Positions 1 to 64,000 are shown, counted from the first letter of the stretch. The stretch: DNA of 64,000 nucleotides from Spirochaetia bacterium (GCA_963677925.2 CAXXYH010000004.1:32001-96000); one strand, 5' to 3'. Notes: generated by a model from the letters alone, not told the origin. Made by a program: numbers and translations.

Positions 1-633
1 GATGTTGCACTTATTGATCCGGAAACCACCGTTTCAATGGATAAATCTCTAACCTCGGCAACAGTTCTTGATGCCCTTACCCATGCCTTTGAAGCCTATG
101 TGTCCAAAGCACATTCACCAATTACCGACATACATGCTGCAGAGGCAGTTAAAATCATACTGAAAGATCTTATACCATGCCTTGAAAATCCTGAGAATAT
201 TGAGCTTCGAAGCAGACTTATGCGGGCAAGTATGGAGGCAGGGCTGGCTTTCTCCAACACAAGCCTCGGCGCTGTTCATGCTCTCGCTCACAGCCTGGGG
301 GGCTACCTTAATGCTCCGCATGGCGAATGCAATGCAGTTCTCTTATCAACGGTCATTAAATTCAACTGGCCGAACGCCTCCGAAAGGTATATCCGGCTGA
401 TGGAAATGTCAGGAATTCAAATTGATGACAAAAAATCCTCATCCGGAGTCACAACTGCGCTCAACAAATTGATAGAAGGTGCTGTTGTGGATGAGGAACC
501 TTTTAAAACCATAACTGAGACAGATATTGAAAGTATGGCCTCTCGTGCCATAAACGATCCATGCCTGCTCACCAACCCGAGAGAATGCAGCGAAACTGAT
601 TTGAAGGAACTTTATGAGCAGGCCTTTGGATGA
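1..633 (+). CDS. Iron-containing alcohol dehydrogenase family protein (ErcA-like), 5'-truncated by window edge
   Basis: Frame open from base 1 (DVALIDPETTVSM...). Fe-ADH motifs DALTHAFEAY, GLAFSNTSLGAVHALAH, PHGECNAVLL, TNPR. Confidence 0.88.
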   Translation, partial: DVALIDPETTVSMDKSLTSATVLDALTHAFEAYVSKAHSPITDIHAAEAVKIILKDLIPCLENPENIELRSRLMRASMEAGLAFSNTSLGAVHALAHSLGGYLNAPHGECNAVLLSTVIKFNWPNASERYIRLMEMSGIQIDDKKSSSGVTTALNKLIEGAVVDEEPFKTITETDIESMASRAINDPCLLTNPRECSETDLKELYEQAFG

Positions 634-1672
634 AAAAAGGGATGATTCTTTTAATTCTGTCATAGGACTGGGAACATCATCGATAAGAAAAAGTTATTAC
701 CCGGGGCTAAAGCGCTTCCGGGCACTTCTTGATCAAAGCTCCGAAGGCATTATTCTGGCAACTCATCCTGAGGGCGGAATAATAGATATTAATGATACAG
801 CACGTGAATACTCGAAGTCTCTTAGCCAGAAAGAAATTAAAACTATATTTGAACTTTTTAATGACAAGCCAGAACTGATAAAAGCGCTTAAAACAGATTA
901 TACTTCTTACAGTATCAGCCACCACCCAAAGAACGACTCCAGAGAACTATACCTTGATATATCATGCAGGAAGGTAAACTTTGAAGGCAGAGATTATACA
1001 GTTCTTATAATGCATGACGTTACTGAAAAAGAGAGGCTTCTTCTTGCTCTTAAACAGTCACTTGATGAGAAAAACGTTCTTATCAAGGAAGTACATCACC
1101 GTGTAAAAAACAATCTCCAGCTCGTAAACAGCCTTATCAATCTTCAGGATCAACCACAAAATCATAATGAAGAAATGGAGCAGTTCATAAACGATCTAAG
1201 AACACGAATCCTTTCTATGGCACTGGTACACGAACAGCTTTATATTTCTGATGATATGAACCATATCAATATGCCTGAATACATTCACTCTCTAACTGAA
1301 TCTATCCGTAGTACAATTCCTGGAAGTGCCTCAAATATTGAAATGGTTCTTGATGTAGATGACATCGGTGTTACTGTGGACAATGCAATTCCACTTGGAT
1401 TAATGCTTAATGAAATGATCACAAATTCCTTCAAACACGCATTTCCTGATAGAAAGAAAGGAAAAATAGAAATTCATCTTAAAAATAACGGAAATGAACT
1501 CGAAATAATCTTTCAGAACAATGGAATTCCCTTCCCTGAAAATTTCGACATGGAAACATCGGGGACATTGGGAACGGCGTTGATATCTTCACTTGTGCTT
1601 CAGCTCAATGCAGAGATGGAATTCAGAGGAACCGACGGGGCCTTTTACTGCATTAAAAAAATAAAATCATAA
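614..1672 (+). CDS. PAS-domain sensor histidine kinase (HisKA_2 type)
   Basis: H-box KEVHHRVKNNLQ, MALVHEQLY, ELxTNSFKHAF, G-box; PAS end motif HDVTE; N-terminal GLGTSSIRKSYYP; overlaps the ADH stop. Confidence 0.88.
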   Translation: MSRPLDEKRDDSFNSVIGLGTSSIRKSYYPGLKRFRALLDQSSEGIILATHPEGGIIDINDTAREYSKSLSQKEIKTIFELFNDKPELIKALKTDYTSYSISHHPKNDSRELYLDISCRKVNFEGRDYTVLIMHDVTEKERLLLALKQSLDEKNVLIKEVHHRVKNNLQLVNSLINLQDQPQNHNEEMEQFINDLRTRILSMALVHEQLYISDDMNHINMPEYIHSLTESIRSTIPGSASNIEMVLDVDDIGVTVDNAIPLGLMLNEMITNSFKHAFPDRKKGKIEIHLKNNGNELEIIFQNNGIPFPENFDMETSGTLGTALISSLVLQLNAEMEFRGTDGAFYCIKKIKS

Positions 1673-3107
1673 GAGCAAAGCCGATAAACATTATACCGGT
1701 TAAGAGCTTCACAGTTCCAAGATGTGTCTGAAAAAGACTTGTGATCTTTCTGGATGTGACACCTATATAAACAACAGCAAAAACAGCGGCAAGCGGAATA
1801 ATAAAAGCAATATTATAAACAGCAAGCAGTCCCCAGCCTTCATGAGCGTTTCCGGTCTGAATCATATAAGTGATAGTTGGAAAATAGATTTGCCCTGTAC
1901 ATCCAAGTTCAAAGACTGATACGAGCATTCCCATGAGGATGGAACTTCCGGCTATTGCTGCTGACTTTGAATACGTCCTTATCGATGAGTGTATTTTCTT
2001 TTTCATATAATCGGGAAGCTGAAGAATGATATCCTTTGATTTTCCTCTTTTTATAACCGAATAATCATAAAAACTTAAGCCCGCGAAGACAATAAGAACA
2101 GCAAGTAGAAGCCACCTGATTATTGTACTGATAACAGAGAAAGACCCTGCAATCCGGATTACTCTGAAAAATCCCAGACCGATAAGATAATAGGTAACAA
2201 AAACGGCGAGAGTAAAGAAAAGCCCTATCAAAAGGGTTTCCTTACGGCTTCGGCCGGCAACACTCAGTGCGCTCAGCAGAAAAATTAAAGTGGTAAAGGC
2301 GCAGGGGTTAACCCCGTCAAGAAGCCCTGCAGCGAATACCGCAACAAGGGTTATCCCCTCTGACGCAGATGCAGACCTTCTCTCACCGGCAGATACAGCC
2401 ATCTGTTCCACAGACAGATCACCGGAAACCAGTCTGGAATATTCCCTCCGTATTGCATCCTCCCCCTGAAACACACCGTTGACCGAAATCAGTACCGGTA
2501 CAGCATCAAGACGGACGCCGTAATCATCCAGCAGCTGAGACATCAGTTCATAATTCTCAGCACCTGTGATATCACGTAGCGTAATTGGAATTTCCGATTC
2601 AGAAATAAACTTGTTGCAGCTTCTGCATCCGGCGGTATAAAAATAAACCGGAAGTTCAACAGCTGAGGTTTCCGGCTCAATTGCCGCTTCTGAATCAGCG
2701 ATGGAGACCCCGTCCCCGGAACCTGCAACAGAACCTGTTACAACGAAAAAACCCTTCGGAAGTTCAGGCAGATTTGTCCTTACAATAATCAGCTTTTCAA
2801 ACTCCCCGGAATCATCTGAGCTGTCAAAATATATTGTGAACGAAGCAGTCTTCTCCGGTGCAATCTCAAGGAAGTCAGGAGCTATCGAAACACAGCTGCA
2901 GGTACTGATTAATTCGACCTCAGCAGCTGTTCCGGATTTATTTGTAATCTCAACGGTTTTCTCTGTAACAATTCCTGCTTCAAGCTCACCCGTGTTCCAC
3001 TCTGTAATACTGAATTCCAGACCGCTTTCCGCAAATACAGAAAACACTGCAGTAATTGTCGTAAAAACCAGAGTAAGTATAAGTTTCTTAAAGGAAATTT
3101 CAGCCAT
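1653..3107 (-). CDS. Exported Ig-like (DUF1573-like) + glutaredoxin-like + CcdA/DsbD-type transmembrane thiol-transfer fusion protein
   Basis: Signal peptide; TCSC in a beta-rich domain; YTAGCRSC (CxxC); membrane domain with DGVNPCAF and ELGCTG cysteines typical of CcdA/DsbD-beta. Confidence 0.75.
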   Translation of the reverse strand: MAEISFKKLILTLVFTTITAVFSVFAESGLEFSITEWNTGELEAGIVTEKTVEITNKSGTAAEVELISTCSCVSIAPDFLEIAPEKTASFTIYFDSSDDSGEFEKLIIVRTNLPELPKGFFVVTGSVAGSGDGVSIADSEAAIEPETSAVELPVYFYTAGCRSCNKFISESEIPITLRDITGAENYELMSQLLDDYGVRLDAVPVLISVNGVFQGEDAIRREYSRLVSGDLSVEQMAVSAGERRSASASEGITLVAVFAAGLLDGVNPCAFTTLIFLLSALSVAGRSRKETLLIGLFFTLAVFVTYYLIGLGFFRVIRIAGSFSVISTIIRWLLLAVLIVFAGLSFYDYSVIKRGKSKDIILQLPDYMKKKIHSSIRTYSKSAAIAGSSILMGMLVSVFELGCTGQIYFPTITYMIQTGNAHEGWGLLAVYNIAFIIPLAAVFAVVYIGVTSRKITSLFQTHLGTVKLLTGIMFIGFALMILFF

Positions 3108-4044
3108 TTTTGAGATTCTTAATCAGTTCTTTTTTATATTCATCAAAAGCTTTTTCAACACCCGGATCCTGGGGATCCACTTCGTAATTAAAATACCTGA
3201 AGCTGTGTTCAGTAGATCTGATTTTTCCAAACCGGACATCGAAATCAATGCGGCCGACCCTGTTGCCCTCTTCTCCCGGAGAAAGAAGCAGCCTGTTACC
3301 GTCAGCCTTCTCATAAAGCATCTGATCATGGGCGGCAAGAACTGCATCCCAGCCGTTTTGTGCATTAAAGACAACCTCGGCATCATCTATATGCCCGTGA
3401 TAAAGCAGGATTTTAATATCAGCATCATCCATCATTTCCAGCATAACAGCTGATGTTTCTGCAGGATCGTTTATTTTAAGCCTTGATTTTACTTCATCAG
3501 GATAGAAGTAGAAAACAGAAGAAGAAGTCACCGAAGCTATCCCGATTTTTACACCCTTACGGTTATAAATCACTGGTTCCGGAGTTATCATTCTTCCATC
3601 GAGGATTATATTGTTGGAAATATAGTCCGTTGTTCGGGAGTTCTGTTTGAAAAAATCAATTCCTGAAGCAAACTCCTGATCACCGGCGGCAACCAGATCA
3701 TAGCCGATATCCTTGTACAGTTTCATCATCGTCGCAGAAAGCAGGTTATCAACTCTGGCATCAAGAACATCACCAAGATCAATAATAACCGATTTTGAAT
3801 GATCTATTGTACGTAGAAAAGTCGCGGATGATGACAATCCGCCCTTTGGAACCCCCTTGCATTCACAGCCGATCAGATTACCGTTTAATGATGCTGTAAA
3901 GAACACAGAGACAGTTTCAGCAAATACCGGTACCGATAAAAAGCCTGATACCAGTATCAGAATAAAAAGAGAGGTTTTAAGCGGTTTTCTAACCGTCAAG
4001 CGCTTCACTGAGTATACTCCGTAAAGTTTCAACATCCTCTTCAT
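3100..4044 (-). CDS. Exported UshA/5'-nucleotidase N-terminal-like (metallophosphoesterase fold) protein with CxC motif; true start probably ~4007 (GTG)
   Basis: Signal peptide ending VFA; LNGNLIGCEC..GGL, IDLGD, GDQEF, YHG, AAHD resemble calcineurin-like motifs; no C-terminal nucleotidase domain. Confidence 0.65.
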   Translation of the reverse strand: MKRMLKLYGVYSVKRLTVRKPLKTSLFILILVSGFLSVPVFAETVSVFFTASLNGNLIGCECKGVPKGGLSSSATFLRTIDHSKSVIIDLGDVLDARVDNLLSATMMKLYKDIGYDLVAAGDQEFASGIDFFKQNSRTTDYISNNIILDGRMITPEPVIYNRKGVKIGIASVTSSSVFYFYPDEVKSRLKINDPAETSAVMLEMMDDADIKILLYHGHIDDAEVVFNAQNGWDAVLAAHDQMLYEKADGNRLLLSPGEEGNRVGRIDFDVRFGKIRSTEHSFRYFNYEVDPQDPGVEKAFDEYKKELIKNLKNG

Positions 4045-4492
4045 GATAACCTACAGTTTTAAATACAATTTCCCCTTCGGGATTAATAAGAAACAAGGTT
4101 GGCAGAGCTTCAACACCGAATGCCTGAACCGATTTCTGATACTTGTCAATCAGCACAGTTACAGGGGTCGGACGTTCTGCAAAGAAAGGCTTAACAATAT
4201 CGAGGCCTTCCTTGTCGGTTGCCATCAGGATCACCTTAAAGTCTCTATCCGAATATTCATTATATAATTCTTCTATATGAGGCAGTTCTTCATTACAGTT
4301 TTCACACCATGTTGCATAAAAATCAACAAGAACCCAGCCTGTGAAATAGATCTTCTTTGAAAAAGCATAATTCTTATTGATATCCGGCAGAACAAAGGCC
4401 GGGGCCTGTTCTCCTGTTTCGGCAGAAAAGACCGGTGCCGCGGCAGCAATAAAGATTACAGCAGTTAATATAAGTATAATTCTCTTCTTCAT
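3989..4492 (-). CDS. TlpA/ResA-family thiol:disulfide oxidoreductase, exported
   Basis: VDFYATWCENC, ALPT cis-Pro loop, signal peptide. Confidence 0.9.
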   Translation of the reverse strand: MKKRIILILTAVIFIAAAAPVFSAETGEQAPAFVLPDINKNYAFSKKIYFTGWVLVDFYATWCENCNEELPHIEELYNEYSDRDFKVILMATDKEGLDIVKPFFAERPTPVTVLIDKYQKSVQAFGVEALPTLFLINPEGEIVFKTVGYHEEDVETLRSILSEALDG

Positions 4493-4559
4493 ATTCAAAT
4501 GATAACACTAAAAAGAAGCTGATTCAATTCGAATTCTGCAATCCTGCACTTTTCGCCTA

Positions 4560-4588
4560 TTGACCGATAATAAAAAAGCGGTTAGTCT
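4560..4588 (+). promoter_or_regulatory. Putative sigma70 promoter of the ilv leader
   Basis: TTGACC (4560-4565), 17 nt spacer, TAGTCT (4583-4588), just upstream of the leader ATG. Confidence 0.5.
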
Positions 4589-4609
4589 TTTTATCAGGAT
4601 AACAGAGAT

Positions 4610-4735
4610 ATGAATCCGGTAAAAGCTGCCGTTTCAGCGGTCACAGTCCTTAACGTACTCATTAACGTTCTAGTTAACGTCGTCGTGGTCAGTGTGGTCG
4701 TCAGAAACTCATTCAGAGCCGGAAACAGCTGTTAG
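4610..4735 (+). CDS. ilvBN attenuation leader peptide, 41 aa, MNPVKAAVSAVTVLNVLINVLVNVVVVSVVVRNSFRAGNSC
   Basis: Hand-translated (below the ORF-track cutoff): 14 Val, 3 Leu, 1 Ile; lies between the promoter and terminator upstream of ilvB. Confidence 0.85.
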   Translation: MNPVKAAVSAVTVLNVLINVLVNVVVVSVVVRNSFRAGNSC

Positions 4736-4753
4736 AAGCTATTTAGCAAATAC

Positions 4754-4789
4754 AAGCCTGTTGACGGTCAGTCAGCAGGCTTTTTTTTT
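4754..4789 (+). terminator. Intrinsic terminator (attenuator) upstream of ilvB
   Basis: AAGCCTGTTGAC-ggtca-GTCAGCAGGCTT 12-bp stem (one G-U) running into a T9 tract (4781-4789). Confidence 0.88.
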
Positions 4790-4849
4790 GCCGAAATTGA
4801 TTTAGAAATTCTGACAATTTCTGTAAAACAAAGCCGGAGGTAAATTGAT

Positions 4850-6562
4850 TTGGATAATGAAAAGAAAAAGAAGCATCGTAAAACGGGCGCCGGAGCAGTT
4901 TTAAAGGCTCTTGAGAAAGAAGGGGCTGAAATAATTTTCGGTTACCCCGGAGGAGCGACCCTTCCTATTTATGACGAACTGGATCATTCCAGCATAAGGC
5001 ATGTCCTTTGCCGGCATGAGCAGGGCGGAGCACACATGGCAGACGGTTATGCCAGGGCAACCGGAAAGCCCGGGTTATGCATGGCAACCAGCGGACCTGG
5101 CGCCACAAACCTTGTAACCGGACTGGCAACCGCCTTCATGGACTCATCTCCTGTTGTCGCCATAACCGGGCAGGTACCTAAAACAATGGTAGGAAATGAT
5201 GCATTCCAGGAAGTCGATATTACCGGCATCACCATCCCGGTAACCAAACACAACTATCTGGTATCTGAACCGGAGGATCTGGAATATACAGTCAGTGAAG
5301 CCTTTTACCTGGCATCATCAGGGAGGAAGGGTCCAGTTCTTGTCGACATACCGAAGGATGTCCTTTCTACCGAAATTGACACATCAAAAACCAGTAAATT
5401 CCAGCCTTCCGATCTTGAAGGCTACAACCCTGTTATCAAAGGGCATTCGGGACAGATGAAAAAAGCTGCCGCGCTTATCAGCAAAGCAGAAAAACCGCTC
5501 CTTATCTCCGGCGGCGGTGTTGTCAGTTCAAATGCAGAAGATATTTTTACCGGGTTTGCAAGAAGTACAGGGATTCCGGTAGTTTCAACCCTGATGGGCA
5601 AAAACGGCTTCCCCAACTCGGACCCTCAGTATCTTGGACTTTCAGGGTATCACGGGACCGCAGCTGCCAACAACGCAATTCAGAATGCCGATGTTATCAT
5701 AGCGGTTGGAACCCGTTTCGGCGACCGCTCGACAGGACCGGTTGCTACATATGCGGCAAAAGCTGATATCATCCACATCGACATAGATCCGGCCGAAATA
5801 AGCAAGAACATCCCCTCTTTTCTGCCAATAGTTGGTGATGCGGGTAAAATACTTGAAGCACTTAATGATCTGCTTCATGATAAAAAGAAATCAGCCGAGT
5901 CGGCTGCACGTAAAGAATGGATCAGCTTTCTGAATAACATCAGAGAAAAGCACACAAAGCCGACTGACTATTCCAGCCTTAATATTCCATGCATTCTTGA
6001 AACGGTGAAGGAGATGGTTCCCGATGCCATTATCACAACTGATGTAGGCCGCCACCAGATGTTTGCGGCTCATTATTTTCCTGTTGATAAAAAGAACTCA
6101 TTCATCACTTCCGGAGGTCTTGGAACCATGGGTTTCGGACTGCCGGCAGCTATCGGCGCTAAAGCGGGAAGGCCCGATGAAACAGTAATTTCGATAAGCG
6201 GAGACGGCTCCTTTCTGATGTGTATTCAGGAAATTGTAACAGCCGTAGAAGAGAACTTTCCTGTAATTGCCATGGTAATGAATGACCAGCGGCTTGGAAT
6301 GATCAGCCAGCTTCAGAACGCCTTTTATTCTGAAAGATATAAAAGCTGCGATCTGGGTTCATCAGTTAATTACGCAGCAATGTCCGAGGCCATGGGCGGA
6401 ATTGGAATCAGGGTAACCGAGCCTTCCGAGATAAGACCGGCAATAGAAAAAGCACTGGCTGCAGACAGGCCGGTAGTAATTGAATATATGCTTGCACAGA
6501 AACTTAATACATATCCGATGGTAACCGGCGACAGCCTTCTGGATTTCATCGAAGAGGATTAA
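4850..6562 (+). CDS. ilvB: Acetolactate synthase large subunit
   Basis: FGYPGGA, RHEQG, ATSGPGATN, GLGTMGFGLP, TPP motif GDGS...N; GGAGG RBS before TTG start. Confidence 0.96.
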   Translation: MDNEKKKKHRKTGAGAVLKALEKEGAEIIFGYPGGATLPIYDELDHSSIRHVLCRHEQGGAHMADGYARATGKPGLCMATSGPGATNLVTGLATAFMDSSPVVAITGQVPKTMVGNDAFQEVDITGITIPVTKHNYLVSEPEDLEYTVSEAFYLASSGRKGPVLVDIPKDVLSTEIDTSKTSKFQPSDLEGYNPVIKGHSGQMKKAAALISKAEKPLLISGGGVVSSNAEDIFTGFARSTGIPVVSTLMGKNGFPNSDPQYLGLSGYHGTAAANNAIQNADVIIAVGTRFGDRSTGPVATYAAKADIIHIDIDPAEISKNIPSFLPIVGDAGKILEALNDLLHDKKKSAESAARKEWISFLNNIREKHTKPTDYSSLNIPCILETVKEMVPDAIITTDVGRHQMFAAHYFPVDKKNSFITSGGLGTMGFGLPAAIGAKAGRPDETVISISGDGSFLMCIQEIVTAVEENFPVIAMVMNDQRLGMISQLQNAFYSERYKSCDLGSSVNYAAMSEAMGGIGIRVTEPSEIRPAIEKALAADRPVVIEYMLAQKLNTYPMVTGDSLLDFIEED

Positions 6563-6570
6563 AGGAGAGA

Positions 6571-7059
6571 ATGATGAATCATACAATTGCAATTCTATGT
6601 GATGACCAGCCGGGTGTAATGACAAGGATATCGGGACTCTTTTCACGGCGCGGTTTTAATATTGAGAGCCTTTCAGTCGGCCATACCGAGATTCCCGGAA
6701 AGAGCCGCTTCACTATTGTTGTCCAGGGCGACGACAATGTCCTTGAACAGGTCAGAAAACAGCTTCAGAAACTGGTGCATGTGATAAAGGTCTGGGACAT
6801 AAAGAAAACCGAGGCTGTAGAGCGTGAACATGCTCTGGTAAAGATTGAAGTTAAGCCTGAGATCAGAAGCGAACTGCTGCAGATAATTACTGCAATTCAG
6901 GCGCGTATAATCGATTCAAATGAACTTGTATGGGTCCTTGAAATTACCGGAGACACCAACGCGGTAAATAATGCATTCAACCTTCTGAGTGATTACAATA
7001 TTATTGAATCTATCCGAACAGGTAAGCTGGCTCTTAAACGGGGCGCTCAGGCAAAATAA
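6571..7059 (+). CDS. ilvN: Acetolactate synthase small regulatory subunit
   Basis: ACT domain GVMTRISGLFSRRGFNIESL; follows ilvB. Confidence 0.95.
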   Translation: MMNHTIAILCDDQPGVMTRISGLFSRRGFNIESLSVGHTEIPGKSRFTIVVQGDDNVLEQVRKQLQKLVHVIKVWDIKKTEAVEREHALVKIEVKPEIRSELLQIITAIQARIIDSNELVWVLEITGDTNAVNNAFNLLSDYNIIESIRTGKLALKRGAQAK

Positions 7060-7801
7060 TACTGAAAGAGCTTCCGGTTCCAACAACGCTTTCGACATGC
7101 AGCGAGGCTCCAAACAGCCCGGCATAACGGTGTGAGGCAATAAGCCCAATGCCTGTGCCGGGTTCGTCTTCTGTCCCCATATGGCGCCAGATTATTTCCG
7201 GCTTGAACAGTTTGGCTATGTTTTCTGCGGATATTCCTGTTCCACGGTCACTCACTTTAATTCTCTGATTCCCGCTCTCTCCGGAGCATTCAATTATAAC
7301 TGAGGCCCCCCTGGCAGAATATTTCACAGCGTTTGTAATATAATTTTTAAGAACAAATTCAAGCATTTCAGAATTCGTATAAACCAGCATATCTTCTGCA
7401 TAAAGATGTTCAAGAGAAATTTCTTTTTTCTCCGTCCATGATTGAAGGTCGGCTTCTACATCGTACATAAGAGTCCGCAGGGGAATCAGCTCAATGACGT
7501 CATTCACCTTTCCGCGTTCTATCTTGCCCCATTCAAAAAGGGTCTCAAGCAGCCTGTATGTATTATTGATGGATTCATGAATATTCTCAACATACAACTT
7601 TCCATTGCCGGAACAGATGTTATCTACATCATTCAGCAGCATACCTGACAAACCAATCAGTCCGCTGAAGGGACTGCGGAGATCATGCGAAGTGATGGTA
7701 AAAACTCTGTTTAGAATGTTCTTCATATCAGCCGCGTATTCAGCCAGTTCGGCAGGAGTCATGTCTTCTATTTTATTTTCATCTAGAGGATAATGTTCCA
7801 T
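7034..7801 (-). CDS. Cytoplasmic histidine kinase (HisKA+HATPase) lacking a sensor domain
   Basis: SHDLRSPF H-box, NAVKYS N-box, DRGTG and GTGIGL G-boxes. Confidence 0.85.
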   Translation of the reverse strand: MEHYPLDENKIEDMTPAELAEYAADMKNILNRVFTITSHDLRSPFSGLIGLSGMLLNDVDNICSGNGKLYVENIHESINNTYRLLETLFEWGKIERGKVNDVIELIPLRTLMYDVEADLQSWTEKKEISLEHLYAEDMLVYTNSEMLEFVLKNYITNAVKYSARGASVIIECSGESGNQRIKVSDRGTGISAENIAKLFKPEIIWRHMGTEDEPGTGIGLIASHRYAGLFGASLHVESVVGTGSSFSIILPERPV

Positions 7802-7885
7802 CCATTATATTATCGATCATAAAAAGAAGCATTAACAGTATTTTAAGGTACCATTTTGGCTAAATCTGTGTTATACAGTTATATT

Positions 7886-8335
7886 ATGGACGAAACTCAG
7901 GAAAGCAGGGAATTCTGGCAGGAAAAAGAGCAGGAAACGGGCAAGCAGATACTATTTAAAAGCTTTGCAAGATTTATCGGCGAGGCCGGAAAAGGTCTGA
8001 CGAACTTAAGCGGGCTGCTCTACTCAACCGATGACCGGGTTTATTTTGAAGATTTTGAGAAAACATCATTTCTTGACATGCTGTCAAAGAAGAAAAGAAA
8101 GTATGAAAAATTCACAATGAATTTTCTTCTTTCCGATGCAGATTCAATAAGAAAAGTTTCAGAAAACAGCGCCATCGCCTGTATTCATGGAGAAACTGAA
8201 GAAGCCAGACCTGTAAGCAAACTGGGCAGCCTTTTCGGTTCAACTGCATGGGAGATCCGCTTCACTGACGGAAATACCTATTTCTTTGAACTGTTTGAAA
8301 CTGCAAAACTAAAAGAACTTATCAACGGAAACTGA
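7886..8335 (+). CDS. Hypothetical protein
   Basis: Open frame of ~150 aa immediately upstream of and co-oriented with suhB; ATG at 7886 preferred. Confidence 0.65.
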   Translation: MDETQESREFWQEKEQETGKQILFKSFARFIGEAGKGLTNLSGLLYSTDDRVYFEDFEKTSFLDMLSKKKRKYEKFTMNFLLSDADSIRKVSENSAIACIHGETEEARPVSKLGSLFGSTAWEIRFTDGNTYFFELFETAKLKELINGN

Positions 8336-8338
8336 ACA

Positions 8339-9118
8339 ATGAAATCCGACAATATTATATTCACAGCGGAAAAAGCCGCAAGAAAGGCAGGAGAGATAAT
8401 TCTCACTGCCTTCAGGAATGTGCAGATCCACCAGAAGGCAAGCAATAATCTTGTTACCGAGGCGGACCTGAGTGCAGAGAAAGCTATCAGAAAAATTATA
8501 CTTGAAGCCTTCCCGGAACATAAAATCCTCGGAGAGGAGGAAGGCGGGATTCTTGATCTGCATGCTGAAAATCTGTGGATTGTAGACCCGCTTGACGGGA
8601 CCAACAACTACGCACACGGACTTACACAATTCGGAGTATCCATAGCATACGCAGAAAAAGGAACTGTTAAAACAGGCTGCATATTTGATCCTGTGCATGG
8701 AGAATTGTTCACAGCGAAGCTTGGGCAGGGTGCATATGTAAACGGAAATAAAATTGAAGCCTCGGACAGGGGAATTGAAGAAGCGATAATTTCAACCGGC
8801 TTTTATTATGAACGCGGCAACATGGTTAAGCGTACACTTAATGCGATTGATTACCTTTTTGAAAATAATATCAGGGGAATCCGCCGGTACGGTGCAGCCT
8901 GTCTTGACATATGCTCTGTTGCCGCCGGAAGGCTTGACGCATACTTTGAATTAAAGCTGGGACCATGGGATTTTGCGGCCGGACTGCTGATAGCATCTGA
9001 AGCGGGAGCAATATGCACCGATGACAGCGGCAATCCAATGTCGCTTGAATCGGCGACCTACATCTTTGCAAATAAAAAGGTACTGCCTTATATAGTTGAA
9101 GCTGTTTCGGTAAAATAA
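8339..9118 (+). CDS. suhB: Inositol monophosphatase family protein
   Basis: LVTEAD, GEE, WIVDPLDGTNNY, WDFAAG. Confidence 0.92.
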   Translation: MKSDNIIFTAEKAARKAGEIILTAFRNVQIHQKASNNLVTEADLSAEKAIRKIILEAFPEHKILGEEEGGILDLHAENLWIVDPLDGTNNYAHGLTQFGVSIAYAEKGTVKTGCIFDPVHGELFTAKLGQGAYVNGNKIEASDRGIEEAIISTGFYYERGNMVKRTLNAIDYLFENNIRGIRRYGAACLDICSVAAGRLDAYFELKLGPWDFAAGLLIASEAGAICTDDSGNPMSLESATYIFANKKVLPYIVEAVSVK

Positions 9119-9121
9119 AGA

Positions 9122-9487
9122 ATGCTTACTATCCTTACAGAAATTTTTATTATATTCACAATAGCTTCCGCGGGTATGCTTGCATCACTAATTCCCGGCT
9201 TTCCATTTCCGGGACCTGTTGCCGGTATGCTGATAATGGCGGTTCTGCTTGTTACCGGAATTCTCGATCTTAAAAAGATTCATAGGACAGCAGATTTTTT
9301 CACGGCATCTCTTCCGCTTTTTTTTATACCGCTTATCATCAATCTTATGAAAGAAACCGAGATACTTGGAAAATACGGACTGAAGATCAGCCTCATTGTC
9401 ATTATTTCAACTGTACTCACCATGGCAGTGACAGCCCTTACAGTCAGCCTGCTCTTCAGACTTTCCGCCCAAAAGGATAAAAGCTGA
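9122..9487 (+). CDS. lrgA: CidA/LrgA family holin-like membrane protein
   Basis: PFPGPVAGM, LPLFFIP, four TM segments; coupled to LrgB. Confidence 0.85.
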   Translation: MLTILTEIFIIFTIASAGMLASLIPGFPFPGPVAGMLIMAVLLVTGILDLKKIHRTADFFTASLPLFFIPLIINLMKETEILGKYGLKISLIVIISTVLTMAVTALTVSLLFRLSAQKDKS

Positions 9488-10179
9488 TGGAAGCATTTTT
9501 TTCTTCACCGCTTTTCGGAATAACAATAACACTTGCTGCCTATACCCTGGCCAGAGCAATCTACCTTAAGTTCTCTCTGTCTTTTCTGCATCCGGTAATA
9601 ACCGGTTCTGCATTTATCATTATATTTCTGTTTCTGACAGGAATATCGCTTGAAAACTATCAGCGCGGCGGAACAATAATTTCTTTTATGCTTATTCCGG
9701 CAACAGTATCACTTGCAGTTCCCCTGTACAGACAGTTCCACATTCTAAAAAGACATGCTGCAATTCTTATTGCTGGCATATTTGCCGGTTCATTAACATC
9801 GATATTCAGTGTTATTCTACTTTCAAAAGTGTTCGGCCTGCCTGAAGAACTGATGCTTTCACTGGTTCCCAAATCTGTCACAACGCCTATTGCAGTGGAA
9901 ATCTCTGCAGGAATCGGAGGTCTGCCTTCAATCACAGCTCTGTCGGTAATAATTACCGGGATTCTCGGCGCCATAATTGGCCCCGGACTGCTTGGAATCC
10001 TTAAAATCAGAAACGCGACATCCAGGGGAATTGCAATGGGAACGGCTGCTCACGCTATAGGAACCTCCAGAGCCCTGGAGCTGGGCGAAACAGAGGGAGC
10101 AATGAGCAGCCTTGCTATCGGAATGGCGGGACTGGTTACAGTACTTATTGCTCCGCTAATTATTTCAATTCTGCCTTAA
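9487..10179 (+). CDS. lrgB: LrgB family membrane protein
   Basis: PATVSLAVPLY, PKSVTTPIA, GTAAHAIGT. Confidence 0.92.
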   Translation: MEAFFSSPLFGITITLAAYTLARAIYLKFSLSFLHPVITGSAFIIIFLFLTGISLENYQRGGTIISFMLIPATVSLAVPLYRQFHILKRHAAILIAGIFAGSLTSIFSVILLSKVFGLPEELMLSLVPKSVTTPIAVEISAGIGGLPSITALSVIITGILGAIIGPGLLGILKIRNATSRGIAMGTAAHAIGTSRALELGETEGAMSSLAIGMAGLVTVLIAPLIISILP

Positions 10180-11482
10180 GCTCACGGCCGCGTTCTTCCA
10201 TCAGCTCAAGCATCTCTTTCCGGTCTTTGTTAATGGAAAAAATAACACCTATAAAAAGAAGGCTGCAGAGGAACCAGAAACTTATTGCCATATTCACCAT
10301 CAGACCGTAGCTTGAAGTTGCGGCAAGTACCGCACCGCCGATAGCAGGACCAAAGCCCTTTCCGATATTATCAGTAAGATTAAAAACCGCAAAGACCGAA
10401 CCGCGGTGCTCAGGTCGGTTCACATTCATCAGCATAGCCTTGTTATTACTTGAAGCCGTAGCAATACAGGCTCCTCCCAGCAGACTTAAAGCCATTACAA
10501 TAACCGGTGATGAAAAAGGAATATTGAAGAATATAAAACAGGGAATAGTTCCTGCCATTATTCCGATTGTACACAGAAGCGGAAGGTATGAAGGCTTTTT
10601 TGAAAAAAGCTTATCACCGATAAAGGCCCAGAAAAGTCCTCCGGTTACAACGCCTACGCCGAAGAGCTCCCATATGAGGGTTGCTTCAGCCTGACCCATT
10701 CCCTGAGTCTCCCGGAAAAAAGTAATAACCCAGAACGTAAGAATACCCCAGGGGATAGTTCCGGGAATTCCCTGAAGAAACAGAAAAAGATTTGTCCGCT
10801 TTTTAAGGACATGCCTGAAATCAGAAAGCTTGATTTTATGGTTGTATTCAGCACCTGAATGAAGCGCTTCAGCAAGAGCCTTCTCCGACGAGCCGCGTTC
10901 CGGAGATCGGGCAATCAGTCCGAAGAGCAGAACAACTGGAAAGTTGGGAACAGCAGCAAGTATGAATGCAAGCCGCCAGCCGTAGCCGGAAGCCAGGCCG
11001 ATGTTTGCCATGATGGGGCCGACCATTGTACCAAGCCCCCACGCTATATCAATAAACGCAACAGCTTTCGCCCGGTGCCTGTCAGTAAAGTAGTCGGAAA
11101 CCAGACTGAAAAGAAGCGGATATATTCCGCCTACCCCTATACCGGTAAGTATTCTCATAATTACATATCCCTGAAAGCTGGCAGTAAAAAACTTAATACC
11201 GGTCAGGAAGCAGGGAATCTCGCCAATAAGAACAACCGCCATAAGCAGCTGCTTTCTGGCGGATTTATCTGAAAAGTATCCGAATATGATACTAAGAGCC
11301 GCTCCTAATAAAGTGAAAGCCGAAGCAACATAACTGATTGAAGCATTGGGAACACCGTATTCCGCAGCAAGCTCAGGGACGATGGCAGGTGTAATATAAA
11401 GATCGCATTGCAAGAAGAAGGACATAAGGACCATCAGGCCCAGGGTTACTTTATCTCTTGAACCAAGTTTAAATTCAGACAT
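10160..11482 (-). CDS. MFS transporter
   Basis: About 12 hydrophobic segments, motif A GYFSDKSARK, RILTGIGVGG. Confidence 0.88.
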   Translation of the reverse strand: MSEFKLGSRDKVTLGLMVLMSFFLQCDLYITPAIVPELAAEYGVPNASISYVASAFTLLGAALSIIFGYFSDKSARKQLLMAVVLIGEIPCFLTGIKFFTASFQGYVIMRILTGIGVGGIYPLLFSLVSDYFTDRHRAKAVAFIDIAWGLGTMVGPIMANIGLASGYGWRLAFILAAVPNFPVVLLFGLIARSPERGSSEKALAEALHSGAEYNHKIKLSDFRHVLKKRTNLFLFLQGIPGTIPWGILTFWVITFFRETQGMGQAEATLIWELFGVGVVTGGLFWAFIGDKLFSKKPSYLPLLCTIGIMAGTIPCFIFFNIPFSSPVIVMALSLLGGACIATASSNNKAMLMNVNRPEHRGSVFAVFNLTDNIGKGFGPAIGGAVLAATSSYGLMVNMAISFWFLCSLLFIGVIFSINKDRKEMLELMEERGRELKAELK

Positions 11483-11552
11483 TTTGACTCTCCAATATTT
11501 GATTTTATACCGGGATGAGCAGGTTTGGAAAGAAAGTTATGTAAATTTGAAG

Positions 11553-11584
11553 TAAAGAAAGGCTCCGCCGGTATAGCGGAGCCT
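11553..11584 (-). terminator. Intrinsic terminator of the ECF/caspase operon
   Basis: AGGCTCCGC-7 nt-GCGGAGCCT stem with a T-rich tail on the minus strand. Confidence 0.7.
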
Positions 11585-11611
11585 GATAAATAACTGATTG
11601 AGGGGTGCTTA

Positions 11612-14065
11612 CTAAAGCCTGACCCCAAGAAAAAAGGATGGAAAAACTTCCATTGTATTATAGCTGTCAAAATCAACCTGCATCATAGGCTGGCCGGAAT
11701 TGAATGAAGATATGCTTGAACCGAGGTCGTAACTGACGCCGCTCTCATTTCCGAAGAGATGAAAGTCCCAGTTCACACCGGCGAATATAGACATTGAACC
11801 GAAGAGCTTGAATCCGCCGCTTAATCTTGCTGCAGGATAATAGTCTGCAGTGCCCTCAAAAACACTCTTAACATTATTCTCTACGCTGCCCATACCGTAT
11901 CCGACGGCCTTGGCATAGATGTCCATGTCAAAATAAAGTCTTTCACCGCCGATTTCCAGGCCCATTCCAAGACCCAAAGTGGACGCAAGCTCGGGAGTTT
12001 CGCTGTGATATCCAAAGTTCATGAATGTATAAACTGAAGAGGTCCCAAGCTGGTAGCTGATGTTTCCAAAACCGAGGTCGTCCCAGGAGAATGAAACATC
12101 GTTCAGTCCGTTTCCGCTTATATTTATAAGACCTATAGGCAGTCCGTAGAGCTCATCGCTGATATTGACAAGACCTACCTGGAGGCCGTAAACCTTTCCG
12201 CCGAAGTTGAAAAGTCCTGCCTGAAAACCATTAACATTCTCAGCTACGTTGAAAATACCTGCACCCTGAGCACCGTAAACATTGCCCTCTGCAATATTGA
12301 ATATTCCTGAAAGCTGAAGACCTCTGACATCACGTTCTGCAACATTAAAGATTCCGGCAGCCTGCAGGAAGGCAACATCCCTTGCAGAGTTCCATATGCC
12401 GGATATCTGTGCACCCATCACATCCATTTCTGTGGCATTCCATATACCTGAAATCTGAAAACCGTCCACATTATCATCAGCGGAACTGAATATGCCGCCT
12501 ATCTGAAAACCGTCAACAGTTCCTGATGTCTCTGCAAATATTCCGCCAATCTGAAAGCCCTTCATGCTTTTTTCAGTAGTCGCACCAATGAGCCCCAGCT
12601 GTATACCTGATACATCTTTCTCTGATGCAACAAAGCCGAGTGAAAATTTAGCAGGATCATAATCAGGGGCTTTTTCTCTGTCAGAAGAAGCAGTAGAGGA
12701 GCTGTCTGAGGCGGCAATATACGCATCGCCGGTTTCTCGCTGAACGTTTATAAGAACGGTTTCATCTGGAGCGGAATCATTATTATCGTTGATGGAAGCT
12801 TCACCGGAGCTTTCACTCATGCCGGCGGCTTCAAGCGCCCTTCTCCGTGCACGTTCTGCAATTTCATCCAGCTCAGAGGCTGTTCTTGAAATGTCATCTT
12901 CACCGTTTACAGAAGCAGTTTCTTCAGTCAACGCCGGTGCTGGCAGGGTATCAACAGCAACAAATGTTCCTCCGCGTGATGTTGTCACCTTGCCCGGAAC
13001 CGGGTAAAACTCATCTTTCTGTACAATAACCTTGGCTCCGCCGGAAAGCATCAGGTCTGCGGAAAGCAGCTGATCACCGTCGTCGAGAATCATTGAATAT
13101 CTTCCGGGTGCAATTGAAACAGCAAGCGGAGCACCCTCTATTTTTTTCAGCTCAACGACAAGGCGGCCTGCGCTGTCCCGTACAAAAATCCGGCCGCGGA
13201 GATTCTTTTCAAACATTATCTGTTCAGAAACTTCTCTCAGATCGGTAAGGATAAGTTCTCCGGTTCCGGCAAGCTGGATATCATATGAAGGATGCTGGGG
13301 GCCGGCAAGGGTATCTTCTGTTCTTGCCAGAGTTTCAGCAGCCGCATATGAATAAGCCTCATTAAGAGTTACAGTACCGTCAAAGGTGCTGTCGGCAGCG
13401 CCCCTGAGCGCAGTGATTAAATAATGCGTGAAGAAAGAGGCACCGAGGTCATCAGATTCCTGGGCAGCTTCATCTTCCGAACTTGAAGTCAGGAAGGCGT
13501 GTCCTGAAGCGTCCACTGATTCATCGGATAGAAAGGGGGATCTTCTTACACCACCCTTCATTCGGGTGAAAGCTCCTGATGAGCAGGAGTCGAGAACTGC
13601 AATATTTACATCAGCACCGACAGAATCAATAAGTTCCTTAAGATCTTCATACTTCATTACCGAGTCGCCGAGCAGAAGACCCTTTTCATCTGAATGACCA
13701 GAATAATAGAAGAAAAACTCGGAACGCTTTACTTCGGTATCGTTGCTCACATTTCTTTTTAGGGTGGAAATTGTATCTTTAAGAAGGGCCGGTGACGGAT
13801 CTGTTAAAACAATACCGTCGGCAGGCATTACACCGCCGAGCCGCTGCATAACATCAGAAAGAGCCCTTGCATCAGTTACAGCATATGAAAGGGTTACTCT
13901 TTCGTGACCGCCGTAATTGGAGCCTACATACACTGCGTATCTTCTCATAACTGAGGTTTGTGCAGAGGCGCCTGCCGCTGATACAAGAAAAAGCAGGCAT
14001 ATAAATCCGATTATACTTATCTGAAGAAGCATCTTCTTCAGGACATCTTTTACAAGGCTTTTCAT
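11612..14065 (-). CDS. Exported caspase-family (peptidase C14) protease with C-terminal Gly-rich repeats and putative beta-barrel/anchor region
   Basis: Signal peptide (..GASA-Q); FYYSGHS (His) and VLDSCSSG (Cys) dyad; AQES...SFFTH; ~11 GxQ(I/L)xG(I/L)(F/W)N repeats; ends FFLGVRL. Confidence 0.85.
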   Translation of the reverse strand: MKSLVKDVLKKMLLQISIIGFICLLFLVSAAGASAQTSVMRRYAVYVGSNYGGHERVTLSYAVTDARALSDVMQRLGGVMPADGIVLTDPSPALLKDTISTLKRNVSNDTEVKRSEFFFYYSGHSDEKGLLLGDSVMKYEDLKELIDSVGADVNIAVLDSCSSGAFTRMKGGVRRSPFLSDESVDASGHAFLTSSSEDEAAQESDDLGASFFTHYLITALRGAADSTFDGTVTLNEAYSYAAAETLARTEDTLAGPQHPSYDIQLAGTGELILTDLREVSEQIMFEKNLRGRIFVRDSAGRLVVELKKIEGAPLAVSIAPGRYSMILDDGDQLLSADLMLSGGAKVIVQKDEFYPVPGKVTTSRGGTFVAVDTLPAPALTEETASVNGEDDISRTASELDEIAERARRRALEAAGMSESSGEASINDNNDSAPDETVLINVQRETGDAYIAASDSSSTASSDREKAPDYDPAKFSLGFVASEKDVSGIQLGLIGATTEKSMKGFQIGGIFAETSGTVDGFQIGGIFSSADDNVDGFQISGIWNATEMDVMGAQISGIWNSARDVAFLQAAGIFNVAERDVRGLQLSGIFNIAEGNVYGAQGAGIFNVAENVNGFQAGLFNFGGKVYGLQVGLVNISDELYGLPIGLINISGNGLNDVSFSWDDLGFGNISYQLGTSSVYTFMNFGYHSETPELASTLGLGMGLEIGGERLYFDMDIYAKAVGYGMGSVENNVKSVFEGTADYYPAARLSGGFKLFGSMSIFAGVNWDFHLFGNESGVSYDLGSSISSFNSGQPMMQVDFDSYNTMEVFPSFFLGVRL
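12115..12610 (-). repeat. Coding tandem repeats (~13-17 aa units, GFQIGGIF/GAQISGIWN type; LA_2272-like surface repeat)
   Basis: GIQLGLIG, GFQIGGIF x2, GFQISGIWN, GAQISGIWN, LQAAGIFN, GLQLSGIFN, GAQGAGIFN, GFQAGLFN, GLQVGLVN, GLPIGLIN. Confidence 0.8.
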
Positions 14066-14856
14066 CTTTCAGCCCCCTTCTTTAATAAGATTGTTGTCTG
14101 GTAGTATTCTTCAGGGATATCAAGAAAACTACGTCTTGCCGAACTGTTTGATGAAGCCAGCTCATAAGCTGCGTCAAGAACTTCATCGGCATTGAACCAG
14201 TCTCCTCCGGCTATAAAGAAGAATCTTTCAAATTCCGGAGCATCATCAAGCTCATAGGCATACGGCAGAAGAACAGCCCCGTTGTTATCGAGCTCTGGTT
14301 TTATTCCGCTGTATGAGGGATAGTGCATGGTAACAGTACCCCGTCCGTCGATTGAAAAAATCAGGCCGTACCTGTAGCCGCCGGCAATGTATTCAATCTG
14401 CAGAAGATCCTTTTCGGCAACGGTGTCCCTGTTTTCAAGGATTTCAGCAGAACCGCTGAGGCTCCGGTATATTTTAAGAGAGGGCTTCATGCCCTTAATT
14501 CTTTCAGTTGCATTTACATCCGGAGTCGCTCCTGTTCCGCCTGTGCTCACCGGAGCGTTGAAAAAACTGAATCCGAATATAACAACAACCGCTGCAGCGG
14601 CTGCCAGGGCAGAAATCCGGAAAACCGGAAACTTCAGAATCTTTGAGCCATTGCTTTGTTCACTTCTTTCCTTAATTGAATCAACTGCCTCATCTACGGG
14701 AAATTTTTTAAAGAAATCTTTATCTGAGTCATCCAGTTCTCTCAGGAGTCTTTCAAGTTCATTCGGATCTTCAAAACTGTCTTCGAACCGCTTTTTTTCT
14801 TCATCTTTCAGTTCGCCCAGTTTGTATTGCTCAAGAAACAGCTTTCCAGGTTTCAT
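14062..14856 (-). CDS. Putative membrane anti-sigma factor with extracytoplasmic DUF4384-like domain
   Basis: N-terminal LEQYKLGEL helix, single TM (ALAAAAAVVVIFGF), then RIKG and a beta-rich domain (DLLQIEY, IFSIDGRG..MHYP, LDDAP.FERFF); directly downstream of ECF sigma. Confidence 0.7.
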   Translation of the reverse strand: MKPGKLFLEQYKLGELKDEEKKRFEDSFEDPNELERLLRELDDSDKDFFKKFPVDEAVDSIKERSEQSNGSKILKFPVFRISALAAAAAVVVIFGFSFFNAPVSTGGTGATPDVNATERIKGMKPSLKIYRSLSGSAEILENRDTVAEKDLLQIEYIAGGYRYGLIFSIDGRGTVTMHYPSYSGIKPELDNNGAVLLPYAYELDDAPEFERFFFIAGGDWFNADEVLDAAYELASSNSSARRSFLDIPEEYYQTTILLKKGAER

Positions 14857-14859
14857 AGA

Positions 14860-15336
14860 TTATTCCTCCTTAAGCGCAAGACCCCTCTCACGGAGGCCCC
14901 TTAGCCTTTTTCGGACACCGGAAACGGACATGTTCAAAACACGTGCTGTTTCTTCAAGGGTATAACCCTCAACATAATGCAGCACAGCCATTGTCCTTGT
15001 AGATTCTTTTTCAAGACTGAAAAGCTGTTCAAGAAAATGGTTTGTCAGTACTATTCTCTCATGACTTTCAGTCCCTACAGCGGTTTCAATTATCTCATTA
15101 CCGCTGTCTACAAGACGGTTGACTTTACGGAGTTCATTAAGACAGACGTTTGTAGCTATAGTATACAGAAGGCTTGATGGAGCTCTGTCGTCGAGTGAGT
15201 CTGCTTTTCTGAGTACCTTCACAAATACTTCCTGCATGGCGTCATAGGCGCGATCTTCATCATTTAGAAGCGATTTGCAGCGCCTGAATACCATGGGACC
15301 GTATTTTCTGTAAAATTGTTCTACGTCAATCTTCAA
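14860..15336 (-). CDS. ECF RNA polymerase sigma factor
   Basis: Region 2 (AYDAMQEVFVK...LYTIATNVCLN) and region 4 HTH (GYTLEETARVLNMSVSGVRKRL); 158 aa. Confidence 0.92.
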   Translation of the reverse strand: MKIDVEQFYRKYGPMVFRRCKSLLNDEDRAYDAMQEVFVKVLRKADSLDDRAPSSLLYTIATNVCLNELRKVNRLVDSGNEIIETAVGTESHERIVLTNHFLEQLFSLEKESTRTMAVLHYVEGYTLEETARVLNMSVSGVRKRLRGLRERGLALKEE

Positions 15337-15368
15337 TGAAATCCGTCCCTTTCCATTGTCTATCTATT

Positions 15369-15397
15369 GAACACCATGAAAAGGCTGTGCTGTTACC
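15369..15397 (-). promoter_or_regulatory. Candidate autoregulatory ECF promoter
   Basis: Minus strand GGTAAC, 17 nt spacer, GTGTTC in the 68-bp gap between the parC stop and the ECF start. Confidence 0.4.
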
Positions 15398-15404
15398 GGA
15401 TTCA

Positions 15405-17327
15405 CTATTTTTTTGACTTTTTTTTCACAAACTTGGCGCTCTTTATCTCTTTTGCTGAAAGTCTGACTCCGGCAGCCTTAACACCCTTAACAAGATAGCC
15501 CGAAACGTCGAAACTTTCATCCAGAACCTTCAATCTCGGCTTTTCTTTATAGGTAACAGCGGCCTCAACATCCTCTTTGGTTGTAAGTTTGATTATTTTA
15601 TTTCCCTCGGGAATCAGTTCATATGATTTATCAAGTATGAACTTCTCAATCTTACAGCGCTTCAGATGGGCATAGCCTGTTTTATTGTTTTTATAAAGGA
15701 TACTGAAGACCGTTTCTGCCATCTCATCCTTGTCGGCAAGTCCGCAGAAAAGCAGACCCTTGTCTACAAAGAGCTTATCGGGCACGTCGATAACAGAGTA
15801 GACACCGCTTGCCCTTATAACCAGAATACGATCGTAGTTTGATACATTAAAAAGTGTCTTGCCCGATTTAACATCGTAACCGAGATAACCTGTATTGTCA
15901 TCATATGCCAGATTCAGGTTTCTCTGCGCAACCTCGCGGACGTCCACCTTATCAAAAGAAATAACCTCTGTTTTTCGTTTCTGCTCTTCGACAACCCCCT
16001 GAAGAAGGACATCGATAAAAGATACAGCATACTCGGTTATATGCCGCAGATGATGTCTAACTTCCTTCAGCCTTGCCTGAAGCTGGGCCATTTCATCCCT
16101 GGCCTTGTTGATGTCATAAAGCGAGATTCTCCGGATAGGAATTTTAAGCAGTCTTTCAACATCATCCTCGGTAACTTCACGTTTTATTTCATCCATATAG
16201 GGTTCAAATCCCTTGATAACTGTACTGATTACACCGTCTTTGGTTTTCATCGTTTCAATACGTTTATAGATTCTTTCCTCTATGAAAATTCTTTCAAGGG
16301 TTCTTGCATGTATCTTATCAAGAAGTCCGCGTTCCTCAAGCTTCAGCTCATCACGCAGAACTTCAACAATCTGCCCGGCATAATACTTGATAATCTCGGT
16401 GACAGTCATAATGACAGGCAGACCTTTGCGGATAACCAGAAGGTTGACCGATATTGAAACCTCGCAGTCGGTAAATGCATAGAGTGAATCCACAACCTCT
16501 TCGGTATGAACTCCGCGGGCAAGCTTTATTTCAATCTCGGCCTTTTCGGTTGTGAAGTCGGTAATACTTGAAACCTTAATCTTGTTCTGTCTGGCGGCGG
16601 TCTCAATCGAGTTCATAAGCGACTCGGTTGTTGTTCCGAAGGGTATCTCGCGGATAACTATGCGCTTCTCATCGGAAGTATCAAGTTTGGCACGGACAAG
16701 AACCTTTCCATTGCCGTCTTCATAGTTGGAGACATCAACATAGCCGCCTGTGGGAAAATCAGGGTAAAGCTTGAAGGCCTTTCCCTGAAGGCAGGATTTT
16801 ACAGCACCAAGAACTTCTTCATAGTTATGCGGCAGAATCTTTGTGGACATACCTACCGCGATTCCTTCTGCACCGTGAATCAGAATTACCGGAATCTTTG
16901 CTCTGAAGGCGATCGGCTCCTTATTTCTTCCGTCATATGAATCGGTGTACTCTGTAATTTCGGGATTGTAGAGAACCCTCTTTGCCAGCGGAAGAGCCCG
17001 GCACTCAATATACCTCGCAGCAGACGCCGGGTCGCCGGTCAGAATATTGCCGAAGTTTCCCTGTTTGTCTACAAACAGTTCCTTGTTGGCAAGCACTACA
17101 AGAGCTGAATAAATGGAAGCATCGCCATGGGGATGGTATTTCATACAGTGGCCTACAACATTTGCAACCTTATGAAATTTACCGTCATCCATTTCAAACA
17201 GTGAATGAATTATTCTCCGCTGTACAGGTTTAAGTCCGTCCTGCAGGTCAGGAATAGCCCTGTCCTTGATTACGTAAGATGCATATTCAAGAAAATTATC
17301 GTTAAAAAGTTTTTTTACGTATGACAT
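15405..17327 (-). CDS. parC: DNA topoisomerase IV subunit A (short spirochaete-type)
   Basis: DGLKPVQRR, YHPHGD, catalytic AARYIE, GIAVGM; short CTD with no GyrA box seen. Confidence 0.9.
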   Translation of the reverse strand: MSYVKKLFNDNFLEYASYVIKDRAIPDLQDGLKPVQRRIIHSLFEMDDGKFHKVANVVGHCMKYHPHGDASIYSALVVLANKELFVDKQGNFGNILTGDPASAARYIECRALPLAKRVLYNPEITEYTDSYDGRNKEPIAFRAKIPVILIHGAEGIAVGMSTKILPHNYEEVLGAVKSCLQGKAFKLYPDFPTGGYVDVSNYEDGNGKVLVRAKLDTSDEKRIVIREIPFGTTTESLMNSIETAARQNKIKVSSITDFTTEKAEIEIKLARGVHTEEVVDSLYAFTDCEVSISVNLLVIRKGLPVIMTVTEIIKYYAGQIVEVLRDELKLEERGLLDKIHARTLERIFIEERIYKRIETMKTKDGVISTVIKGFEPYMDEIKREVTEDDVERLLKIPIRRISLYDINKARDEMAQLQARLKEVRHHLRHITEYAVSFIDVLLQGVVEEQKRKTEVISFDKVDVREVAQRNLNLAYDDNTGYLGYDVKSGKTLFNVSNYDRILVIRASGVYSVIDVPDKLFVDKGLLFCGLADKDEMAETVFSILYKNNKTGYAHLKRCKIEKFILDKSYELIPEGNKIIKLTTKEDVEAAVTYKEKPRLKVLDESFDVSGYLVKGVKAAGVRLSAKEIKSAKFVKKKSKK

Positions 17328-19123
17328 CAGATAAGGTTCTCCATAATAAAGCTTCGCCTCTGGGGTGTGTTCTTACCCATGAAAAACTCAAGTGTATTCG
17401 GAACATCCTTCATCGTTTTCACATCGACTTTAACCAGCCGCATATCCTCACCGATGAACTGACCGAATTCTTTTGGAGAAATTTCACCGAGTCCCTTAAA
17501 TCGTGTAACCTCGGGTCCTGCAAGTTTGGCCATTGCAGCATCACGTTCTGCAATATTGTAGCAGTAGTGGGTTTCTTTCTTGTTTCTTACCCTGAAAAGC
17601 GGAGTCTCAAGGATATAGATACGTCCTGCGGTTGCAAGTTCCTCAAAGAAGGTGAGAAAGAATGTAAGCAGAAGATTCCGGATATGAAAACCGTCATTAT
17701 CTGCATCAGTTGCGATTATCAGTTTGCCGTAGCGGAGGTTGTCAATTTCATTCTCAACTCCAAGGGCCATCATCAGATTGTAAAGCTCTTCATTTTTATA
17801 GATTGCCGCCCGCTTCTTTCCGAATACATTGAACGGCTTACCGCGAAGTGAAAAAACTGCCTGCCTGTAGACATCCCGGGCAGAGACTATTGAGCCAGAT
17901 GCAGACTGACCCTCGGTGATGAAGATCATCGATTCTTCACCCTTCTTGTCACCCAGATGAAATTTACAGTCTTTCAGATTGGGAATCTTAAGCGCAACTT
18001 TTTTGGCTGCCTCACGGGCTTCCTTCTTTACTTCATTAAGTTCCTTCCGCAGCTTTTCATTGCTGACAATCTTGTTCTCAAGCTTGTCGGCAGCTTCCTT
18101 ATTTTTGTGCAGATAGTCAACAACACCGGACCGGACTTCGTTTACAACCCAGGCCCTGATTTCAGTATTACCAAGCTTATTCTTCGTCTGGCTTTCAAAG
18201 ACCGGATTTTTAAGCTTTATTGAAACAGCACCGGCAAGGCCTTCACGGGCATCTACCCCGTTGTAGTTCTTCTTATAGAACTCGTTGACGCCCTTGAGAA
18301 AACCCTCGCGGAAGGCGCTCTGATGCGTACCGCCGTCGCTGGTGTACTGACCGTTTACAAAGGAGAAATAGTTCTCTCCGTAGGTGTTTGTGTGAGCAAA
18401 GGAAAACTCAAGCTGTTCGCCCTTGTAGTAACCGATATCATAAATGGTGGTATTCCCTACTTCTGCCGACAGAAGATCGAGAAGACCGTTCTGGGATTCG
18501 TATTTCTTTTTATTAAAATAAAGAGTCAGCCCGCTGTTCAGGTAGGCGTAATTCCATATACGCTGGTCTATGTATTCATGGTTGAATGTGTATTCACCAA
18601 AGATTTCTTTGTCCGGAATAAACTCAACATAGGTTCCGTCGGGCTCGCCGGCTTTCTTCCCCTCGCGCTTCTTCTGAAGGATTCCTCTTTCAAAGATTGC
18701 CTCAAAGAACTTGCCGTCACGGAACGAAACGACCCTGAAGTTTATAGAAAGAGCATTTACCGCCTTGGTACCGACACCGTTAAGGCCGACCGAAAACTGA
18801 AAGACGTCGTCATTGTATTTTGCACCTGTATTTATAATTGAAACACAATCAATAACCTTTCCAAGCGGAATACCCCGGCCGTAGTCACGAACTACAACCT
18901 TGTTGTCCTCAACCTTGATTACTATTTTCTTACCGTTGCCCATGATGAACTCATCAATACTGTTGTCAACAACTTCCTTCAGAAGGACGTATATACCGTC
19001 ATCAAGGTTTGAACCGTCTCCAAGGCGTCCGATATACATACCGGTACGCAGACGGATATGCTCAAGAGAGCTCAGCGTTTTTATCTTGCTTTCATCGTAT
19101 GCGGATTTCTTTTGTTTTGCCAT
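17327..19123 (-). CDS. parE: DNA topoisomerase IV subunit B
   Basis: EVVDNSIDE, DYGRGIP, GLNGVG, TOPRIM TEGQSA / LRGK / DADNDG, RFKGLGE. Confidence 0.9.
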   Translation of the reverse strand: MAKQKKSAYDESKIKTLSSLEHIRLRTGMYIGRLGDGSNLDDGIYVLLKEVVDNSIDEFIMGNGKKIVIKVEDNKVVVRDYGRGIPLGKVIDCVSIINTGAKYNDDVFQFSVGLNGVGTKAVNALSINFRVVSFRDGKFFEAIFERGILQKKREGKKAGEPDGTYVEFIPDKEIFGEYTFNHEYIDQRIWNYAYLNSGLTLYFNKKKYESQNGLLDLLSAEVGNTTIYDIGYYKGEQLEFSFAHTNTYGENYFSFVNGQYTSDGGTHQSAFREGFLKGVNEFYKKNYNGVDAREGLAGAVSIKLKNPVFESQTKNKLGNTEIRAWVVNEVRSGVVDYLHKNKEAADKLENKIVSNEKLRKELNEVKKEAREAAKKVALKIPNLKDCKFHLGDKKGEESMIFITEGQSASGSIVSARDVYRQAVFSLRGKPFNVFGKKRAAIYKNEELYNLMMALGVENEIDNLRYGKLIIATDADNDGFHIRNLLLTFFLTFFEELATAGRIYILETPLFRVRNKKETHYCYNIAERDAAMAKLAGPEVTRFKGLGEISPKEFGQFIGEDMRLVKVDVKTMKDVPNTLEFFMGKNTPQRRSFIMENLI

Positions 19124-19180
19124 TGAGATTTTTATATTCTCCCCACCCAGTTTGTACTAATTTTACCACTTATGGGCGAG

Positions 19181-20029
19181 TCATTCAAGAAATGAATGCA
19201 GAAGTGCTATTTCAGTGTCCCAGTCCTTCGGATTCGGTGTTTCAAGAATCATAGGAATGCCTTCCAGGCGCTTGTCGTTCAGAAGATACCTGAATCCGGT
19301 TTCACCTATGCAGCCCTTTCCGATGTTTTCATGCCGGTCTATATGCTCACCCAGACCTCTTTTGGAATCATTTAGATGCATTCCCTTCAGGTTGGAGAGT
19401 CCAAGCAGCCTGTCAAACTGCTCAAGCATATCATTACAGCCCTCTTCAGTTGAAACGTCATAGCCGGCGCCGTACACATGACAGGTATCTATGCAGATGG
19501 CAACACGTTCAGGCTGTTTAATCCTGTCCATTATTGCAGCAATCTCTTCAAAGCGTCCGCCGATCTTATTATTCTGTCCGGAGGTCGTCTCAAGCACAGT
19601 TATTACATCGGGAACCATTTCATTAGCCCGGTTTACCGCCGCACTGATATTTTCAATGCCCTGCTCAAAGCTGATAAGGCCTGTAGTACTGCCCGGATGA
19701 ATGTTGAGATATTTAAGGCCAAGCAGATTAACACGGTTGAGCTCATCAATATATGAATCAAATGATTTTTTGGATTTTTCCGGATCAGGAGAAGCCAGGT
19801 TTATCAGGTAGGAATTGTGAGGCAGCACAACATCCGGAGTGAATCCGCCGTCCTTCATTCTCTGCTTAAAGAGACTGATGCTTTCCTCTGTAAGAGCAGG
19901 AGATTCCCACCTCCGCTGATTACGGGTAAATAACGCAAAGCCTTCAGCGCCTATCCGTTGGGCATGAAGCGGTGCATTTTCAACCCCTCCGTATGTAGAG
20001 ACATGTGCTCCGATGTAATTCCTGCTCAT
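19181..20029 (-). CDS. nfo: Endonuclease IV (deoxyribonuclease IV)
   Basis: GAHVS, HNSYLINL, HPG, LETTSG, CIDTCH, HLNDSK, DRHENIG, LETP. Confidence 0.95.
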   Translation of the reverse strand: MSRNYIGAHVSTYGGVENAPLHAQRIGAEGFALFTRNQRRWESPALTEESISLFKQRMKDGGFTPDVVLPHNSYLINLASPDPEKSKKSFDSYIDELNRVNLLGLKYLNIHPGSTTGLISFEQGIENISAAVNRANEMVPDVITVLETTSGQNNKIGGRFEEIAAIMDRIKQPERVAICIDTCHVYGAGYDVSTEEGCNDMLEQFDRLLGLSNLKGMHLNDSKRGLGEHIDRHENIGKGCIGETGFRYLLNDKRLEGIPMILETPNPKDWDTEIALLHSFLE

Positions 20030-20102
20030 GCTATTAATATAACAATTTTCTTTCCCATATCCCAACTTGAAAATAGTATTTTTTTTGTTTAATATCGCGT
20101 TT

Positions 20103-20378
20103 ATGGAATGGAAAGCAAGTCATATACTGGTTAAAAGCCAGAGTCAAGCCCAGGAACTTCAGAGAAAGATCAAGCAGGGCGCAAATTTCGAAGCAATAGC
20201 ACGTGATTTTTCAACATGCCCAAGCAAATCAAAAGGCGGAGATCTTGGCTGGTTCGGTCCGGGAAAGATGGTTCCTGAGTTTGAAAGAGCATGCAGCCGC
20301 ATGGGCGTGGGAAGCATATCCGATGTGGTAAGAACACAGTTCGGTTACCATATTATCAAGCTTACCGGTAAGAAATAA
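20103..20378 (+). CDS. ppiC: Parvulin-type peptidyl-prolyl isomerase
   Basis: ASHILV, STCPS..KGGDLG.F, MVPEFE, TQFGYHII. Confidence 0.93.
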   Translation: MEWKASHILVKSQSQAQELQRKIKQGANFEAIARDFSTCPSKSKGGDLGWFGPGKMVPEFERACSRMGVGSISDVVRTQFGYHIIKLTGKK

Positions 20379-20410
20379 AAAAGATATTTCCAATATCTTT
20401 TTTATTTCTT
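20370..20410. terminator. Perfect 19-bp AT-rich inverted repeat between convergent genes (possible bidirectional terminator)
   Basis: AAGAAATAAAAAAGATATT-tcc-AATATCTTTTTTATTTCTT. Confidence 0.55.
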
Positions 20411-20460
20411 CAGAAGAAGACCTGCGAAGACGCAGATATTCTTCATTTTTCTATTAGGAA

Positions 20461-20886
20461 CTATTCGGTCATTAAATTTCTGATAAGTTCAGGGAGTTCG
20501 GTTGATTTATTCTCGGCAAAATTCACCCAGACAACCTTTGCATCAGCTTCGGCATAGACCTCACCATCAACCGTCATTACGAAGTACATCATAAAGCTGC
20601 TGCGCCCCGGTTCGCCGATAAACAGATCTATATCAAGCCTGGCCGGATATACAACAGCCTTTTTAAAGGTACATGATGTTTTGACGACGACGCAGGCCGT
20701 ATCTCTCTCCCAGCCCCTTGTACCGAACTCTGCATCTTTCAGAATCTGCTGAAGCCATTGAACCCGGCCTTCCTCACAGTATGTCATATACCTGGCATTG
20801 TTGACATGCCCGAAGGCATCCATGTCGCCCCACATCGTATTTATTGAATAGCTGTAAACCTTTGTTCTCTTTGTCTCCACATTCAC
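20461..20886 (-). CDS. Acyl-CoA thioesterase (hotdog fold)
   Basis: WGDMDAFGHVNNARY. Confidence 0.9.
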   Translation of the reverse strand: MNVETKRTKVYSYSINTMWGDMDAFGHVNNARYMTYCEEGRVQWLQQILKDAEFGTRGWERDTACVVVKTSCTFKKAVVYPARLDIDLFIGEPGRSSFMMYFVMTVDGEVYAEADAKVVWVNFAENKSTELPELIRNLMTE

Positions 20887-21242
20887 CCCTCCTTATGCCG
20901 CTCTATGATATCAGAAAGGAGTCCGTATGAAACAGGTTTATCCAGAACAGCAACAGGGTTCAGGTTTTCCGCTCTGCTTATTGTAATATCATCTGAATAC
21001 CCCGTCATAAAACAGATAGGAACTCTTGCCTTCTGAAGTATTTTTTCTGCTGCGGAAATACCGTCACTGCCGTCTGCAAGCGATACATCCATCAGGACGA
21101 AATCAGGGCTGAAGCTGAAATATACGGAGAGAGCTTCAGCTTCAGTAGCCGCAGTGGCACAGGAGAATCCCAGCTCTTCCAGATAGTATTTTAAAGACAT
21201 TACTGCAAAAGCCTCGTCTTCAACGATCAGTATCTTTTTCAA
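20883..21242 (-). CDS. Single-domain response regulator
   Basis: ILIVEDE, VLMDVSL, FMTG, KP. Confidence 0.92.
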   Translation of the reverse strand: MKKILIVEDEAFAVMSLKYYLEELGFSCATAATEAEALSVYFSFSPDFVLMDVSLADGSDGISAAEKILQKARVPICFMTGYSDDITISRAENLNPVAVLDKPVSYGLLSDIIERHKEG

Positions 21243-23430
21243 TTTCCCGTTCCTTCCCCGAACTTACAGGGAATCTTATTATACACCCAAGCCCCCCGGT
21301 TTCTACAATCTTAAACTCGACACGGCCGCGCATCTGATGCTCTGCCAGCGCTACTATAGTCTGGAGCCCCAGGCCATGCTGATGTCTGAAATCGAACCCA
21401 GGCTCAACGCCAACTCCGTCATCAAAGACGCTCAGCTCAACAATTCCATCTTCGACTAAACTGAGATTAATATCAACATTACCTGTAGCAGAATCAACAA
21501 AAGCATACTTGAATATATTCGAGAGAAGTTCACTAAGCAGAAGCCCGCAGGGAACTGCCAGCTCTATGGATACATTTATCTTTTCAACTTCAGCTGTAAG
21601 GGCCAGAAACCTGTCGTCAATGCGGTATGAAGTCATCAGAAGTCTGGAAAGTTCAGCCAGATACTCACCGAGATCTATTTTTGATAAGTTAGAGGATTCA
21701 TAAAGTTTTTTATGAACCAGCGACATAGACTGAATTTTATCAGCAAGTTCCTTCAGCAGGGCATTATATTTCTCATCATGAATAAACCCCATCTGAAGAT
21801 TTATCATAGAAAGAATGACATTCATATTATTTTTGGTACGGTGATACAGCTCTTTAAGCAGAACTTCTTTTTCACTGACTGAGTCTTTCAATTTCTGTTC
21901 GACAGTCAGCTTTTCACGCATATCACGGCCTACGGCAAGAACGGGTCTTTCTTTTTCATCATTAAAATAAATCACAGAGGAGTTATACTCCACAGGAATC
22001 CTCTCGCCGCTCTTTGCAATAAGATGCATTGTGGTTGTATTTGTTCCTGTTTCAACCAGCTCGGGAAGTGATAAGTTTTTCCACCGGCACAGGTCTTCTT
22101 CATCATACCAGATTTCCGGAGAACCATATTCTGAAATTTCCTCATCGGAGTAGCCTGAGAGCTCGCTGAATTTACGGTTCCATATAAGCGTCTTTCCTGA
22201 AAGCAGATCAAATACAACAAATATATCCAGAGAGGAATTGAGCATCACTTCATTAAACTGCTGCTCCCGTCTCAAACTTCCCAGAGTATTCATTAACCGC
22301 TGAGCCATATGCCGGAAAGCTCTATCAATATCACTGAACTCCCTTAGCAGACTTCCCTCAAAACCAGTTTCAAACTTCTCCGGAAATGCGTTCATTGTTT
22401 TAATCATCTGCCTGATAGGCGGAATAGTTTTTTTAATATAAAGGATGGTCAGAAGAATAAAGAATACGGCAACCGGGATCACGATCGAAAACATCCTGAC
22501 CGCATCAACAAGTTCGCTTCCGTAAAACATATTTTCCGGAAATATTAGTGAAGTTCTCCAGCCAAGATCTCCTGGAAGATCCAGCAGGGCTGTGCTCTGG
22601 ATGTACCACTCACCCTTATACCGAAGCCTCATGAAAGAATTTGTTTGCGGACGGGAAAGGACAGCCGGAGCAGTAGATGCTATAAGCATACCTTCCCGGT
22701 CGGTTATAAATCCATCTGCATTAAAATCCGACAGGATCTCTCCAAGGAATATAGATATATCAGACAGAAAAATAGTTGTACAGAATACACCCTCCGGTTC
22801 AGTACCTTCTTCATCGAACACAGGCACACTTACAGAGATTCCCATTTCATCTTCAGTAATCAGCAGATATGGATCTGAATAAAAAATCCCCATATTTTCA
22901 ACAGCACCGGCATACCATGGACGCAGTGTTGTCTGCATATTATCAGCAGCCCATTCCCTGCCGGTGAACTCTTCTGAGAAATTCAGTTCTTTTAAATAAA
23001 ACCTTCCGGCACTGCCTTCCTCAATACCCATTATATAGTAATATTCACTGTGTAAATCAATTCCTCCCCCTGCAAATTCTCCTTCTGCGGTACCGAAAAA
23101 GATACTGCTCACCGAGGGGTAGAATTCAGACTGCTTATAAAAATGACTCTGCATAAATGAAAGATCTGATTTTTTCAAATACCCTGACTTGTAGAGAGCA
23201 AGGTTTAACCTGTTTATCTCTTCCGGCACCATAAAAAATGCGGTTAACTGTGAATTTATATTCTCGGACAGAGCATAGAAAACATTGCCTGCCATTTTCT
23301 CCACAGAATTATTCAATTGAAATCTGAAAAGATAAGCAGCGATGGACAGTACAAATACAGACTGCAGTACAAGCATTAAAATCAGAATGAATCTGATAGA
23401 AAACATCCTGCGCACTTTTTTCATAATCAT
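21220..23430 (-). CDS. Membrane sensor histidine kinase (Cache-like, HAMP, PAS, HisKA_2)
   Basis: Two TMs flanking a periplasmic domain (RPWY...SDPY), PAS (LSGYS), ELYHRTKNN, DDGVG. Confidence 0.88.
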   Translation of the reverse strand: MIMKKVRRMFSIRFILILMLVLQSVFVLSIAAYLFRFQLNNSVEKMAGNVFYALSENINSQLTAFFMVPEEINRLNLALYKSGYLKKSDLSFMQSHFYKQSEFYPSVSSIFFGTAEGEFAGGGIDLHSEYYYIMGIEEGSAGRFYLKELNFSEEFTGREWAADNMQTTLRPWYAGAVENMGIFYSDPYLLITEDEMGISVSVPVFDEEGTEPEGVFCTTIFLSDISIFLGEILSDFNADGFITDREGMLIASTAPAVLSRPQTNSFMRLRYKGEWYIQSTALLDLPGDLGWRTSLIFPENMFYGSELVDAVRMFSIVIPVAVFFILLTILYIKKTIPPIRQMIKTMNAFPEKFETGFEGSLLREFSDIDRAFRHMAQRLMNTLGSLRREQQFNEVMLNSSLDIFVVFDLLSGKTLIWNRKFSELSGYSDEEISEYGSPEIWYDEEDLCRWKNLSLPELVETGTNTTTMHLIAKSGERIPVEYNSSVIYFNDEKERPVLAVGRDMREKLTVEQKLKDSVSEKEVLLKELYHRTKNNMNVILSMINLQMGFIHDEKYNALLKELADKIQSMSLVHKKLYESSNLSKIDLGEYLAELSRLLMTSYRIDDRFLALTAEVEKINVSIELAVPCGLLLSELLSNIFKYAFVDSATGNVDINLSLVEDGIVELSVFDDGVGVEPGFDFRHQHGLGLQTIVALAEHQMRGRVEFKIVETGGLGCIIRFPVSSGKEREIEKDTDR

Positions 23431-23523
23431 TATTATAAAACCCTCATACCACGAGGTCAAACTATTATTTCTGAAGCTAAAACTATGATTGAAAATTACT
23501 AGTTTTAACGATAGAATCAGAAA

Positions 23524-24669
23524 ATGCTGAAATACCAGTTAATAGACATTGATATTTTTATGATCATAATTCTCATTATGATAATTGCTGTTATCCAGCT
23601 GAAACAGACTTTTAAATCGGTCACAACCAGGATTTTCCTGCTGCTCTGCTGGAGCGTTATTGTACTTCTGGTATTGGATGCACTTCCCTGGATTATGGAC
23701 GGCCTGCCGGGGCAGAGCTCTCGCACTTTCCTTTTCTTATTTAATTTTATTCTGATATTATCAGGCCCTGTACCGCTCGTACTGTGGCTGTGCTATATAG
23801 ACTACCAGCTTAACCATTCAAAGATCAGACTGAAAAAGCGACTTTTTTATCTTTACCCATTAATACTTACAGGCATTATTCTTATCTACTCGGTTTTTAC
23901 CGGATTCATATTTTATATTGACTCTGACAACAACTACCAGAGAGGCCCGGGAATTTTTCTTGTTGCATTTATTCAGCTTCTAACACTGATATATTCCTAT
24001 TTTCTGGTAATTGAAAACAGAAAAGCTGTATCAAAAGATATCATAAGAGGCGTTGCCCTTTTCGGCATACTTCCTGTAACGGGTACAGTTTTACAGATGA
24101 GATTTTACGGGACAACCATTATTTGGCCTTCAGTCGCACTTGCTGTGACCTTTGTTTACATATTTCTTGAAATACAGCGGGAGATACGGGATTACCTGAC
24201 CGGACTTCTTAACCGTCAGCAGATTGATGAATATATACAGCTGAGAATTAAGGATTATGAGAGAAAGGGCTCCTTTACACTTGTAATGATGGATATGGAC
24301 GGCTTTAAAGAAATTAACGACGATTACGGTCACAGCGAAGGCGATGCCGTACTTGTCCAGACGGCAGCCCTGCTCAACAGTTCTATAAAGCGCATGGACA
24401 GAGCCGCCAGATTCGGAGGAGATGAGTTTATGCTGCTGCTTGAAACAAACGCCCCCTCTGAAATCCATGCTGTAATTCAGCGTATATACGATAAAATCTC
24501 TGAAGTTAGCACGAAAAATAAAAAACCATATAAAATATCATTGAGTGCCGGCTACATCATTTATTCTCCGGATAAACACAGAAGTTTTCACGAATTCCTT
24601 CATGCCGCAGATCAGAACATGTATATAGCAAAAAGAGAACGCAGGCAGCAGGGAACCTACGGAAAATGA
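23524..24669 (+). CDS. Membrane diguanylate cyclase
   Basis: Several TMs; DYLTGLLNR, DMDGFKEIND.YGH, RFGGDEF. Confidence 0.92.
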   Translation: MLKYQLIDIDIFMIIILIMIIAVIQLKQTFKSVTTRIFLLLCWSVIVLLVLDALPWIMDGLPGQSSRTFLFLFNFILILSGPVPLVLWLCYIDYQLNHSKIRLKKRLFYLYPLILTGIILIYSVFTGFIFYIDSDNNYQRGPGIFLVAFIQLLTLIYSYFLVIENRKAVSKDIIRGVALFGILPVTGTVLQMRFYGTTIIWPSVALAVTFVYIFLEIQREIRDYLTGLLNRQQIDEYIQLRIKDYERKGSFTLVMMDMDGFKEINDDYGHSEGDAVLVQTAALLNSSIKRMDRAARFGGDEFMLLLETNAPSEIHAVIQRIYDKISEVSTKNKKPYKISLSAGYIIYSPDKHRSFHEFLHAADQNMYIAKRERRQQGTYGK

Positions 24670-25937
24670 AACGGGGAGGCAGCGCAGATCTGCCCCTTCA
24701 TTACGGAACTGTACCGAAGTGGCTTGCAGACCGTATGATGACTCTTGGAACATCCATAATAGAAGCTATCATAACAGACGGAGGAACCGACGAGGTCCTA
24801 AGAAGGGTATCAGATCCCTTCTGGTTTCAGGCCTTCGGGGCAGTGCTGGGGATGGACTGGCATTCATCAGGAATTACAACCTCAGTAATGAGGGCAATTC
24901 AGCGCGGACTGAATCCGCGCAGTTCCGAACTCGGGATTGCCGTACTGGGGGGCCGGGGAAAATATTCACGAAACACTCCGGCGGAACTGCTCGAATATGC
25001 AATGAAAACCGGGCTGGCCGGCGAAGAGCTCACCCGTACAAGCAGGCTTACAGCCAAGATAGATAACTCCTGTCTTCAGGACGGTTTTCAGATCTATCTT
25101 CATAATTTTGTGATTACAGAAAACGGCAACTGGGCCGTTGTCCAGCAGGGGATGAACAAAGAAACAGGAAAAGCCAGACGCTATCACTGGCATTCATCCG
25201 AAATTAAGTCCTTCTTCAGTGATCCGCATACTGCAGTTGTGGGACCTTACCAGGGAGAACTTCTGAATCTAAGCGATTCCCGGGCTGATGCGAACCGGAA
25301 AGGGATACTCGACTTTCTGAGGGAACATCCTGATAGACAAAAACGGGAACTTGATGCTCTTATGCGGTCAAGACGGATAGTACTTCCTTCACATCATGAA
25401 GTCCGTCCCGAAGATGTAATCTCAAAACGGCTTGGAGCCGCACTCGCAGCAGCGTGGGACCGTGAGTTTTCCGATTTCAGCCAAGCCCTTTTAATGGAAG
25501 GAGTCGGACCTCGGACTGTTCAGTCTCTGGCGCTGGTCAGTGAGATCATCTACGGAGGGCCGTCAAGGTTCTCTGATCCTGCACGCTTTTCCTTTGCACA
25601 CGGCGGAAAGGACGGACATCCGGCGCCCGTGCCTCTGGACATATACGACCGCAGCATATCTGTTGTAAAAAGGGCACTCAGTCATGCAAAGACCGGGAAT
25701 GATACCCGTCTGCAGGGAATTAAAAACCTCGACAGGTTTACCAGGTGGGTTGAACAGAATACAGCCCCTACAGCAGATGTCGAAAAAGTTATTGAGCGTG
25801 AATGGGAAAATTCTCACAAGTGGGGCGGAAAAACGGTAATGGGTGATGCATTACCCGGAGATAATTATGAAAAACACTCCGGCCGGAACCGGAAGATTAG
25901 GAGCGAATCCGATACCGGCCAGATGGAACTTTTTTAA
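24666..25937 (+). CDS. DUF763 family protein
   Basis: G.ADLPLHYG.VP.WL, DPFWFQAFGAVLGMDWHSSGITT, FSFAHGGKDGHP. Confidence 0.85.
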   Translation: MKRGGSADLPLHYGTVPKWLADRMMTLGTSIIEAIITDGGTDEVLRRVSDPFWFQAFGAVLGMDWHSSGITTSVMRAIQRGLNPRSSELGIAVLGGRGKYSRNTPAELLEYAMKTGLAGEELTRTSRLTAKIDNSCLQDGFQIYLHNFVITENGNWAVVQQGMNKETGKARRYHWHSSEIKSFFSDPHTAVVGPYQGELLNLSDSRADANRKGILDFLREHPDRQKRELDALMRSRRIVLPSHHEVRPEDVISKRLGAALAAAWDREFSDFSQALLMEGVGPRTVQSLALVSEIIYGGPSRFSDPARFSFAHGGKDGHPAPVPLDIYDRSISVVKRALSHAKTGNDTRLQGIKNLDRFTRWVEQNTAPTADVEKVIEREWENSHKWGGKTVMGDALPGDNYEKHSGRNRKIRSESDTGQMELF

Positions 25938-25966
25938 ATAGTGTTCTTGGGTCCAAGAACTCCTTT

Positions 25967-26962
25967 TTACTTCAGAAACTTCTCATCTATATCAAAAGCC
26001 TTAGGCTTAGATGCAGGTTCAAAAATCAGCGTCTGTTTCAGGTTGGCTACTGCCTTGTTAAGGCCCTCTTCAACCGACATGTATGAGTCTTCATGCTCAA
26101 TACTCACAACCCCGTCATAACCTGTTGCACGCAGAGTGCTGAAGATATCTGACCAGGTCTTAAGATCGTGTCCGTATCCGACAGTCCTGAACTGCCAGCC
26201 CCTTCCGTATGTAACACCGAAGCTCTGCATATCTGTGAGGCCGTAATATGAAACATATTCCTGGTCTATAAATGCGTCCTTGGCATGAAAGTGAAACAGG
26301 CAGTCCTCTTCATTAAGGTATCTTGCAGCCTTTGCAGGATCGATTCCCTGCCACCACATATGGCTCGGATCGAGATTACCTCCAAGTGCTTTACAGCCTG
26401 TTTCCTTCCGCATTTTGATCATTGTGTATGGGCTGTGAACAGAATAACCACCGTGCAGCTCCATAGCTATTTTTACACCCTTCTTCTCGGCGTATTTTCC
26501 GGTTTCAGTCCAGTATGGTATAAGCTTTTCGCTCCACTGCCAGTTGAAAACTGCCTGCAGATCCTCCGGAAATGGAGAAACCGGCCAATTCGGATATTTT
26601 GAGTTCTCGGAGTCGCCTGGAGTTCCTGAAAATGTAAGAATTTTCTCAACACCGATTTCTGCAGCAAGGTCTATTGCATCTATGATATCCTGATGGTACT
26701 CATCAGCAAGTTCCTTCTGCGGATGAACAGGGTTTCCGTGACAGCTCAGACATGAAATATGCATGTCCCGCTTTTTGAACTCATCAACAAACTGAGCTCT
26801 CTTTGCACTGTCCTTAAGCAGTTCCGCAGGGTTGCAGTGATCCTTGCCGATAAACCCGCCGCAACCGACTTCAACATGATCAACACCCTTTGCCTTTATT
26901 TTATCAAGAACTTCAGTCAGGGGAAGATCTTTATATACTACTGAAAAAATTGAAATATTCAC
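25967..26962 (-). CDS. Sugar phosphate isomerase/epimerase family TIM-barrel enzyme (keto-sugar lyase/hydratase-like)
   Basis: LSCHGNPVHP, MELHGG, NLDPSH.WWQG, HFHAKD, SIEHED. Confidence 0.85.
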   Translation of the reverse strand: MNISIFSVVYKDLPLTEVLDKIKAKGVDHVEVGCGGFIGKDHCNPAELLKDSAKRAQFVDEFKKRDMHISCLSCHGNPVHPQKELADEYHQDIIDAIDLAAEIGVEKILTFSGTPGDSENSKYPNWPVSPFPEDLQAVFNWQWSEKLIPYWTETGKYAEKKGVKIAMELHGGYSVHSPYTMIKMRKETGCKALGGNLDPSHMWWQGIDPAKAARYLNEEDCLFHFHAKDAFIDQEYVSYYGLTDMQSFGVTYGRGWQFRTVGYGHDLKTWSDIFSTLRATGYDGVVSIEHEDSYMSVEEGLNKAVANLKQTLIFEPASKPKAFDIDEKFLK

Positions 26963-26992
26963 TGTTATTTGCCTCCGGTATTAAATGCAGAA

Positions 26993-28129
26993 TCAGATTT
27001 CAACCCACTGCTGTTTTTCATTGCTCTCGAAGATTTTCTCACAGAGAATCATCTCGTGAAGACCGTCTTTCATTGTAGCATAGTCTCTGGGTGCATCAGG
27101 ATTATCGATGCTGTCATATACCTGTCTGAAGCACTGCTTGAATGCATCAGGAAATCCTTCAAGATGACCGATTGGATAGGCAACAACGGAACGGCTATCG
27201 GGGTGGACTGTTACAGGGCCTTTTTCAGACACTTCACAGAAACTGTCTTTTCTTCCGATTGTGAGTTTGTTGCAGAGCTCGCTGTCCCAGCAGGCAGATT
27301 TCTTGTATCCGCCGATCATGTAATCAATTGCAACAGATTTTCCGGCAATTACCTGTGAAAAGAAGGCGCTGCCCTTTGCCCCGTTCTCAAACTTGAAAAG
27401 CACACTTGCGCTGTCTTCAGTGTTGATTGGGATATCTTCATAATCAGCATCATCGAAGGTATCTGTTGAAAAGGCAAGGACCTGCTTTTTCGGTTTTTTA
27501 CGGACAGGATGAATGATTGAAAAGTCGGCACAGACAGCAGTTATCTTCTGTCCGGATACAAACTCAACAAGGTCCATCCAGTGTGAGCCGATGTCGGCTA
27601 CAGCACGGGTTCTTCCCGATTCCTTTGAACTGAGTCTCCAGCTGTAATCGGTAATGTTCAGAAGCCAGTCCTGTGTATATGTTCCGGTAATATTGAAGAT
27701 ATCACCAAGCTCTCCGTCACGTATAATGTTTCTCAGATGATGGTTCATTGGATAGAACCTGTTGTGATAATTAAGAGCTGCTATCAGACCTGTATCCTCA
27801 GCCTTCTTTGCAAGAATTTCAGCTTCCTCAATTGTTGTTGTCATCGGTTTTTCACAAAGAACATTTACTCCGTGATCGAGAGCGTACATAGCTATTTCAA
27901 AATGTGTATTATTAGGGGTACAGATGTGAACTACATCAAGATCCGCCATCTTAATCATTTCTTTGTAATCTGCGAAATATTCCGGAACAGTCATAGCCTC
28001 GGCAGTCTCTTTTGCTGAGACAGGATCTGCAACTGCAGCCACAGTTACATTTCCAAGACGTCTGATTGTTTCAATATGGATTCTACCTACGAATCCGGTA
28101 CCTATAACTCCAGCCCTGTAGACTTTCAT
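26993..28129 (-). CDS. Gfo/Idh/MocA family NAD-dependent oxidoreductase
   Basis: GVIGTGFVG, HICTPN..H, CEKP, ADIGSHWMD. Confidence 0.92.
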   Translation of the reverse strand: MKVYRAGVIGTGFVGRIHIETIRRLGNVTVAAVADPVSAKETAEAMTVPEYFADYKEMIKMADLDVVHICTPNNTHFEIAMYALDHGVNVLCEKPMTTTIEEAEILAKKAEDTGLIAALNYHNRFYPMNHHLRNIIRDGELGDIFNITGTYTQDWLLNITDYSWRLSSKESGRTRAVADIGSHWMDLVEFVSGQKITAVCADFSIIHPVRKKPKKQVLAFSTDTFDDADYEDIPINTEDSASVLFKFENGAKGSAFFSQVIAGKSVAIDYMIGGYKKSACWDSELCNKLTIGRKDSFCEVSEKGPVTVHPDSRSVVAYPIGHLEGFPDAFKQCFRQVYDSIDNPDAPRDYATMKDGLHEMILCEKIFESNEKQQWVEI

Positions 28130-28165
28130 TTTCCTTTTCTCCTATATGTAAATTAAACGGCAAAC

Positions 28166-29407
28166 TCAGGTATGGTTAACCCTGAGTGCGCCCTTATCTT
28201 CTCTTTCTTTTTTAAGTATCTCTGTGTATTTCTTGTTAAAAGTTGTACAGCCTACCGGGGTCTGTCTGATAAGAAGTTCAAGACAGTTGTCGCATACTGT
28301 ACACCACTTAATCTCGTTTTCTCTTCCCTCTCTAAGCTTCAGCGGAAGCAGCGGATCAGCAAAGGACTGCCGGCCGAGACCGATCATGTCTGCAACACCT
28401 CTTTCAATACACTGGGCTCCATAGCTGAACAGTGAACTGTCTTCCGGACTTACCGCACAGAGTTTGTTTTTTCCGTTTCTAAACGGTGAAAAGTTTGAAC
28501 CTATTACTACTGTTTCAGGCTTGAGCGCCTTCTTCATTTCCTTTGACCAGTACTGGTGCAGGTAGGCATAGTAAGGTACATGCCTGTCAACCTGGGTGAT
28601 ACTGATTGTTATTGACGGACTTCCTGCAGACTGAATAAAGTACTGCGCTCCTCTTTCCTCAAGACCCTTCACAAGCGCAAGCGGCTCGGTAAGATCCATT
28701 ACCGGTGAGTCGGGACCGTCGGTTCCAAAGCCGCCGGGAAAGCCTTCCCATGCTGAGATCTTTGAACCGATGAGGAAGTTAGAATCGTTTACGGCCTTAG
28801 CCATTTTCTCATACAGCTCAAAGGCAAAACGGCTTCTGTTTTCCCATGAACCGCCGTATTTCCACTTGCGGTCATTGTAGGGGCGAAGCAGCTGCGAACC
28901 GAAGTAGCCGTGGCAGAGCTTCATGTCTATTCCGTCGGCTCCGGCATCATGGGCAATCTTTGCTGCCAGAACAAAGTCATCCATTATCTTGTCTACTTCA
29001 TCCTCAGTGAGAACATCTCCGCCGTAGCCGTGCAGGGGTTTTACTGTGACCCGTCTTGAGAACTCCGGGTTTGACAGTTCGCCTGAATGGGTAAGCTGAA
29101 ATATAAACAGGGTGTCGGGGTTTGCATCCTTAACTTCTTTTACAAACTTTGTAAGCGGCTCCCTGTTGGGCTCCATGATCATCAGCTGGTTGTCTCTTGC
29201 CCGGCTTTCACGGGTTACTGATATTGCTTCAAGTGAGATAAGACCGGCTTCACCCTTTGCCAGAGTTTTGTATCTTTCGGTTGTATCGGCTGACGGATTT
29301 CCTGTTTCATCCTCATCGTTGCATTCCATTGCCTGGATGAAAAACCTGTTCTTACACGTTCTGTTTCCTATTTTTATTTCGCTTAATAATGTCTCTTTGT
29401 AACTCAT
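28166..29407 (-). CDS. NADH:flavin oxidoreductase / old yellow enzyme family protein with C-terminal Cys cluster (copy A)
   Basis: KNRF...AM, QLTHSG, AGADGIDMKLCHGY, YGGSWENRSRF, GRQSFADP, CTVCDNC...C. Confidence 0.85.
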   Translation of the reverse strand: MSYKETLLSEIKIGNRTCKNRFFIQAMECNDEDETGNPSADTTERYKTLAKGEAGLISLEAISVTRESRARDNQLMIMEPNREPLTKFVKEVKDANPDTLFIFQLTHSGELSNPEFSRRVTVKPLHGYGGDVLTEDEVDKIMDDFVLAAKIAHDAGADGIDMKLCHGYFGSQLLRPYNDRKWKYGGSWENRSRFAFELYEKMAKAVNDSNFLIGSKISAWEGFPGGFGTDGPDSPVMDLTEPLALVKGLEERGAQYFIQSAGSPSITISITQVDRHVPYYAYLHQYWSKEMKKALKPETVVIGSNFSPFRNGKNKLCAVSPEDSSLFSYGAQCIERGVADMIGLGRQSFADPLLPLKLREGRENEIKWCTVCDNCLELLIRQTPVGCTTFNKKYTEILKKEREDKGALRVNHT

Positions 29408-29420
29408 TCCTTCTTCCTGT
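28168..29420. repeat. Long direct repeat copy A (~1.25 kb), paired with 33099..34351
   Basis: Hand alignment gave ~37 substitutions and no indels (~97%), covering the CDS plus 13 nt of RBS region. Confidence 0.95.
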
Positions 29421-29486
29421 CCGCAGTATAAAATTAATCATAATTGAAAAACCCGCTGCTTCAAAATATCAGACTCTTTTAAATAT

Positions 29487-29528
29487 GGGCATCCCTGACC
29501 ACAGTAATTCATGAGGTCAGGAACGCCC
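29487..29528 (-). other. 14-bp RNA stem-loop 3' of the solute-binding protein gene (stabiliser or weak terminator)
   Basis: Minus strand GGGCGUUCCUGACC...GGUCAGGGAUGCCC pairs fully with two G-U pairs on that strand only; no clear U tract. Confidence 0.6.
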
Positions 29529-29559
29529 GGCAGTTGATTTACCTTAATTTAAGGCCGGC

Positions 29560-30510
29560 TCAGTATGCGTTACCTGCAAACTGGTCAACATTATCCTTTG
29601 TTACAACATAAGTAGGTGCAATGTTGTCTTTGTCGAAAGAACCGCCTTTAAGGATTTCTTTTGCAAGCCTTACAGCGTCACCGCCCATTGTCGGGAAGTA
29701 TGACATTGATGCTGTAAGAAGTGTGTTATCAGCCTTAATCATAGCATAAGCTGATTTAGCACCGCCCATACCTGTTACAAACTTAACATCGTCTCTGCCT
29801 GCGTTATCAATTGCGGTCATAACGCCGATAGCAGTTTCATCATCCTGTGTGTAAACTGCATCGATGTGAGGATATGCAGGAATGATGTTACTCATAGCCT
29901 TAAGACCGGCTTCCTGATTGAACTCACCATCGCCTTCTACGAGGATTTTGATTCCGGGAAATTCAGCTGCGAGGGTTTCCTGAAAACCGTTAAAGCGCTG
30001 AATATCGATAGGAATTCCAACATAGCTGTGAAGAGCAACAATATCACCCTTACCGTTCAGTTTTTCACCGAAGTATCTTGCAGCGTTTACACCGCATGCA
30101 TAATTGTCTCCTGCAAGAAGAACGGTATACTTGTCGCTGGCAATGGCTCTGTCAACGATCATCAGCTTGATTCCGGCATCATAGATATCTTCACAGATTG
30201 GGGTCATCAGTGTTCCGTTACCCGGCAGACAGATGATCATATCATAGTTGTCAGCCTTGAAGGTCTGAAGCATATTAAGCTGATCAGCATCGTCAACTGC
30301 ACTCTTAACTACGAATGAAAATTCATCAACATCCTTTTTGCTTTCTTCAAGAACTGAATCAAGCATCTTTGCCTGCCATGAGTTGTTTGCAGGCGGCAGT
30401 GAAACTGCTACTCTGAAAACATCACCATCTGTTTCACCCTGTCCTGCGGCAAATACCATTGCAGGGACCAGCATCATTACTGCAAGTACAATAAATACAG
30501 CTTTTTTCAT
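29560..30510 (-). CDS. Sugar ABC transporter substrate-binding protein (RbsB-like)
   Basis: Signal peptide ending VFA-AGQGE (spirochaete style), VDR, GDNY, RFNGF, AVYTQDD. Confidence 0.9.
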   Translation of the reverse strand: MKKAVFIVLAVMMLVPAMVFAAGQGETDGDVFRVAVSLPPANNSWQAKMLDSVLEESKKDVDEFSFVVKSAVDDADQLNMLQTFKADNYDMIICLPGNGTLMTPICEDIYDAGIKLMIVDRAIASDKYTVLLAGDNYACGVNAARYFGEKLNGKGDIVALHSYVGIPIDIQRFNGFQETLAAEFPGIKILVEGDGEFNQEAGLKAMSNIIPAYPHIDAVYTQDDETAIGVMTAIDNAGRDDVKFVTGMGGAKSAYAMIKADNTLLTASMSYFPTMGGDAVRLAKEILKGGSFDKDNIAPTYVVTKDNVDQFAGNAY

Positions 30511-30550
30511 CTTTTTTACTCCTCCTGGACATAAAAATTATTTATCAGAA

Positions 30551-30575
30551 TTCGTTCAGGCAGCGCCTGAACGAA
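30551..30575. other. Perfect 11-bp hairpin between permease and SBP genes
   Basis: TTCGTTCAGGC-agc-GCCTGAACGAA. Confidence 0.6.
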
Positions 30576-30586
30576 CAACTGCCGAA

Positions 30587-31570
30587 CTATTTTTCGCGTC
30601 TCTGACTGAGAACGGCGAAGAGTATTACAGCGCCTTTTACTGCGCCTGAAAGATACGGAGATATGTTGAGCATTATCATCATGTTGTTGACGATACCGAG
30701 GATTATAAATCCGACGATCGTACCGATAAGCCTGCCCCTTCCTCCGTTAAGCGAAGTTCCCCCGACAATTACGGCTGTTATTGCCTCAAACTCATACTGG
30801 GAGCCTGAAGTGGTAGCAGCTACTGCAGCCATTCTTGACATCTCTATCACTGCAGCCATACCGGTACAGAGGCCGACAAGCATGTAGGTAAGAATCTTTA
30901 CACGATCGACCTTTACCCCCGAATAGCGTGCTGCATTCTCATTCCCGCCTACTGCGAAGACATAGGTACCGAACTTCGAGCGTGTTAAAACAGCATGAAG
31001 TATGAGAGCAAGTACAACGGCAGTTAGAAACGGGATGGGGATCATCAGAAAAGATCCGTTTCCAATTCCGGTGAATGACCTGATATTGTTTCCCATAATT
31101 GTCGCACCTCTGCAGAAGTACATAACGATTGAACGGGCCATAATCCCCACTGCCAATGTAACGATAAATGGAGGCAGTTTTGCTTTTGTAATTATCAAAC
31201 CGTTGATAAGACCTATTAATGTTGCAATGCCCAGACAGGCAAGAATGGGGATTATCAACGGCATAGCAGGTTCACCTGCCTCATTCACCATTTTCTGAAG
31301 AAAGATCAGAGCTGCCCCGGAGGTTGCCAGGACCGGTCCGCTTGAAAGATCTATTCCGCCTGCAATAATTACGAAGGTCATTCCCAGAGCAATAATTCCT
31401 ACAATGGACGTATTTCTCAGAATATTAAGCAGGTTATTAGGCCGCAGAAACCGTGGAGCAACCAGACCGCAGATAAGCAGAATGGCTATGAAGACTACAA
31501 CAATGCTGTAATCTTTCCAGATTCTTCCGGCTATTTTAAGTAATCTGTTCTGTTGTTTCAGTTCTTCCAT
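30587..31570 (-). CDS. Sugar ABC transporter permease (RbsC-like)
   Basis: GGIDLSSG, PPFIVTL, GGNENAARYSG, AVIVGGTSL.GG.G. Confidence 0.93.
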   Translation of the reverse strand: MEELKQQNRLLKIAGRIWKDYSIVVVFIAILLICGLVAPRFLRPNNLLNILRNTSIVGIIALGMTFVIIAGGIDLSSGPVLATSGAALIFLQKMVNEAGEPAMPLIIPILACLGIATLIGLINGLIITKAKLPPFIVTLAVGIMARSIVMYFCRGATIMGNNIRSFTGIGNGSFLMIPIPFLTAVVLALILHAVLTRSKFGTYVFAVGGNENAARYSGVKVDRVKILTYMLVGLCTGMAAVIEMSRMAAVAATTSGSQYEFEAITAVIVGGTSLNGGRGRLIGTIVGFIILGIVNNMMIMLNISPYLSGAVKGAVILFAVLSQRREK

Positions 31571-31579
31571 ATCTAATTC

Positions 31580-33067
31580 CTATACATTCGTAGCCAGGTA
31601 GACTATTTTGTTTTCATCAAGTTCCGAACATTCAAGTTCTCCGGTTTTCCGGCCTTCATGCATCACAATTACACGCTGGCTTATAGCCATCACTTCCTGC
31701 ATATCCGAACTGACCACAATAATTCCGATTCCTGAGGCCGCCAGTTCGCTTATAATTTTATAAATCTCCTGCCTTGCCCCGACATCAACTCCTCTTGTGG
31801 GTTCATCGAGGATGAGGATCTTTGCATCACTTAAAAGCCATTTGGCAAGTGACACTTTCTGCTGATTTCCGCCGCTTAGTGTAGAAACGGTCTGAGCCTG
31901 ACTGCTGCAGCGGATTCGCAGTTTCTCAATCATTTTTTTGGTATTCTCAGAACTTTTTCTTTCATTCCTGAAAAAGCCTTTGTTCTTATGCCAGAATACA
32001 TAGTTCGAGTTTTCAAGAATATTTCTGCATAAAACCAGTCCCGTATCTTTACGGTCTTCTGTTACAAGCCCGATGTTGTTACTGATTGCATCAAGAGTAC
32101 TCCTGATATTTACCTTCTTTCCGTCCAGATAGATTTCACCGGACAGCGGAGTCCTCATACCAAAGATAACTTCCATAAGCTCAGTACGGCCTGCTCCGAC
32201 AAGACCGCTGAAGCAAAGAATTTCACCTCTTCTCAGCTGAAAACTTATATCCTTAAGCATGTTATCCGAAATATTTTTAACCTCAAGGAGAATATCATCA
32301 GGATCTCCGCAGAAATCGCCGGCTTTTGAATCGGGAATTTTTCTACCTACCATCATTTCAGCAATCTCTTTCTCGGTTATATCAGCTACAGCCTTTGTCC
32401 CTACAAAGGTTCCGTCACGAAGTACAGTAACGCTCTGGCAGACATCCTTTATTTCTTTTAACCGATGTGAGATGTAGATAATTGAAATTCCGTCTGAACT
32501 AAGATTTCTCATCAGTTCGAACATAATTTCAGTCTCTTTTCCTGTAAGGACCGCAGTAGGCTCATCCATTATCAGAAGTTCGACATTGAAGGAAATGGCC
32601 TTTGCAATTTCAACCATCTGCTTCTGGGCTATCTTCAAATCCTTAACTTTGGTCTTCGGGTCGAGATCCTGATCAAGTTTTTTCAGAAGGCTGCCTGCTA
32701 CAATATTCATCTCGTTAAAGTCAATCAGCCCGTTTTTCTTTCTTGGTTCCCGGCACAGGAATATATTCTGTGCGATCGTGAGATCGTCGATCAGGTTCAG
32801 CTCCTGGTGAATCATTGAGATACCGAATGCCTGGACCTCCAGAGGTCCGGCATTCCGCTTAATATGTTCACCATTAAAATAAACTTCACCTTCTTCCTGT
32901 TCATAAATGCCGGAAAGGATCTTCATAAGGGTTGATTTACCGGCTCCGTTTTCTCCGCAGAGCGCTCTAATCTCTCCCTTATTAAGGCTGAAATCCACCT
33001 GATGGAGAACTTCAACCCCGTAGAACTCTTTACTAATTCCCTGCATTTCCAGCAGTTTAGACATCAT
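31580..33067 (-). CDS. Sugar ABC transporter ATP-binding protein (RbsA-like, tandem NBD)
   Basis: GENGAGKST, MDEPT, LSGGNQQK, LDEPTRGVDVG. Confidence 0.95.
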   Translation of the reverse strand: MMSKLLEMQGISKEFYGVEVLHQVDFSLNKGEIRALCGENGAGKSTLMKILSGIYEQEEGEVYFNGEHIKRNAGPLEVQAFGISMIHQELNLIDDLTIAQNIFLCREPRKKNGLIDFNEMNIVAGSLLKKLDQDLDPKTKVKDLKIAQKQMVEIAKAISFNVELLIMDEPTAVLTGKETEIMFELMRNLSSDGISIIYISHRLKEIKDVCQSVTVLRDGTFVGTKAVADITEKEIAEMMVGRKIPDSKAGDFCGDPDDILLEVKNISDNMLKDISFQLRRGEILCFSGLVGAGRTELMEVIFGMRTPLSGEIYLDGKKVNIRSTLDAISNNIGLVTEDRKDTGLVLCRNILENSNYVFWHKNKGFFRNERKSSENTKKMIEKLRIRCSSQAQTVSTLSGGNQQKVSLAKWLLSDAKILILDEPTRGVDVGARQEIYKIISELAASGIGIIVVSSDMQEVMAISQRVIVMHEGRKTGELECSELDENKIVYLATNV

Positions 33068-33096
33068 AAACCCCTTAAACCTGAATAATCCTGCGC

Positions 33097-34338
33097 CTAG
33101 GTATGGTTAACCCTGAGTGCGCCCTTATCTTCTCTTTCTTTTTTAAGTATCTCTGTGTATTTCTTGTTAAAGGTTGTACAGCCTACCGGGGTCTGTCTGA
33201 TAAGAAGTTCAAGACAGTTGTCGCATACTGTACACCACTTAATCTCGTTTTCTCTTCCCTCTCTAAGCTTCAGCGGAAGCAGCGGATCTGCAAAAGACTG
33301 CCGGCCGAGACCGATCATGTCTGCTACACCTCTTTCAATACACTGGGCTCCATAGCTGAACAGTGAACTGTCCTCAGGACTTACCGCACAGAGTTTGTTC
33401 TTTCCGTTTCTAAACGGTGAAAAGTTTGAACCTATTACTACTGTTTCAGGCTTTAGAGCCTTCTTCATTTCTTTTGACCAGTACTGGTGCAGGTAGGCGT
33501 AGTAAGGCACATGCCTGTCAACCTGGGTGATACTGATTGTTATTGACGGACTTCCTGCAGACTGAATAAAGTACTGCGCTCCTCTTTCCTCAAGACCCTT
33601 CACAAGTGCAAGCGGCTCGGTAAGATCCATTACAGGTGAATCGGGACCGTCTGTTCCGAACCCGCCGGGAAAACCTTCCCATGCCGAGATCTTTGAACCG
33701 ATGAGGAAGTTCGGATCGTTTACAGCCTTAGCCATTTTCTCATACAGCTCAAAGGCAAAACGGCTTCTGTTTTCCCATGAACCGCCGTATTTCCACTTAC
33801 GGTCATTGTAGGGGCGAAGCAGCTGTGAACCGAAATAGCCGTGGCAGAGCTTCATATCTATTCCGTCGGCTCCGGCATCATGGGCTATCTTTGCCGCAAG
33901 TACAAAGTCATCCATTATCTTGTCTACTTCATCCTCGGTGAGAACATCTCCGCCGTAGCCGTGCAGGGGTTTTACTGTGACCCGTCTTGAAAACTCGGGG
34001 TTTGACAGTTCGCCTGAATGGGTAAGCTGAAATATAAACAGGGTGTCGGGGTTTGCATCCTTAACTTCTTTTACAAACTTTGTAAGCGGCTCCCTGTTGG
34101 GCTCCATGATCATCAGCTGGTTGTCTCTTGCCCGGCTTTCACGGGTTACTGATATTGCTTCAAGTGAGATAAGACCGGCTTCACCCTTTGCCAGAGTTTT
34201 GTATCTTTCGGTTGTATCGGATGACGGGTTTCCTGTTTCATCCTCATCGTTGCATTCCATTGCCTGGATGAAAAACCTGTTCTTACACGTTCTGTTTCCT
34301 ATTTTTAGTTCGCTTAATAATGTCTCTTTGTAACTCAT
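33097..34338 (-). CDS. NADH:flavin oxidoreductase / old yellow enzyme family protein (copy B)
   Basis: 410/413 aa identical to copy A (I/L, A/S, S/P differences). Confidence 0.85.
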   Translation of the reverse strand: MSYKETLLSELKIGNRTCKNRFFIQAMECNDEDETGNPSSDTTERYKTLAKGEAGLISLEAISVTRESRARDNQLMIMEPNREPLTKFVKEVKDANPDTLFIFQLTHSGELSNPEFSRRVTVKPLHGYGGDVLTEDEVDKIMDDFVLAAKIAHDAGADGIDMKLCHGYFGSQLLRPYNDRKWKYGGSWENRSRFAFELYEKMAKAVNDPNFLIGSKISAWEGFPGGFGTDGPDSPVMDLTEPLALVKGLEERGAQYFIQSAGSPSITISITQVDRHVPYYAYLHQYWSKEMKKALKPETVVIGSNFSPFRNGKNKLCAVSPEDSSLFSYGAQCIERGVADMIGLGRQSFADPLLPLKLREGRENEIKWCTVCDNCLELLIRQTPVGCTTFNKKYTEILKKEREDKGALRVNHT

Positions 34339-34351
34339 TCCTTCTTCCTGT
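33099..34351. repeat. Long direct repeat copy B (offset 4931 bp from copy A)
   Basis: Same hand alignment as copy A. Confidence 0.95.
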
Positions 34352-34361
34352 AAAATATTCT

Positions 34362-35669
34362 TTAACTGCTGTGTGCAGCTTTATAGTAGCCTTCAAGATA
34401 AGACCCGATATGTTCGAGTATCAGATCTTCTGCATTCATATTTTTTTGATTCTTCATAATCCGGATAAACTCAAGCGGCATATACTGGCTCAGCATCGAA
34501 AGAGGAACCTCTGCCTTCTTGATGTTATTGATCAGCGTTTCGATTGATGCTTTAACTTCCGGATTTCCCTGATAATACCGGGCCCTGTCGGAAAAACTGT
34601 ATTTTCTTGCAATTCTTACTTTTTCCTCATCACCGCGGTAATGCTTTTCCCAGTATCCCGGAGCCTCAACCATCACACGGTCAAGAACCGATGAAAAATT
34701 CGAAAGCTTTTCATCTGCATTCCGGTACAGCTCCTTCTCAATCATTTCAAGTGAATAGAGTGCCTCCCTGAGCGCAAAGGTCAAAGCAGGCCCTACCTTC
34801 AAAAATGCAATACCGTCCTCCACCATCATCCGGAGCGAATCTTCACTCTGGTAATCTGTAGAGTGCCCTTCAAAGACAAGCCCCAGATTCTTTTTGCCGT
34901 ATTCCGACAAAGCTGCCATGTTCGCCCTGCTGTAGTGGAAAACTTCAGAATCACCGAACTCCACACCGGTCTGCACAACTATGGCAAGAACCCTGCTGAA
35001 AGCATCTTCAAGTCCGGCATTTTTAAAAACCTCGCTGTAGGTTCTGTATGTGCCTGAACAGTCTTCGATTGAAGTTACGATTGAATCTTCGTCTTCACCG
35101 GTAAACCCGCCGGGCACCGGAACCTCGCTTCCGATTACATAAACCGGAACCTCAGAATCAGGAAAAGCAGCTAGCCTCTCTGCAAAAGCACTTTCAGCGG
35201 CGCGACAGAGCCTTGCTCCCCTCTGTGCAACAGCCTCAACTGCCAGCGGTTCACTTTCAGAATCGGTTCCCAGTCTCATTGATGTATCCAGATGGATCTT
35301 GGTAAATCCCGCCAGGACATATTCACGGACAAGATCCTCCGCGTACTGCATAGCTTCATCTTCAGGAAGGCTGCTGCGTGTAAGGGGTCCAAGATGGTCG
35401 CCGCCAAGAATTATCCTTTCTTCAGGAAAATCCATGCCGGCTGCGATCCTTTTTATAAAGACTGTAAAATCCGCAGGCTTCATCCCGGTGTATCCGCCGT
35501 TCTGATCCACCTGATTAGCTGTTGCCTCAATCAGAACAGGGACATCAAACTCGGCAGCTTTTTTCATAGCCGCTTTTATTGCAAATTCATTTGCAGTACA
35601 GATTGATGTAATACCGGCAGCAGCACCGCTTTTCTGTTTATTTACAATCTCTGAAAGATACCTGCTCAT
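34362..35669 (-). CDS. gatZ: GatZ/KbaZ family protein, probable tagatose-6-phosphate 4-epimerase
   Basis: LIEATANQVDQ.GGYTGM, GGDHLGP, KIHLDTS, YVIGSEVP, EGHSTDYQ, LKVGPALTF, SDR.RYY; no GatY/KbaY partner in the locus. Confidence 0.88.
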   Translation of the reverse strand: MSRYLSEIVNKQKSGAAAGITSICTANEFAIKAAMKKAAEFDVPVLIEATANQVDQNGGYTGMKPADFTVFIKRIAAGMDFPEERIILGGDHLGPLTRSSLPEDEAMQYAEDLVREYVLAGFTKIHLDTSMRLGTDSESEPLAVEAVAQRGARLCRAAESAFAERLAAFPDSEVPVYVIGSEVPVPGGFTGEDEDSIVTSIEDCSGTYRTYSEVFKNAGLEDAFSRVLAIVVQTGVEFGDSEVFHYSRANMAALSEYGKKNLGLVFEGHSTDYQSEDSLRMMVEDGIAFLKVGPALTFALREALYSLEMIEKELYRNADEKLSNFSSVLDRVMVEAPGYWEKHYRGDEEKVRIARKYSFSDRARYYQGNPEVKASIETLINNIKKAEVPLSMLSQYMPLEFIRIMKNQKNMNAEDLILEHIGSYLEGYYKAAHSS

Positions 35670-35671
35670 TA

Positions 35672-36616
35672 TCAGCCCCGCTCTCCGGTTTCAATCATAT
35701 TTTTCACAGTCTCAGGGGAAATATCACCTTCCATCGGACCGAATGCTGAGGTATTAAGTGCGCCTGCAGCTGATGCCTGGTCGATAATTTCATCAAGCGG
35801 TTTATTCTCAAGAAGTCCGCAGATAAAAGCACCGTCAAAACTGTCGCCGGCCCCTGTTGCATCAACAGGTTTTATTTTAAATACTCCACGTTCTGAAGTT
35901 TCTGTTTTTGTGTATACAGAGCATCCTTTAGAGCCCCGCTTTAGAGTAAGGATTTCAAACCCCTCAATCTGAAAACACTTCTCAACTGCTTTTTCAATAT
36001 CAGTCTCATCCGTAAGAAGAAGCAGTTCATCAACTCCAGGCATAAAGACCGATGTATTTTCGAAAACTTCCCTGACAATCGTCATAACGGATGGATCTTT
36101 CATAAGCTCGGGCCTGATGTTCGGATCAAAGCTTATTTTTGCTCCAAGCGATTTTGCAAGATGAACCGTCTTCACGATTTCTTTTGCGAAATCCTTATCA
36201 GCCATTAACGAACATCCCATGACATGGAAAAACTTAATCCCTTCCAAATCATCAGCAGAAGGAGCCTTGGGAAGAACCGCCGGGGTATTACCAATATGAT
36301 AGATAAACTTCCTTGAACCGTCTTCAAAATAGGTTACAAAGGCAACACCCGTAGTTCCGGAAGCATCAACAAGAATTTTAGAGCAGTTAACACCGTCTTC
36401 CTTCATGCGGTCTGTTAGACATTTACCGAAATCATCATCACCCACCCCGCCGATAATTCCTGCAGAATGGCCCAGCCTTGCTACCGTGTCTATGAATATT
36501 GCGGGAGCTCCGCTTGGATAAGGGCCTTTAAATAATCCAGCCTTATTTAACTCCATTCCGGCATCGGGTCTCATGATCTCTACAATCATTTCACCCATTG
36601 TCCATACTTCTGACAT
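35672..36616 (-). CDS. PfkB family sugar kinase (tagatose kinase-like)
   Basis: GEMIVEIM...GPYPSGAPAIFID, FDPNIR, DATGAGDSF. Confidence 0.88.
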   Translation of the reverse strand: MSEVWTMGEMIVEIMRPDAGMELNKAGLFKGPYPSGAPAIFIDTVARLGHSAGIIGGVGDDDFGKCLTDRMKEDGVNCSKILVDASGTTGVAFVTYFEDGSRKFIYHIGNTPAVLPKAPSADDLEGIKFFHVMGCSLMADKDFAKEIVKTVHLAKSLGAKISFDPNIRPELMKDPSVMTIVREVFENTSVFMPGVDELLLLTDETDIEKAVEKCFQIEGFEILTLKRGSKGCSVYTKTETSERGVFKIKPVDATGAGDSFDGAFICGLLENKPLDEIIDQASAAGALNTSAFGPMEGDISPETVKNMIETGERG

Positions 36617-36629
36617 ACTTAATCCTTTC

Positions 36630-37496
36630 TCAGCAGAATTTTTCCCTTAGGAATTCCAGCGACTTTTTAATTTTCAGATTCATTTCCTCAGGACTTGCCC
36701 CCTCGCTCAGATCTCTCCAGACTTTTATGTCCTTTCCTACCTGACCGCCGTCAAAATAAAAGGGTTCCATGACAACTCCGCCGTCAAATCCGATATCTTT
36801 TAGTGCTTTTGCAATACCGTCCCAATCCAGCGAGCCTTCACCGGGCAGCTTTCTGTTTCCTTCACCGACATGAAGATGTGAGAGCCTCTTTCCTGCTGTT
36901 CGTATAGCATCGGGAAGATTATCCTCTTCTATGTTCATATGAAATGTATCAAGCAGCATGCTCACATTGGGGTGACCGACCTGCTCACAGAACTTGTTTG
37001 CCTCAGCGGCAGTATTCAGGATATGTGTTTCAAAACGGTTAACTACTTCAAGACTGATCTGGACATCACATTCCGCAGCAACTTCGGCAAGCCTCTTAAC
37101 ACTCTCAACACCGCGTGCCCATATAGCCGGTTTATCCAGATCTGAAAAATCATTAGGCCAGTAAGTGTACTGAACACCGACAATAATTTTGGAACCGAGC
37201 ACTTTCATAGCCCGCATAATATCTGAAAGGAATTTAATCCCTGCTTCACGTACTGCGGGATCTGCTGAAGCGACATCTTTATCCTTTGCCGGACCGATAT
37301 TACATGTAATCTCCAGTCCCAGTTCTTCAGCATGTTTTTTTAGTTTTAAAATTTCATCTTCCGACATCTCTAAAAGATGTCCTGCACCAATCTCAAGAAT
37401 GTCAAAACCAGCTGTTTTTACCCGGTCCGCTATCTCAATATAGTCGCAGCTCCACTCATTCCCCCAATAGGAATACAATGTTCCAAATTTCATCAT
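36630..37496 (-). CDS. D-psicose/D-tagatose 3-epimerase family protein
   Basis: KFGTLYSYW, EVVNRFE, LDTFHMNIEE, HVGEGNR.LPG, MEPF, IKVWRDL; start reassigned to ATG after AGAGG. Confidence 0.85.
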   Translation of the reverse strand: MMKFGTLYSYWGNEWSCDYIEIADRVKTAGFDILEIGAGHLLEMSEDEILKLKKHAEELGLEITCNIGPAKDKDVASADPAVREAGIKFLSDIMRAMKVLGSKIIVGVQYTYWPNDFSDLDKPAIWARGVESVKRLAEVAAECDVQISLEVVNRFETHILNTAAEANKFCEQVGHPNVSMLLDTFHMNIEEDNLPDAIRTAGKRLSHLHVGEGNRKLPGEGSLDWDGIAKALKDIGFDGGVVMEPFYFDGGQVGKDIKVWRDLSEGASPEEMNLKIKKSLEFLREKFC

Positions 37497-37563
37497 TTCA
37501 CCTCTAATATCCGCCTGCACCAGATGATAAATAATCAAAACAATACATTACTGATTTACTACC

Positions 37564-37584
37564 AAATTGTGCTCGAGCACATTT
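37564..37584. promoter_or_regulatory. LacI-family operator O1
   Basis: Perfect 14-bp palindrome TGTGCTCGAGCACA (37568-37581) within AAT...TTT flanks, in the divergent intergenic region. Confidence 0.75.
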
Positions 37585-37722
37585 ATTTGTGATCGCAATA
37601 TAACACGGTTTTTTTCATCCCGCAAGAAAATTTTTGCTATTTTCGGACTAATTTTAGCAAAATTTATTCGATTTTATTAATTTTTGTCCATTTAACCGGT
37701 TTTTAACGATAAACGCTTGAAA

Positions 37723-37735
37723 CAAATTGTGCTCG
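37723..37735. promoter_or_regulatory. Second LacI operator half-site
   Basis: CAAATTGTGCTCG, identical to 37563-37575 and 160 bp away, directly after TTGAAA (possible -35). Confidence 0.55.
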
Positions 37736-37816
37736 TGTGTTATTTTGTGTTAAAAATTAATAGTAATTTAATCTACTTATATATATAATAAGTAGCACCA
37801 GATCGGAGGAAATTTT

Positions 37817-38845
37817 GTGGCTGTTACCATCAAACAGATAGCTGAACTTGCAGAGGTATCAAGGGGAACCGTTGATAAGGTTCTCAACGGAAGACCCGGT
37901 GTAAAAACAGAAACAAAAGAACGAATCCTCAAGATAGCAAAAGAGCTCAACTACAAGCCTAATTACCTGGGAAAAGCCCTGGTAATGAGCAAGGAAAAAA
38001 CTAAAATCGGAGTAATCCTGACTCCCGAGTACAACCCCTTTGTTCATGAAATAATCCAGGGTATCCATAATGCCCAGGCCGAGTTTGAGCTTTTTGGAAT
38101 TGAAATAGCAATCAAAATGCTCAGCACCCTTGAACCGGCAGAACAGATAGGTATTCTAAATCACTTTGAAAATGAAAACTTCGCCGGAGTAGCTGTTTTC
38201 CCGCTGAATGATAAACAGATCATCGATAAAATAAATACGATGAGCCGAAAAGGCATAGCAATCATAACCTTCAATTCTCAGATTCAGGAAATTAACGACA
38301 TTTGCTTTGTAGGACAGGATCACTATAGGGGAGGAAGAACCGCAGCCGGATTACTGAACAAGCTTCTTCCCGACGGCGGTCGAGTCGGAATTATTATAAG
38401 CTCCAAAAATCTTTCCTGCCATCAGGACCGTCTGAAAGGATTTACCGATAAAATCAACGATTTCCATGCTGATCTTGACATCGTCAGAGTGGAAGAGAAC
38501 CAGGACAGAACCGAAACAGCTTTTCAGATTACGATGAGTTATCTGAAAGCCTTTCCTGATTTAAGAGGAATCTACATCACCGGCGGCGGGGCTGCAGGAG
38601 TGGGCAAGGCAATTGATCTGGCTGAAAAATCCGGAAAAATAAAGCTCATTTGCCATGATATAATTCCTGATACCGTAAAACTGCTGAAAGAAGAAATTGC
38701 AGACTTTACTCTTGGTCAGAACCCCGAACTCCAGGGTTACATTTTAATAAAAACAATGTTTGACTACCTGATAAAACAGCAGAAACCTGAAAACAAGGTA
38801 ATTGATGTACCCATTGAAATATTCACTGCCGATACTATCGATTAG
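37817..38845 (+). CDS. LacI family transcriptional regulator
   Basis: TIKQIAELAEVSRGTVDKVLN HTH, YKPN, sugar-binding domain. Confidence 0.95.
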   Translation: MAVTIKQIAELAEVSRGTVDKVLNGRPGVKTETKERILKIAKELNYKPNYLGKALVMSKEKTKIGVILTPEYNPFVHEIIQGIHNAQAEFELFGIEIAIKMLSTLEPAEQIGILNHFENENFAGVAVFPLNDKQIIDKINTMSRKGIAIITFNSQIQEINDICFVGQDHYRGGRTAAGLLNKLLPDGGRVGIIISSKNLSCHQDRLKGFTDKINDFHADLDIVRVEENQDRTETAFQITMSYLKAFPDLRGIYITGGGAAGVGKAIDLAEKSGKIKLICHDIIPDTVKLLKEEIADFTLGQNPELQGYILIKTMFDYLIKQQKPENKVIDVPIEIFTADTID

Positions 38846-38863
38846 GTTTAATTAAGCATCTGC

Positions 38864-39871
38864 CTATACCCCTGTTATATCCCTTTTAAGCATCTCAAGC
38901 ATCTTATCTACATTATCCCTGTTTGCGCGGTAGTATATACGCTTACGCTCACCCTGCTCATAACTTACAAGATCAAGGGCTGATAATTTACTCATGTGGT
39001 ACGAAACTGTTGCAGAAGTAATATTCAGCTCATCTGCTATCTCTCTGATAAACCAGGGCTTCCTGCAGAGCATCTGTAATATTGTCCGCCGGCTTTCATC
39101 TGCCAGCAGACTGTAAATCTGATCGAGAGGAATACTGCCGCTGTCCTCCAGCAGAAACCTGCACCGGCCGTAAATTATAGTTGAAGGATTATCAATGTAG
39201 ATGATATCCAGCTCATCAAAGAAACTTATCAGCAGCTGACCGGTTTCCAGACCATCTTCAGGCTTGGTTCTGCAGTATCCGCTGAAAAATCTGTCCGGCT
39301 CCGAGTCAAGAACCACTTGATCCGCTTTGATCTGCCGGGAAATTTCATCCTTGACAATTTCTGAAAAAGGAACAAACGCAACTTCAAGGAAGTTCCGCAT
39401 AGTATCGGCAAGCCGGCTGCGGTAGGCCTCCGGACACCGGGTATAATCAAGAAACTTTTCAGCTTCATTTTTTCTGGTTGTACCGTCAGCCAACCGGATA
39501 GCGCTGAGAATTTTATCGTCATCTCCTGATACATCAGCATAGCTCCTTCCGGTAAGATATGTATTGAAAAGTCTTTCTGTGAGTATCTTCGGATCTGCAG
39601 ATTCAAGCCTCTGAATCAGATTTTCCGGATCTATAATCTTTTCGTTAAGAGCAAGATCAACCGGAAGAAAAATCAGTCCGATAAAATCATGGATTAGATA
39701 ATTCAGATCCGCCTTTACAACACCGGAAAGTCCGCTATTTACTTCACCGTACCAGGCATCGAGCTCCGGACTGTAGTTATAGCCGGGAACAGAACCCTTT
39801 ATATCATCCCAGTGAACAAACTGAAGCATAGCACAGCAGAGATCTACGGCAGGGTTATACTCTATCTTCAA
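38864..39871 (-). CDS. Transcriptional regulator with C-terminal ArsR-type wHTH
   Basis: LADESRRTIL...EIADELNITSATVSYHMSKL at the C-terminus. Confidence 0.82.
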   Translation of the reverse strand: MKIEYNPAVDLCCAMLQFVHWDDIKGSVPGYNYSPELDAWYGEVNSGLSGVVKADLNYLIHDFIGLIFLPVDLALNEKIIDPENLIQRLESADPKILTERLFNTYLTGRSYADVSGDDDKILSAIRLADGTTRKNEAEKFLDYTRCPEAYRSRLADTMRNFLEVAFVPFSEIVKDEISRQIKADQVVLDSEPDRFFSGYCRTKPEDGLETGQLLISFFDELDIIYIDNPSTIIYGRCRFLLEDSGSIPLDQIYSLLADESRRTILQMLCRKPWFIREIADELNITSATVSYHMSKLSALDLVSYEQGERKRIYYRANRDNVDKMLEMLKRDITGV

Positions 39872-41078
39872 CAGGTTTCTCCTTTAAAAACAGATAAATA
39901 AATGAAAGAACGGCAAGCGCAAGACCGGCAACCAGCCAGGAGGTTCCTATTCCGGATCTATACGCCAGAAAACCGGCTAACAGTGAACCTGAAGCGCCCC
40001 CGAACTGAAGAAATAGCGAATTAAGAGACAACAGGGTGGAGCGCCGCTCAGAAGGAATATCCCGGTTAAATACTGTCATTTCCGGAGATCCGTTCAGTCC
40101 GTTTGCAAGCATAATCAGTAAATACAGGGGAATAAAACCTTCAATACTGTACATGAATGAAAGCGCTATATACATAACTGACATAATCAGTCTTGAAACA
40201 AACAGGACAAAAGCGTACCTGTTTTTAAACAGTTTTACAACATATACCGAAAGTGCGCTTCCGCCTGCAGCACAGACAAAATATCCGGATGAAACAACCC
40301 CCAGCAACCAGCTGCCTGTCTCAGGCGACAGCATCCTTAATTTCGGCTGCCACAGCTGTTCAAGACCCGAGAGGCCTATTCCAAGTCCAAAAGTTGCAAT
40401 TAAAATTATCAGAGTGTTCCGGCTTTTAAAACCATACTGAACAGCAGAACTGATAACATGCGGAAAAGCTCTGAATCCGTCAAGGATACGTCCTGAAAAC
40501 TTAGAACGATCCTCCTTTACCATAATTCCCGTAAGAATAATCTGAAGAGCATAAATTCCGACAAGAACCGCAATATTAGACCGGTATGAACCAGTGAGAT
40601 CCGGAATAAACCCGCCTGCAAGAGTTCCGGCACCGAGTGCGGCAGGTATGACAACACCCGCCTTCGCAAGAGCCTGCTGAAGCTGAGAATCATCCATACC
40701 TTCTTTTTTACATCCGTCAACAAACCAGGCCTCCATCGAGCCGGAAGAGAGAGCTCTCCCCGCCCCAAGCAGAAAGACAGAAATAAATAACAGATAAAAG
40801 CTTTGTGCAAACAGAATCACTGCATATCCGGTCATGTAAAAAGCTACTGCAAGCATATAGACGCGTTTTCTGCCGATTGAATCGGCAACTCCGCCTGTGG
40901 GCAGCTCCAGAACCATTACGGTAGTTCCCATTACAGCCATAATTGTTCCTACCTGGGCAATATTGAAGCCCATATCCAGAAGAACCAGAATCATAACCGG
41001 AGCAACTATCCCGACAGCAAACCAGTGAATTCCCTGGTTCAGTGAATAGATAAACAGAAGCCTATTATGTATTTTCAT
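39855..41078 (-). CDS. MFS transporter
   Basis: LELPTGGVADSIGRK, ALSSGSMEAW, IPSERRSTLLS. Confidence 0.9.
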   Translation of the reverse strand: MKIHNRLLFIYSLNQGIHWFAVGIVAPVMILVLLDMGFNIAQVGTIMAVMGTTVMVLELPTGGVADSIGRKRVYMLAVAFYMTGYAVILFAQSFYLLFISVFLLGAGRALSSGSMEAWFVDGCKKEGMDDSQLQQALAKAGVVIPAALGAGTLAGGFIPDLTGSYRSNIAVLVGIYALQIILTGIMVKEDRSKFSGRILDGFRAFPHVISSAVQYGFKSRNTLIILIATFGLGIGLSGLEQLWQPKLRMLSPETGSWLLGVVSSGYFVCAAGGSALSVYVVKLFKNRYAFVLFVSRLIMSVMYIALSFMYSIEGFIPLYLLIMLANGLNGSPEMTVFNRDIPSERRSTLLSLNSLFLQFGGASGSLLAGFLAYRSGIGTSWLVAGLALAVLSFIYLFLKEKPVEDRV

Positions 41079-41096
41079 AATATAAACATATCATGC

Positions 41097-41110
41097 TAGA
41101 TGCGTATCTA
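41097..41110. promoter_or_regulatory. Candidate operator upstream of MFS-ArsR pair
   Basis: TAGAT-gcgt-ATCTA palindrome, with another ATCTA half-site at 41121. Confidence 0.4.
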
Positions 41111-41153
41111 CAATACTAACATCTAACATAACTGTAAATTTTTAAAAATTTGC

Positions 41154-41185
41154 AAAAAAAAGCCTGTCCGGCAGGTGGACAGGCT
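41154..41185 (-). terminator. Intrinsic terminator after FMN-binding protein gene
   Basis: AGCCTGTCC-7 nt-GGACAGGCT with a T tract on the minus strand. Confidence 0.78.
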
Positions 41186-41229
41186 GAAAAAATATTAGGA
41201 TTGAGGCAATTTCAATTTGTTAATGCATG

Positions 41230-41637
41230 TTATTTTCCGTAAGCCTTCTTCACTGCATCCTCAACTGCAGCCATTATAGCCCTGCTTGTAGCCGTAGCAC
41301 CGGATACGGCATCAATGTCGGTTGACTGCTGTGCAATTATATCCTCAGGAATTACTTCCATAGGATACTGGTAATAACGCCTGCCGACCTCATTATGTTC
41401 TACAATCTGAACATCGACCAGTTTTCCGTTTTCAATTTCAACCTCAACAACCAGGCCCGGCCTGAACCCGTCGGCAGTACCGGTATAGGTTCCATCGGTC
41501 AGCTCGTAGGCCGTCAGATCAAGTCCGTCCGGAATAGTGTAATTGCTTTTGGATCTGAAAGCAAAAACACTGGTAGAGGCAAGACTCATCATGACAATCC
41601 CGATAACTAAAACCCTAGCGTAAAATTTTCTTTTCAT
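41230..41637 (-). CDS. Exported FMN-binding protein (flavinylation substrate)
   Basis: Signal peptide; DGTYTG, DAVSGATATS (SGAT flavinylation motif). Confidence 0.88.
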   Translation of the reverse strand: MKRKFYARVLVIGIVMMSLASTSVFAFRSKSNYTIPDGLDLTAYELTDGTYTGTADGFRPGLVVEVEIENGKLVDVQIVEHNEVGRRYYQYPMEVIPEDIIAQQSTDIDAVSGATATSRAIMAAVEDAVKKAYGK

Positions 41638-42328
41638 TTTTTATTCCTTTCCTGCTTAAAACAGGTCCATATGTTAAAGCGCCTTTCACAGGACACGCTT
41701 CTATACATTTAAAACAGTTGATACACTGAAAATTCCTGACATTCTTCTTTGCCGCAATTTTCACGCCGGTCGGACAGGCCCTGTCGCAGGCCCTGCAATT
41801 GATGCACTTATTCTCATTGCGTTTTATCGTAAACAGCCTCGCCAGGCTGAGCAGACCGTACTGGGCACCCTGGGTACAAAGATACCTGCAGAAAGGCCGT
41901 TCAATAAAAAGCGCCGCAAACATCAGCACGCCGAAAAGCACCCAGGAAGCAACAGTTACCCGTGCCACATTCAGAGACAGGATCCCCATGAATGTTCCGT
42001 AAGCTCCTGTTATGAACAGGCTTAATGCAAGTCCGGTAAAAGTCAGACCAAGAAGAATATACCTGCTGAACCTTAAAAACTTCTCAAGACGCCCGGGGAT
42101 TTTTACCATCGGAAGCCGCAGTTTGCGCCCCAGGGTCCACAGCCACGACTGAACAGCTCCGAAAGGACAGAGCCAGCCGCAGAAGAAAGCTCCGCCAATC
42201 AGAGCTGCAGCGAGAAGTACCATCATTGTAATGAAGTCCCGGCCGGCTATTCCTGCCGCAAGAACTGCAGCGTAGCCAAGCGGCAGCAGGATTCTTAGCA
42301 GGCTGTAGATATACGTTTTTCTTTTCAT
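41615..42328 (-). CDS. Membrane 4Fe-4S binding protein (NapH/NosR C-terminal-like)
   Basis: FCGWLCPFG, FCRYLC, two CxxCxxCxxxCP motifs. Confidence 0.88.
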   Translation of the reverse strand: MKRKTYIYSLLRILLPLGYAAVLAAGIAGRDFITMMVLLAAALIGGAFFCGWLCPFGAVQSWLWTLGRKLRLPMVKIPGRLEKFLRFSRYILLGLTFTGLALSLFITGAYGTFMGILSLNVARVTVASWVLFGVLMFAALFIERPFCRYLCTQGAQYGLLSLARLFTIKRNENKCINCRACDRACPTGVKIAAKKNVRNFQCINCFKCIEACPVKGALTYGPVLSRKGIKNEKKILR

Positions 42329-42421
42329 CTTAACTCCGCTGTAAATTGATATAAAAATTATTACAGCGGAAATGTAAATGAATTATGAAGAGGATATGTT
42401 TAAATAATTTCTTTCAGAAGA

Positions 42422-43183
42422 TTATTTTTTAAAAACAAAACTGATTGTCTTCTTATTACAGGCATCGGTACATTCACCGCAGAGTATGCATTCATCACTG
42501 AACATATTCTGCGACTGGACCATTGCCTGAACATCAAGAGACATCGGACAGGCTCTGGAGCAGAGACCGCAATTAACACAGCTGTCTTTTTCAGCCTTCA
42601 GCCCCATAGAAGGGATCCGGACAAGCTGCCCCAGCCGTCTGCCGAGAATCATAAAAGGAGCCATCCAGCATATGTAATGACAAAAACTTCTCTTTCCGGC
42701 AGCGAGCGCCGGAATCAGTATGAGCAGAAGAACCGGAATGTAGATGATGTAGGCCTGCGGTCTGGTGACAGACATACCGTAATCGGTACCTATGAAAGGA
42801 TCGAGTGTTTTAATTCCGCCTGCTTTCACAAAAAAAAGTACGATGACGGCCAGCCATGGAACCCATAAAATAAATTTGATCAGATTTGCCTTCCCGCCCC
42901 TCGCCGGCTTATCTATTCCGGCAGCGGCACACTCCTGCAGGCCGCCGGCAGGACAAACCCATCCGCAGAAAGCTCTACCGAAAAGTATCGAAAAAACAAA
43001 CATCCCGGAGAACAGCAGAAAACTGAAAGAAACGGCCCCCTGCGCCGCACCCATGATAATCAGATAGGGTGAAAAGTAAAACACTGTAATCGGAAACAGC
43101 ATAAAAGAGATCAGAAGAATCGTCCGTCTGACCCTCTGTTTCCGCGGGACTCTAGTTTTAAACTGTTTCATATTTCCGGTCAT
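42422..43183 (-). CDS. Membrane 4Fe-4S binding protein (NapH-like)
   Basis: RAFCGWVCPAG, FCHYICWM, CVNCGLCSRACP, CILCGECTDAC. Confidence 0.88.
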   Translation of the reverse strand: MTGNMKQFKTRVPRKQRVRRTILLISFMLFPITVFYFSPYLIIMGAAQGAVSFSFLLFSGMFVFSILFGRAFCGWVCPAGGLQECAAAGIDKPARGGKANLIKFILWVPWLAVIVLFFVKAGGIKTLDPFIGTDYGMSVTRPQAYIIYIPVLLLILIPALAAGKRSFCHYICWMAPFMILGRRLGQLVRIPSMGLKAEKDSCVNCGLCSRACPMSLDVQAMVQSQNMFSDECILCGECTDACNKKTISFVFKK

Positions 43184-43304
43184 ATCCGCTCCTCTGCAGT
43201 TTTTGGGTTAATGCAGTATAAACCCTGAACACCGATTTAAGAATTTTATATTTCTTTAACAGTATAAATACGGCTGAATGTTCCCTGGAGATAATATTTT
43301 TACA

Positions 43305-43784
43305 TCAGCCGCCCTGGACTGAAATATACTCCTTTACAGACTCTACAATCAGGCGGTGATCATCCAGATGATCTGGAAGACCGGATACGCAAATTGAGCC
43401 TATAACACCGGTATTTTTAACTGAAAGCGGAAACCCGCCTCCGCCTGCAACATAGGAAGTCTCATCAAGAAAACGGCCTTTAATATCGGTTCCGAAGAGT
43501 TCCAGCCAGTACATGAATCTCAGAGATGACATCCTCATAAGATCAACGCTGTTCCGCTTCCGCATAAGCCAAAGCTCGCTGTCAGGTATCGATCCTTCGG
43601 TAAAAAGCCTGAATACAACCAAACCGTTGATTGTTATCTCAATGGCTACAGGCGCAGGGTAATCAGCGGATTTTTCCTTAATAATCAAGCCGAGGTTCAG
43701 CGCATCATCATAGGTAAATTTCCTGAAAACAAGATCTTTCTCCTCAGCTTCAAGTTCATCAAATTTTTCTTTTGCAGTGTCCAT
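43305..43784 (-). CDS. Heme-binding/heme-degrading domain protein (UPF0303/GlcG-like)
   Basis: W..RKRNSV, GGGFP, SGLP...DH. Confidence 0.8.
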   Translation of the reverse strand: MDTAKEKFDELEAEEKDLVFRKFTYDDALNLGLIIKEKSADYPAPVAIEITINGLVVFRLFTEGSIPDSELWLMRKRNSVDLMRMSSLRFMYWLELFGTDIKGRFLDETSYVAGGGGFPLSVKNTGVIGSICVSGLPDHLDDHRLIVESVKEYISVQGG

Positions 43785-43806
43785 TTAAACTCCTTTGTTA
43801 ATAACT

Positions 43807-44760
43807 TCAGACATGATTAAGGAGGCCTATTTCAACCGGATGCGGATACAGATAGTACTGCAGTTCAAGGTAGGGCTCCCGGTATTTCCGGACATAATGA
43901 CGGAACAAGGTAAGCGGAACGATTAAAGGAACAAGCTCGTTATAATACTGTTCAGAGGCTTCAAGCAGCTCAGCACGTTCATCATCACTGATAAGCTTTC
44001 GGAAATATCCGGCCATATGCAGCAGAACATTGTAGTTCTTCTTTCTGGTCTTCTGTAACTCAAGAGCTTTAAGAAGTTCAGCCCTGTACTCTTCAAGGAG
44101 ATCGGAGAAATTACCGCTTCCAGCCCTGGATACAATCTTTCCCATCTCCTTCTGTTTCTGCGGACTGTGGGCCATAAGGGTATATTTATGCCTGCTGTGA
44201 AAATCAACCAGGGCAGAAGGACCCTCACCGGCAACAAGCTCACGCCACCGCTGCAGAATGAAGATAGTTTCTATAAAGTTCTCCCTTATACCCGGATCAT
44301 GCAGCCGGCCTTCGTCCTCAACGGGAACATCAGGAAAATGCCTGACGAAGGCGGCAGCAAAGAGTCCCTGCCCATTGTAACTGACAGGATTCCCGGATTC
44401 TCCGTATACCTTAACAGCCCGGAGTCCGCTTGATGGGCTTTTAGTCTTGAATATATAGGCTACAAGGTCTTCAGATTCCAGCTGTTTCAGCCTTTTATCC
44501 GCCCAGCTCTTCATCTGCTCAGTGTAGTCCACTCCGGTTTTTCCTGTTACAAGCCGCGGATCTTCAGGATCTCCCACAAGTCTCAAACTTTCTCTGGGAA
44601 TAGACATGCCGCACTCAACCTCGGGACAGACCGGAACAAATTCACACCATTTACCAAGCGTACCGGTTATAAATCTGTCCAGTTTATGCTGACCGTCAAA
44701 ACGGACTTCATTACCCAGAAGGCAGCTGCTTATTCCGATTTTGATTTTTTCCATAACCAA
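43807..44760 (-). CDS. DUF523 (TudS desulfidase) - DUF1722 fusion protein (YbgA/RudS-like)
   Basis: GISSCLLG..VRFDG.H, PVCPEVECG, KSPSSG, EDEGRL, FHSRHKY.LMAH, N...H..GYF, YL..QYYL.P. Confidence 0.88.
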   Translation of the reverse strand: MVMEKIKIGISSCLLGNEVRFDGQHKLDRFITGTLGKWCEFVPVCPEVECGMSIPRESLRLVGDPEDPRLVTGKTGVDYTEQMKSWADKRLKQLESEDLVAYIFKTKSPSSGLRAVKVYGESGNPVSYNGQGLFAAAFVRHFPDVPVEDEGRLHDPGIRENFIETIFILQRWRELVAGEGPSALVDFHSRHKYTLMAHSPQKQKEMGKIVSRAGSGNFSDLLEEYRAELLKALELQKTRKKNYNVLLHMAGYFRKLISDDERAELLEASEQYYNELVPLIVPLTLFRHYVRKYREPYLELQYYLYPHPVEIGLLNHV

Positions 44761-44799
44761 TTATCGGACTATTGCTATACCCTTGTCCAGTCCTTATCA

Positions 44800-45564
44800 T
44801 CAGGGTCGGAAAGAGGGTTCCCTGTATCTGGCTCTGCCCGGCGAAGCCATAAGCTCAATTGCCGATGAAGGACAGAGATTGAGACAGCGCAGACAGACTG
44901 AACAGTCTTTTCCCCATGAAGGCCTGCCCTTTATCAGAGATATATTCTGATGCGGACATATCCGGGCACAGACACCGCATGATTCGCAGTTTTCTGTTGT
45001 ATTAAACTTTTTAACAGCGGCTCCGGGCATCGCTGCATTAAAGAAAACAGACAGGGCTTTCTGCTTACCGGTCAGGTTTCCGGACGAAAAAATATTTTCA
45101 CCGCTGTAAATCTTCCCGGCAAAGGCTGCTGCTGATTCAGCGGCCCTGGCCCGCATGCCGGCAGCTATATCTTCGGACTCGGTTTCTTCGGTAATGACTG
45201 AGCTTGAAGGAGTAAAAACATCGGCGGTACCGATTACAGAGTAACCCTTTCTCTTCAGGATTTTCGCTGCTGTCTCCTTGGTCATTCCCGGGCTGCTGTG
45301 ACTGTTGGCAATAATAAATGCTTCTCGGCCGTCCAAAGCAGGCATGGACTTTAAAAACCTTTTTACAGCCGCCGGAAGGTTGAGTCCGTAGACAGGGAAG
45401 ACTATCCCCGCAATATGCGCCTTCCTTTCCGCCTGGATGCCGGGCAGGATTTCAACAGCATCAGCCTGTGCGCCTAAAGCACGTATCCGGTCCCTTGCAG
45501 ATTCAGCAACAAGCTTTGTATTTCCTGTTCCGGTGAAATAATAAATTATTGTTCGTTCTATCAT
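44800..45564 (-). CDS. EFR1 family flavodoxin-ferredoxin fusion
   Basis: YFTGTGNT, FPVY, C-terminal CESCGVCARICP and CSVCLRCLNLCP. Confidence 0.88.
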   Translation of the reverse strand: MIERTIIYYFTGTGNTKLVAESARDRIRALGAQADAVEILPGIQAERKAHIAGIVFPVYGLNLPAAVKRFLKSMPALDGREAFIIANSHSSPGMTKETAAKILKRKGYSVIGTADVFTPSSSVITEETESEDIAAGMRARAAESAAAFAGKIYSGENIFSSGNLTGKQKALSVFFNAAMPGAAVKKFNTTENCESCGVCARICPHQNISLIKGRPSWGKDCSVCLRCLNLCPSSAIELMASPGRARYREPSFRP

Positions 45565-45574
45565 CAGTATCCAC

Positions 45575-45955
45575 CTATCCACGGATCAGATTTACAGCTG
45601 TCTGGGAGACAGCCACAGTCCATTTAATAAGAATGAAGACTCCGAGAAAAACAAGGGCATTACGGTGTGACACAAGGACCGGTACTGATTTCCCGGCAAG
45701 AACCGAAACTGATACGACAAGCAGCATTATCCCGCATAGAGCACCCAAAACCATTCCAAGACTCTTCGGGCCGTAGGTCTTCAGTGTTATCTGAATACCA
45801 AGAGAACACATAACCAGTGCAAGGACCATAGCCGCTATGTACACGCTGCGATCTGAAGCTCCGAAGGGAACACTTCGGCCGGAAAGATGAGCAAAGATCA
45901 TCGATAGATTCAGTGCTCCGATAACTGTTGATAAGACAGACATTATTATTGTCAT
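45575..45955 (-). CDS. Small 4-TM hypothetical membrane protein
   Basis: Four hydrophobic segments; ATG 45955 after GGAG, directly after the upstream stop. Confidence 0.65.
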   Translation of the reverse strand: MTIIMSVLSTVIGALNLSMIFAHLSGRSVPFGASDRSVYIAAMVLALVMCSLGIQITLKTYGPKSLGMVLGALCGIMLLVVSVSVLAGKSVPVLVSHRNALVFLGVFILIKWTVAVSQTAVNLIRG

Positions 45956-45956
45956 T

Positions 45957-46214
45957 TCAGACTCCTTTTTCCGCGTCATTATGCGGATTAAAAATACATT
46001 CTCCGGGAGTACAAACCGACAGCAGAACAAGCCCGAGATCCCGGATCTTTATCAGTGTGCCGAACAGCTCAGACTGATCCCTCTGAGGCCCTTTTAGAAG
46101 AGAAAAACCGAATCCGGTTTCAATCTCCAGCCCCTCAAACCAATCCGAAATTTCGGGTCCAATTTCATTTCCAACCTTGAACCTGTACTGTTTTACAGTT
46201 TCCCTGTACTTCAT
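45957..46214 (-). CDS. Small conserved ACT-like hypothetical protein associated with MalT-like regulators
   Basis: YRFKV...SDWFEGLEI...L.G...DQSELFG.L.KIRDLGL.LLSV pattern. Confidence 0.7.
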   Translation of the reverse strand: MKYRETVKQYRFKVGNEIGPEISDWFEGLEIETGFGFSLLKGPQRDQSELFGTLIKIRDLGLVLLSVCTPGECIFNPHNDAEKGV

Positions 46215-46246
46215 GATCTGAGAATATTCCGAATCTTAAGAGTCCG

Positions 46247-46266
46247 AATCACCCTTAAGGGTGATT
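46247..46266. promoter_or_regulatory. Perfect 20-bp palindrome, candidate LuxR/MalT-type operator
   Basis: AATCACCCTTAAGGGTGATT, ~33 nt upstream of the 46214 start. Confidence 0.75.
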
Positions 46267-46301
46267 TTGAAGGGTTATATTCTGATAGTTTAGAGGATAA
46301 A

Positions 46302-48971
46302 TTATAAAATTCCGATGTTTTTTGCTGCTGTAACAGCCTGAAGTCTGCTTGAAACATCAAGCTTTGCAAAAATATTTTTCAGATGTGTTTTTGTGGTATT
46401 AAGCGATACAAACATTTTTTCAGCTATTTCTAGATTGGAAAGCCCCCGGCCGACAAGTTCCAGAACCTCCTTTTCCCGCGATGTGAGTTCATAGAGATTC
46501 CGACCCCTGCCTGAATGCAAAGTTTCCGCGGGTCCCGACAAGCCTTCGGTAAATTTTCTCAGTTCTCCTCTACCGAATTCTGAGACGAGGGACACTGCCA
46601 TTCCGGTCAGCGGTTCCCCAAAATTAAAGAAACTCCTGCAGAAACCTGAATCAGCTCCAGTCTTAAAAGCCTTCCGCAGTTTCAGGACAGCGGAGTCCTT
46701 TTGTCCGTTTAAAATATTTAAATAAGCTCCAATCATGAGGATTTCAACAGCCGAGGACTTCCTGCCGCCGGCTTCCGCGGCTTTCAGAAGCCTGTCCAGC
46801 AGAGTTTCAGCTTTGCAGTTATTTGAATAAGCAAGAAGAAAGGCATATCCGATAATTCCTGCCTCCCTGATATTCGAAACCGGCTCATCGGCTGAATACC
46901 GTCCTTCAGTAGCCAGGCGCTCAGCCTCTGCGTGTATTCCTGACAGCACAAGATATTTCATTCTAAGCCCCCTGCCCATTTCCAGAAACCAGGGGGGAAT
47001 CTTAGAGGATGAGCTTAGAACCGCAAGTTCGGTAAATACAGTTTTCCGGTATTCATGATCACCTGAAAACAGCAGCCCGCAGGCCAGCCGGTAAAGACTC
47101 CACCAGCGCTGAATACTTAGAAAGGAGGATGCAGTAAGCTCATACCCCTGCTCAAGCTGCCGGAGGGCGTTCTCCTCATCAAGGCCCTGCTCCAGGCTGA
47201 GAAGGGCACGTTCACTAATCATGTTCCCCAGTATCCCGCCATACATTCCTCCGTCATCGCTACATACCGCCGAGGCCGCATCCAGGATATCGGCAGCGGA
47301 ACCCAGACGGCCCTGCATCCTCAGGACTATTGCCTGCTGAAACTTGGAAGAGAGTTCATTGAATAGATTTCCCGCAGCTGCGGCAGATTCGGCTGCTAGG
47401 CTGAAAGCGTGTTCAGCATTAACCAAATCGCCGTTTCCATTCCAAATAGAAGCAACGGCCTGCGTCGAAAGCACAAAGCTCCGCCAGTGGTGGTCATTCT
47501 TATCAAGTAGCCCAAGACTGTTCCGGCTATGCCTGATAACAGCATCAATATTCCCCTGATAAATTGCAGCCGAAGAACGAAGCATTTCAATCCGGCCGTT
47601 AAGCCGCTCCCGCCTGTCAGCATCTGTAATTTTCCCGGATTGTCCGGAAGCATCATCCAGATACTTTACAGCATTAAGAACATCAGCCTGCCGTAAAGCG
47701 GAACCGGCCATACTGCAGAGAAGATCCGGAAATTTTCTGATTTTCTCATACGGCAGCATGCTTATTTGTTCGCCCAGAGTGTCACGGATTCCGCTCTTCC
47801 ATAACGAGGCGGCATGACTGCTGAGAATCTCCGCTGCCTTCTCAAAATCTCCCGCTGAAAGATAATGAGTAAGCGCAAGCTCTTCTGCACCGTTCTGATG
47901 ATACCAGGCTGCGGTAACACTGTGCAGCTTTCCGGCCTTCTCAGGGTATTTCTGTTCAAGCCTGTGATTCAGAAATTCCCGAAAGAGGGGATTAAGCTTA
48001 AACATTCCTTCATATTCATCTTCCAGTCTCTGAAAAAGATTTCCTGAAACCAGACATTCAATTTCATCAGCTGTATTCTGCATACCGGTGAGCCGTCTTA
48101 TCAGCTCTTCCGTCAGCATATCTGCAGGCGCACAGCACAGCAGAATATCACGGGAAGCCCCGGAAAGTTCTGAAAAAATTTCCTCAAATATGTATTCCGA
48201 AATAAAGCTGCCGGCTCCCGAGAAGGTACCTACCCTTCTCTCACATTCCTCTTTTGTAGAATCCTTTTTTATCATCATCGAGAAAAGCATCAGCCCTGCC
48301 GGCCACCCTTCGGTTTTTCCGGATAGAATAGAAAGGACCGAAGAAGATGCGGGAAACCCGCAGGCCTGATAATAAAACCTGCTTACTTCATCGGAGGAAA
48401 AAGCCAGATCAGAAGCTCTCAATTCAGAAAGCCTTCCAGCTGTCCTCAGTCTGCCGACAGGAAAAGGAGGATCAGAACGGGTACTTAGAATCAAACCGAA
48501 GTTTTGAGGAACGTTTGCAGCAGTAGTTTTTATTAAACTGTGAATATTTTTATCATCGATTCTGTGGTAGTCATCTATTACCAACCTGACTTTTTTGCCG
48601 GATTCTTCAATTGCCGATGAAAAGAAAATTCCCAGATGCTCTGCCGGGGGAAGTTCTCCGGAATCCAGAACAGCCTGCAGCATGGACGAAACTTCAGGAA
48701 CTGCCTCCGAAAAGGCTTTTTGAAGAAGCTGTATAAAGGTCCTGTATTCACTGTCGCTTTTATCAGCATTGATCCAGACAGGACGCGAGGACGCTGAATA
48801 TGCCCATTGACTCAGTACACAGGTCTTTCCGTAGCCAGGCGGCGCTGAAATAATCAGGAGACCGCGATCTGCGGAATTCTCTATCAGCTGAACAAGTTCC
48901 TTACGGAAGATATTACCCGGTGAATCCGGTGGAGGTGAAAGCTTTCCTTTCAGAATAATTTCGGAATACAT
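46302..48971 (-). CDS. MalT-like ATP-dependent LuxR-family transcriptional regulator (STAND)
   Basis: Walker A APPGYGKT, VIDDYH, TEGWPAGL, TPR-like middle region, C-terminal LTSREKEVL...SLNTTKTHLKNIFAKL. Confidence 0.93.
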   Translation of the reverse strand: MYSEIILKGKLSPPPDSPGNIFRKELVQLIENSADRGLLIISAPPGYGKTCVLSQWAYSASSRPVWINADKSDSEYRTFIQLLQKAFSEAVPEVSSMLQAVLDSGELPPAEHLGIFFSSAIEESGKKVRLVIDDYHRIDDKNIHSLIKTTAANVPQNFGLILSTRSDPPFPVGRLRTAGRLSELRASDLAFSSDEVSRFYYQACGFPASSSVLSILSGKTEGWPAGLMLFSMMIKKDSTKEECERRVGTFSGAGSFISEYIFEEIFSELSGASRDILLCCAPADMLTEELIRRLTGMQNTADEIECLVSGNLFQRLEDEYEGMFKLNPLFREFLNHRLEQKYPEKAGKLHSVTAAWYHQNGAEELALTHYLSAGDFEKAAEILSSHAASLWKSGIRDTLGEQISMLPYEKIRKFPDLLCSMAGSALRQADVLNAVKYLDDASGQSGKITDADRRERLNGRIEMLRSSAAIYQGNIDAVIRHSRNSLGLLDKNDHHWRSFVLSTQAVASIWNGNGDLVNAEHAFSLAAESAAAAGNLFNELSSKFQQAIVLRMQGRLGSAADILDAASAVCSDDGGMYGGILGNMISERALLSLEQGLDEENALRQLEQGYELTASSFLSIQRWWSLYRLACGLLFSGDHEYRKTVFTELAVLSSSSKIPPWFLEMGRGLRMKYLVLSGIHAEAERLATEGRYSADEPVSNIREAGIIGYAFLLAYSNNCKAETLLDRLLKAAEAGGRKSSAVEILMIGAYLNILNGQKDSAVLKLRKAFKTGADSGFCRSFFNFGEPLTGMAVSLVSEFGRGELRKFTEGLSGPAETLHSGRGRNLYELTSREKEVLELVGRGLSNLEIAEKMFVSLNTTKTHLKNIFAKLDVSSRLQAVTAAKNIGIL

Positions 48972-49010
48972 TTTTCATAGATTTTAACATCAAAGAGGCA
49001 ATACTTCACA

Positions 49011-49580
49011 TTATTTTCTGAAAAAATCAGAAAGAAGAATACGATCCCAGTCATTGAGATTTCTGAATACGGAACCTTCCCCGGTTTTAACAAATTCTTC
49101 ATTCAGCCTGCCAAGTTCATCCTGCAGAGCCTCCATATCAAAACAGTTACCTTCTTCAGCGAAAAAAGAATCGTCGTTCTCACTTCGTGAAGAAAAGTTT
49201 CGATCACAGTAATAGATCTCTATTTCTGGAGGATCATGAATTACACGGTTTCCATCGATATCATATTCGATCACCATGTATTTAATAGGGATGCCGTGAA
49301 TCCGGCAGATAAGCGGCCGATACCTGTAGATTCCGCAGCTGTCATCAGCCGCCATGAAGGGACATGGCTTTGAATTATTCATATCAGGCGGGGTAAAACC
49401 GTCAAGTTTCATCCTGCGTTTTATTGCCCATAATTCAATCGGCCGCAGGTGCAGCGGGCTGCAGCAGTATCTGCAGCCGGCAAAACAGGTTATTTCTTCT
49501 TTGTATTTTTCAAAAAGTTTATCACAGATCGATGCCGTATTTTCTACAATCGATAGATATTTTGAATAGACAGCATCCAT
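49011..49580 (-). CDS. YkgJ family cysteine-cluster protein
   Basis: CFAGCRYCC, CPF...C.IY.YRPLICR. Confidence 0.85.
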   Translation of the reverse strand: MDAVYSKYLSIVENTASICDKLFEKYKEEITCFAGCRYCCSPLHLRPIELWAIKRRMKLDGFTPPDMNNSKPCPFMAADDSCGIYRYRPLICRIHGIPIKYMVIEYDIDGNRVIHDPPEIEIYYCDRNFSSRSENDDSFFAEEGNCFDMEALQDELGRLNEEFVKTGEGSVFRNLNDWDRILLSDFFRK

Positions 49581-49588
49581 GTGCAGTA

Positions 49589-50347
49589 TTATACACTCAT
49601 TCCGTTATCAACTGTAAGGACCTGACCGTTAATTCCCTTTGATTCTTCAGATGCAAAGAACAGAATCGCCATAGCCTGATCTTCTGCTGTTACGAATGGA
49701 GCAGAAAGATCCATATGACGGTTGCACTGGTCGGCAAATTCACCGTCAAAGGTGGCAATCTGCTCAGGCGTATTTAGCGGTGTTGGAGTTGGGCCGGGAC
49801 AGACAGCATTGCACCTGATTCCTTTTCCGGCAAATTGAATTGCTATATTCTTTGTCATTCCCAGGACTGCAGTCTTTGAAGCTGTATATGAGACTCCGCT
49901 GTTGCTGCGTACGGCACCTACGGAAGAGATATTGATAATCGAACCGCTTTCAGCAGGTTCCATGTACTCAAGAACTTCCTTGCACATGTAAAAAACCGAA
50001 TCCTGGTTAATTCTTATAATGCGATCCCACCAGTCAGCATCAGTTCTTGTTATCGGGCGATGCTTATCCGCTATTCCTGCATTATTTACCAGAATATCAA
50101 CCCTTCCGTAGTTTTCAATTGCAGCCTTTACAATCTTTGAACAGTCAGTATACAGACTTACATCACCTGTTATCCCTACAGCCTTTCCGCCGGCAGCATT
50201 GATCGAATCAACAACTTCCTGAAGTTCCTTTTCTCTTCTGGCAGCAAGAACAAGGAGGGCCCCTTCCCTGGCAAAAATCTCCGCTGTCACCTTCCCGATT
50301 CCGGAATTACCGCCGGTAATTATTGCTACTTTATCTTTCAATCGCAT
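49589..50347 (-). CDS. Short-chain dehydrogenase/reductase
   Basis: TGGNSGIG, NNAG, YTASK. Confidence 0.93.
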   Translation of the reverse strand: MRLKDKVAIITGGNSGIGKVTAEIFAREGALLVLAARREKELQEVVDSINAAGGKAVGITGDVSLYTDCSKIVKAAIENYGRVDILVNNAGIADKHRPITRTDADWWDRIIRINQDSVFYMCKEVLEYMEPAESGSIINISSVGAVRSNSGVSYTASKTAVLGMTKNIAIQFAGKGIRCNAVCPGPTPTPLNTPEQIATFDGEFADQCNRHMDLSAPFVTAEDQAMAILFFASEESKGINGQVLTVDNGMSV

Positions 50348-50439
50348 ATTATAGATCCTCTTTTGATTCAGATTTAATTTAATCAGCGAATTTTAACATC
50401 ACATGGTAATCTTGTGAAATATTGATTTCAGATGAGGTC

Positions 50440-50454
50440 ATGCATTTTTTGCAT
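50440..50454. promoter_or_regulatory. LysR-type T-N11-A box
   Basis: ATGCA-ttttt-TGCAT between divergent SDR and LysR genes. Confidence 0.55.
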
Positions 50455-50497
50455 AACTCATCTTGACTTCATTTGTAAACAAACGGAGAATGAAGTC

Positions 50498-51382
50498 ATG
50501 AAAGATTCCCAGATAGACTGCTTTCTTGAAGCGGCAGAACGGCTCAACTTCACCGAAGCTGCGGAAGCCCTTAATCTCTCGCAGTCTGCATTAAGCAGAC
50601 AGATAGCTGCCATGGAAGAAGAACTCGGCTTCCAGCTTTTTTTACGGATAAAAAAACGCATATACCTCTCAGATCCGGGAAAAGTATATCTTGAGGGATT
50701 GAAAAAGATATTAAGCAGCCACTTGGAACTTATTGATAAAGCAAAAATGATGGAACGCAGCATCTCCGGAACCCTGAACATCGGATATCTCGAGGAGCGC
50801 ACCGTAAGTCCGGAAACAGCAGCTGCAGTAGCTGAAATAAGCAGAAAGTATCCCAATATTGATGTTCGGCTTGAGTATTACGGCCTTAAAGAGCTGCTTT
50901 CAAAACTGGAGAACCGGCAGCTTGATATCGGATTTACCCTGGATTTTGATATTGAACGTCATAATCGAATAGGGTTTAAAACACTGAAGAATATTCAAAT
51001 CTATCTTGCAATTCCTGAAAATCATAAAAAGGCCGAAGTGGAGAAGCTGAGTCTTGCAGATTTTGCAGAAGAAACCTTCATAACTATTTCAAAGGATGAG
51101 AGTGATGACATTTTCGATCTGCTCAACAGATCATGTGAAAAAGCGGGGTTTCGACCAAAAGTCAGACTGGCACCTACACTAAGGATGGCAGCTCTCTGGG
51201 TTGAAGCAGGCATGGGCATATCTGCACTTGATGACGGCAACACCATCTGGAATAATCCGAATTTCAAATTCATCAAGGTTCCGGAGATTAAGCAGGCTCG
51301 ATTTCTGGTTGCCTGGAATAAGGAACATCTAAGCCGACTCAGCGCTGTCTTCCTTGATATTCTTTTTTCATCACCGGGATAG
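50498..51382 (+). CDS. LysR family transcriptional regulator
   Basis: FLEAAERLNFTEAAEALNLSQSALSRQI..MEEELG; start reassigned to ATG 50498. Confidence 0.93.
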   Translation: MKDSQIDCFLEAAERLNFTEAAEALNLSQSALSRQIAAMEEELGFQLFLRIKKRIYLSDPGKVYLEGLKKILSSHLELIDKAKMMERSISGTLNIGYLEERTVSPETAAAVAEISRKYPNIDVRLEYYGLKELLSKLENRQLDIGFTLDFDIERHNRIGFKTLKNIQIYLAIPENHKKAEVEKLSLADFAEETFITISKDESDDIFDLLNRSCEKAGFRPKVRLAPTLRMAALWVEAGMGISALDDGNTIWNNPNFKFIKVPEIKQARFLVAWNKEHLSRLSAVFLDILFSSPG

Positions 51383-51383
51383 A

Positions 51384-51929
51384 TCAGTTTACAGACACGG
51401 GAAGCCCCAGAATAACCTCAAGAAAATAATCGATATGCGCGTCAAAGGATTCATCCGGATAAAAATCATAATCCTGCCCGAAATTAAGGGTCATTTCAGG
51501 CTGCTGAACTGAAGCGCCGCAAAAAAATCTCTCAGCTTCCGGAGAAGTCAGCCAGGCGGTATAACGGGTCTTGCCTCTGTCACGGTAAATTATTTCGATA
51601 TTATCCGAAGGAATAATTATTCTTTCCGATCCTGCGGTCAGTGTTATCTGCTCCGGGACCGTTCGGAACAAACCGGAAGTATAAAACAGGGAAAAGTTAA
51701 GAATTGTCCTGGGCTCACCAGCCTCGTCTTCAAGCGTGAAATTACGGTAAAGCCAGTCAGCATCGATTTTTAAATAATCTTCAGTACAGCCCCATTCCCT
51801 CTCAGGAAAAAAGTACTGTACTGAATTTTTCCCCAGAAAAAAAACCTCAACATCATCCTCAGGCGTAGATGTACAGGAAAGCAGAATCAGCGGAAGCGCC
51901 GCAAGAACAAGAAGAATTTTCCGGGGCAT
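51384..51929 (-). CDS. Hypothetical lipoprotein
   Basis: Lipobox LLS-C after a hydrophobic signal. Confidence 0.7.
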   Translation of the reverse strand: MPRKILLVLAALPLILLSCTSTPEDDVEVFFLGKNSVQYFFPEREWGCTEDYLKIDADWLYRNFTLEDEAGEPRTILNFSLFYTSGLFRTVPEQITLTAGSERIIIPSDNIEIIYRDRGKTRYTAWLTSPEAERFFCGASVQQPEMTLNFGQDYDFYPDESFDAHIDYFLEVILGLPVSVN

Positions 51930-51937
51930 AACGTCGT

Positions 51938-52234
51938 TTATTTTCCGGTAACTGTACAGGTAAATTTAGTTCCAAGACCGAAAAGCACAGATTTTGCTTC
52001 GAAATCAACGGTTGATATATTAACAATTCTACCGTCCTGTGCAGCAGCTCTTACACCCGCATCAACATTTCCGAACATTCCAAACCAGATTGTTCCTGAA
52101 GACTGACCAACAAGCGGTCCGATTTCGTTTGAAGTTGCGCCTACCGGCATATTAAGACTTGCACAGGAAAAAAGTGCACCGACAAGCATGAGTAAAACAA
52201 CAGCTTTTAATAAAATTTTCATAGTTTTCTCCAT
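51938..52234 (-). CDS. TRL-like family small lipoprotein
   Basis: Lipobox LFS-C; P.GAT.N.IG..VG.SSG, DAGV.AAA..G.I..ISTVD, T.VTG. Confidence 0.75.
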   Translation of the reverse strand: MEKTMKILLKAVVLLMLVGALFSCASLNMPVGATSNEIGPLVGQSSGTIWFGMFGNVDAGVRAAAQDGRIVNISTVDFEAKSVLFGLGTKFTCTVTGK

Positions 52235-52262
52235 TCTATATAGGTTTTATATAAACTATAGG

Positions 52263-52297
52263 AAAAAAAAAGGGCACCGTCCATACAGCCGGCACCC
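52263..52297 (-). terminator. Intrinsic terminator
   Basis: Minus strand GGGUGCCG...CGGUGCCC (two G-U) followed by U9. Confidence 0.65.
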
Positions 52298-52321
52298 CTT
52301 CAGTTAAAAAGAAGTTAATTC

Positions 52322-52678
52322 TTATTTAACGCCAACACCGTCAACTTTTACAAGCGGGTAACCGAAACCGATGTAGCTTGCAAGGAAAGCCATGATGTCA
52401 TTTTCCATTGTGATTGTTACATCTTTTACTGCAGTTGCGCCAACTTCTGCCATAGCAGGTTCAACGATTGTGTCGAGCTCTTCGTTAGGAGCCTTGAAAG
52501 AAAGAAGTGATGGGTGAATGAGGTAAACCATTCTTGCTTCAGCTGAAACTTCTCCTACTTCTGTACCCTTTACGTCACCGTAAGCGAGTTTTCCGTTTGT
52601 TGTTGTGAAAGTTGTTGCACATCCTGAAATCATAACGATTGCAAGTACTGCAAGTACTACTAATGCGATCTTTTTCAT
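52322..52678 (-). CDS. Small lipoprotein
   Basis: GGAGG RBS, MKKIALVV...ISG-C lipobox. Confidence 0.75.
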   Translation of the reverse strand: MKKIALVVLAVLAIVMISGCATTFTTTNGKLAYGDVKGTEVGEVSAEARMVYLIHPSLLSFKAPNEELDTIVEPAMAEVGATAVKDVTITMENDIMAFLASYIGFGYPLVKVDGVGVK

Positions 52679-52688
52679 TAAGATCCTC

Positions 52689-53165
52689 CTATCTATTTTT
52701 TTCGAGGAACACGCCCCCCGAATATTCCAAACGTAATGCAAAGGATTCTATGTGATTGTAAAGCAGAGTTACTGCAAGCCCGTGAAGAGGCGGAAATGAT
52801 ACCCCGCTGGTCAAATACACATCGTATCCAAAGCCCTGATTTATAGTATATGTACCAAGAGCTCCTACCGAAAGATGAAAGAGTCTCTGATTTATAACTG
52901 AACTGGGAATAAGTATAAGATACCTTTCAAGTCCAAGTCCGAATTCTGTAGTTGTTTTAAAGTCGCTCTGAACAAGAGCTGAAAAGCCTGTAAAAAAATC
53001 CATGGGAGCATAAAGAAGGCTGAGCCCGAACATACCGGGATCTTCACTGTGGGCAAAAGTATAAGTCCACCCTAAACCAAGGAGGTCTCTTTCCTTGTAA
53101 TCATATGAGTATACGCTGACAGTTATTATTAGAAGCAGAAGAAACAAAAATACTCTTTTATTCAT
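52689..53165 (-). CDS. Hypothetical exported protein, possibly a small beta-barrel
   Basis: Signal peptide (VYS-Y); alternating Gly/aromatic strands (GLGWTYT, GLSLLY, GLGLERY, SVGALGTY, LRLEY). Confidence 0.55.
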   Translation of the reverse strand: MNKRVFLFLLLLIITVSVYSYDYKERDLLGLGWTYTFAHSEDPGMFGLSLLYAPMDFFTGFSALVQSDFKTTTEFGLGLERYLILIPSSVINQRLFHLSVGALGTYTINQGFGYDVYLTSGVSFPPLHGLAVTLLYNHIESFALRLEYSGGVFLEKNR

Positions 53166-53367
53166 AAATGTCCACATAAAATAATATCTACAAAGTTAAT
53201 CATATTGCAAAAAGTGTCAACAAATAAACTGAAATTTAATTAGAAAATAACCGTTTTGATAATAAATAGCATAACGTATTCAATATCGAAAATCCAATTT
53301 TTCAGTGCAAAAAGTGAAATTTCCTGACTGTTAGAGTATCGGACATTAGCCTTTGAGAATCAACTTT

Positions 53368-53754
53368 TTATTTGAAAGATATGACCGTCCCTGACACAAA
53401 AGCAGTAGCAGGAGAAATTATATTACCTGTTATTGTCGCCAGCAGTATGTCTGCAGGCTGAGCCTTATATTCTATGGTCAGATCAATGGCGGCATCTCCA
53501 TTCCTGGATGCAATTTCCTCCTGCACCGCGTCGTATATGGCATCATCCATTTTGGTTGCCGACAGGTTTCCGAAATTCGCACCTCCCGGCGCACCAAGAA
53601 GTTCAAGAACTTTAACCTCGACCTCAAATTCACCAAGGACATCAAACCTGGGCAGATTTTTTGAAACCTGCGCACCCGAGAATCTGAAAGTAGTACAGGA
53701 TGAAAATAATACAGCCGATAAAGCCAGCAGCAGAAACAGCTTTTTCATATTCAT
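53368..53754 (-). CDS. Small lipoprotein
   Basis: GGAGG RBS, FSS-C lipobox; GDAAIDLTIEY...VSGTVI. Confidence 0.75.
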   Translation of the reverse strand: MNMKKLFLLLALSAVLFSSCTTFRFSGAQVSKNLPRFDVLGEFEVEVKVLELLGAPGGANFGNLSATKMDDAIYDAVQEEIASRNGDAAIDLTIEYKAQPADILLATITGNIISPATAFVSGTVISFK

Positions 53755-53795
53755 TTCAATCCTCCCGATAACCTTTCCTTCCTATAAGTTTATTA

Positions 53796-54425
53796 TTATT
53801 CACCCGGAGTTTCCATGCCTATCATTAAAAAACCGCTGAAGGCTGCATTATCAACCTGCAGCTCGGCAGAAACCAGAGATTTCATCTGAATAAACCGGCT
53901 GCGGTAATTATCGTAAAATTCCCAATCCGGTTTGGTGACATACTTCAGGTCCTCCAGCTCATAATATGAGATAACTCTCTTTACAGTTGTCGGCTTTATC
54001 AGTACATCTCTTCCCGGATTATAATAAAGACCGCAGACCGTCACAACCGGCCATTTGGCCATACCGAAACGCTCCAGAAATCCGCTGATTATTCTGAATC
54101 CGGAATCCTGCTTTCCATGAAGGTATTCAAACATCCCGTCAACGAGTTCTGCGGCTTCGTGCACATTCATATCTTTAAGAAGATCTCTAAGGCGCATTTT
54201 TTCGAATACCGAAACAAGGGAGGACTGCATTATTATCTTTTTAACAGATTCAAAAACTGTACTGCGGTCTTCAAAGGCTTCAGCCGAAAGCAGGTCTGCA
54301 GCCCGGGCCTGCATTTTTTCAATATTATGTTTTTTCATAATTACCTGCATTTCACTATCGTTAAATCCTTCAGGATACCTTGAATAAAAGATCTTCTGTG
54401 CAAGAACAAGTCTTTCTCTGTTCAT
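53796..54425 (-). CDS. Conserved hypothetical protein
   Basis: 209-aa ORF with RYP.GF, KKH, VSVFEK, KWPVVT, KPTT, NAAFSGFLM. Confidence 0.7.
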   Translation of the reverse strand: MNRERLVLAQKIFYSRYPEGFNDSEMQVIMKKHNIEKMQARAADLLSAEAFEDRSTVFESVKKIIMQSSLVSVFEKMRLRDLLKDMNVHEAAELVDGMFEYLHGKQDSGFRIISGFLERFGMAKWPVVTVCGLYYNPGRDVLIKPTTVKRVISYYELEDLKYVTKPDWEFYDNYRSRFIQMKSLVSAELQVDNAAFSGFLMIGMETPGE

Positions 54426-54501
54426 TACTGCCCCCGGTTAAATATGCTTTCATTGTTTTATGAAGTCAAGCTTGGAAATAATGTTAATTTTTCATTCTTG
54501 C

Positions 54502-54530
54502 TTGACTTTTTATGTCGCACGCGATATATT
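54502..54530 (+). promoter_or_regulatory. sigma70 promoter with overlapping OhrR/MarR-type inverted repeat
   Basis: TTGACT, 17 nt spacer, TATATT; TATGTCGC-ac-GCGATATA (54511-54528) overlaps the spacer and -10. Confidence 0.6.
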
Positions 54531-54561
54531 CACAGTAGATATATTATTCCAGGAGTCAGTA

Positions 54562-55053
54562 ATGAACAATGATTTTTACAGCCTGAAAGCAAAGGGCATA
54601 GACGGAAAAGAAAAAGTACTTGAAGAATACAGGGGCAAGGTAGTCCTTATTGTAAACACTGCCAGTAAATGCGGATTCACACCGCAGTATAAGTCACTTC
54701 AGGAGCTGTACGAGAAGTATAAGGATTCCGGACTGGAAATTCTCGGTTTTCCCTGTGATCAGTTTGCGCATCAGGAACCTGGAGATGATAATGACATCAA
54801 ACAGTTCTGCAGCCTGAATTTCGGTGTCAACTTTCCGCTGTTCAGCAAGGTAAACGTAAACGGCGAGGAAGCCCATCCGGTTTTCAAGTATCTGCGAAAA
54901 CAACTGCCCGGAGCTATCGGTGACAGTGTTAAATGGAATTTTACCAAATTTTTGATTGACCGGAATGGTAATCCTGTTAAAAGGTTTTCTCCGACTACAG
55001 ATCCACTTAAATTAGCCGGCAAAGTAGAGTCGCTTCTGGCAGAGTCCGCCTGA
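54562..55053 (+). CDS. gpx: Glutathione peroxidase family protein (Cys type)
   Basis: VNTASKCGFTPQY, GFPCDQF..QEPG, KWNFTKFL. Confidence 0.95.
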   Translation: MNNDFYSLKAKGIDGKEKVLEEYRGKVVLIVNTASKCGFTPQYKSLQELYEKYKDSGLEILGFPCDQFAHQEPGDDNDIKQFCSLNFGVNFPLFSKVNVNGEEAHPVFKYLRKQLPGAIGDSVKWNFTKFLIDRNGNPVKRFSPTTDPLKLAGKVESLLAESA

Positions 55054-55092
55054 GTATTGCAGGCAGGCTCAAAATAAAGTATTTTTGGTGTA

Positions 55093-55542
55093 ATGGCATT
55101 CGAACAACTAAAACTTGAAAATCAGATATGCTTCCCGGTTTATGCAGCTTCAAGACTTATAACAAGGGCATACCAACCGCATCTGGATGCTCTTGGAATT
55201 ACCTATCCCCAGTATCTGGTAATGATGGTGCTCTGGGAAACAGACGGGCTGCCTGTAAACGATATTGCGGAAAAACTGATACTTAATACTAATACGATCA
55301 CTCCGCTGCTGAAACGTATGGAGCAGAATGAGCTGTTAATAAGGAAACGCTCAGCAGAAGATGAAAGAAAAGTCATTGTAAGTCTTACCGAAAAGGGGAG
55401 AGTTCTGCGCGAAAAAGCAGCTGATATTCCAGCCAAACTGGTAGGAGATATTGGAAACGGGGACATCCGGGTTGAAGATATAGTCTCAATGAAACAAACC
55501 CTCTTAAAACTTATTCAGTCCCTTTCGGAGGCTGAGTCTTGA
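55093..55542 (+). CDS. ohrR: MarR family organic-hydroperoxide-sensing regulator
   Basis: LENQICFPVY (redox Cys), ITYPQYLVM, TITPLLKRME, DER.V. Confidence 0.85.
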   Translation: MAFEQLKLENQICFPVYAASRLITRAYQPHLDALGITYPQYLVMMVLWETDGLPVNDIAEKLILNTNTITPLLKRMEQNELLIRKRSAEDERKVIVSLTEKGRVLREKAADIPAKLVGDIGNGDIRVEDIVSMKQTLLKLIQSLSEAES

Positions 55543-56075
55543 GACTTTTCTTTGCGGTAAATCCGGGTCCTGTGATTAACAGGCAGCTCACTGAACTGCA
55601 GAACAGTCTGCGGGAGCACCATGCACAGGGGAAATACACAGATATAGTAAACCTTCATATAACCCTCCATTTCATAGGAGAAGCGAATCCTGAACAGATT
55701 CCGGAGTTTAAAGCCGTACTTGAGAAAGCAGCCCTTTTATTCCCGGCCTTTACAATCCGCCTGAGCTCCTTCGGCTCTTTCAGGCAGGGAAAAGAGGATC
55801 TCATCTATGCAAAAGTTAAAAGCAGTCGCGATTCACTTACATCCATATCTGATTTTATTAGAAAAAACTGTGCAGTCGGTGATTTTAAACCGATGAAGCC
55901 GCACATCACACTTATACGAAGATGCCGGATCAGCTACAGCACTCTTAAAATTTTAAAGAAAACAAGATTTGATCTGCCCTCCGAAAACATAACTTCGCTT
56001 TATCTCATGGAAAGCCGGAAAGTTGATGGTAAACTGAAATATATTCCTGTCGCTGAGGTACCGCTTAAAGCCTGA
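55539..56075 (+). CDS. thpR: RNA 2',3'-cyclic phosphodiesterase (2H phosphoesterase)
   Basis: MRLFFA, two HxT motifs (LHITLHF, PHITL). Confidence 0.88.
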   Translation: MRLFFAVNPGPVINRQLTELQNSLREHHAQGKYTDIVNLHITLHFIGEANPEQIPEFKAVLEKAALLFPAFTIRLSSFGSFRQGKEDLIYAKVKSSRDSLTSISDFIRKNCAVGDFKPMKPHITLIRRCRISYSTLKILKKTRFDLPSENITSLYLMESRKVDGKLKYIPVAEVPLKA

Positions 56076-56077
56076 GG

Positions 56078-56641
56078 CTATAAGGTAGCCGGCGTATCTA
56101 TCCAGAGAGCCTTGGTAAGTTCACAGGATTTATTCCTGAAACTGTGAGGAACTGTTGAATTGAAGTACAGGCTGTCGCCTTTTTCCAGATTATATATCTC
56201 ACCGCCGAGTTCAATCTCAAGGCAGCCTTCGATAATATACACAAACTCCTGACCGAAATGCTGATACTGTTTTTTACCTGAGCTTGCTCCGGCTTCAAGT
56301 TCATACAGGATCGGCTGAATCTGCTTATAGGTTTCTGATTTAGTGAGCATATTCATCACTATGCCGTCGGCATAAATTACTGTTTTCTGCTCATCTTCCT
56401 TAACCATCGGTCCGGGTTCAGGGCTGTGATCATCAAGAAGGGTATTTATACTTGTATCCAGATATTCAGCTATACTTATCAAGGTGGAAAGAGAAGGCTG
56501 GGTCTTTCCGTTTTCAACCTGGGAGATGAAACTTTTTGATACTCCGGTATTGGCCGCAATATCCTGAAGCGAAATCCCGCGTTTTTTCCTTAATTTGCGG
56601 ATATTAGCGCCTAAGATCCGCTCCGGTTGTTCTTTTCCCAT
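56078..56641 (-). CDS. XRE-family HTH + cupin transcriptional regulator
   Basis: SKSFISQVENG...PSL; H.G.EF.Y...G; GDSLYF.S..PH. Confidence 0.92.
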   Translation of the reverse strand: MGKEQPERILGANIRKLRKKRGISLQDIAANTGVSKSFISQVENGKTQPSLSTLISIAEYLDTSINTLLDDHSPEPGPMVKEDEQKTVIYADGIVMNMLTKSETYKQIQPILYELEAGASSGKKQYQHFGQEFVYIIEGCLEIELGGEIYNLEKGDSLYFNSTVPHSFRNKSCELTKALWIDTPATL

Positions 56642-56755
56642 TACTTTACCTGCTGCTATACTGATATTTCTTTATTGATTATAACTCCTATGGGATTTTT
56701 AGTCATGAGAAAACTTTGATTTCGTTGAAAGTCTGAACAATTAATATATACTTAA

Positions 56756-57982
56756 ATGATGAAAATATTCAGCGAACAATTTAAAACCGGACTGCATTTC
56801 AAGGATATTAAAACTGAAACAGAATTCAGGCGTTCGCTCAATAGCCCGGAACAGTTCCGGATGATAATAATAATTGGAGCAGCTTTGTTCACAGCATATC
56901 TGCCGCTCGATTTTCTGCTTTTCGGAGAACTATTCAAATCATTTCTGATTATCCGTCTTGGAATATTCCTTCCTTACTGTCTGGCAGCTTATTTACTGAC
57001 CTATGCAGTGTATTTTAAGAATCATCCTCTTTTACTGATTATATTACTGGCTCTGATTTCATCCGGAGCCGTCATTGCAATGGAATACCTCGCACGGGAA
57101 AGCGAGTATGCAGGACTTTACTTTTACGGGATAACTCAAATCCTTATTTTCTTTTTCGGAACAGGAAAAATTCCCATCAAACCGGCGGCAATAACAGGTT
57201 TGATTGTTGTTATTTCAGCAATAATTGTGGACAGCGTTTTTGTTGTTGACGATCCGATCCGAAGTCTGGTTAAAATAATCTATCTGGTCACAATGCTGTT
57301 AATCGGCATCCTGGCAACAGCCATAATTCAGGAAGCAAATAGAAAAACCTTTCTGAGTCATAAAAAGGTAGAGGAATTATCATTGACCGATCATCTTACA
57401 GGTCTTAAAAACAGGCTTTTCTTTGACAGTATAATCAAGCCGGAGATTATAGATTTTATTAAATTCACAGGTACTGCAGGTTCAGAGCCTGTCCAGCGAA
57501 CTGCAGACAGCTGTGCAAACGACTGTTATGCTCTTTTACTTCTGGATCTCGACCACTTTAAGAAAGTTAACGATACATATGGTCATGACATCGGAGATAT
57601 AGTACTGCAGGAGTTCAGTACGAAGTTAAAGGCTATTATAAGGTCCAACGATATCCTGATACGCTGGGGAGGAGAGGAGTTTTTGCTGCTTCTGCGGCAT
57701 ACCCGGGAAGAATTTATCAAAGACTTCGTTAAGCGTTTAAGGGAAAAAATCTCGGATATTCCATTTGAAGCCGGCGGTAAAAACATTAAGGTAACCATTT
57801 CAGGCGGAGTATTCACGGTACAGCCGCATACTTCAGCAGAATTCTCCGAGATTGAGAATATTATCAGTCTGGCAGACACTGCTCTTTACTACTCCAAGGA
57901 AAACGGAAGAAATATGTTCACTTCAGTAAAATGCAGCAACCTTGCTGTCGGGGAAGCGGAAGAACTCAAAAGAATAGGATAG
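56756..57982 (+). CDS. Membrane diguanylate cyclase
   Basis: Several TMs; DHLTGLKNR, DLDHFKKVND.YGH, RWGGEEF. Confidence 0.92.
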   Translation: MMKIFSEQFKTGLHFKDIKTETEFRRSLNSPEQFRMIIIIGAALFTAYLPLDFLLFGELFKSFLIIRLGIFLPYCLAAYLLTYAVYFKNHPLLLIILLALISSGAVIAMEYLARESEYAGLYFYGITQILIFFFGTGKIPIKPAAITGLIVVISAIIVDSVFVVDDPIRSLVKIIYLVTMLLIGILATAIIQEANRKTFLSHKKVEELSLTDHLTGLKNRLFFDSIIKPEIIDFIKFTGTAGSEPVQRTADSCANDCYALLLLDLDHFKKVNDTYGHDIGDIVLQEFSTKLKAIIRSNDILIRWGGEEFLLLLRHTREEFIKDFVKRLREKISDIPFEAGGKNIKVTISGGVFTVQPHTSAEFSEIENIISLADTALYYSKENGRNMFTSVKCSNLAVGEAEELKRIG

Positions 57983-58037
57983 AAGCCCCGATTCCCTCCT
58001 TTACCCGTAATTCCAATTCGGGTATTATCGGTAAATA

Positions 58038-58742
58038 ATGAAGTCGTTAAAAACTTTTCCTCATGCACTGAAAGCCTCGGCACCTGTATTCTTCGGATAC
58101 ATTTCAATCGGCTTTGCATACGGCTTTCTCCTTGTAAAATCGGGCCTGCAGTGGTACTGGGCACCAATCATGAGCCTTACTATCTTCGCCGGCGCAGCCC
58201 AGTTCATGGCCATCAGCCTGATAACAAGCGGGGCGGGTCTTTTTGAGATGGGACTTGCAATCTTTCTTCTGAATGCTAGACACATGGTCTACGGTTTCTC
58301 ACTTTTAGAACGGTTTGCACCTTTTAAAAGATTTAAAAAGTATCTGATTTTCGGTCTAACCGACGAAACGTACGCACTGTTCACAACAATAACCCCGCCT
58401 GAAGATACCGATCCTGAGAGGTTTGATTTCTATATCACAGCGCTCAATCAGGGTTACTGGACGCTGGGAGGACTGCTGGGAGCGGCATTCGGATCAGTAA
58501 TCAGCTGGAATGCTCCGGGACTTGATTTTGCACTTACTGCACTTTTCATCGTACTGATGATAGAACAGATAAAGACGCTGAGGCGGCCGGGGCCATTTAT
58601 CCTTGCAGGGGCGGCAGTGATTCTGCTGATAGTTCTGGGATTCAGGGACCAGGCACTTCTTTTCGGAATTATCACAAGCTCAATCGGATGCTTTTTTATG
58701 AAAAAAAAGCCGGTAAAAAGCAGAGAGGCCGCAGATGTATAG
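58038..58742 (+). CDS. azlC: Branched-chain amino acid exporter large subunit
   Basis: FAGAAQF, NARH..YG, LTDETYA. Confidence 0.92.
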   Translation: MKSLKTFPHALKASAPVFFGYISIGFAYGFLLVKSGLQWYWAPIMSLTIFAGAAQFMAISLITSGAGLFEMGLAIFLLNARHMVYGFSLLERFAPFKRFKKYLIFGLTDETYALFTTITPPEDTDPERFDFYITALNQGYWTLGGLLGAAFGSVISWNAPGLDFALTALFIVLMIEQIKTLRRPGPFILAGAAVILLIVLGFRDQALLFGIITSSIGCFFMKKKPVKSREAADV

Positions 58743-59049
58743 AATAATTATTGCAATTGCAGTTATGACTGCGGCAACCCAGTTTACAAGAGCCTTTCCC
58801 TTCCTTCTCTTCTCAAAGCGGAAGCCGCCGCAGTGGCTGCTTTCCGGGGCAAGGTTGATTCCGGGAGCTGTAATGACGGTTCTTGTACTGACAAGTCTGC
58901 CGCTAAATGGCGGACTGTTATCCGACGGCAGCTGGATGCCCTGGGTCGGTGCAGCCGCTGTCACTGTTCTGCATCTTCTTTTCAGACATCCGCTGGTAAG
59001 TATATTTGGAGGAACAGCAGTCTATATGCTGCTGCTGAATTTCTTATAA
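58735..59049 (+). CDS. azlD: Branched-chain amino acid exporter small subunit
   Basis: TRAFPF, SIFGGT..YM; overlaps the azlC stop. Confidence 0.88.
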   Translation: MYRIIIAIAVMTAATQFTRAFPFLLFSKRKPPQWLLSGARLIPGAVMTVLVLTSLPLNGGLLSDGSWMPWVGAAAVTVLHLLFRHPLVSIFGGTAVYMLLLNFL

Positions 59050-59094
59050 ATAAAGAGAAATAGTCAGACCGGCAGACCCGGTTTTATTCCGGAC

Positions 59095-59580
59095 TCAGGC
59101 GCCGCAGCATTTCTTGTATTTCTTTCCGCTGCCGCAGGGACAGGGATCGTTTCTGCCTACCTTGGGAGAATCGCGTACGACCGTTGCAGAGGGTGTATAT
59201 CCGTCATTGAAAAACCATTTCCCGTCAACCCTGTTAAAAGTACTCACTTCATGATGATCGTAGTCAGTGCCGTCCTGCCTGAATTTAGCGATAAACTCAA
59301 CAATACCCGTCTCATCACCGGACTGCCCCTGCTCTGTTCTTAAAATTTCAAGTCCAAGCCATTCGGACTCACGAGCCCATTTTTCAGTTTCTTTGATATC
59401 AAGCCTGTTCCGGCGTTCCTGACTGTGTGTAGCCTCTATAAAATCAATTTCCTGCTTAACATAGGCAGTATATCTTGCCCTCATCAGTGCTTCCGCCGTA
59501 GGGGCTGAAGACTTTCCTTTTATATACGGTTCACAGCAGGCTGTGTAATTTTTTCCGCTTCCGCAGGGACATCCGCTCAT
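59095..59580 (-). CDS. ychJ: YchJ family protein with N- and C-terminal SEC-C motifs
   Basis: [41 protein letters not shown]. Confidence 0.9.
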
Positions 59581-59603
59581 ATAATCTCCTGAAAAAATAT
59601 ATA

Positions 59604-59960
59604 CTAAAAATTAAAAATACCTGTCATGCCATTTATAGCATGAAGAACGGCAATGATCAAAATTATTATACCGAGTAATCGATGTGATTTAAATTTAATT
59701 ATTTTTTTTCTCCATAAAATCGTATTCAATAAAATAATTATAAAAAGCAAAGTACCTGTTAAAAGATTAAATCTTGAATAGGGAAAATATTTAATCCAGG
59801 TAAAAACACCATGTGCGCCCGCACCGAAAAGCACAAGATATCCAAGGATTTTATGAAAGATCATTTTAACTTTTATTATCCTCATGCCAAGCAATACAGA
59901 TAATACAATCGCTACAAACAAACATATTCCCGCAATCGGAACCAATAATGTGTATAACAT
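59604..59960 (-). CDS. Small 4-TM membrane protein with two H-X13-H motifs (possible cytochrome b)
   Basis: [15 protein letters not shown] and [15 protein letters not shown]; AT-rich gene. Confidence 0.6.
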
Positions 59961-60012
59961 GGTCTGATTATAGCTTATTTACCGCTGATAATCAAAATAT
60001 CGTTGAAATTTG

Positions 60013-60068
60013 TTGACAGACATGTTTGAAAGAACTATAGTTTTATTGTACTAATGTTTTAATACAAT
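60013..60068 (+). promoter_or_regulatory. sigma70 promoter plus YtrA-type operator
   Basis: TTGACA, 17 nt spacer, TATAGT; then ATTGTACTAA-tgtt-TTAATACAAT inverted repeat (60045-60068). Confidence 0.75.
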
Positions 60069-60090
60069 TTTTTACTAACGGGGAAAAAAG

Positions 60091-60513
60091 GTGGCAGATA
60101 GCGGTTTTAATAAATTAAAATTCAGCCTTGATCCTAAAAGCGGTGTTCCGTTCTACAAACAGGTAATCCTGCAGATCGAGATGGCGATAGCCGACGGCCG
60201 GCTGATTACCGGAGAGCAGCTTCCGACAGTGCGAAGCCTTGCGGTAGAGCTCCGAATCAATCCCAATACGGTTGCAAGGGCATACAATGAACTTGAAATC
60301 AGGGGCATAGTTACGACCCAGCAGGGAACCGGAACATTTATAAGCGGAAAAAAGGTTGAGCTTGATGAAATCAGAAGAGAAAAAGTCCTTTCATCAATAG
60401 TCAAATCATTCGTATCCAAAGCCGGATCGTACGGCTTCACACTAAATGAAATAATTGAATACCTACAGCTTCATGAAGCTGGAAACAAGGAGAAGGAGGG
60501 TGAGCATGTTTGA
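60091..60513 (+). CDS. GntR family regulator (YtrA subfamily)
   Basis: P.YKQ, LPTVRSLA..L.INPNTVARAY.ELE, G.GTF; short C-terminus. Confidence 0.93.
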   Translation: MADSGFNKLKFSLDPKSGVPFYKQVILQIEMAIADGRLITGEQLPTVRSLAVELRINPNTVARAYNELEIRGIVTTQQGTGTFISGKKVELDEIRREKVLSSIVKSFVSKAGSYGFTLNEIIEYLQLHEAGNKEKEGEHV

Positions 60514-61573
60514 ACCCAAATTTGATCGAATTAAAAACTTCAGCAAAACCGTAATATCAAGAGACTTCAGTTACAGCGCTGTATCTTTCCTGGTGCTGGG
60601 CATAATAATCACTGCAGGCCTGTTTATACAGCTGAAAGTGGTTCCGGATGCAATGATGCAGGATATTGTATTTATTGCATCCGCGGCACTTTTAAGCGGT
60701 GTAGTGATTGCCGTTATTCCGCTGTGGATAATGGTAATAGTTGTGATCTGCGCAGACTGGATCGGCCTGATCGCATTCTACGACATAAGCTTCTACCCCA
60801 TCGCGGCGGCAGCCTCGGTAGGCCTGCTTCTGTCCGCGTCTGTAGAACTTGTATATCAGTGGGATAAGGTTGTCATCCTGCGTATGGGAAGATTCAGAAA
60901 GGTTCACGGACCCGGACTGTTTCTGCTGATGCCGCTGCTGGACCGGACCGCAGCCTTTGTTGATACCAGAATCAGAGCCACCGACTTCAGCGCAGAAAAA
61001 ACGCTTACAAGAGACACCGTTCCTGTCCACGTTGATGCACTGGCTTTCTGGATGATCTGGGACGCAAAGCAGGCCATCCTGGAGGTGGAAAACTATCTTG
61101 AAGCCGTAATTCTGTCCGCCCAGACAGCACTTCGTGATTCAATAGGTAAATATGATCTTGCAACACTGCTCTCTGAAAGGGATGAGCTTGGAAAGGAAAT
61201 ACAGAAAATCCTGGACACTAAGACCAATCCCTGGGGAGTGACAATCCTTTCAATTGAAATTACCGACATTATCATACCCAAGGAGCTTGAGGATTCACTC
61301 AGCAAGCAGGCTCAGGCGGAAAGAGAACGTAAATCAAGGGTAATCCTTGCCGAGGCTGAAGTTGAAGTAGCCGAACGATACGAGAAGGCCGCTGAAAAAT
61401 ACAGAGAAAATCCGGAAGCTCTGCAGCTTCGGGCTATGAATATCGTTTATGAGGGATTAAGGAAAAACAGCTCAATGATGCTGATGCCTTCATCGGTTCT
61501 TGACAGCATGAACCTCGGAACCGTCATGGGCACTGCTGCGCTTAGCAAGGAGAAATTAAATGATAAAGATTGA
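60506..61573 (+). CDS. SPFH/stomatin (slipin) family protein with extra N-terminal TM helices
   Basis: GPGLF...P, LTRD.V...VDA, AQTALR, WGV, QAQAERE, ALQLR. Confidence 0.9.
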   Translation: MFEPKFDRIKNFSKTVISRDFSYSAVSFLVLGIIITAGLFIQLKVVPDAMMQDIVFIASAALLSGVVIAVIPLWIMVIVVICADWIGLIAFYDISFYPIAAAASVGLLLSASVELVYQWDKVVILRMGRFRKVHGPGLFLLMPLLDRTAAFVDTRIRATDFSAEKTLTRDTVPVHVDALAFWMIWDAKQAILEVENYLEAVILSAQTALRDSIGKYDLATLLSERDELGKEIQKILDTKTNPWGVTILSIEITDIIIPKELEDSLSKQAQAERERKSRVILAEAEVEVAERYEKAAEKYRENPEALQLRAMNIVYEGLRKNSSMMLMPSSVLDSMNLGTVMGTAALSKEKLNDKD

Positions 61574-62237
61574 TTCAGTAGTAAGAACCTACAAAGCCGG
61601 AGAAACAGAAGTTCAGGCACTTAAGGGCGTTTCACTGAACATCGACTCAGGTGAATTTATATCAATAGCCGGCCCGTCAGGCTCGGGAAAGACTACCCTT
61701 CTCAATCTGATCGGCTGCATAGACGCTCTCGATTCAGGTGAAATTTCAATTAAGGGAGTTCCGGTTTCCAGGATGAGCAAGAAGGAGAAGACTGAATTCA
61801 GGCGTAAAAACCTCGGTTTCATCTTTCAGACCTACAACCTGATACCAGTCCTGACCGCCTACGAGAATGTGGCCTTTGCCCTCTCCCTGCTGGATTTAAA
61901 GGAAGAAGAAGTAAGAGCTCGAAGCATGGGAATTCTCCAAGAAGTAGGACTGAAAGGAATGGAAAACCGCAGACCCGACCGGCTTTCGGGAGGACAGCAG
62001 CAGAGGGTCGCTATCGCCAGAGCGCTTGTAAAGCAGCCTGAAATCATTCTTGCCGATGAGCCAACAGCAAATCTGGACTCTGAAACAGGTGAGGATATTC
62101 TTAAGCTGATGCAGGAAATGAATCAGAAATACAATACTACCTTTATTTTTTCCACCCATGACAGGATGGTTATGGATTATGCAAAAAGACTGGTGCTGCT
62201 TCACGACGGAAAGATTCAGAATGACGAAAGGAGGTAA
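61560..62237 (+). CDS. ABC transporter ATP-binding protein (LolD/MacB-like)
   Basis: GPSGSGKT, LSGGQQQRVAIARA, ADEPTANLD. Confidence 0.93.
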   Translation: MIKIDSVVRTYKAGETEVQALKGVSLNIDSGEFISIAGPSGSGKTTLLNLIGCIDALDSGEISIKGVPVSRMSKKEKTEFRRKNLGFIFQTYNLIPVLTAYENVAFALSLLDLKEEEVRARSMGILQEVGLKGMENRRPDRLSGGQQQRVAIARALVKQPEIILADEPTANLDSETGEDILKLMQEMNQKYNTTFIFSTHDRMVMDYAKRLVLLHDGKIQNDERR

Positions 62238-62240
62238 AAA

Positions 62241-63488
62241 ATGCGTTTTATAGTAACACTCGCATTTAAAAACCTTACACGATATAAGAGAAGAACCCTC
62301 ATCACTGCGGCAGCCATAGCATTCGGAATAATGATGTTCATAATGATAGATTCAATGCTCAAGGGCGCCGAGTATGAATCGGTGAGGAACCTTAAATGGT
62401 ATGAAACCTCCTCAGTACGAATCTATGACGAAGAATACTGGGAAGACAGGTTTCAGCTTCCTCTTGATATAAGTATAGAAGACCCTGATGAAATACTTCA
62501 GAAGCTTGATGAAGCCGGCTATACTGCATCACCAAGGACTGTATTCTCAGGGGATCTGATATTAAACGCTCAGGATTTCGGAGAGGACGGCAATATGCCG
62601 GCAACAGTTACTGCAATAGATCCTGAACATGACTATGAGGTCTTCCATTACAGCGATACCCTTGTTGACGGCCGGTTCCTTGAGCCGGGAGAGGATGCAA
62701 TACTTATGGGTTCCTGGTTTGCCGAAGATATCAACGCAAAGGTGGGCAGCTGGGTTACCATCGTAACAAGGGGAAACGGCGGTTTTTATGAGGCAATGGA
62801 TCTTGAGATAGTCGGAATAGTGAACTGCCCGAACCCGAATGTTAACCGTACCCTCATCATGATGCCCATAACAACAGCCGACTACTACCTGGAAATGGAC
62901 GGGGCTGTGACCGAGATCAACATCAGACTCCCCGATAGTGCCGATACTGCGCAGGCAGCAAAGGATATTCAGCAGCTCATTGCCGGAAGCGGGAACACAG
63001 CCCTTAACTGGGAAGTGATGGCAGCCGATTTTCTTGCAATTGCCGAAGCAAAGCGAGGAGGGACAGGTATGATTCTGTTTCTGATTTTTATCATCGCTGC
63101 GGTTGGAATTTCGAATACCATGCTGATGGCTATCTTTGAGAGAATAAGGGAACTTGGAATGATGAGGGCTCTGGGTATGAGCGACAAGGCTATACGTATG
63201 ACCTTTATGACAGAGGCGGCAGGAATCGGCTTAATCGGCTCAGTAATCGGAATTATCCTTGGAATCCTGGTGAATATCTACGTTGTTGAAATTGGATTCG
63301 ATTTCGGATTCATGCTCAGAGACATGGACATCGGCTACCGGATTCAGAGTGTCATGAGGGGCGTCTGGAATCCGCTGACTATGGTGGGAGCCTTCTTTGC
63401 AGGCACAATCATTTCAACACTGGTTGCTTTTTTTCCCACCGGAAAGGCCCTGTCTATGGACATCCCCGCATGTCTGAGACACCAGTAA
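62241..63488 (+). CDS. ABC transporter permease (LolC/E, FtsX-like)
   Basis: A.KNL.R.KRRT, large periplasmic domain, NT..M..FER.RE.G...ALG. Confidence 0.9.
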   Translation: MRFIVTLAFKNLTRYKRRTLITAAAIAFGIMMFIMIDSMLKGAEYESVRNLKWYETSSVRIYDEEYWEDRFQLPLDISIEDPDEILQKLDEAGYTASPRTVFSGDLILNAQDFGEDGNMPATVTAIDPEHDYEVFHYSDTLVDGRFLEPGEDAILMGSWFAEDINAKVGSWVTIVTRGNGGFYEAMDLEIVGIVNCPNPNVNRTLIMMPITTADYYLEMDGAVTEINIRLPDSADTAQAAKDIQQLIAGSGNTALNWEVMAADFLAIAEAKRGGTGMILFLIFIIAAVGISNTMLMAIFERIRELGMMRALGMSDKAIRMTFMTEAAGIGLIGSVIGIILGILVNIYVVEIGFDFGFMLRDMDIGYRIQSVMRGVWNPLTMVGAFFAGTIISTLVAFFPTGKALSMDIPACLRHQ

Positions 63489-63500
63489 AAGGAGGACGGA

Positions 63501-64000
63501 ATGAATCAGAAACTTGCCGAAACGGCCTTCCGGAATATAAGCAGAAACAAACGGCGCTCGATACTGTCAGGAACAGCAATCGCAGTTGCCGCAATGAGCA
63601 TAGTTATATTATTCGCCTTCATAGGCGGAATGAGTGCAGATATGTCTGAAAACCTCAGATCCTTCTACACCGGCGACATAAGAATCAGACATAAGGACTT
63701 TGCTGAATTTGAACGCTACAACCCGATTCACCTTACAGTTAACGTCGATGAAGCAGAAGATATTCTTAATGCCGATCCGGATATTCAGGCATGGACTCCC
63801 CGGACTACCTTTCCGGCGGCATTCAACGGCTCAAACTTCGGCGCTGTCGGTGTAGGTGTAGATCTCGAACGTGAAAAAGATTACCTGGACCTTAACTCTA
63901 TTGTTCATGATGGCAGGCTTCCGGAGTACGGTAAAAATGAAATGATAATAGGGGCAGTTCTTGCCCGGGACATGAAGCTGAAAATCGGAGACAAGGTCAC
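63501..64000 (+). CDS. Second LolC/E-like ABC permease, 3'-truncated by window edge
   Basis: GGAGG RBS; MNQKLAETAFRNISRNKRRSILSGTAIAV..., open to the window end. Confidence 0.85.
   Translation, partial: MNQKLAETAFRNISRNKRRSILSGTAIAVAAMSIVILFAFIGGMSADMSENLRSFYTGDIRIRHKDFAEFERYNPIHLTVNVDEAEDILNADPDIQAWTPRTTFPAAFNGSNFGAVGVGVDLEREKDYLDLNSIVHDGRLPEYGKNEMIIGAVLARDMKLKIGDKV

Follow-up and report, generated by a model that had tools for sequence, protein, structure and literature searches.

A conserved operon linking an ECF sigma factor and a candidate membrane anti-sigma factor to an exported caspase-like protease in a spirochaete

Introduction

Membrane-bound anti-sigma factors can be removed by regulated intramembrane proteolysis, as in the sigmaE/RseA/DegS/RseP system of E. 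coli and the sigmaW/RsiW/PrsW system of B. subtilis. [quoted passage not shown] This arrangement raises the question of whether the protease makes the first (site-1) cut in the anti-sigma factor encoded beside it. A search of the literature found no published characterisation of a module of sigma factor, anti-sigma factor and exported C14 protease. The locus was analysed within a window of 64,000 nucleotides (GCA_963677925.2 CAXXYH010000004.1:32001-96000), and all coordinates are counted from the first letter of that window.

Organisation of the operon

The three open reading frames and their flanking signals are as follows.

15369..15396, minus strand: ECF-type promoter, GTAACA at 15396-15391, a 16-nt spacer and GTGTTC at 15374-15369 (own-genome pattern match)
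14860..15336, minus strand: ECF (group 4) sigma factor, 158 aa, TTG start (Pfam and NCBIfam)
14062..14856, minus strand: single-pass anti-sigma candidate, 264 aa (AF2 model with pLDDT 85.5, weak NCBIfam matches, 357 homologues)
11612..14065, minus strand: exported C14 protease, predicted to be metacaspase-like, 817 aa (Pfam, alignment, AF2 and Foldseek)
11560..11584, minus strand: terminator-like hairpin of the intrinsic type, 28 nt past the caspase stop

The genes are translationally coupled in this spirochaete: a 3-nt gap (TCT) separates the sigma stop codon from the ATG of the anti-sigma candidate, and the stop codon of the latter overlaps the caspase start in the sequence ATGA. The promoter lies within the 68-nt gap behind an upstream topoisomerase gene, and the same motif is conserved in the upstream regions of relatives. 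The hairpin at 11584..11560 has a 10-pair stem with 7 G-C pairs, a loop of 5 and a T-rich tail (TTCTTTACTT). Tight coupling, promoter and terminator had all been proposed in the initial annotation and were upheld, as were the three gene identities. No CBASS or CRISPR genes flank the operon, and no cas genes were found among its immediate annotated neighbours.

The first gene product is an ECF (group 4) member of the sigma-70 family, a small protein with sigma2 and sigma4 regions only. It matched Sigma70_r2 (PF04542, E 4e-15), Sigma70_r4_2 (PF08281, E 6e-7) and PF07638 (E 9e-8), and scored 66.9 bits against TIGR02937, above the cut-off of 42.9, while all of the specific NCBIfam sigma models stayed below their cut-offs. 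The stretch TTGAAGATTGA at the start region of sigma is kept in the relatives' loci L001-L008.

The anti-sigma candidate

14560..14625, minus strand: transmembrane helix, residues 78-99 (AF2 helix; hydrophobic stretch FRISALAAAAAVVVIFGFSFF)
14077..14490, minus strand: DUF4384-like extracytoplasmic beta-sandwich, residues 123-260 (AF2 strands 126-260)

The AF2 model of the second gene product comprises an N-terminal helical domain (helices 5-12, 18-26, 31-51 and 54-69), one transmembrane helix, a linker and a DUF4384-like C-terminal beta-sandwich. Residues 1-75 contain neither Cys nor His. The protein from the window had no Pfam match at all, and none to the DUF4384 model PF14326 at E<=1; among 39 homologues, 20 matched PF14326 at that threshold (best 1e-4), and one carries the UniRef name 'DUF4384 domain-containing'. 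Anti-sigma models of NCBIfam gave E-values of 6e-4 to 2e-2, all far below cut-offs, and the weak Pfam matches among the 39 homologues were to zf-HC2 (1), RskA_N (1) and DUF3379 (3). We regard the protein as a candidate anti-sigma factor from its position directly downstream of the sigma gene, its architecture and these sub-threshold matches.

The exported protease

13958..14065, minus strand: signal peptide region, residues 1-36 (sequence and AF2)
13316..13948, minus strand: caspase/hemoglobinase-fold catalytic domain, residues 40-250 (PF00656, Foldseek and PDB profile search)
13694-13696, minus strand: catalytic His124 (YYSGHSD)
13583-13585, minus strand: catalytic Cys161 (LDSCSSG)
12998..13297, minus strand: beta-sandwich domain after the caspase domain, residues 257-356 (AF2 strands 257-356)
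12653..12988, minus strand: long disordered linker, acidic and Ser-rich, with one helix, residues 360-471 (AF2)
12116..12649, minus strand: LA_2272-type repeats, residues 473-650 (NF047436 and short AF2 beta strands)
11615..12106, minus strand: C-terminal all-beta module, residues 654-817 (AF2 strands 654-816, pLDDT about 85-96)

The export signal claimed for the 817-aa protein is recognisable in a basic N-region, a hydrophobic core and a predicted cleavage position in a region ending ...GASA/QT, with an AF2 helix at 2-33 and low confidence at 32-38. The protein belongs to Peptidase C14 of clan CD, with a caspase-hemoglobinase fold and a His-then-Cys dyad. Peptidase_C14 (PF00656) matched residues 41-227 at E 2e-8 (34.4 bits against a cut-off of 21.4) and is present in all 35 homologues, and the dyad that had been described as intact, His124 and Cys161, is invariant in 35/35 aligned sequences. 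With Foldseek, the best matches of the catalytic domain were Yca1 (E 2.9e-6), the Candida metacaspase, MALT1 and caspases (E 3e-6 to 1e-4), and a PDB profile search returned four matches, all of them metacaspases, with weak similarity (best E 8.7e-5). At 60.3 bits, the protein scored below the cut-off of 140 for NF047832 (caspase, EACC1-associated type), and Pfam gave no CHAT or TPR match.

Two further residues of the protease bear on its specificity. The homologues all have Asp65, on helix alpha1, and Asp159, at Cys-2, and in the alignment these residues fall on the C-x-x-D and DSC of metacaspase-1; the S1 pocket proposed for TbMCA2 consists of Cys92, Asp95, Ser156 and Asp211 (PMC4357240). 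Because these acidic S1 residues align with those of metacaspases, they point to a basic P1 residue (Arg or Lys) and to a metacaspase-like (C14B) enzyme with predicted Lys/Arg specificity. The protease resembles metacaspases and orthocaspases (Yca1, Candida MCA1, TbMCA2, Arabidopsis MC4/MC9) in fold, His-Cys dyad, DSC(H)SG motif, both Asp positions and the expected basic P1. Unlike them it is exported, and its catalytic domain is succeeded by an Ig-like domain, then a disordered linker, then LA_2272 repeats; the sequence similarity is weak.

Beyond the catalytic domain, matches to an HMM of the beta-sandwich domain accompany the caspase domain in related loci, and the caspase-Ig3 part of MALT1 aligns with the protease across about 390-400 columns in Foldseek. 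The linker, whose length varies greatly among homologues, has pLDDT <50 at 360-394 and 417-471 around a helix at 390-413. It is followed by repeats of the unit G-x-Q-x-x-G-(I/V)-F-N recurring about every 15-16 aa, which place the protein within NF047436 (LA_2272 family surface repeat; three stretches, 49.2 bits, cut-off 25). Atlas neighbours of the C-terminal module are LA_2272-type clusters without a Pfam family, and this module possibly serves as an outer-membrane anchor.

Conservation of the triad and its promoter

Conservation of the triad had been set beforehand as a test by which the proposal could be refuted, and the triad proved to be conserved. Sigma factor, anti-sigma candidate and caspase occur in the same order in 12/12 relatives' loci fetched with the caspase protein, and in 70/80 loci retrieved when the anti-sigma alignment was the sole query; two of the ten misses sit at contig ends. 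The gene set is found together far beyond chance. It is not special to spirochaetes: these loci belong to Spirochaetota, Myxococcota, Aminicenantes and further groups. Sigma and anti-sigma genes without a caspase gene were seen in 5/80 loci, one of them cut by a contig end and four from Archangium or Vitiosangium; these four complete loci indicate that the anti-sigma type can occur in a locus without the protease gene.

Of the 71 loci that could be assessed, 40 have a common promoter motif, GT[AG]ACA-N15-17-[GT]TGTT, ahead of the sigma gene, compared with 18 matches in 1.31 Mb elsewhere. In loci devoid of sigma, the motif lies directly upstream of the anti-sigma and caspase pair (4/4), and in Archangium minus it precedes both a sigma and anti-sigma locus (L077) and a separate anti-sigma and caspase locus (L096). 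The same motif stands in front of a divergent gene for a small exported all-beta protein in 8 related loci, which suggests an envelope regulon. Peptidase_M50 (PF02163), the RseP-type site-2 protease, is present in the organism's own genome at 177.5 bits; as it was also found in 14/14 control genomes, RseP is near-universal and the presence of an M50 gene discriminates nothing.

A K-G motif in both anti-sigma candidate and protease

14491..14502, minus strand: R119-I-K121-G122 of the anti-sigma candidate, candidate site-1 cleavage motif (alignment and AF2)
13550..13564, minus strand: R168-M-K170-G-G of the protease, candidate autoprocessing site (alignment and AF2)

A K-G motif, mostly R-x-K-G, is common to the juxtamembrane part of the anti-sigma candidate and the post-Cys loop of the protease. 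In the former, R119, K121 and G122 are invariant in 39/39 sequences, and the motif ends a disordered juxtamembrane linker (pLDDT <50 at residues 99-119); R.KG was found in the anti-sigma candidates of 76/80 loci. In the latter, R168, K170, G171 and G172 are invariant in 35/35 sequences, 9 residues past Cys161, where a disordered loop begins (pLDDT <50, 170-184). Both motifs could be parsed in 65 loci, with R in both in 57 and absent from the protease only in 4, from the anti-sigma candidate only in 1 and from both in 3. The co-variation of R gave a Fisher p of 0.003, uncorrected for kinship and corresponding to about 2 independent co-losses. R is not universal, with 8 proteases and 4 anti-sigma candidates lacking it, and in each of the two proteins the R/K motif may have a structural role instead.

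Role of the protease

We favour, with a probability of about 0.45, a reading in which the protease is dedicated to site-1 cleavage of its own anti-sigma factor in a positive-feedback loop. The metacaspase-type S1 residues, the K-G motif in both proteins and the site-2 protease gene support a site-1 mechanism, and synteny, enzyme residues, common motif, promoter circuit and the precedent of DdvA (see below) all count for it. At rest, the N-terminal helical domain of the anti-sigma factor would hold the ECF sigma factor at the inner membrane. The protease, predicted to be Sec-exported, metacaspase-like and Lys/Arg-specific, would be tethered through its disordered linker, some 110 residues long, to the C-terminal repeat/beta module, which in this spirochaete is probably in the outer membrane. 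Upon an envelope cue, the zymogen would cut its own loop at R168-x-K170/G, and the mature protease would then cut the anti-sigma factor at R119-x-K121/G, some 20 residues beyond the membrane, removing the DUF4384-like sensor domain. An RseP-type site-2 protease would clear the stub and set sigma free to use the promoter GTAACA-N16-GTGTTC and transcribe the operon that encodes both sigma itself and the protease, and because sigma would transcribe the protease the module would be self-amplifying. The binding of sigma by anti-sigma, both cleavages, outer-membrane anchoring, the cue and the regulon are parts of this model that we infer. We offer its full form, a self-amplifying trans-envelope switch in which an outer-membrane-tethered metacaspase-like protease cuts an inner-membrane anti-sigma factor at a K-G motif also used for self-maturation, more tentatively still. 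If true, it would provide the first defined physiological substrate for bacterial C14 caspase homologues, in several phyla.

The protease might instead be a regulated output. The anti-sigma factor would then sense the cue through its DUF4384-like domain and be processed by other proteases, and the released sigma would raise an outer-membrane-tethered protease acting on other envelope substrates in remodelling, quality control or cell death. In all arrangements, the sigma-less pairs among them, a sigma-dependent promoter precedes the protease gene, and such regulon membership fits an output role equally well; the envelope regulon suggested by the divergent all-beta protein gene, the four complete loci without an adjoining caspase and an invariant dyad that is compatible with any proteolytic role agree with it too. 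However, an output gene would not need translational coupling to the anti-sigma gene across phyla (70/80 loci), nor an anti-sigma-like partner directly upstream when sigma is elsewhere (the 4/4 loci and L096), and the K-G motif in both proteins with its partial co-variation would be left unexplained. On balance we consider an output role unlikely.

That strict pairing of DUF4384-like protein and caspase, kept even without sigma, would also be expected if the protease were an RseB-like co-sensor or partner that binds the DUF4384-like domain, or if that domain were a protease inhibitor or docking site. Signalling would then proceed by association and dissociation, with any proteolysis directed at a third protein or at the protease itself. 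DUF4384 is often fused to protease domains (bioRxiv 10.1101/2022.08.17.504292), and the Ig-like domain beside the catalytic domain is reminiscent of MALT1. Against this, the invariant dyad and S1 residues speak for real catalysis, and no homology was detected between the middle domain of the protease and the sensor domain of the anti-sigma candidate (hhalign probability 0.2), which leaves a co-sensor quite improbable. A null reading, in which the three genes are co-transcribed neighbours with no direct functional link, has nothing specific in its favour and is very hard to reconcile with an order kept in 70/80 loci of several phyla together with a common promoter motif.

Relation to known systems

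DdvA/DdvS and craspase come closest among known systems. For the periplasmic CHAT domain of DdvA, a role as the protein's own site-1 protease has been suggested, in which it cuts a juxtamembrane linker before RseP acts (PMC11506125); an extracytoplasmic site-1 protease with a caspase fold had already been put forward in print in that case. Both systems combine an ECF sigma factor, a single-pass anti-sigma factor and an extracytoplasmic caspase-fold His-Cys protease, and in both, as far as the text on DdvA in that paper goes, site-1 cleavage is a proposal only. In DdvA, however, the protease domain is a CHAT domain with TPR fused to the anti-sigma factor, the N-terminal domain binds zinc and a CBASS/CRISPR island is controlled. 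Here, the protease is a separate C14 metacaspase-like protein with a signal peptide of its own and with repeat/beta modules at the C-terminus; the anti-sigma candidate lacks Cys and His in residues 1-75, and no such genes flank the operon. The separate protease gene, the absence of CHAT and TPR matches and the lack of N-terminal Cys/His rule out a DdvA-type (TPR-CHAT fused) anti-sigma factor.

Craspase shares a caspase-fold protease that cuts a sigma-binding partner protein, as is proposed here, and some Csx30 C-terminal domains are DUF4384 (bioRxiv 10.1101/2022.08.17.504292). It is, however, a cytoplasmic, RNA-guided, CRISPR-linked CHAT enzyme, whereas the present protease is exported and of C14 type. 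With the regulated intramembrane proteolysis systems of RseA and RsiW, as summarised in PMC11506125, the model has in common a proposed site-1 cut outside the membrane, a site-2 M50 protease, sigma release and autoregulation. The site-1 enzyme would differ, being a clan CD cysteine protease where DegS is a serine protease and PrsW a membrane metalloprotease. Moreover, because the protease is encoded in the sigma operon itself, the trigger would be under positive feedback, unlike in the DegS and PrsW systems.

The main text of the ECF reclassification paper has 0 mentions of caspase, C14, DUF4384 or CHAT. For ECF54, carboxypeptidase, subtilase and CHAT proteins are reported in the genetic context, and a protease has been proposed to control the ECF sigma factor (PMC8999054). 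The passages on ECF54 in that paper describe the group as being without an anti-sigma factor, whereas the present module always includes a candidate membrane anti-sigma factor.

Operon structure and genomic setting

The sigma, anti-sigma candidate and protease genes lie in that order between a promoter motif and a terminator-like hairpin, among the following features:

9122-10179 (plus) and 10160-11482 (minus): LrgA/LrgB and MFS transporter genes, convergent
11584-11560: terminator-like hairpin, on the 3' side of the operon
11612-14065, minus: caspase-like protease, 817 aa
14062-14856, minus: anti-sigma candidate, 264 aa
14860-15336, minus: ECF sigma factor, 158 aa, TTG start
15396-15369, minus: sigma promoter motif
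15405-19123, minus: type IIA topoisomerase B (598 aa) and A (640 aa) genes, stop and start overlapping

The sigma and anti-sigma genes were separated by a gap of 3 nt, with AAGGAGG just 5' of the gap, and the stop codon of the anti-sigma gene overlapped the protease start as ATGA. Pfam matched Sigma70_r2 and Sigma70_r4_2 to the product of the sigma gene and Peptidase_C14 to that of the protease gene. The initial annotation of the operon, covering its genes, their coupling, their domains and the terminator, proved right in every detail that could be checked against the ORFs, the sequence and Pfam. The flanking genes were ordinary chromosomal ones: on the upstream side the topoisomerase B and A subunits, and on the downstream side an inositol monophosphatase in addition to the MFS transporter and LrgA/LrgB. 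G+C was even across the region (0.42-0.49).

Conservation of the triad

Among 41 genomes of the class, counting the organism's own, 20 had a match to the protease query; among the 31 high-quality ones, 13 did. Sigma and anti-sigma genes lay 5' of the protease, with the order kept, in all 12 loci retrieved by tblastn, a set that includes the window's own locus and one relative 98-99% identical to it. A scan with the anti-sigma alignment over one genome per species gave 553 pattern matches, 517 of which encoded a relative, and the best 80 of these 517 loci were searched with HMMs made from our own alignments. A caspase domain was found directly 3' of the anti-sigma gene in 75 of the 80, the exceptions being L025, where the contig end cuts it, and L068, L069, L072 and L077; a sigma gene lay 5' of the anti-sigma gene in 75 also, being absent from L058, L070, L090 and L095 and from L038, which the contig start truncates. 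The initial annotation had named a lack of conservation of the triad as evidence that would count against it; instead the triad held in 12/12 protease-query loci and was complete in 70/80 of the best of the 517. Taxa named in the titles of these best 80 loci were Spirochaetota (including Leptospirales and Brevinematales), Myxococcota, Aminicenantes/Acidobacteria and Fibrobacterota, together with MAGs, one of them Ectothiorhodospiraceae and some carrying the label Eubacteriales or Clostridia. The three-gene module is a real, widespread and apparently uncharacterised unit.

Within the same 80 loci, the catalytic domain and the adjoining beta-sandwich formed the constant core of the protease. Repeat and C-terminal modules were present in 50 loci, while 16 complete genes encoding about 530-700 aa lacked them, among these the two Aminicenantes-labelled and three 'Eubacteriales'-labelled loci; a further 9 genes were cut by a contig end.

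Predicted properties of the anti-sigma candidate and the protease

The AF2 model of the anti-sigma candidate (39 homologues, mean pLDDT 85.5) showed four N-terminal helices (residues 5-69), a hydrophobic helix (78-99), a disordered linker (99-119, pLDDT <50) and a beta-sandwich (126-260). The protein of the window had no Pfam match and only sub-threshold matches to NCBIfam anti-sigma models, while DUF4384 was matched at E<=1 in 20 of the 39 homologues (best 1e-4, Pfam). A Foldseek search of the model against the PDB gave no match at E<=0.001 and returned generic beta-sandwiches only. Because residues 1-75 contain neither Cys nor His, the zinc-binding type of anti-sigma factor was ruled out.

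The protease model, built with 35 homologues (AF2, mean pLDDT 78.1), comprised a signal-peptide helix (2-33), the caspase domain (40-250), a middle beta-sandwich (257-356), a disordered segment with one helix (360-471), short-strand repeats (473-650) and an all-beta module (654-816). His124 and Cys161 were unchanged in 35/35 homologues. The family profile had four matches in the PDB, all metacaspases (best E 8.7e-5), and Foldseek placed yeast Yca1 first (E 2.9e-6), followed by a Candida metacaspase, MALT1 caspase-Ig3 and caspases. Asp65, in helix alpha1, and Asp159, at position -2 from the catalytic Cys, were also invariant among the 35 homologues; in the alignment with metacaspase-1 they fall at its C-x-x-D and DSC. 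The catalytic Cys of TbMCA2 is residue 213. A review gives Cys92, Asp95, Ser156 and Asp211 as the proposed S1 pocket of that enzyme (PMC4357240). Because Asp65 and Asp159 match metacaspase S1-type positions, the protease should, by homology, prefer Lys or Arg at P1.

The C-terminal half matched LA_2272 repeats (49.2 bits against a cut-off of 25, NCBIfam), and the model for the 'caspase, EACC1-associated type' scored 60.3 bits, below its cut-off of 140. Pfam assigned the C-terminal modules of all 35 homologues to no family and, besides Peptidase_C14, gave only scattered single weak matches; Atlas neighbours of these modules were unnamed or LA_2272 clusters only. Judging from the all-beta model and the family name, these modules in this spirochaete probably serve as an outer-membrane anchor for the protease. 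The middle, catalytic, repeat and C-terminal parts of the protease were also compared with the sensor domain of the anti-sigma candidate, and no homology was detectable (hhalign probabilities 0.2 to 1.7).

A promoter motif shared by the loci

Regions upstream of the sigma gene had GTAACA-N16-GTGTT(C/A) in common. When the best 80 loci were scanned with GT[AG]ACA-N15-17-[GT]TGTT, 40 of the 71 loci that could be assessed had the pattern within 250 nt 5' of the sigma gene; elsewhere it occurred 18 times in 1.31 Mb on both strands, many of these 18 not being background. All four sigma-less loci carried the motif directly 5' of the anti-sigma-like gene that precedes the caspase. On the chromosome of Archangium minus, one locus with the motif encodes sigma and anti-sigma (L077) and a separate one, also with the motif, encodes anti-sigma and caspase (L096); two more divergent triads are present (L097 and L098). 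The DUF4384-like protein thus stays with the protease even where the sigma factor is encoded elsewhere. Because the motif precedes it even in sigma-less and split loci, the protease operon was taken, on the evidence of the motif, to be a target of this type of sigma factor.

A second copy of the motif, pointing the opposite way from the sigma promoter region, was found in 11 loci, and in 8 of them it precedes an exported, strand-rich protein of 181-206 aa:

L025, L039, L042, L045, L048, L052, L073, L088, opposite strand, 5' of sigma: divergent motif and small exported protein

This protein belongs to no Pfam family, and one query did not find it in the organism's own genome. The motif also preceded one extra gene encoding a protease-type middle domain in each of two relatives' loci, L027 and L061. 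In the organism's own genome the strict pattern GTAACA-N15-17-GTGTTM matched 3 times and its reversed control once, numbers too small for a regulon to be drawn from them.

A K-G motif common to the two proteins, and its interpretation

R119, K121 and G122 of the anti-sigma candidate were unchanged in 39/39 aligned sequences, and in the model the motif stands where the disordered linker ends, some 20 residues past the transmembrane helix. R168, K170, G171 and G172 of the protease were likewise unchanged in 35/35. Here the motif opens a disordered loop (170-184, pLDDT <50) and follows the catalytic Cys by nine residues, which is about the place where the intersubunit processing loop of caspases sits. 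Among the best 80 of the 517 loci, R.KG was present in 76 anti-sigmas, the remaining four keeping K-G without R, and R-x-K-G-G in most proteases, with another residue for R in eight and K-S in one. Both motifs could be parsed by regular expressions in 65 of 75 two-gene loci (10 unparsed), R being present in both proteins in 57, in the anti-sigma only in four, in the protease only in one and in neither in three (L078, L089 and L091). Co-occurrence of R gave a Fisher p of 0.003, uncorrected for kinship; with L089 and L091 closely related, the independent co-losses number about two.

The initial annotation had proposed that the exported caspase-like enzyme acts as a dedicated site-1 protease of its own anti-sigma. 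The main argument for this, drawn from sequence, is the combination of a putatively Lys/Arg-specific protease, a K-G in its own activation-type loop and the same candidate site in the partner at the right distance from the membrane. The exported zymogen would mature at K170/G171 and then cut the anti-sigma at K121/G122, an RseP-type protease encoded in the genome would clear the stub, and the freed sigma would transcribe the operon, giving positive feedback; the linker of about 110 residues would let a protease anchored in the outer membrane reach its partner in the inner membrane. The proposal is plausible and can now be framed in terms of specific residues, and we tentatively give the site-1 role with positive feedback a probability of about 0.45. 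A complex prediction with protease 36-360 and anti-sigma 100-264, both as alignments, scored 0.01 and returned no answer, and is given no weight either way.

The protease might instead be the output of the switch and not its trigger, as would suit both its position behind a sigma-dependent promoter and the four complete loci that encode sigma and anti-sigma without a caspase. A direct interaction is favoured by the motif that the protease and the DUF4384-like protein share and by how strictly the two are paired. We regard the output role as rather unlikely. That the protease serves as a binding partner, or is held inhibited by the sensor domain, seems to us quite improbable, and that the genes have no functional link at all, highly improbable.

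Relation to known systems

Among published systems the closest is DdvA/DdvS of Myxococcus xanthus, from which the triad differs in that the protease is a separate C14 protein; CHAT and TPR families had no Pfam match in these proteins. Craspase, in which Csx29 cuts the ECF sigma-binding Csx30, acts in contrast in the cytoplasm. The genetic context of ECF54 includes CHAT and other proteases but, as described, no anti-sigma (PMC8999054). In the main text of the ECF reclassification the terms caspase, C14, DUF4384 and CHAT never occur, and its supplementary tables, in which the genomic contexts of the groups are listed, may describe this one (PMC7826278). Literature searches on ECF sigma, anti-sigma, caspase/C14, DUF4384 and orthocaspase, a coverage from which subscription journals are mostly absent, found no study of the triad. 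For the M. xanthus homologue the annotation goes no further than 'ICE-like protease' or 'caspase family protein', names that are also among those of the 120 myxobacterial homologues listed. It is plausible that the triad represents a type of anti-sigma control by regulated proteolysis with the caspase-fold protease encoded in trans.

To our knowledge, very few of the numerous bacterial caspase homologues have a known substrate or role, and among the ECF sigma factors, a major class of signalling proteins, most lack a known trigger. The module joins the two in a compact operon and offers concrete candidate substrate sites (K121/G122 in the anti-sigma, K170/G171 in the protease) and a dedicated promoter motif usable as a reporter. 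Should the site-1 role hold, regulated intramembrane proteolysis would extend to clan CD cysteine proteases encoded in trans, and the proposal made for DdvA, itself still a proposal, would gain backing; should the protease be an output, the module would define a sigma-controlled envelope caspase with targets worth finding.

Other features of the loci

The LrgA/LrgB pair (PF03788, E 3e-23; PF04172, E 3e-79) lies just 3' of the caspase operon, and its end overlaps the end of the convergent MFS gene; elsewhere among bacteria, LrgAB is tied to cell death and to the control of murein hydrolases. The topoisomerase gene pair ends 8 nt ahead of the sigma promoter motif, and its A subunit, at 640 aa, is short for GyrA/ParC.

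The protease gene is in two overlapping frames in relatives' loci L054, L073 and L083, with the catalytic part apart from the repeat/C-terminal part, which could be a frameshift or an assembly error of MAG contigs. The sigma gene of L023 (908-1410) matches in two adjacent frames, in pieces of 106 aa and 65 aa, and may be frameshifted in this MAG contig. Extra downstream genes with the protease middle beta-sandwich alone are found in L027 (7362-9524) and L061 (4923-5873), both short-form protease loci. Besides the loci named above, the Archangium minus genome encodes additional paralogues of the caspase domain, which bring its matches to 7.

The exported protein of 181-206 aa encoded behind the second motif copy has a signal peptide, is strand-rich and ends in an aromatic or hydrophobic residue, and is possibly a small outer-membrane barrel. 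The other two strict promoter matches in the organism's own genome fall in L013 (contig 3, 1501-2697) and L015 (contig 4, 3-1528). One lies 10 nt ahead of a 2TM-domain protein (89 aa) that is followed by a DUF4097 'toastrack' protein, and the second about 55 nt ahead of an exported patatin-like phospholipase; with three matches against one control being too few to decide, these genes are possible members of the regulon.
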